A stretch of DNA of 24,000 nucleotides, taken from Colwellia sp. 1_MG-2023. GTDB lineage: Bacteria > Pseudomonadota > Gammaproteobacteria > Enterobacterales > Alteromonadaceae. The notes under the pieces were generated by a model that saw only the letters and a list, made by a program, of their open reading frames with translations, was not told the DNA's origin and searched no databases. Positions within the stretch are counted from its first letter, which is position 1. Each line of letters opens with the position of its first letter. The DNA lies in NCBI RefSeq assembly GCF_030546755.1, contig NZ_JAUOPE010000005.1, positions 8,411 to 32,410 of the forward strand, given 5' to 3'. Of the stretch, positions 1 through 24,000 are shown one piece after another. Made by a program: the position numbers and the translations under genes.

Positions 1-243
1 GCAGGCCAAGAAATTTCAACTCGACCGTTTCAATTAGTCACGGGCCGTGTCTGGCGTGGTACAGCATTTGGTGGCGTTAAAGGCCGTACAGAATTACCTG
101 ATTATGTAGAACGTTACTTAGCGGGCGAGTTCAAGCTCAGTGATTTTATTACGCATACTATGGCACTTGAAGATATCAATGAATCATTTGAATTGATGCA
201 CCAAGGGAAAAGTATTCGCTCCGTTATTCACTTTGATAAATAA
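1..243 (+). CDS. frmA: C-terminal fragment of S-(hydroxymethyl)glutathione dehydrogenase / class III alcohol dehydrogenase; 5' end lies outside the window
   Basis: Frame 1 reads [80 protein letters not shown] then TAA at 241-243. This is the typical class III ADH C-terminus. It sits directly upstream of an S-formylglutathione hydrolase gene. Confidence 0.8.
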
Positions 244-289
244 TAACTAAACATTTTACCAGTAATTATTTAACTTTATTAGGCAGTTA

Positions 290-324
290 GTAGCCTCTTA
301 TATCTCGAAAAATAAAGAGGCTAC
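290..324 (+). other. Intercistronic stem-loop between frmA and frmB (10-bp stem GTAGCCTCTT / AAGAGGCTAC, 15-nt loop)
   Basis: Perfect inverted repeat at 290-299 and 315-324. No T-run follows, so it does not look like a classical terminator. It may be an mRNA processing or stability element. Confidence 0.4.
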
Positions 325-339
325 ATTCAGGGCTTTATC

Positions 340-1191
340 ATGACAACAGATTATTTAATTGAAAATACAAGTGCAAACAAGAGTTTTGGTGGTTGGCACA
401 AACAATATTGCCATCACTCAGAAACCTTAAACACTAAGATGCGATTTGCTATTTACTTACCTCCACAGGTAGCTAAAAACCAAAAAGTTCCGGTTTTATA
501 TTGGTTATCGGGACTTACCTGCACCGATGAAAACTTCATGCAAAAAGCAGGAGCACAGCGTATTGCTGCACAATTAGGTATTGCTATTGTGGCTCCAGAT
601 ACTAGTCCTCGTGGAGAAGGCATAGCCGATGATGATGGTTATGATTTGGGACAAGGGGCAGGTTTTTACGTCAATGCGACTCAAGCACCTTGGAATCGTC
701 ACTATCAAATGTATGATTATATCGTGAAAGAATTACCTGAACTTATTGAAGCAACTTTTCCTGTTTCTCAGAAACGTGCAATTAGTGGGCATTCAATGGG
801 AGGTCATGGTGCGCTTATCATTGCTATGCTAAATCCCAACCGTTATTGCTCAATGTCAGCCTTTAGCCCTATTTGTAACCCCATCAATGCACCTTGGGGA
901 CAAAAGGCATTTAACGCTTATCTTGGAAAAGACCAATCTACCTGGCGAAACTTCGATGCTAGCGAGCTTATGAGAGAAGCCACACAAATGGTTCCTGCAA
1001 AAGTTGACCAAGGTTTATCAGATGACTTTTTAGCTGAGCAATTAAAGCCTGAAACATTAGAAGAGGCCGCAAAAGCTAGTGGTTATCCATTAGAATTAAG
1101 TCTTCACGAAGGTTATGATCATAGCTATTATTTTATTGCTAGTTTTATAGAAGATCATTTGCACTTCCATGCCAAACATTTGAATGAATAG
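340..1191 (+). CDS. frmB: S-formylglutathione hydrolase (esterase D family)
   Basis: 283-aa ORF with the serine esterase motif GHSMGGHGAL, the N-terminal FGGW..YCHHS pattern and the C-terminal HEGYDHSYYFI pattern typical of FrmB/FghA. It is adjacent to frmA. Confidence 0.9.
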   Translation: MTTDYLIENTSANKSFGGWHKQYCHHSETLNTKMRFAIYLPPQVAKNQKVPVLYWLSGLTCTDENFMQKAGAQRIAAQLGIAIVAPDTSPRGEGIADDDGYDLGQGAGFYVNATQAPWNRHYQMYDYIVKELPELIEATFPVSQKRAISGHSMGGHGALIIAMLNPNRYCSMSAFSPICNPINAPWGQKAFNAYLGKDQSTWRNFDASELMREATQMVPAKVDQGLSDDFLAEQLKPETLEEAAKASGYPLELSLHEGYDHSYYFIASFIEDHLHFHAKHLNE

Positions 1192-1208
1192 TAATATAAT
1201 ATATCTCT

Positions 1209-1245
1209 AACTGTATCAGATTGAAATTTTTGAGCTGATACAGTT
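1209..1245. terminator. Hairpin between convergent frmB and cca (11-bp stem AACTGTATCAG / CTGATACAGTT); overlaps the last codons of cca
   Basis: Perfect inverted repeat at 1209-1219 and 1235-1245 with a T-rich 15-nt loop. It lies where two convergent transcripts end. Confidence 0.4.
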
Positions 1246-2487
1246 AATAACATTCATTCTCTCGATATCCATTGCTTCTTTAATTGCTTTTCCTTTTAAT
1301 CCTTGCTTGACGAATTTTTTTGCATTAATTTTTGCACATTCATCTGCTATGTTACGCAGGAAGTTTGATTGTAAGTATGTTTGATTTTCACTAGTCAGTC
1401 GCCCTTTAAAGTCAGCTTCACAAACGATTAAAAAGTCTTCAAATTCATCGGGTTTTCGCCATACATCGAGTTTATTAAATAAAGTTAAAATAGTTTGCGG
1501 CTTTAATTCAAAAGCTCGATGACTTTGCAAGTGAAATTGGCACACTTTTAGGGCTAATGATTTTACTTTATTAGGCACTTTGAATGTTTGACAAACTTTT
1601 TCTATTAAAGGTAAACCACGTTGTTCATGGCCAATATGTTTAGGTAGTGAGTCTTTGCTGGATAAGGTTTTGCCCAGATCATGACAAAGGGTGGCAAAGC
1701 GGACTGATATTTTGTCTGATAATGTAACACTTTGCTGTAACACCATCATAGTATGAATACCTGAGCAACCTTTTGGGTGATGATTTGCAGGATGATGATT
1801 TACAGGATTAGAGATGCCCCATAATGCATCTAATTCAGGCCACAGTTTTTTTAGCGCGCCACAGTCACGTAAAGTATGAAAAAATACTTCAGGATGAGCT
1901 TCTGCCAAGCTGCGAGACATTTCTTGCCAAATGCGTTCACCCGATAAAGTCAGTAACTCATCACCTTCACTTATTGCTTGCATAAGTGCCATGGTTTCAG
2001 GGGCAATTGTAAAACCATATTGATGAAACCTAGTTGCGAAGCGGGCTACTCTTAATACCCTTAATGGATCTTCGATAAAGGCGCTTGAGACATGGCGTAA
2101 TATTCTATTTTCTAAATCTTTTTTACCGCCGTAAGGATCAATAATGTCGCCAGTATCACTTAAAGCCATGGCGTTAATCGTGAGATCTCGACGAAGCAAA
2201 TCATCTTCCAATGAAACATTTGTATCAGCATTACAAATAAAGCCAGTGTAGCCTCTACCTTGTTTACGCTCAGTTCTAGCTAAGGCGTACTCTTCTTTAG
2301 TATCAGGGTGTAAAAATACTGGAAAATCTTTCCCTACTTGTGTAAAACCCAGCGAAAGCATTTCGTCTACTGTGCTGCCTACTACCACCCAGTCATGATC
2401 ATAAACTTCTCGATTAAGTAGTTGATCACGTACAGCTCCACCAACTAGGTAAATATTAAGGGATGTTAAGTTACTAATTTCAGGCAT
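1216..2487 (-). CDS. cca: Multifunctional CCA-adding tRNA nucleotidyltransferase with HD phosphohydrolase domain
   Basis: N-terminal IYLVGGAVRDQLL nucleotidyltransferase motif, RRDLTINA motif, and an HD region (LCHDLGK). Its 423-aa length is comparable to E. coli Cca. Confidence 0.9.
   Translation of the reverse strand: MPEISNLTSLNIYLVGGAVRDQLLNREVYDHDWVVVGSTVDEMLSLGFTQVGKDFPVFLHPDTKEEYALARTERKQGRGYTGFICNADTNVSLEDDLLRRDLTINAMALSDTGDIIDPYGGKKDLENRILRHVSSAFIEDPLRVLRVARFATRFHQYGFTIAPETMALMQAISEGDELLTLSGERIWQEMSRSLAEAHPEVFFHTLRDCGALKKLWPELDALWGISNPVNHHPANHHPKGCSGIHTMMVLQQSVTLSDKISVRFATLCHDLGKTLSSKDSLPKHIGHEQRGLPLIEKVCQTFKVPNKVKSLALKVCQFHLQSHRAFELKPQTILTLFNKLDVWRKPDEFEDFLIVCEADFKGRLTSENQTYLQSNFLRNIADECAKINAKKFVKQGLKGKAIKEAMDIERMNVINCISSKISI
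1776..1805 (-). repeat. In-frame 15-bp tandem duplication inside cca (GGTGATGATTTGCAG / GATGATGATTTACAG, 13/15 identical)
   Basis: Read directly from the sequence. On the coding strand it encodes PVNHH-PANHH just before the GIHTMM segment of the HD domain. Confidence 0.6.
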
Positions 2488-2659
2488 TATTTTCTATTCA
2501 TTGTTTAAAAGGAGCATAAAGTCACAGCTATAACCGTCAGTAAATTACTACAACGCGTCAAACTTACCATAAGTTTACCATAGTCGTTCGTGATTTTTTG
2601 ACTTCTGATAGACGACAAGGTACTTTCTTGAGGTTGTTTTTTATATTTAATGAAGAGTT

Positions 2660-4336
2660 ATGTACACAGCTTATTTTGGTTTAAGTGAAGCGCCATTTAC
2701 CATCGCCCCTGATCCAGCTTATCTATTTATGAGTGATCGCCATCGTGAAGCACTCGCTCACTTAAGTTATGGTTTAGGCGACAACGGAGGCTTTGTTTTG
2801 CTCACGGGCGAAGTGGGGACTGGAAAAACCACCATTAGTCGAACTGTGATGGATAAGTTGCCAGAGAATACGCAAGCCTCATTTATTCTCAATCCAACGT
2901 TATCGTGTGAAGAATTACTGGCATGTATTTGCGATAACTTAAAAATTCGTTATAAAAAAACCGGAGCTACCCTTAAATATTTAACTGATAAAATTCAAAC
3001 TAAGCTGCAAAAAAATCACCAAGAAAATATCAATACTTTATTGATTATAGACGAAGCTCAACACCTTAAACCTGAAGTGCTTGAACAATTACGTTTGTTG
3101 ACAAATTTAGAGACAAATACCAAAAAACTATTACAGGTGATATTAATAGGTCAGCCTGAATTACAGCAACTATTACAGCGTAGAGATTTAAGACAATTAG
3201 CGCAACGAATCACCGCACGCTATCATTTATTACCGTTAACAAAACAGGAATTGAGCCAATATATTCAACATCGATTATCTGTCGCTCACTGTACAAGAGC
3301 TTTATTTAATAAAGCGGCGATATCTGCTTTACACAAAATATCTAATGGTATTCCTCGAGTAATAAACTTGTTATGTGAGCGGGCTTTAGTGATTGCCTAC
3401 AGTAAAAACGATGCGGTTATCGGACGCTCTATTATTCAACAAGCCGCTGTTGAAGCTCTGGGAGATCACCAAATAAAAGCGCCAGTTTGGCATTTACCGA
3501 TGAAAATTGCCTCGTTGATATTGTTAGTTGGTATGGTTGGTTATCTCGGGTATTGGTTTGGTACGGATAAAATATCGACAACCGATGTTGTGCTAAGCAC
3601 TGTAGCTGATAGCCCAAAAAACAATGACGCTAATCAAACGATTGTTGAAAATCAACTAAATACTAACGTGGCTACAGATACTCAGCAAACAGCTACTTCT
3701 ACTGTAAATAAAGCACAACCCAATCAACTTGCTCCTCATCTTAATCTAGATAGTCCTACGATTAATCAGTCTAATAACGAAGTCGTTAATGCTGATACTG
3801 AACAATTAATAACGGACGATGCTGCTTTAGCTGCAAATATCGAACAACACGCAAAACCTAGGGTGTTAGGATACCAGCCTGAAAAAGTAACGCTAACGCA
3901 TGATAATAAAGTTATCACAAATGAGCAGTTTGATATTGTTGCTGAACCGGGGGTTTCTGAGGATGTTCTTACCCGCTTTAAAGCAGCTATTGATGAAACA
4001 AAACCAACAAATATCATAGAGAATCAACAAAACGTATCAAACCAAAATGATCATGGGTATGCAAATACTAATGACGAGATCATTGATGATGATGTTCAGC
4101 AATATCGCGCCGTTCATCAATTGCCTGTGAGATTACAAGAATCGTTACCTTCGTTACAATTTGACATGCATATCTTTGCCACTGAAGGTCAGGGATGGGT
4201 TCGCGTCAATGGTAAAGATCGCCGCGAAGGTGAGCAAATTGCTCAAGGAGTGGTACTGACTAAAATTTTCCCTCAACAAGTTTTATTAAGTTATCAACAA
4301 GAGCAGTTTACTATGCCAGCGTTATCTAGTTGGTAG
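2660..4336 (+). CDS. exeA: ExeA/GspA-type AAA ATPase fused through a TM segment and a Q/N/T-rich linker to a GspB-like (T2SSB) C-terminal domain
   Basis: N-terminus YFGLSEAPF..P.YLF.S..H.EAL..L..G, Walker A GEVGTGKTT and Walker B LLIIDEAQ are typical of ExeA (COG3267). A hydrophobic segment (IASLILLVGMVGYLGYWF) follows. The C-terminus MHIFATEGQGWVRVNGKDRREGEQIAQGVVLTKIFPQQVLLSYQQEQFTMPA matches the GspB C-terminal pattern. Confidence 0.7.
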   Translation: MYTAYFGLSEAPFTIAPDPAYLFMSDRHREALAHLSYGLGDNGGFVLLTGEVGTGKTTISRTVMDKLPENTQASFILNPTLSCEELLACICDNLKIRYKKTGATLKYLTDKIQTKLQKNHQENINTLLIIDEAQHLKPEVLEQLRLLTNLETNTKKLLQVILIGQPELQQLLQRRDLRQLAQRITARYHLLPLTKQELSQYIQHRLSVAHCTRALFNKAAISALHKISNGIPRVINLLCERALVIAYSKNDAVIGRSIIQQAAVEALGDHQIKAPVWHLPMKIASLILLVGMVGYLGYWFGTDKISTTDVVLSTVADSPKNNDANQTIVENQLNTNVATDTQQTATSTVNKAQPNQLAPHLNLDSPTINQSNNEVVNADTEQLITDDAALAANIEQHAKPRVLGYQPEKVTLTHDNKVITNEQFDIVAEPGVSEDVLTRFKAAIDETKPTNIIENQQNVSNQNDHGYANTNDEIIDDDVQQYRAVHQLPVRLQESLPSLQFDMHIFATEGQGWVRVNGKDRREGEQIAQGVVLTKIFPQQVLLSYQQEQFTMPALSSW

Positions 4337-4369
4337 AATTATTTTTATTTGGTTGTTGAACTTTGTCAG

Positions 4370-5605
4370 TTAGTTAATAAAAGCTGCTTTAAAAAAGCCT
4401 AATAAATTGATATTAAATTCTTCCGGTTTAATACAACGATCAATTTGGTCTTTATATTTTGATTCACTTAAGTTTATTTCTTGAATAGGGATTGCTTGGT
4501 TCATTCTCGTGTTATAAAAAACTCGTACAAAAGGGTGTAATGGTTTTTTCTTGTTTAATTTACTGATCAAGCCTAATTTCCCACTATTTAGTTTAACTAA
4601 GGTACCTACAGGGTAAACACCTAAGCATTGAATAAACTTTTCAACAAGTTCTTCATCATAAACATCAGGTGACTCAGCGATCAATGCTTTAAATGCGTTA
4701 ATTGGATGTACGCTGCTTTTGTAAGGTCGACTAGAGGTCATAGAATCATAAGCATTTACTATAGCGATCATTCGGCCATATTTAGATATTTGATCGCCTT
4801 TTAATTGGTTAGGGTAACCGGAGCCATCAATTCGCTCATGATGTTCTTTAACCATTTTAATCGCAATATAAGAAATACTTGGCGATTCCTCTAAAAGCTT
4901 AATACCTAAAGCGACATGACTTTTCATGATGTTATTTTCTTTTTCAGTGAGGACAGTTTTTTTATTGAGTATTTCTTTAGGAATTAACACTATGCCAATG
5001 TCATGTAAAAAAGCACCAAGGGTAAGTTCTTGAATAATACGTTTATCTATATTTAAATGTTTTGCAAATACTGACATCAATATAGCAACATTTAATGAAT
5101 GCTCTGTGAGTTGTTTATCTTTAGTTTGTAGTCGCGACAGGCAGGTGAGCGCATCTTGATTTCTAAAAATAGAATCAACCATTGCATCTGTGGTGCTTTG
5201 TATATCTTCTGCAGGTAAAGACTTTTCTTGTTTGATTTGATTCAGAATTTTGCTTTGTAAATCTTTGGCACTTTTATAAAGGTGATTGGCTTTTTTGAGT
5301 TCGCTGTCTAACGATATTGGCAAGGCTTTATTGTTTGCCGATTGCTTGTTGCCATTAATCGTTTCAATATTAGGCAAAACACTTGCTAAGTTAACGGTTT
5401 GTTGTTGTTTTTCAGGTATAATCACCAGAGTCGTTACTCTAGCATTTTGTAGTTGAGTAATTTGTTCCTCGCAAGAAATATAACCTTCAGATTTAATGCT
5501 AAGATTTGAGCTGTCCGAAAATGATTTTATATACATGCCGACTTTAAGTTGTTCAATACTGATCACTTTGGAAGCTTCGGTTAAATTATTCTCTTTTTTT
5601 GTCAT
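4370..5605 (-). CDS. HD-GYP domain protein (putative cyclic-di-GMP phosphodiesterase) with DUF3391-like N-terminal domain
   Basis: HD motif (FLHDIGI) and HHERIDGSGYP signature. The N-terminal LKVGMYI segment is typical of DUF3391-HD-GYP proteins. Confidence 0.85.
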   Translation of the reverse strand: MTKKENNLTEASKVISIEQLKVGMYIKSFSDSSNLSIKSEGYISCEEQITQLQNARVTTLVIIPEKQQQTVNLASVLPNIETINGNKQSANNKALPISLDSELKKANHLYKSAKDLQSKILNQIKQEKSLPAEDIQSTTDAMVDSIFRNQDALTCLSRLQTKDKQLTEHSLNVAILMSVFAKHLNIDKRIIQELTLGAFLHDIGIVLIPKEILNKKTVLTEKENNIMKSHVALGIKLLEESPSISYIAIKMVKEHHERIDGSGYPNQLKGDQISKYGRMIAIVNAYDSMTSSRPYKSSVHPINAFKALIAESPDVYDEELVEKFIQCLGVYPVGTLVKLNSGKLGLISKLNKKKPLHPFVRVFYNTRMNQAIPIQEINLSESKYKDQIDRCIKPEEFNINLLGFFKAAFIN

Positions 5606-5870
5606 AATTTATTTTAATTTTGAAATGTACATTAGCCTAAAAACGCTACGAACGTATACGAAATCTGGCGCTATTCATCAGGATATTTAGGTAAGTTAAA
5701 ATCTTCTTAATAATTGTTTTACTTGCAATCTATGCAATAGCTAAATTATTGAAGAATCTCGCTGATAAATTTTAACTGTTGACATAATTATAGAACAAAA
5801 AAACACGAATATTGATAACACAGTGTTCGAATGTTATTTGTGATAAATATTTATAGAAGGAGGGAGAAAT

Positions 5871-5894
5871 ACCCTGATAAGCATATATCAGGGT
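5871..5894 (-). terminator. Probable leu operon terminator hairpin (9-bp stem ACCCTGATA / TATCAGGGT, 6-nt loop)
   Basis: Perfect inverted repeat about 40 nt downstream of the leuD stop. On the minus strand it is followed by ATTTCTCCCTCCTTCT, which is pyrimidine-rich but not a clean U-run. Confidence 0.45.
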
Positions 5895-5933
5895 AGGTAT
5901 GTAAGATTCGTTAAAAAGCGGTATATATGAATC

Positions 5934-6530
5934 TTATTGCCATATCGGCATTTTTGCTTCAAACGCTTTAATAGCATCAATTTTTTTCAGGGTCCAACCA
6001 ACACTATCAATGCCTTCTTCCAAGCAATATTGATGAAATTTATCCAACGAAAATTGATAGCTTTTGCTTGAGCCAGTAATTTGATTTTTTTCTAAATCAA
6101 TCGTTAAGTTCACTTCGCCGTTTTCGCAGTCAGCAAAAAGTTCATTGATTTCATCATCAGATAATTTAATTGGTAATAAACCGATATTGATACAATTACC
6201 ATAGAAAATATCGGCAAAGCTTGGCGCAATAATAACTTTAAAGCCGTATTCCTCTAACGCCCATGGGGCATGCTCTCTACTTGAACCACAACCAAAATTT
6301 TCACGTGTTAATAAAATACTTGCCCCTTGGTATTGAGGCGCATTTAAAATGAACTCTGGATTGTCTTGATGCCCTGAAGCATCTAAGTAGCGCCAATCAT
6401 GAAATAAATGTTTGCCAAAACCAATACGCTCCGTTTTTTGTAAAAACTGTTTTGGGATGATCTGATCAGTATCAACATTTGATGCATCTAAAGGAACGAC
6501 TAAACCTGAATGTGTTGTAAATTTTTCCAT
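5934..6530 (-). CDS. leuD: 3-isopropylmalate dehydratase small subunit
   Basis: 198-aa ORF with the typical LeuD N-terminus ([20 protein letters not shown]) and the [13 protein letters not shown] motif. It lies downstream of leuC. Confidence 0.95.
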
Positions 6531-6542
6531 TATTATTGCTCC

Positions 6543-7952
6543 TTAAGCATTTAAATCAACAAAATGACCAGCGATAGCCGATGCCGCAGCAAGCTCTGGG
6601 CTTACTAAGTGAGTACGACTGCCTCGACCTTGGCGACCTTCAAAGTTACGATTACTCGTTGATGCACAACGGTCACCTTCGGACAAAACATCGTCATTCA
6701 TGCCTAAACACATTGAACAGCCCGGTAAACGCCATTCAAAACCAGCATCAATAAATATTTTTGATAAACCTTCTGCTTCTGCTTGTTCTTTAACGCGATA
6801 AGAGCCCGGTACTACAATCGCATTGACCTTGCTTGATACTTTCTCACCATTGGCCGTAAAACGCTTCACCGTGTTTGCTGCTGCGCGCAAGTCTTCAATG
6901 CGTGAATTAGTGCAAGAGCCGATAAAGACATTATTAATTTCAATATCGGTGATTTTAGTGCCTGCTTCTAAGCCCATATAGACTAGCGCTGCGGCACAAG
7001 AATCTTTTTCTACTGGATCGGTAAAGTCATCAGGAGAAGGGACGACGCCGTCTACTGAAGTTACTTGTCCAGGCGTTGTGCCCCAAGTAATTTGCGCTTT
7101 TATGTCTTCAGCTTTTAACGTTAATACCGTATCAAATTGTGCGCCATCGTCAGTTTTTAATGTTTTCCAATCTGCAACCGCTTGTTGCCAAACTTCACCT
7201 TTTGGTGCGTACTCTTTGCCTTCTAAGTAATCAAAAGTGCTTTGATCCGGAGCAATTAAACCGGCTTTTGCGCCAAATTCAATACTCATGTTACAAACGG
7301 TCATACGTTCTTCCATGGTTAATGCTTCAATTGCACTACCACAATATTCGACAACATAACCTGTCGCGCCGGCACTACCTGTTTTACCAATGATAGCTAA
7401 GATAATATCTTTCGCGCTGATCCCTTCACCAACTTGACCATTTACTTCAATTTTCATGGTTTTGGCTTTTGTTTGACGTAAGGTTTGCGTCGCAAAAACA
7501 TGTTCTACTTCTGAAGTACCAATGCCGAATGCTAACGCGCCAAAAGCGCCATGGGTTGCAGTATGAGAGTCGCCACACACGATAATAGTGCCTGGTAACG
7601 TTAAGCCAAGCTCAGGACCCATAACATGGACGATACCTTGGTTTTTATGACCCATACCAAATAATTCAATGCCAAATTCTTTACAGTTCTTCTCTAACGT
7701 GCGTAATTGGTTCGCTGCACCTTCGCCTGCGGCATCAATTTCAATAGAGCGGGTTGAAATATTATGGTCCATGGTCGCAATAGTTCGCTCTGGGTGGCGA
7801 ATAGGGCGGTTATGAAACTTTAAATTAGCAAAAGCTTGTGGTGAAGTTACTTCATGTATCAAATGGCGATCAACATAAAGTAATGGCGTTTCACCGGCTT
7901 TTTCTTCAACTAAGTGTTGTTGCCATAATTTTTCATATAAAGTTGTTGCCAT
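6543..7952 (-). CDS. leuC: 3-isopropylmalate dehydratase large subunit
   Basis: 469-aa ORF with TLYEKLW..H N-terminus, aconitase-family Fe-S cysteine motifs ([22 protein letters not shown]) and the [14 protein letters not shown] motif. Confidence 0.95.
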
Positions 7953-7954
7953 TA

Positions 7955-9094
<1,140 letters not shown>

Positions 9095-9169
9095 TTATCA
9101 TAAAATCAACAATAGTTAATTGGTATGACGTGCTACTAATTGCCTAGCGATAATTTTATCGCTGCTTAG

Positions 9170-10714
9170 TTATTTCTTACTATCTTGTTTAATCGCCGCA
9201 ATTTTTTGTGCGCGATGAATACTATTAAGCGTATGAATAAGTGCTTGACCAGATGCTTCTATAACATCGGTTGCTAAGCCATAACCATGGAAGTTTCTTC
9301 CTTGCCAGGTCACCACTAAATCAGCCTTGCCTAAGCCGTCTTCACCTTCACCTTTGTTTGATATTTTGTAGTCGGCTACTTCGAAATCAATATCAACGGC
9401 TTTCTTGATTGCTCGATATAAACAATCGACTGGACCATTACCGGTTTCTGACACTATTTGACTATTTTCGCCAGACAGTAATTTAATACTCGCTGTTGCA
9501 AAATCACCACCACCACATTGCACATTTAAAGTATCTAAATGGTAATAATCTTTGGCGTCTTGTTGCTGAAGATTAAAATGTAATGCTTCTAAATCATCAT
9601 CAAAAACTTGGCCTTTTTTGTCAGCTAATTCTAGAAAATCAGTATATAACTCTTCTAAATTAAACTCGTTTTCTTGATAGCCTAAACTTTCCATTCGATG
9701 TTTAATGACGTGGCGACCACTACGCGAGGTTAAGTTTAATTTTGTTTTAGCAATACCGACACTTTCAGGTGTCATTATTTCGTAGGTGTTGCTTGCTTTT
9801 AACATGCCGTCTTGATGAATACCTGACGAATGACTAAAGGCGTTTCCGCCAACAATCGCTTTATTTAACTGCACTGGCATATTACATAAATCACTGACTA
9901 GTTTTGACGTACGGGCAATTTCTTGGTGATTAATATTGGTTTTCACGCCTAAAAATTCGTGACGAGTTTTCATGATCATGGCAACTTCTTCTAAAGAACA
10001 GTTACCAGCACGTTCGCCAATACCATTAATCGTGCACTCTATTTGACGAGCTCCAGCTTGTACCGCCGACATTGAGTTTGCTACCGCTAAACCTAAATCG
10101 TTATGACAATGCACAGAAATAATCGCTTGATCGATATTCGGTACGCGATTGAATAAATTAGTGATTATACCGCCAAACTCGTTAGGGATAGTGTAACCAA
10201 CGGTATCTGGAATATTCACCGTAGTTGCCCCTGCTTTGATGGCATTTTCCACCATGCGACATAAGTTATCGATAGGTGTACGTCCTGCATCTTCACAAGA
10301 AAACTCAACATCATCGGTAAATTTTCGGGCAAATTTAACTGCGTTAATCGCCATTGCTTCGACATCAGAAAAGTCTTTTTTCAATTTTTGTTGAACATGA
10401 ACATCTGACGTTGAAATAAAGGTATGAATTCTGAAATGATCTGCAACTTTTAATGCATCGGCACAGGCTTGAATATCCCCTTCAACGGCTCTTGCTAATG
10501 CACAAACACGAGAGTTCTTCACGGTTTGGGCAATTTTTTGCACGGATTCAAAATCACCAGGAGAAGAAACCGGAAAACCAACTTCCATTACATCAACACC
10601 TAAGCGTTCAATAGCAAGTGCGATTTGTAGTTTTTCATGCACTGAAAGACTTGCGTTTAACGCCTGTTCACCATCTCGTAATGTAGTGTCAAAAATAACG
10701 ACTTGGTTATCCAT
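9170..10714 (-). CDS. leuA: 2-isopropylmalate synthase
   Basis: 514-aa ORF. N-terminal [15 protein letters not shown] is nearly identical to the E. coli LeuA start. [13 protein letters not shown] motif is present. It is the first gene of leuABCD. Confidence 0.95.
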
Positions 10715-10777
10715 AATTGCTTCCTTTAATAATATTAATAACTACTTTATGCCAAAAAAATTATAAATTACGGGCAT

Positions 10778-10808
10778 AAAAAAACCCGCGAAATTTGGCG
10801 CGGGTTTT
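10778..10808 (-). terminator. leu attenuator: intrinsic terminator between the leader peptide and leuA
   Basis: The minus-strand RNA reads AAAACCCGCG-CCAAAUUU-CGCGGGUUUUUUU, a GC-rich stem followed by a 7-U run. It lies about 65 nt upstream of the leuA start and about 33 nt downstream of the leader stop. Confidence 0.75.
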
Positions 10809-10840
10809 AATTGTTTTATCTGATTTAATTCAATAAAAAA

Positions 10841-10903
10841 CTATCCGCGCATACTTAATGCGAGGAGGAGGTTAGTACGAATTGTAGAAATTAAATGCAA
10901 CAT
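10841..10903 (-). CDS. leuL: leu operon leader peptide, 20 aa: MLHLISTIRTNLLLALSMRG
   Basis: Hand translation of the minus strand gives ATG TTG CAT TTA ATT TCT ACA ATT CGT ACT AAC CTC CTC CTC GCA TTA AGT ATG CGC GGA TAG. Six of 20 residues are Leu, including three consecutive CTC codons. It sits upstream of the terminator and leuA, and it is too short for the ORF track. Confidence 0.7.
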   Translation of the reverse strand: MLHLISTIRTNLLLALSMRG

Positions 10904-11268
10904 ATTTAGTTTAACTGTTTTGTTATTACTCAGCCTAATAATTTATTAAAAGGGCTGATAAATGAGTTAGTGGTGTATTAATAACGTATTTACTCAGTTT
11001 TTGTCAATAATAAATTAGTTATAACTTAGTTAGTTTTTACCTGTTACTTTAAAATAAATTTGTAGAACTGATTAAATTAGATTTGATGATAATACTATAC
11101 GACGAAAAGTTTACTAGATATGTTTTTGTATTTACTATATGGTCTACCAGTCGAATATATTTCGATAAATTAATGGACATGGATGACCATTATATTTAAG
11201 TAATTTACTTTTAATGTATTTGTGAACCGTGTTTTTTATTCTAATTAAATGGAATTTTATAAATTAAT

Positions 11269-11817
11269 TTGAAGAAACAAATTTTACTTATATCTTTAAT
11301 ACTTTCACCTTTAACTGTTTATGCGGCAGGACCTACTAATTTAACACCAGTAGATGGGACATACATTTCAATGTCTCGGACTAAGTTTAACTCTGAAAAT
11401 TGGCACACTTCAGCAATACATGCAGGTGCTGAAAATAACTAAGCTGTTTATTTATGCGCAGGAAATGGATCAGCTGAAACTCCGGGGAAATTAATTAACG
11501 GTAATTGTTATTATGCAAATAATGGCGATGAGCATAAAAACACCACCTATTATATGTTAGTTGATGAAAAAGCTCAGTTTCAAAGTATCTATAAATGGAA
11601 AAAAGCTAGCACACTGACTTCAGGGGCAGAAGCTGTAACTTCTAGAGATTGGGATGCAGGGGATTACATTTATCATTGTGTAGCCTCTCCTTATAATTCA
11701 CCTAATCAATATGCAGGAAAGTACTTGCCGGGGACTGGTAAATGTTATTGGTCTTATTATGGAGATGAAAAGTCTACTTCTGATGCTAATACGTTTAGTA
11801 TTTTAGTACCTCGTTAA
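11269..11817 (+). pseudogene. Secreted protein with two DM9-like (DUF3421-like) repeats, interrupted by an in-frame TAA at 11440-11442
   Basis: A TTG start at 11269 gives the signal peptide MKKQILLISLILSPLTVYA/AGP. The frame continues through the TAA into the 87-aa track ORF (11554-11817). The two repeats are NW..AGAENN*AVYLCAGNGSAETPGKLINGNCYYANNGDEHKNTTYYMLV and KW..SGAEAV..YIYHCVASPYNSPNQYAGKYLPGTGKCYWSYYGDEKSTSDANTFSILV. The stop falls inside repeat 1. Confidence 0.55.
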
Positions 11818-11836
11818 TGCTCTAATGTGAAAATAT

Positions 11837-11864
11837 AAGGGTTATATGGTATAACCCTTTTTAT
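11837..11864 (+). terminator. Intrinsic terminator downstream of the DM9-like gene
   Basis: AAGGGTTATA-tgg-TATAACCCTT is followed by TTTAT. It is a perfect 10-bp stem with a short loop and a T-tract, about 20 nt after the stop. Confidence 0.6.
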
Positions 11865-11886
11865 GACCTTGTATTAACAGTAAATT

Positions 11887-12933
11887 ATGTCTTCTAAGCA
11901 TTACCTTTTTTATATATCTCAAAACTATAGCTTTGCAATACTTCGACCTCTTCAACAGATCATCCTAGATAGAGATGACAAAGTGGCTTGGTTTTTAGAA
12001 GGTAAACAAGTAGATGAAGAATACCTTACAGAAAAAGAAATTCAGCTTCATTCGATAGAAGCAATACAACAATTTAATCCGCATGCTGTATTTATACCGG
12101 GCAACGTAATACCAAATTTCATACCGGGAATTAAAGTAGGTGTTTTTCATGGTTTTAATTCAGGTAAAGTAAATCGCCGAGGATTTGAAGATCATTTTAA
12201 TATTAGAGGTTGTTTTGATTTATATTGCACACAAGGGCCAAACACAACGAAAAAATTTAATTTATTAGCAGCTAAACATCAGCATTTTTCAGTAAGAGAA
12301 ACAGGGTGGCCAGCCATTGACCCTTTGTACGAACCCAAAAATAAAGCAAAAGGAACTACGCCAACGGTATTGATGTGTTCGACATTTTCTAAAGATTTAA
12401 CATGCGCACCACATTTATTTGAAACTGTGAAAAAATTGGCGACTTCTGGAAAGTGGAATTGGTTAATTCAATTTCATCCCAAGATGAATAAGGATATTGT
12501 TGAACAATATAAAACACTAGAAAGTGAACATTTATCCTTTATTGAAACCGATAATATTATTCCATTATTACAAAAGTCAGATGTAATGGTATGTGATACG
12601 TCTTCAGTACTGATAATGTTTCTATTATTAAATAAGCCAGTCGTTACATTTAAAAATATATCTCCTAAACCTTATTTAATAGATATAAACGATCCAAATA
12701 GGCTTGAAGAAAGTATTGAGTTTGCTTTATCAAAGCCAATTGATTTAATGAGTAAAATAGGGGCATTTATTAAAGATACACATCCATATCAAGATGGTAA
12801 GTCTTCGCAGCGAGTCTTAGATGCAGTAGATGAGATGTTGGCAGGAAATAATGTACCAGCTAAAAGAAAACCGTTAAATTTCTTGAGAAAATTTAAAATG
12901 AGAAAGCAATTGAATTACTGGAAGTTTTGGTAA
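11887..12933 (+). CDS. CDP-glycerol glycerophosphotransferase-like (TagB/TagF family) surface-polysaccharide enzyme
   Basis: 348-aa ORF. From memory, the pattern TVLMCSTFSKD ... WLIQFHPKM ... IIPLLQKSDVMVCDTSSVLIMFLLLNKPVV resembles the Glyphos_transf family (YAPT.R ... HP ... sDvlITDYSS...f..l.kPii). This assignment has not been verified. Confidence 0.55.
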   Translation: MSSKHYLFYISQNYSFAILRPLQQIILDRDDKVAWFLEGKQVDEEYLTEKEIQLHSIEAIQQFNPHAVFIPGNVIPNFIPGIKVGVFHGFNSGKVNRRGFEDHFNIRGCFDLYCTQGPNTTKKFNLLAAKHQHFSVRETGWPAIDPLYEPKNKAKGTTPTVLMCSTFSKDLTCAPHLFETVKKLATSGKWNWLIQFHPKMNKDIVEQYKTLESEHLSFIETDNIIPLLQKSDVMVCDTSSVLIMFLLLNKPVVTFKNISPKPYLIDINDPNRLEESIEFALSKPIDLMSKIGAFIKDTHPYQDGKSSQRVLDAVDEMLAGNNVPAKRKPLNFLRKFKMRKQLNYWKFW

Positions 12934-12946
12934 TTTAACTTGTGAC

Positions 12947-13690
12947 TTAAAGTTCACCAGAAATATAATTTTTTCTATGCCACCATAAATGAATACGGTA
13001 TTTAATATTTCTAATAAAACTGGTACTTTTTTTACCATGAAAGCCACCATTTAAGGTAACTATATTACTGATCATATTTTTATTTTCAGTGATAGGATAC
13101 GGACGCAAACCGAACACTGACAAATTAAGCTCACGACAAAATTGCATATCAATATCAACAGGTCGATAAAACTTTTCTCTCGATAATAGCTTTTTTGCGC
13201 CTGCAAGGCTTAAGGTATAACCCGTTGCACAATTAGGGATTTTGGTGAAATTAATTAATTCAAATTTATCGTTGAGCTGTTTTTTATACCTTGGCTGATG
13301 ATCTCTGTTGTCTGCAAGTTTGATCAAATCATATTGCTTAAAGGTGTTGCTATGCTTAAAAATATCGGTGAACGTGGGATTTAATAGCATATCGTCTTCT
13401 AGTATTACCGCATACGCTATGTTCTCGGCAACCATTTTTCGCCAAACATTTTTGTGGCTCATGTAACAACCAATTTCGCCCAAACTTAAACCGGCTCTAA
13501 AATAGTGCTTATTAAGGGCGGAAGAATAAACTTGGCTGATCTCAGCCTCAGATAAATCTATTCCTTTAACTGCGGAAATACGGGTGTAATCAATATTCAA
13601 ATTCATTAATTGTTCATGCATATTCGCCATTCTATCTTGAGCGCAATCTAGATTGATTATATAGACAGGACAAGAGGTATTTATATGCAT
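12947..13690 (-). CDS. Glycosyltransferase family 25 (LPS/LOS biosynthesis, Lic2B/LgtB-like)
   Basis: The N-terminal VYIINLDCAQDRMANMHEQL pattern and the VILEDDMLL acidic motif are typical of GT25. Confidence 0.75.
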   Translation of the reverse strand: MHINTSCPVYIINLDCAQDRMANMHEQLMNLNIDYTRISAVKGIDLSEAEISQVYSSALNKHYFRAGLSLGEIGCYMSHKNVWRKMVAENIAYAVILEDDMLLNPTFTDIFKHSNTFKQYDLIKLADNRDHQPRYKKQLNDKFELINFTKIPNCATGYTLSLAGAKKLLSREKFYRPVDIDMQFCRELNLSVFGLRPYPITENKNMISNIVTLNGGFHGKKSTSFIRNIKYRIHLWWHRKNYISGEL

Positions 13691-13797
13691 AGTAGGGGCT
13701 TATTAATTATCAAAATGAACGTATATATTAAAATAAGGTATCACAGTATTAATGAATAGTGGATCATCAATAACAAATATCTTGGATGAAAAACTCA

Positions 13798-15321
13798 TTA
13801 AAGATTGTATTCTACAGATAAAAATAAGCTCGCTTTCTTTTTATCAGCAATATCGTTTTTAAACGTTGATTGACTGACATCTACACCAACGGTGTACCGC
13901 CAGTTTCGATAACTATGTTGAATTTTTGTGGAAAGCATACTGGTATTTTCAGCAAACTTTGTTAATGGGTTGCCGATAATAAGGCTATCAATATTTTTGT
14001 CGCTATTGTCTTTATTTAATTTCAACATACGCAGTTTTAATGTCATACGGGTATTGGTGCTAATGTTCGATATCAGACCAAAGACTAAACTGCTTGCGTC
14101 ATTATCATAAAGATTTCCTAGTGTACGCTGTTTATAACGCATACCTGTTTGATAAATATGATGTTCATAAAAACAATTGCCGACTTCAATGGTATCTTCA
14201 TCAACACAGTCTGTGTAGGTATCAGCATATTCTACAAAGAAAGTAGAGCTAGTATCTAACATATTGATACGCACATCCATGCCAACTTGCGACTGTACTT
14301 CAGTTAAGAAGCTGAATGAGCTATTGTCATTGCCATCCTCTGCTATGGATTGTCCGTATATACCAAAAGAAGTATCGAATAAATTGAATGAATACCTAAA
14401 GTCATAGCCTGCTTGTTGGTTGCCTGGTTCTTGAGAACCGTCGGCCAAACATTCAAGTCCACCAGCACCACAATTATCTTTACCAGTAAATACATTCCAA
14501 AAAGTGGAAGAATCTTTTGGCCGGCCTTTACCACCCCATTGGGCTAATCTTGTTATCCCTATTTCTAAGTTTGGTATCGGTATGAAATTGAGTCTAAATC
14601 CCCATAATAAAGTGTCTTTAATGACTCGATTATCGTCCATCACTCCCATGAAAGACGTTACTGTCCATGGTATTGAAATATCAGTAAAAGGTATTGACAT
14701 TGGGGTCGCTGATTTTCTTGAAATCGCGAGTGCAGGAATTGGTTTAGCATTGTTAGTTAAACCTAAATTACTATCCCAACCGGGTCCCCACCACCTGTCT
14801 TGCTTGCCAACAGAAACAACCCAGTTTCCCCAAAAACCAGCGAGATAACTGCCATCAAAATGTTTATCATCGTCTATCGTGGGCGATACATTATAGCTAG
14901 GAGACAGATTCAAAGCGAATGAGTCACTCATAAAACTATTCTGAATCGTAACACTATTTTTAGCTCTATAGGTGTCGCCAAAACTTGTAAAACGATTATC
15001 ATCTGTGGCAAAAGTCGCTTTAATCTGTGTTTGACTTCTTTTGGCTAACTTTAATTGGTGTTGGATATAATTAAATGCATCTATTTCAGATTCACTTAAT
15101 TTGAAGTAAGGGATTTTTTTTAAATCTTGAGCAATATCAAACCACATTAAAGGAAAAGTTGTGACTGGTGTTGTTATATAGCCAGCATCTACTAAATGTT
15201 GAATATTCTCCCTTAAATATAAATTTGAGCTATCAATCCAAGGTTCGGCATTTGTAGAAAGACATAAAAAAAGTAATACATATTGGAGTTTAAGGTGTTT
15301 CAAAAATTTATAATGTTTCAA
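13798..15321 (-). CDS. wzi: Wzi-like outer-membrane capsule-assembly protein (beta-barrel)
   Basis: Signal peptide, then EPWIDSSNLYLRENIQHLVDAGYITTPVTTFPLMW, which resembles the conserved Wzi N-terminal helical segment. The remainder is aromatic/Gly-rich and beta-barrel-like, and the roughly 500-aa length is appropriate. Confidence 0.55.
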   Translation of the reverse strand: MKHYKFLKHLKLQYVLLFLCLSTNAEPWIDSSNLYLRENIQHLVDAGYITTPVTTFPLMWFDIAQDLKKIPYFKLSESEIDAFNYIQHQLKLAKRSQTQIKATFATDDNRFTSFGDTYRAKNSVTIQNSFMSDSFALNLSPSYNVSPTIDDDKHFDGSYLAGFWGNWVVSVGKQDRWWGPGWDSNLGLTNNAKPIPALAISRKSATPMSIPFTDISIPWTVTSFMGVMDDNRVIKDTLLWGFRLNFIPIPNLEIGITRLAQWGGKGRPKDSSTFWNVFTGKDNCGAGGLECLADGSQEPGNQQAGYDFRYSFNLFDTSFGIYGQSIAEDGNDNSSFSFLTEVQSQVGMDVRINMLDTSSTFFVEYADTYTDCVDEDTIEVGNCFYEHHIYQTGMRYKQRTLGNLYDNDASSLVFGLISNISTNTRMTLKLRMLKLNKDNSDKNIDSLIIGNPLTKFAENTSMLSTKIQHSYRNWRYTVGVDVSQSTFKNDIADKKKASLFLSVEYNL

Positions 15322-15390
15322 AATATAGTATTCAATTGTTTGAGCTGTAGTGAAAAAGTTAAAATGTTTTATAACAAATGGTTAGATTCT

Positions 15391-16005
15391 TTATTTCCAG
15401 CTTTCCATTGAACCTTTTTTACGCGCTGATAATCTAGGTAACACTAATCCTAAAATCAATCCAATGCCTAAAACGATTGCGCCATTAAAAAAGTATTCTT
15501 TCTTTAAGTCTAAATCTTGATTAGATAGTTGTGACTCGGTTTGTGCTAGTTGGGTTTTCAATGAGGCGATTTCGCTCGTCAACTGGCCATTTTGGTCTGT
15601 TAGTTGAACAATGTTATTATTGGCTTTTGTTAAATCTGAAGTTATTTGTAAGCTACTCTCTTCATTACTGGCAAGCTTACTGTTAAGTTCTGCAATAATT
15701 GCTCTAAGTCCTGGTGTGGTGCTAACGTATTTAGATTCAACCCAAGTCTCTCTATTTTTGTTATCAATAATCTTGGTATAGCCATTAGCGCTTTCATTTG
15801 CCAGAGATACTTCATCACCCGCATTTATACTGCCCAAAATACGATAATTATTGCCAGGACCTGCGTGCATATATATAAACAAATCATCAGAAATATAGGC
15901 GGGAATACGATTTTCTTCTGTTGTTTGTGTAGTTTCTTCTTCTGCATAAGAGATAAAGCTTGAGATAAAAAGCAAACTAGCGAGCAAACATTTTATTAAT
16001 TTCAT
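15391..16005 (-). CDS. ygiM: SH3b domain protein with coiled coil and C-terminal TM anchor (YgiM / TIGR04211-like)
   Basis: Signal peptide, SH3b-like segment (YISDDLFIYMHAGPGNNYRILGSINAGDEVSL), a Q/L-rich coiled coil and a C-terminal TM (AIVLGIGLILGLVLP). It is divergent from a ygiF homologue, as in E. coli. Confidence 0.75.
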   Translation of the reverse strand: MKLIKCLLASLLFISSFISYAEEETTQTTEENRIPAYISDDLFIYMHAGPGNNYRILGSINAGDEVSLANESANGYTKIIDNKNRETWVESKYVSTTPGLRAIIAELNSKLASNEESSLQITSDLTKANNNIVQLTDQNGQLTSEIASLKTQLAQTESQLSNQDLDLKKEYFFNGAIVLGIGLILGLVLPRLSARKKGSMESWK

Positions 16006-16154
16006 TTAGTTACCAAAAATATCTATATTCTAGTTGAAAATATTATGGGTTTGTCGCGACGATAGCAAGCGAAAAATATTGCTTCATTGAAACAGCTTTT
16101 GTAAGGTTAAACTTTTATAATAGGTTTATATCGTAAAACACGATAAAGGTAAGT

Positions 16155-17669
16155 ATGGCTACAGAAGTCGAGCTTAAATATTTAACAATAAGTGATGATG
16201 TTTCAGAAAAAGTTTTTAGTTTATTAAAAGAGCACGAATTATCGTTTAAACACAGTGTAAAACAATTATCCAATTGTTATTTTGATACACCTGATCTTGA
16301 CTTACGCCAACTAGATATGGGGCTTAGGATAAGAAGTTGTGGTAGTTATATTGAACAAACGATCAAAACAGCGGGGATTGTCGTTGGTGGCTTACATCAA
16401 CGCCCAGAATATAACGTTGAATTAACGGCTTCATTTCCTGAACTTGTTTTATTTCCAAAAGAAATTTGGCCCAACACTGATGATGCAAATAAATTACAAG
16501 AAAAATTAATCCCTTTATTTAATACCGATTTTACCCGAGAAATCTGGCTAGTCACCCTCGAAAATAGTGTCATTGAATTAGCGTTTGACCGAGGTGACAT
16601 ATCGTCGCAAGGTCGTTCTGTTGAAATATGTGAAATAGAATTAGAGTTAGTTTCTGGCGATAAAGCAGACTTGTTTACGCTGGCTAGGTATTTATTCAGT
16701 GTTTTATCGCTAAGACCAGGGACACAAAGTAAAGCCGCCAGAGGCTATCGTTTATTCTTTAACAAACAAAATATTGAAGAATTAGCGCTCGAGTTAGATT
16801 TACACAGTTATGCTGAAGATATTGAATCATGTTTTATTGACGGGGTTAGTCATTGCTTACATCAAATGCAAGTGACAGTTGAGCAATATTTAAATGATAA
16901 ACGCTTGATAAAGCTCGCAGATTTAGTGGAAGTACTCGCTTTGTTAAGACAAGGTTTTTGGTTATTCGATGAAAAGCTAACAGAACAAACTTTATCGATC
17001 AGGAACGAATTAAGTTATTTTATTCAATTGTTTGCGTGGGTCGATAGTGCAATATACTTTCGCGAGTTAATGACTAAAACCGGTAATTATCGCAAAAAGT
17101 TAGATTATAGTGAAAAGCTGATTGAACAATTAAAGCTAGAGAAACGACGTTTTCCTGATAAAGCGATGATCACTGAATTACTTCACAGCGAGCGATTCAA
17201 TCTATTACTGTTAGCGCTATTACGTTTTGTTACTAGCAATAGTCCCCAGCAATATTTTGTCAATACCACACAAGAACCTTTAATGCCATTTGCCAAACAA
17301 AAGCTATCTGAAAGTTTAGCGTTATTGTCTGATGCTATGTCGACATTAACCTCAATGGACGCCGAAGAATATTTAAATCAACGTAAATTATTACACCGTA
17401 GCTTGCTTACAGGTAACTGGTTTGGCTGTTTTTTTGATAAAAAACAACGAAGTGAATATCGTATGCCATTACAAGATATTCAACTTGGCTTGCGTGAACT
17501 ACAAAGCCTTTGGATTATTAAGCAACAGCTTGAAAAAATCGATTTAATCAATGAACCCAGCAATAAGAAAATTTTAGCTTGGCAAGCAAGCAAAGTTGAA
17601 AATTTATTGATAGCTTTAACGCATAGCAAGAACTTAGCATTATCGTTGCCAGCCTACTGGTTAGCCTAA
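16155..17669 (+). CDS. ygiF: CYTH + CHAD domain protein (inorganic triphosphatase YgiF-like)
   Basis: The N-terminal EVELKYL matches the CYTH ExExK signature, and EICEIELEL is a second CYTH motif. A long helical C-terminal half is consistent with CHAD. It is divergent from ygiM. Confidence 0.8.
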   Translation: MATEVELKYLTISDDVSEKVFSLLKEHELSFKHSVKQLSNCYFDTPDLDLRQLDMGLRIRSCGSYIEQTIKTAGIVVGGLHQRPEYNVELTASFPELVLFPKEIWPNTDDANKLQEKLIPLFNTDFTREIWLVTLENSVIELAFDRGDISSQGRSVEICEIELELVSGDKADLFTLARYLFSVLSLRPGTQSKAARGYRLFFNKQNIEELALELDLHSYAEDIESCFIDGVSHCLHQMQVTVEQYLNDKRLIKLADLVEVLALLRQGFWLFDEKLTEQTLSIRNELSYFIQLFAWVDSAIYFRELMTKTGNYRKKLDYSEKLIEQLKLEKRRFPDKAMITELLHSERFNLLLLALLRFVTSNSPQQYFVNTTQEPLMPFAKQKLSESLALLSDAMSTLTSMDAEEYLNQRKLLHRSLLTGNWFGCFFDKKQRSEYRMPLQDIQLGLRELQSLWIIKQQLEKIDLINEPSNKKILAWQASKVENLLIALTHSKNLALSLPAYWLA

Positions 17670-17670
17670 T

Positions 17671-18588
17671 ATGTTTTCGTTGTTTAAAATGAAAGTTTGT
17701 TTGACGCTTTTATACGTGGGAACACTTTCAGTGAGTGTCGCGAGTGTTTATCAATTACCGAATGAAAATTCACGTTTAATTGGTGAGCAACTCACATATC
17801 AAGTGGAGCAGGGTGACTATTTTCAAGCGCTAAGCGAATATCATAATGTGGGCTTTTTAGCGTTAATTGCAGCTAACCCTGAGGTAGATCCTTTTCTTCC
17901 TGAAAAAGGTACTTTATTGGAAATACCGAAACAAATGCTGTTACCTTATGCAGAGCGTAAAGGTATTGTAATTAATTTAGCTGAGTTGCGATTATATTAT
18001 TTTCCGCCTAATGAATCTCTGGTTTATGTTTTTCCTGTAGGTATTGGTCGACAAGGTTTATCAACGCCTAGAGTGATCAGTTATATCGGTGATAAACGTA
18101 AAGATCCCACTTGGACACCGCCACAAGAAATGCGAGAGCGATATAAAAAAGAGCATGGCAAAGAAATGGCGAAAGTTATTCCGGCAGGCCCAGATAACCC
18201 TTTTGGTAAATATGCACTCAGACTAGCCAGTAGTGAGTACCTTATTCATGGCACCAATAAACGTATGGGAATAGGACTTCGTGCAAGCTCTGGTTGTATT
18301 AGAATGTATGCTGAAGACATTGAATGGCTGTATCACAATGTTAACCTTGGTACGCAAGTTCGTATCGTTGAACAACCGATAAAAATGTCTTATGAACCTG
18401 ATGGTAAAAAGTTGATTGAAGTACACAAACCACTCACTGAAGATGAAAATAAAGAGAAGAATTTTATTACTCCCGCCGTTACTCAATTTCTTAATAATGA
18501 TGAAAAATTAATTAAGTTAATTAGCCAACAATTACAACACCCTAATGGCTTAGTGTCCGTTTTACCTCGTACTGAGTCACTGCGTTAA
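17671..18588 (+). CDS. L,D-transpeptidase (YkuD/ErfK family) with LysM-like N-terminal segment
   Basis: Catalytic motif LIHGTNKRMGIGLRASSGCIRM (HGT...S.GC.R), a signal peptide, and a LysM-like segment YQVEQGDYFQALSEYHNVGFLALIAANP. Its ATG lies 1 nt after the ygiF stop. Confidence 0.85.
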   Translation: MFSLFKMKVCLTLLYVGTLSVSVASVYQLPNENSRLIGEQLTYQVEQGDYFQALSEYHNVGFLALIAANPEVDPFLPEKGTLLEIPKQMLLPYAERKGIVINLAELRLYYFPPNESLVYVFPVGIGRQGLSTPRVISYIGDKRKDPTWTPPQEMRERYKKEHGKEMAKVIPAGPDNPFGKYALRLASSEYLIHGTNKRMGIGLRASSGCIRMYAEDIEWLYHNVNLGTQVRIVEQPIKMSYEPDGKKLIEVHKPLTEDENKEKNFITPAVTQFLNNDEKLIKLISQQLQHPNGLVSVLPRTESLR

Positions 18589-19611
18589 TATTTGCGCTAA
18601 CAAGGTTTTAGATTCAGACGAATAAAGTATGGTTTGTGAAATTTCTTTTAATTCATCTTCGGTAATTTTATTTTCTTGAAATAATACATGAAGTTGACTG
18701 ATGGCATTTGCTTCGAAAGTATACCCTGCTAATGGGAATTTTTTCGTGATGTTAGCAAGTGTTACTTCATCTTTAATAATAAGTTGTAATTTTAACGTAT
18801 GAGTCACTTTTTCAGGTAATTGCCAAAACTTTGCTATTTGATAGGTGATCCTAGGAGCGTATTTTTTTAATAATGCTTTAAATGCGGCAGAGTCAGGGGT
18901 GCAATTAGGGTTTACAAAACTAAAAGCTTGAATTAATAGTTGAAATACAACCATGGCACCTAAATTTAAGATTAAGCCAATTAAATATGCCGTTGCCTTA
19001 TCTGTTGGTGAATGGCTAATTGAAAGTAAGCTTTGACAATTATTGCCTGTTGATAAGCTATGCAGCCAGATTTTTTCACCGTAATGTTTAAAGTAAACAT
19101 TGGCGGTAGGTTTCATGCGTTTTAAATAATGAACAATTATCCCTTCACTTAATCCGTTTGCGCCAATTGTCATAAAGGCCGATTTAAGATCAGTGATCTC
19201 TCTATTGTGGTGATTGTATTTAGCTGAGTTTGCGAGCTCTATGACTTTAGCCGCCACCATAGGTTCTTTGTTGATGATACTGATGAGTAGCTCAGTATTA
19301 AAGTCATCATTTTTTAACTCATCAATCAGAGTTGTTAAAGAAAGGGGCAACACAGGTAAAGACTTCACTAATGCTTTTGGGTGATCAAGCAGTTTTACTA
19401 TTTCAGATTCTACAAATTGACTTAATTCGTCGTGACTGATGTTATTAATTGTTTGCCCAAATAAGTAGTGAGAAAATTTATCTGATAATTGGTCAAACTG
19501 ATTGGTTATTTTTATTTCATTGTTTGAAGGGCTAGCGCTAGAGAGGTTTGATACTGTATTAACAACTTCGTCATCATGTTCATTGAGTTGTTTAGAGTCT
19601 TCAAAATACAA
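18577..19611 (-). CDS. HDOD domain protein (putative signalling protein); start codon uncertain
   Basis: HDOD-like core: LPVLPLSLTTLIDELKNDDFNTELLISIINKEPMVAAKVIELANSAKY ... LKSAFMTIGANGL. The track start at 19611 is TTG with no obvious Shine-Dalgarno (SD). No in-frame ATG exists upstream as far as the stop at 19723-19725. Confidence 0.65.
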   Translation of the reverse strand: MYFEDSKQLNEHDDEVVNTVSNLSSASPSNNEIKITNQFDQLSDKFSHYLFGQTINNISHDELSQFVESEIVKLLDHPKALVKSLPVLPLSLTTLIDELKNDDFNTELLISIINKEPMVAAKVIELANSAKYNHHNREITDLKSAFMTIGANGLSEGIIVHYLKRMKPTANVYFKHYGEKIWLHSLSTGNNCQSLLSISHSPTDKATAYLIGLILNLGAMVVFQLLIQAFSFVNPNCTPDSAAFKALLKKYAPRITYQIAKFWQLPEKVTHTLKLQLIIKDEVTLANITKKFPLAGYTFEANAISQLHVLFQENKITEDELKEISQTILYSSESKTLLAQILTQ

Positions 19612-19723
19612 ATAATTGACTGGTTCAGTGCTTTTTTGTTTTGATGAAAATATTAATTTTACTAACCGAAGAAAAATGGCCGTTTCCTCTGCAAAATGCT
19701 GAAAATTATTCTGTCTTATCGTT

Positions 19724-19767
19724 CAATAAACTGAGCTCAAGCTTTGTTATTTTAGCTCAGTTTATTG
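19724..19767 (-). terminator. Long hairpin downstream of lpp (14-bp stem CAATAAACTGAGCT / AGCTCAGTTTATTG, 16-nt loop)
   Basis: Perfect 14-bp inverted repeat starting about 20 nt after the lpp stop. The clean T-run (TTTTT) lies on the plus-strand side, so it may act bidirectionally or mainly as an RNA stabiliser. Confidence 0.45.
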
Positions 19768-19786
19768 TTTTTGCTTATTCGTTACA

Positions 19787-20026
19787 TTACTTTTTATAGC
19801 TTTTAGCAATATTATCCATACGCTGGCTGTTTTTTTCATTAGCGTCTTTTAGGGTTTTAATTGTCGCTGTATTTTTTGCTTGTTGGGCATTTAACTTAGA
19901 AATTTCCATGGTGAGTTTATCAACTTTATTAGAAAGCGTGCTCAGCTGTTGATCCATAGTGTCTGAACTTGCACAACCTGTAACTAATGCAACGAACGAT
20001 AATGAGAGTAGTGTTTTAGTTAACAT
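19787..20026 (-). CDS. lpp: Braun-type major outer-membrane (murein) lipoprotein
   Basis: Lipobox LVTGC, a coiled-coil heptad body, and a C-terminus SQRMDNIAKSYKK that parallels E. coli Lpp NQRLDNMATKYRK with a terminal Lys. A good SD (AAGGAAA) lies 7 nt upstream of the ATG. Confidence 0.8.
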   Translation of the reverse strand: MLTKTLLSLSFVALVTGCASSDTMDQQLSTLSNKVDKLTMEISKLNAQQAKNTATIKTLKDANEKNSQRMDNIAKSYKK

Positions 20027-20129
20027 AGCGGTTTCCTTGATACTTTTTAGTATTAATTATCAGTAAATTAACTTTAGAGTACGTGATAAGTTTGCTCAAT
20101 TCAAATACTGATCTGATGAAAAAGTATGA

Positions 20130-20597
20130 CTATTTAGCCTTTACAATAATTTCTTCAACTTTTTCGACTAAGTTATCTATTTTTTTTTCAAGTTTTTTAT
20201 TATGCTCTAGCAGCTCTTTATTCTGTTTTCTAAGTTCTCTGTTTTTTACATTAGTGTCTGAAAAACCAACAAATTTATTAACAAATTGTGCACCAACAAA
20301 ACCTACCATACCCACGCCGATATAAAACATTGCAGCAACGATAATACGCCCTGGCAATGTGACTGGATAAAAATCACCAAAGCCGATGGTACTCGCACTC
20401 ATTTGTAGGGTCCAAAAGGCATCTTTATATGATTTGATATTACTGTGTTCAGAGGAAAATTCGTAGTGATATAAAGGAAATGAAAGTGCTGCAATTATTC
20501 CATAAAGAACAACGATGGTAATAAGTAATAAATAAAATGAGTTATAGTTTTTAACACCAAATTCATCGATGGTATAAGATTTTAATGATGGCTTCAT
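20130..20597 (-). CDS. Minimal 2-TM potassium channel (KcsA-like pore module) with C-terminal coiled coil
   Basis: TM1 (FYLLLITIVVLYGIIAALSF), pore helix plus selectivity filter FWTLQMSASTIGFGDFYP, TM2 (IIVAAMFYIGVGMVGFVGAQFV), then a K/E/L-rich heptad tail. Confidence 0.75.
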   Translation of the reverse strand: MKPSLKSYTIDEFGVKNYNSFYLLLITIVVLYGIIAALSFPLYHYEFSSEHSNIKSYKDAFWTLQMSASTIGFGDFYPVTLPGRIIVAAMFYIGVGMVGFVGAQFVNKFVGFSDTNVKNRELRKQNKELLEHNKKLEKKIDNLVEKVEEIIVKAK

Positions 20598-20610
20598 AAT
20601 AGTGGCTTTA

Positions 20611-20931
20611 TTATTTTTGGTTTACGTAGTGAATTAAATCATCCATCAATTTCTTTTTAATTTCCAGTTGTTGTTCAGGCGCTAACTGATATTTTTTACC
20701 TAAAGCAACGTAATCTTCGGCAGATAAACTCACGGTCAACCTTGGTCGCTTCGGCTTTTTATTGACTGGTAGACCTAAAATATCTCTTATTTTATCCGAA
20801 GGACTTAAGCCAACTTCTAGGGCTTCTTTTCTGATATCTAATTGAATTTTTTCATCCATATCAAACGCAACTTGCGTTGCTTTAGCCGCTTTTACGGAGG
20901 ACTGCCATTTTTCAGGTATCTTTCTACTCAC
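20611..20931 (-). CDS. 106-aa hypothetical protein with two ribbon-helix-helix-like segments (putative DNA-binding regulator); GTG start
   Basis: GTG at 20931 with GGAAG 7-8 nt upstream, and only 2 nt after the upstream gene's stop. Segment 1 is TQVAFDMDEKIQLDIRKEALEVGLSPSDKIRDILGL (beta strand, helix, G-x-S turn, helix). Segment 2 is RLTVSLSAEDYVALGKKYQLAPEQQLEIKKKLMDDL. The function is inference only. Confidence 0.5.
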   Translation of the reverse strand: MSRKIPEKWQSSVKAAKATQVAFDMDEKIQLDIRKEALEVGLSPSDKIRDILGLPVNKKPKRPRLTVSLSAEDYVALGKKYQLAPEQQLEIKKKLMDDLIHYVNQK

Positions 20932-20933
20932 AA

Positions 20934-21572
20934 TTAACTTCCCGGAAACATGTCGATAATATCAGTTGTTGGACGATATAACGTTAAAAAAACATCAGTG
21001 TCACCATCTTGCCAAACTTCTAACTCAATGCCTGCTGATTGCTCTTTATCTAACAGTTGATAAAGTTCAAATTGTTCACCGGCGTCTTTACCTTCATAAG
21101 CAGACAAACTTTCGCTACGATGATCTTTTCGGTGAAAATAACCGACGGTTGAAAAAATAGATTGTTGATATTGTTCGCTAGTCCAGCCTTGCGATAAAGC
21201 ACTATCTGTTTTACGGGTTAAAAAGGCTTGGCCAGGCTCATCAAATATTGTAGAGAATTCATCAAGATCAAATAAAGTCTCTACATCGTCATGTTGAATT
21301 TTAAGTAAAAATTTTAGGTAAGTTTTGTCATCAACATCTAACGTTAAATAAAGCTCGGTGTCATCATTGCCAGTGAGCACCCATTCAGTATCAACATGAT
21401 TTTCATATTCGTAGCTATTAACGCCAGTTACTTGAAATTGTTGATTTCTTAGGTTTTCAGGTAAAGCAAAACTGTCGGTTAAAACAATAATGTCGCCTGT
21501 TAATAAATCACTAACGTTATGAACTTGGCGGGCAGTTTCATCTTTTTTGAATATTTTTTTAAAAAAGCTCAT
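20934..21572 (-). CDS. YjfK-like protein (DUF2491-type; possibly DUF4178-related beta-rich N-domain)
   Basis: 212-aa ORF directly downstream of the yjfI/yjfJ homologues, in the same order as E. coli yjfIJK. The family assignment rests on position and general composition and has not been verified. Confidence 0.5.
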   Translation of the reverse strand: MSFFKKIFKKDETARQVHNVSDLLTGDIIVLTDSFALPENLRNQQFQVTGVNSYEYENHVDTEWVLTGNDDTELYLTLDVDDKTYLKFLLKIQHDDVETLFDLDEFSTIFDEPGQAFLTRKTDSALSQGWTSEQYQQSIFSTVGYFHRKDHRSESLSAYEGKDAGEQFELYQLLDKEQSAGIELEVWQDGDTDVFLTLYRPTTDIIDMFPGS

Positions 21573-21602
21573 GGCTATTCCAATACAATTTATTTCATAT
21601 AA

Positions 21603-21632
21603 CCGTCTACTGATAAATTATATAGCAGACGG
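21603..21632 (-). other. Imperfect stem-loop in the 83-nt gap after the PspA-like gene
   Basis: CCGTCTACTG ... TAGCAGACGG forms 6 perfect base pairs plus extension with one mismatch. On the minus strand it follows the stop of the IM30 gene. It may be a partial terminator or stabiliser. Confidence 0.3.
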
Positions 21633-21655
21633 CTAATATCTATGAACAATTAATA

Positions 21656-22345
21656 TTATTTTTGTTTTGCTTTTAAACGCGCTAATACTGAATTCGCATT
21701 ATTGTCAGTGGCGCCAATCCCGGCTTCTTTTAATTGAGCTTCTAGGGAGCTGTCTGAATTTTCAGACTCTAACACTTCAGCTGCTTTCATTTGGTCATCA
21801 AACTTTTGTTGTTTCGCTTTGATGCGCTCTAATGAATCTTTCGCGTTAAGTAACTTAGAATTACTTGACGAAAAGTTATCAGTGATGGCAGATGTGGCTT
21901 TTTGTACACTTTCCGTGGTTTTTACCATTGAAAGTTGACGCTTGTATTCTTGTACTTGGCGTTCACTCTTTTTCACTAATTCTTTTAAGCGGTTTGCATT
22001 GCCTTCAAAACTATCAAGGGCTTGCTGTTGTGTTGATAATTCACCTTCTAATGTTGAAATTTTCTCAGCTACAGCTAAAGCTAACGCTTCATCACCTTTA
22101 TCTAAGGCTTGAACCGCATAACCTTCGTGCTCAGTTATCTCACGTTTAATACGGTCAACTTCACGGCTTGATGCCATTTGTTGGGCCATAACGCCGGTTA
22201 AATCTCGTTTTGCTTTAGTTAAATGATTTTCTGCGTCACGAATTTCTTGTTCAAAAATTCTCGTCGCGTTTGCATCTACAATGGTTTCGCCAACTTCGGT
22301 TGCACCACCACGGATAGCGGTCATAATTTTTTTAAAAATGCTCAT
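21656..22345 (-). CDS. yjfJ: PspA/IM30 family protein (YjfJ-like)
   Basis: 229-aa all-helical coiled-coil ORF. N-terminal MSIFKKI...IRDAENHL and C-terminal LKEAGIGATDNNANSVLARLKAKQ parallel E. coli YjfJ (LAEAGIG...VLARL). Confidence 0.85.
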   Translation of the reverse strand: MSIFKKIMTAIRGGATEVGETIVDANATRIFEQEIRDAENHLTKAKRDLTGVMAQQMASSREVDRIKREITEHEGYAVQALDKGDEALALAVAEKISTLEGELSTQQQALDSFEGNANRLKELVKKSERQVQEYKRQLSMVKTTESVQKATSAITDNFSSSNSKLLNAKDSLERIKAKQQKFDDQMKAAEVLESENSDSSLEAQLKEAGIGATDNNANSVLARLKAKQK

Positions 22346-22371
22346 AATAATACTCCAAAAAAGGTGGTTGC

Positions 22372-22785
22372 TTAAACTAAGTAATCGCTCATGTCATCAA
22401 TCACTTCGATGGCATTGTTATTTAAAACAGCGAGTTCATGTTCGATATCATCAAACGTTGAGCCAATTGATAAAGCACCAAAAATGACATATTTATCGCC
22501 AATTTTTGAAAATGAAGAAAGCGGCATAGGGATATTCATCTCTAGCATACTTTCGTGCATCTCAGCTAAACACTCAGGTTTAACTTCTTCTGTGCCCCAT
22601 AAATAAGTGATGCATAATATTTGATCATCGGTTACTGAAACAAATACTGGTAACTCTTCACGGCCGATAACGGTAATCTGTAGTACGTCAACTTCGCCCG
22701 AAATTGGTTGACAGTCAAAAACCATCCCGGTTTCTGAGTTATCTGCCAATGCATTCAAATGGTTAGCAATTTTGTGAATATTCAT
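22372..22785 (-). CDS. yjfI: YjfI-like protein (DUF2170)
   Basis: I prefer the internal ATG at 22785 (MNIHKIANHL...) because GAGGAA lies 5-6 nt upstream and the resulting 137 aa matches YjfI size. The track start at 22842 sits inside the operator palindrome and adds 19 aa with no SD. Confidence 0.75.
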   Translation of the reverse strand: MNIHKIANHLNALADNSETGMVFDCQPISGEVDVLQITVIGREELPVFVSVTDDQILCITYLWGTEEVKPECLAEMHESMLEMNIPMPLSSFSKIGDKYVIFGALSIGSTFDDIEHELAVLNNNAIEVIDDMSDYLV

Positions 22786-22835
22786 GTTGTTCCTCATGTT
22801 TATCAAAGGGTCGTTGTAAAATGATATTAACCCGA

Positions 22836-22893
22836 CTGACATATTATGTCAGTGTTGTAAATTTAGCACTGTGACATAATATGTCAAGCAGTG
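22836..22893. promoter_or_regulatory. Twin palindromic operator-like sites TGACATA-N-TATGTCA upstream of the yjfI-like operon
   Basis: Site A at 22836-22852 is CTGACATA-T-TATGTCAG (8-bp perfect arms). Site B at 22872-22886 is TGACATA-A-TATGTCA (7-bp perfect arms), flanked by CACTG/CAGTG. The centres are 35 bp apart. Confidence 0.5.
22860..22887 (-). promoter_or_regulatory. Candidate sigma70 promoter of the yjfI-like operon (TTGACA-16 nt-TAAATT)
   Basis: The minus strand reads cTTGACAtattatgtcacagtgcTAAATTt. The -35 is a perfect TTGACA embedded in palindrome B, and the predicted start region falls in palindrome A. Confidence 0.3.
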
Positions 22894-22938
22894 AATGATA
22901 TTTATTTAAAATTATTTCATTCGTACCTAACTGAAATA

Positions 22939-24000
22939 TTATTGAGTATAAGCATTTTCAAGCCCTTGCTGGTTACGCCATGCTTTTTGATGCAGTTGAT
23001 AAATAGTATGACTGCCCAAGTAATTAATTTGAATTTCTTTTTCAATTTGATAAAAATTTTGTGAGAATTCAAAAGCACCTAATAACATAGGTAAGGTTAA
23101 CCATTGCTGTTTTACTTGAAATTTATCAAGTGCTTGTAGTCTTGCAAGAGGACTTAAACCTCGCTTAGAAGCTATTGTCCAACCCCATTCTCCAAAACTC
23201 GGCACATTGTCGTGATATTGCTGCACATCGGAGAAATCAGCGGCTTTTACAGTTTTCCCTATAGAAATAAATGCTTCTTTAGCATGATATGGGCTAGTCG
23301 ACTGTATGGCGAGTAATCCATCAGCTGAAAGTAGCTGGTTTAATCGTGCATAAAAATTTACTGAGTAAAGCTTGTTTAAATCTGGATGACTTGGGTCAGG
23401 TAAATCAACAATGATACTGTCAAAAGATTTTTGCTGTGTTAGTAAATTATCAATGGCGATAAATGCATCACTATAAATTAATTCTACGTTTGGGTGAGAA
23501 AGACTTTGTTGATTCAGCCTACTTATCTTGCGAGCAAGCGGAGCAGGTAATTTATCACTAGGTTGTTTAAACAGCTCAATCAGCTCTTGATCTAAGTCGA
23601 TTAAAGTCACGTGTTCGGGCTGCCAAGCTAGAACATCTCTTAATGCTAAGCCATCACCACCACCAATAATTAAAATATTCTCTTGTCGGGCAGAGCCAGC
23701 AAGTGCAGGAGCAACCAAATAATTATGATAAATATGTTCATCTGATGACGAAAACTGTAATCGTCCATTGAGATAAAAATTAATGATGGGCTGTTGTTCT
23801 AACCCCATTTGACGTTCAGTGAAAGTGAGTTGTTGATAACGAGTTTTATCAGTGTAAACCACATTATCTAAATACAATAAATTACTTAATTGCATTAACC
23901 AATGATTACCTTGTTGGTAAATGAAAATAATACCAACGAGTAACAAACAATGAAAACCGACTAAAAGCTTACGCCAATGTAGTTGTTGCCAATAACAAAA
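22939..24000 (-). CDS. Spermidine-synthase-like aminopropyltransferase, probably with an N-terminal membrane domain; 5' end outside the window
   Basis: ILIIGGGDGLALRDVL (SAM-binding GGGDG motif) and IIVDLPDP (D.tDP-type motif) match the SpeE family. The reading frame stays open from 23946 to the window edge (…FCYWQQLHWRKLLVGFHC-LLLVGIIF…), so the track's TTG start is probably not the real start. Confidence 0.75.
   Translation of the reverse strand, partial: FCYWQQLHWRKLLVGFHCLLLVGIIFIYQQGNHWLMQLSNLLYLDNVVYTDKTRYQQLTFTERQMGLEQQPIINFYLNGRLQFSSSDEHIYHNYLVAPALAGSARQENILIIGGGDGLALRDVLAWQPEHVTLIDLDQELIELFKQPSDKLPAPLARKISRLNQQSLSHPNVELIYSDAFIAIDNLLTQQKSFDSIIVDLPDPSHPDLNKLYSVNFYARLNQLLSADGLLAIQSTSPYHAKEAFISIGKTVKAADFSDVQQYHDNVPSFGEWGWTIASKRGLSPLARLQALDKFQVKQQWLTLPMLLGAFEFSQNFYQIEKEIQINYLGSHTIYQLHQKAWRNQQGLENAYTQ

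Follow-up and report, generated by a model that had tools for sequence, protein, structure and literature searches.

Which operon surrounds the pspA gene of Colwellia sp. 1_MG-2023, how might it be controlled, and does the potassium channel gene at its end belong to it? These questions are raised by the 24,000-nucleotide stretch of DNA analysed here (the window), for which a first-pass annotation proposed a self-regulated membrane-stress module that couples an IM30/PspA protein to K+ flux and polyamine chemistry.

Gene content and operon class

An open reading frame check of the window reproduced the six minus-strand genes, and the spacing reported for the packed ones, with gaps of 26, 83, 2 and 13 nt, is exact (Table 1). 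Spermine_synth, DUF2170 (YjfI), PspA_IM30 and Ion_trans_2 were all matched by Pfam profile search, and the first-pass identities of the YjfI-like protein, the YjfJ-like PspA, the two-TM K+ channel and the membrane-anchored spermidine-synthase-like enzyme hold. Along its full length the PspA protein shares 29% identity with E. coli YjfJ (E 5e-27). The DUF2170 protein, from a family to which the literature assigns a CesT/Tir-type chaperone fold, also matches the NCBIfam BacA model below the model cut-off (E 6.6e-14); its longest reading frame (22372-22842, 156 aa) would start within the palindrome O2, and the 137-aa form starts at an ATG preceded by GAGGA and agrees in size with the 136-141-aa genes called in relatives.

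Table 1. Features of the region, in window coordinates
Feature	Position	Strand	Basis or remark
Lpp-like lipoprotein gene	19787..20026	-	Pfam LPP E 1.2e-7; 103 nt downstream of channel gene
155-aa KcsA-like 2-TM K+ channel	20130..20597	-	Pfam Ion_trans_2 E 7.4e-9; TIGFGD filter, C-terminal coiled-coil tail
106-aa protein with two ribbon-helix-helix (RHH) units per chain, putative autorepressor	20611..20931	-	GTG start; homologues, family profile matches, AF2 model
212-aa cytoplasmic protein, weakly DUF4178-like	20934..21572	-	DUF4178 E 0.008, sub-threshold
Stem-loop, attenuator- or terminator-like, in the gap between pspA and the 212-aa gene	21594..21646	-	MFE -20.9 kcal/mol, z -3.3
229-aa PspA/IM30-family protein, YjfJ type	21656..22345	-	Pfam PspA_IM30 E 1.5e-40, residues 2-228
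137-aa YjfI/BacA-like DUF2170 protein	22372..22785	-	Pfam DUF2170 E 2.8e-38
Operator-like palindrome O2, GACATAWTATGTC	22838..22850	.	over expected transcription start
Predicted sigma-70-like internal promoter P2	22860..22887	-	TTGACA, 16-nt spacer, TAAATT with TG extension; 10/12 matches
Operator-like perfect palindrome O1, GACATAWTATGTC	22873..22885	.	overlaps -35 hexamer of P2
C-terminal ~350 codons of membrane-anchored polyamine aminopropyltransferase (7TM + Spermine_synth)	22939..24000	-	N-terminus outside window

The synthase frame, open from its end at 22939 up to the window edge at base 24000, matches Pfam Spermine_synth (E 7.7e-31) and NCBIfam PRK03612 (373 bits, model positions 198-521 of 522). 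The longer, membrane-embedded N-terminus suspected earlier is borne out by orthologues of 568-582 aa with about seven hydrophobic segments within their first 257 aa. The label "YjfK-like" for the 212-aa protein had to be given up, as a BLASTP comparison with E. coli YjfK (DUF2491) gave no similarity; its likeness to DUF4178 is weak (16.7 bits, cut-off 25), as is that of its positional counterparts in distant loci, and the gene is present in 80 of 80 Colwelliaceae loci.

Judged by its conservation, the 106-aa frame is a real gene, because it has 925 homologues (97 representative clusters at 50% identity) and is about 80% identical across Colwelliaceae genera, several members sharing the GTG start. 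A Pfam search with the protein itself gave zero matches, and family members match Pfam RHH families (NikA-like in 7 of 45, best 7.7e-6; RHH_1 in 4 of 45). The AF2 model (pLDDT 79.6, pTM 0.42) contains two extended-helix-helix units, residues 17-51 and 62-105, whose strands are unpaired, and the best low-rmsd Foldseek matches, over 36-39 residues, are Rv0298, NikA, Arc and CopG (rmsd 1.0-1.5 A, E>1). These three lines of evidence agree with the two RHH-like halves noted at first pass. Two residues, Q20 and R64, are invariant in the family and head the two predicted strands.

In the classification of Ravi et al. (2024; mSystems 9:e00847-23, PMC11237479), the cluster belongs to the "second major group" of CesT/Tir-PspA operons. 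The full order in relatives comprises eight genes, namely a lipoprotein, an 8-TM DUF350 protein, the 7TM-aminopropyltransferase, DUF2170, PspA, the DUF4178-like protein, the tandem-RHH protein and, optionally, the K+ channel, and the core from the synthase gene to the RHH gene was found in Colwelliaceae loci wherever the available sequence spans it. The suggestion that the yjfL/yjfM/yjfC tail of E. coli had been replaced is therefore rejected: the lipoprotein and DUF350 (YjfL-family) genes precede the synthase gene in relatives, the window edge merely removes this 5' end, and the operon belongs to a different class that had already been described (Ravi et al., 2024). The claim of novelty likewise gives way in part: the same work already reports that this class ends with the RHH gene and that the sister ATP-grasp class includes a K+ channel (Ravi et al., 2024). 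What may be new is the very conserved 13-base palindrome at the operon promoters and the optional potassium channel gene at the operon end.

A conserved palindrome at the operon promoters

P2 is the top-scoring promoter-like site of the region and, judged from its sequence, is predicted to be active. The two copies of GACATAWTATGTC that accompany it lie 35 bp apart, centre to centre, and are the only exact copies in the window (2 observed vs 0.02 expected). Across 1.56 Mb from 83 related loci, 242 copies are confined to the two promoter regions, relatives carrying a single copy at the first promoter of the operon, P1, 14 nt upstream of a TATAAT. In Colwelliaceae genomes O1 and O2 lie 34-39 bp apart, most often 35-36 bp, and across the metagenome loci the distance is 15-40 bp. 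The palindrome was found in the Colwelliaceae loci that cover the synthase/DUF2170 intergenic region and in four distant loci (L084-L087), and it is kept upstream of DUF2170 where the RHH protein is only ~25-37% identical, GC-rich Alkalilimnicola included. A metagenome scan for palindrome pairs returned 120 loci, about 95 of them with DUF2170-pspA directly 3', and all with sufficient downstream sequence carry the RHH gene, apart from L189. The gene adjoins yjfI-pspA, as the first-pass annotation had it, in every other related locus inspected.

Expression may not be uniform along the operon. Of 82 related loci, 76 have a stable hairpin after pspA, with differing stem sequences and often a T-run, no clear example of which is seen in the window copy, and a promoter-like site (TTCATA-18-TATAAT) overlaps the stem-loop. 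A single transcript is therefore not assured, and the terminator-like hairpin suggests lower expression of the last three genes, probably by read-through.

The RHH protein, the channel and rival explanations

We consider the following reading likely. What the region holds is a Colwelliaceae (Thalassotalea-like) version of a known envelope-stress operon, CesT/Tir(YjfI)-PspA(YjfJ)-membrane spermine-synthase, of which the distal two-thirds are seen here. The tandem-RHH protein is probably the autorepressor of the operon and GACATAWTATGTC its site, as position and co-conservation suggest; by sitting there, on the -35 region at either promoter and, at the internal one, on the start site as well, it would repress the whole operon, its own gene included. 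With the post-pspA hairpin in place, more chaperone and PspA would be made than DUF4178-like protein, repressor or channel. Upon derepression by a presumed inducing signal, the damaged inner membrane would be the site of action of PspA and its YjfI chaperone. Operons that have the small KcsA-like channel might use it to pass K+ and so reset or clamp the membrane potential, and the membrane aminopropyltransferase could deliver a polyamine-type product at the membrane. The self-regulation proposed at first pass gains real support from the operator-like palindrome kept at the operon promoters.

The channel has two hydrophobic segments (residues ~20-42 and 83-105), its ATG has no clear Shine-Dalgarno sequence upstream, and its filter and juxtamembrane motif are kept in 52 short channel homologues. 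Where enough sequence past the RHH gene is available, a K+ channel gene comes next in 43 of 78 Colwelliaceae genomes, with 35 lacking it, and in 24 of 44 metagenome loci, with 20 lacking it. Three architectures occur: channels of ~155 aa have a coiled coil, those of ~365 aa match TrkA_N weakly, and a 268-aa form carries an S4-like segment. Nearly all keep the K+ filter, and three of three look-ups starting from the channel side fell in a pspA operon of this class. Gene content and divergence mark the channel as an optional last gene that the core function can do without: it is missing from ~45% of otherwise identical operons and evolves faster than the RHH protein (45-92% vs 73-91% identity). 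The Lpp-like gene beyond it, often directly after the RHH gene in channel-less genomes, is probably a separate unit and is followed by a hairpin at ~19725-19766 (inverted repeat AATAAACTGAGCT...AGCTCAGTTTATT).

That the channel is a passenger at a variable 3' boundary, unconnected in function with PspA, RHH protein and polyamines alike, would agree with its many absences, with a sequence more divergent than its neighbours, with the changing content past the RHH gene and with the zero operator copies before it; we nevertheless hold this to be unlikely, since three architectures occupy the same post-RHH slot across lineages that share only ~25-35% identity in the RHH protein, five loci have the channel inside the operon, after the RHH gene and ahead of same-strand lipoprotein and DUF350 genes, the filter is conserved and the gaps are short, and a K+ channel was found independently inside the sister ATP-grasp PspA operon (Ravi et al., PMC11237479). 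The 13-nt gap and an adjacency kept across distant lineages might instead point to a two-gene module in which the channel is controlled or gated by the RHH protein and which was added to the PspA operon as a unit. This we find very improbable, given that the RHH gene is retained in all channel-less operons (35 genomes) and that the palindromes stand at the lipoprotein and yjfI promoters and never before the channel.

Binding of the palindrome by a regulator encoded elsewhere would also fit; the RHH protein could then, for instance, partner PspA or the channel, or bind another DNA site. The 7-1-7 layout, TGACATA-W-TATGTCA, is one that we take to resemble Fur-family boxes, but the genes behind the palindrome do not make up a metal regulon. 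On other metagenome contigs the pair lies 5' of SPFH, YidC-like, NhaA, TelA and S10 peptidase genes with no RHH gene near, and L189 carries palindromes and DUF2170-pspA with no RHH gene within 1.7 kb; yet of all regulator-like genes only the RHH gene constantly accompanies the palindrome, even in a minimal DUF2170-PspA-RHH cluster (L084) and in an RHH-rhomboid cluster without pspA, where the pair lies directly 5' of the RHH gene (L103). One asymmetric tandem-RHH chain would not require a perfect two-fold symmetric site, although two chains on each palindrome would restore the symmetry, and the site stays nearly unchanged while Q20 and R64 are invariant. An outside regulator therefore seems to us distinctly unlikely, and autorepression by the tandem-RHH protein remains the preferred reading.

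Comparison with known systems

The closest system is the second-group operon, exemplified by Shewanella oneidensis SO_3765/SO_3766 and listed as lipoprotein, YjfL/DUF350, TM + Spermine_synth, DUF2170, PspA, DUF4178 and RHH, the last already predicted as a transcription factor (Ravi et al., 2024, PMC11237479). Its gene order is that of the relatives of the window locus; the published description stops at the RHH gene, whereas the window locus and about half of the related loci add the K+ channel, and no operator or regulon is described for it in the main text and one supplement of that paper. The third-group ATP-grasp operon (E. coli yjfIJKLMC; Alteromonas addita AVL56_13815), for which a K+ channel (Ion_trans_2+TrkA) is listed (Ravi et al., 2024), shares the YjfI-YjfJ dyad, DUF350 and a polyamine-linked enzyme, but has DUF2491, DUF1190 and YjfC where the window class has DUF4178, the Ctha_1186 lipoprotein and spermine synthase. 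An RHH gene is missing from this class, and at E. coli yjfI, a negative control of one genome, neither that gene nor the palindrome was found. The only relative studied by experiment, as far as the part of the literature considered here extends, is the Pseudomonas aeruginosa bac operon (BacA-F), with the DUF2170 protein BacA first and a PspA-family protein next, in which loss of bacA leads to higher levels of other Bac proteins; the portion of that account drawn on here mentions neither an RHH gene nor a channel (PMC10948618).

At the protein level, KcsA (full-length) and Listeria Lmo2059 (LmK) are the best PDB sequence matches of the channel (E 1e-10 to 1e-9) and share with it two TM helices, a pore helix, a TxGxGD filter and a helical C-terminal tail, while TIGFGD, the N-terminal motif Y..D.FG.KNY and the juxtamembrane motif GFSDTNVKNRELRKQN are its own. 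The strand-helix-helix units of Arc, CopG, MetJ, NikA and TraY-type tandem RHH proteins are likewise found in the 106-aa protein, a putative DNA-binding chain which, unlike Arc, CopG, MetJ and NikA, fuses two units and itself matches no Pfam RHH model. Its strand pattern R64-x-T-x-S, alternating polar and hydrophobic, resembles R4/T6/T8 of CopG, and CopG has a symmetric 13-bp operator over a -35, the same arrangement as that of the palindrome at P2.

Composition of the operon

The locus is probably an envelope-stress operon of a known class, repressed by its own RHH protein and equipped with an optional K+ channel as effector. The six minus-strand reading frames of the first-pass annotation were found again where it had placed them, with gaps of 26, 83, 2 and 13 nt exact, and the window holds the operon from the Spermine_synth gene onward, the 5' part lying beyond its edge. 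In relatives with RHH proteins 72-91% identical to that of the window (L001, L002, L209-L211), where the two genes upstream of the synthase were seen, the full unit starts divergent from glnE and comprises eight genes: a lipoprotein (323-336 aa, lipobox LVGC), a DUF350 protein (300 aa), an enzyme of 568-582 aa with ~7 TM segments and a Spermine_synth domain, and then DUF2170, PspA, the 212-aa protein, the RHH protein and the channel, in that order. The gene order matches that of Shewanella SO_3765 in the supplement of a survey of PspA operons, namely LipoSIG+Ctha_1186, YjfL-TM, TM+Spermine_synth, CesT_Tir-DUF2170, PspA, DUF4178 and RHH (Ravi et al., 2024; PMC11237479), and the cluster is the "second major group" CesT/Tir-PspA operon of that survey. 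The tail of the E. coli operon was therefore not "replaced" here, as had been proposed, because this is a different catalogued class whose 5' part falls past the window edge. In distant versions of the operon (L085 and L086), an AdoMet decarboxylase gene lies upstream of the lipoprotein gene, and its product would provide the aminopropyl donor to the membrane synthase.

The truncated enzyme matches Pfam Spermine_synth (107.5 bits, E 7.7e-31) and, with 373 bits against a cut-off of 472, NCBIfam PRK03612, the membrane-fused polyamine aminopropyltransferase. This second match runs over model positions 198-521 of 522; the missing ~200 N-terminal residues are beyond the window edge, and only for this reason does the score stay below the cut-off. 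The longer, membrane-embedded N-terminus expected from the open frame is borne out by a 580-aa orthologue with ~7 TM segments, and the enzyme is recognizable as a membrane-fused aminopropyltransferase. The profile search suggested in the first-pass annotation agreed with its naming of the DUF2170 protein (Pfam DUF2170, E 2.8e-38), the gene of which lies 26 nt upstream of pspA, the pairing that characterizes the YjfJ subgroup. PspA itself matches PspA_IM30 (PF04012) over residues 2-228 (139.6 bits, cut-off 33.9, E 1.5e-40); it is closer to E. coli YjfJ (29% identity, E 5e-27), as had been supposed, than to the canonical PspA model TIGR02977, where it reaches only 22 bits (cut-off 243). The label "YjfK-like" for the 212-aa protein had to be dropped: BLASTP against E. 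coli YjfK returned only a stretch of 10 residues at the N-terminus, similar to FFKKIF (E 0.16), and Pfam DUF2491 gave no match in this protein. Instead, there is a sub-threshold match to DUF4178 (PF13785; 16.7 bits, gathering cut-off 25), with 18.5 and 20.6 bits for the positional counterparts in distant loci, and the DUF4178 assignment depends on the profile-profile call for SO_3766 by Ravi et al. (2024; PMC11237479). PspA, the 212-aa protein and E. coli YjfK have in common a short amphipathic N-terminal motif, which could be a membrane- or partner-binding peptide.

Positions of features in the window and in related loci
Feature	Locus	Position	Strand	Details
Synthase frame	window	22939-24000	minus	open to base 24000
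Region from synthase stop to probable DUF2170 start	window			153 nt; holds promoter-like site and both palindromes
Sigma-70-like site	window	22887-22860		TTGACA, 16 nt, TAAATT; best such site of the region
Palindrome O1, perfect copy	window	22873-22885		over -35 hexamer
Palindrome O2, perfect copy	window	22838-22850		over expected transcription start
Probable DUF2170 start	window	22785	minus	ATG, preceded by GAGGA
N-terminal motif, PspA	window	22345	minus	MSIFKKIMTAIRG
N-terminal motif, 212-aa protein	window	21572	minus	MSFFKKIFKKD
N-terminal motif, YjfK	L208 (E. coli)	6303		MGFFQRLFGKD
Hairpin right after pspA stop	window	21594-21646	minus	-20.9 kcal/mol, z -3.3
Lpp-like coiled-coil lipoprotein gene	window	19787-20026		downstream of channel
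Hairpin after Lpp-like gene	window	~19725-19766		13-bp arms
Single palindrome copy	L001	4183-4195		14 nt upstream of TATAAT
AdoMet decarboxylase gene	L085	2944-3420
AdoMet decarboxylase gene	L086	4135-4476
Long channel, ~365 aa	L085	10354-11451
Long channel, ~365 aa	L086	10352-11449
268-aa channel	L156	7326-8153		S4-like arginine repeat segment, coiled-coil tail
AT-rich tandem repeat	L149	3832-3929		four palindrome copies, CTACTGACATATTATGTCTACTGACATAATAAAC...

Downstream of pspA, a stable hairpin follows the stop codon, and 76 of 82 related loci have one at this position, with differing stem sequences and often a T-run; in relatives it is often a canonical terminator with T-run. Such a structure fits an attenuator giving high levels of PspA and YjfI relative to the downstream proteins. 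Since a promoter-like TTCATA-18-TATAAT overlaps the hairpin, the last three genes may have a separate weak promoter. No terminator-like structure was found after the channel gene, and one follows the Lpp-like gene, which in channel-less genomes often stands directly after the RHH gene.

The palindrome and the RHH protein

Two perfect copies of the 13-bp palindrome GACATAWTATGTC occur in the window, where 0.02 copies would be expected by chance. With up to one mismatch allowed, the 242 occurrences in 83 related loci (1.56 Mb) fall at two positions only: a pair upstream of DUF2170, the copies 34-39 bp apart (mostly 35-36), and a single copy in the glnE/lipoprotein intergenic region. The palindrome also precedes DUF2170 in four loci with RHH proteins only ~25-37% identical to that of the window, among them the GC-rich Alkalilimnicola ehrlichii, with two copies 2 nt apart. 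A metagenome scan for the pair returned at least 120 loci. Among the 120 matches listed, ~95 have DUF2170-pspA directly downstream, and those with enough downstream sequence hold the RHH gene, the sole exception being L189. In one metagenome locus (L103), which has no pspA, the pair stands directly before an RHH gene, and a rhomboid gene comes next. The E. coli operon yjfIJKLMC has neither an RHH gene nor a site of the GACATAWTATGTC type, and a search of the accessible literature for the palindrome in such a context, and for SO_3763 to SO_3767, returned nothing relevant.

The 106-aa GTG-start frame is a real, strongly conserved gene, with 925 homologues and ~80% identity across Thalassotalea, Colwellia and Cognaticolwellia; the nearest genomes by this protein are Thalassotalea (~90% identity). 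The family forms 97 representative clusters at 50% identity, almost all of them full-length proteins of 100-140 aa. For the genome scan based on the RHH protein, only Colwelliaceae were kept among 462 species matches, and distant lineages were sampled through distant RHH homologues and the metagenome scan with the palindrome pair. The window protein itself had no match in the Pfam search and nothing relevant in a PDB profile search, and family members match NikA-like (7 of 45, best 7.7e-6), RHH_1, RHH_10, FitA-like and SeqA_N. An AF2 model from a deeper alignment (pLDDT 79.6), which replaced a shallow-alignment run with the first strand as helix (pLDDT 68), contains two extended-segment/helix/helix units at residues 17-51 and 62-105. 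Among the top Foldseek matches in the PDB, those that superpose closely (rmsd 1.0-1.5 A, 36-39 residues) are the Rv0298 antitoxin, NikA, Arc and CopG, every one an RHH protein; their E-values exceed 1 because the RHH unit is so small. The two RHH-like segments of the first-pass annotation are therefore supported. In the monomer model the two strands are unpaired. Each predicted strand alternates hydrophobic and polar residues, with a polar face of Q20/A22/D24 in the first strand and of R64/T66/S68 in the other. Of these residues, Q20 and R64 do not vary within the family.

The K+ channel and further candidate targets

The 155-aa protein has the features of the 2-TM K+ channel named in the first-pass annotation, with TM segments at ~20-42 and 83-105, a TIGFGD filter and an Ion_trans_2 match of 35.8 bits (cut-off 22.5, E 7e-9). 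The C-terminal tail is heptad-rich, and among PDB sequences the protein matches Lmo2059 and full-length KcsA best. Members of this short family have the motifs Y..D.FG.KNY at the N-terminus, Y.DA.W...MS..TIGFGD.YP in the pore and GF(S/A)DTN(V/I)KNRELR(K/M)QN next to the membrane. In a few of them the filter aspartate is replaced (GFGH, GFGS and GFGG in L034, L056 and L069), which may alter selectivity or stability.

In Colwelliaceae the channel follows the RHH gene in 43 genomes and is missing from 35 with room to see one, including C. psychrerythraea, C. piezophila, T. piscium and Litorilituus, with two truncated; among the listed palindrome-found metagenome loci with an RHH gene, the corresponding numbers are 24, 20 and 10. 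The proposed association of the channel with yjfI-pspA-RHH is thus recurrent but facultative. The same slot holds a channel of 351-374 aa with the filter TTVGYGD in distant lineages, where a weak TrkA_N match in one example was the sole second domain seen among the scanned ~365-aa channels, and a third architecture of 268 aa in L156. In five loci the RHH, channel, lipoprotein and DUF350 genes follow in this order on the same strand, and the channel is therefore internal to the operon there. Three loci reached from short-channel homologues all proved to be this operon. Three architectures in one slot, together with a K+ channel already published for a sister CesT/Tir-PspA operon type (Ravi et al., 2024; PMC11237479), argue that K+ flux may have a functional part in this branch of the PspA/ESCRT-III membrane-repair family, which would connect membrane remodelling with membrane potential.

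Among the 120 listed matches to the palindrome pair, ~23 have other genes directly downstream. These include SPFH/Band_7 proteins (L088, L114), YidC-type insertases of ~220 aa (L129 and L174 by Pfam; L093, L168 and L190 by similarity), NhaA (L120), TelA (L143), an S10 peptidase (L115) and small membrane proteins (L124, L125, L144); these are membrane and ion-homeostasis functions. Ravi et al. (2024; PMC11237479) had already recorded Band-7 as a partner of PspA. A possible membrane-homeostasis regulon sharing the palindrome pair is a lead from these metagenome contigs, on condition that they come from RHH-bearing genomes. In L149, a contig without PspA genes, a short AT-rich tandem repeat contains four palindrome copies.

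Interpretation and relation to known systems

The simplest reading of the palindrome, judged from the comparative data, is that the operon-encoded RHH protein would act as an autorepressor occluding both promoters. It is quite unlikely that a regulator encoded elsewhere, perhaps of the Fur-like 7-1-7 type, binds there instead. The AT-rich symmetric layout is similar to that of NrdR or Zur/Fur boxes, but the sequence differs from these boxes and the palindrome stands before neither nrd nor metal genes, so that this is a minor rival. That the channel is a passenger we consider unlikely; it is dispensable, yet it has been repeatedly recruited or kept, which argues for a functional link over chance adjacency. 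An independent module of RHH and channel genes appears very improbable.

More speculatively, K+ flux through the channel might reset the membrane potential when PspA is needed, and a polyamine made by the membrane synthase might act either on the membrane or in the pore of the channel; polyamines act on the pore in Kir channels. A wider proposal may be entertained tentatively, namely that the tandem-RHH protein and the GACATAWTATGTC operator define an undescribed membrane-homeostasis regulon in marine and other Gammaproteobacteria. It would comprise the YjfI-PspA-polyamine operon, SPFH/band-7, a small YidC-type insertase, NhaA, TelA and rhomboid, with K+ channels of interchangeable architecture as an optional effector resetting membrane potential in envelope stress; the polyamine made by the operon's own membrane synthase might gate these channels.

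YjfJ-type PspA operons are widespread. The putative repressor and the exact, strongly conserved candidate operator offer a direct experimental handle, and the operator directs attention to possible further membrane targets, the SPFH, YidC-like, NhaA and TelA genes. If the link between the RHH protein and the operator fails, the locus is simply one more example of an operon class already catalogued. CopG and Arc place two chains on each symmetric site, and two RHH chains per GACATAWTATGTC would agree with this arrangement.

As a whole, the observations of the first-pass annotation held and its interpretation did so in part. Its novelty is lower than claimed, since a K+ channel linked to PspA had been published before, as had the operon class with its RHH gene. 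Two variants are new, the channel gene behind the RHH gene in operons of the spermine-synthase class and the minimal coiled-coil form of the channel. What is added here to the known class is a candidate operator with sharp limits, a regulon that is possible, and a channel linkage, now quantified, that recurs but is facultative and includes this new minimal form.
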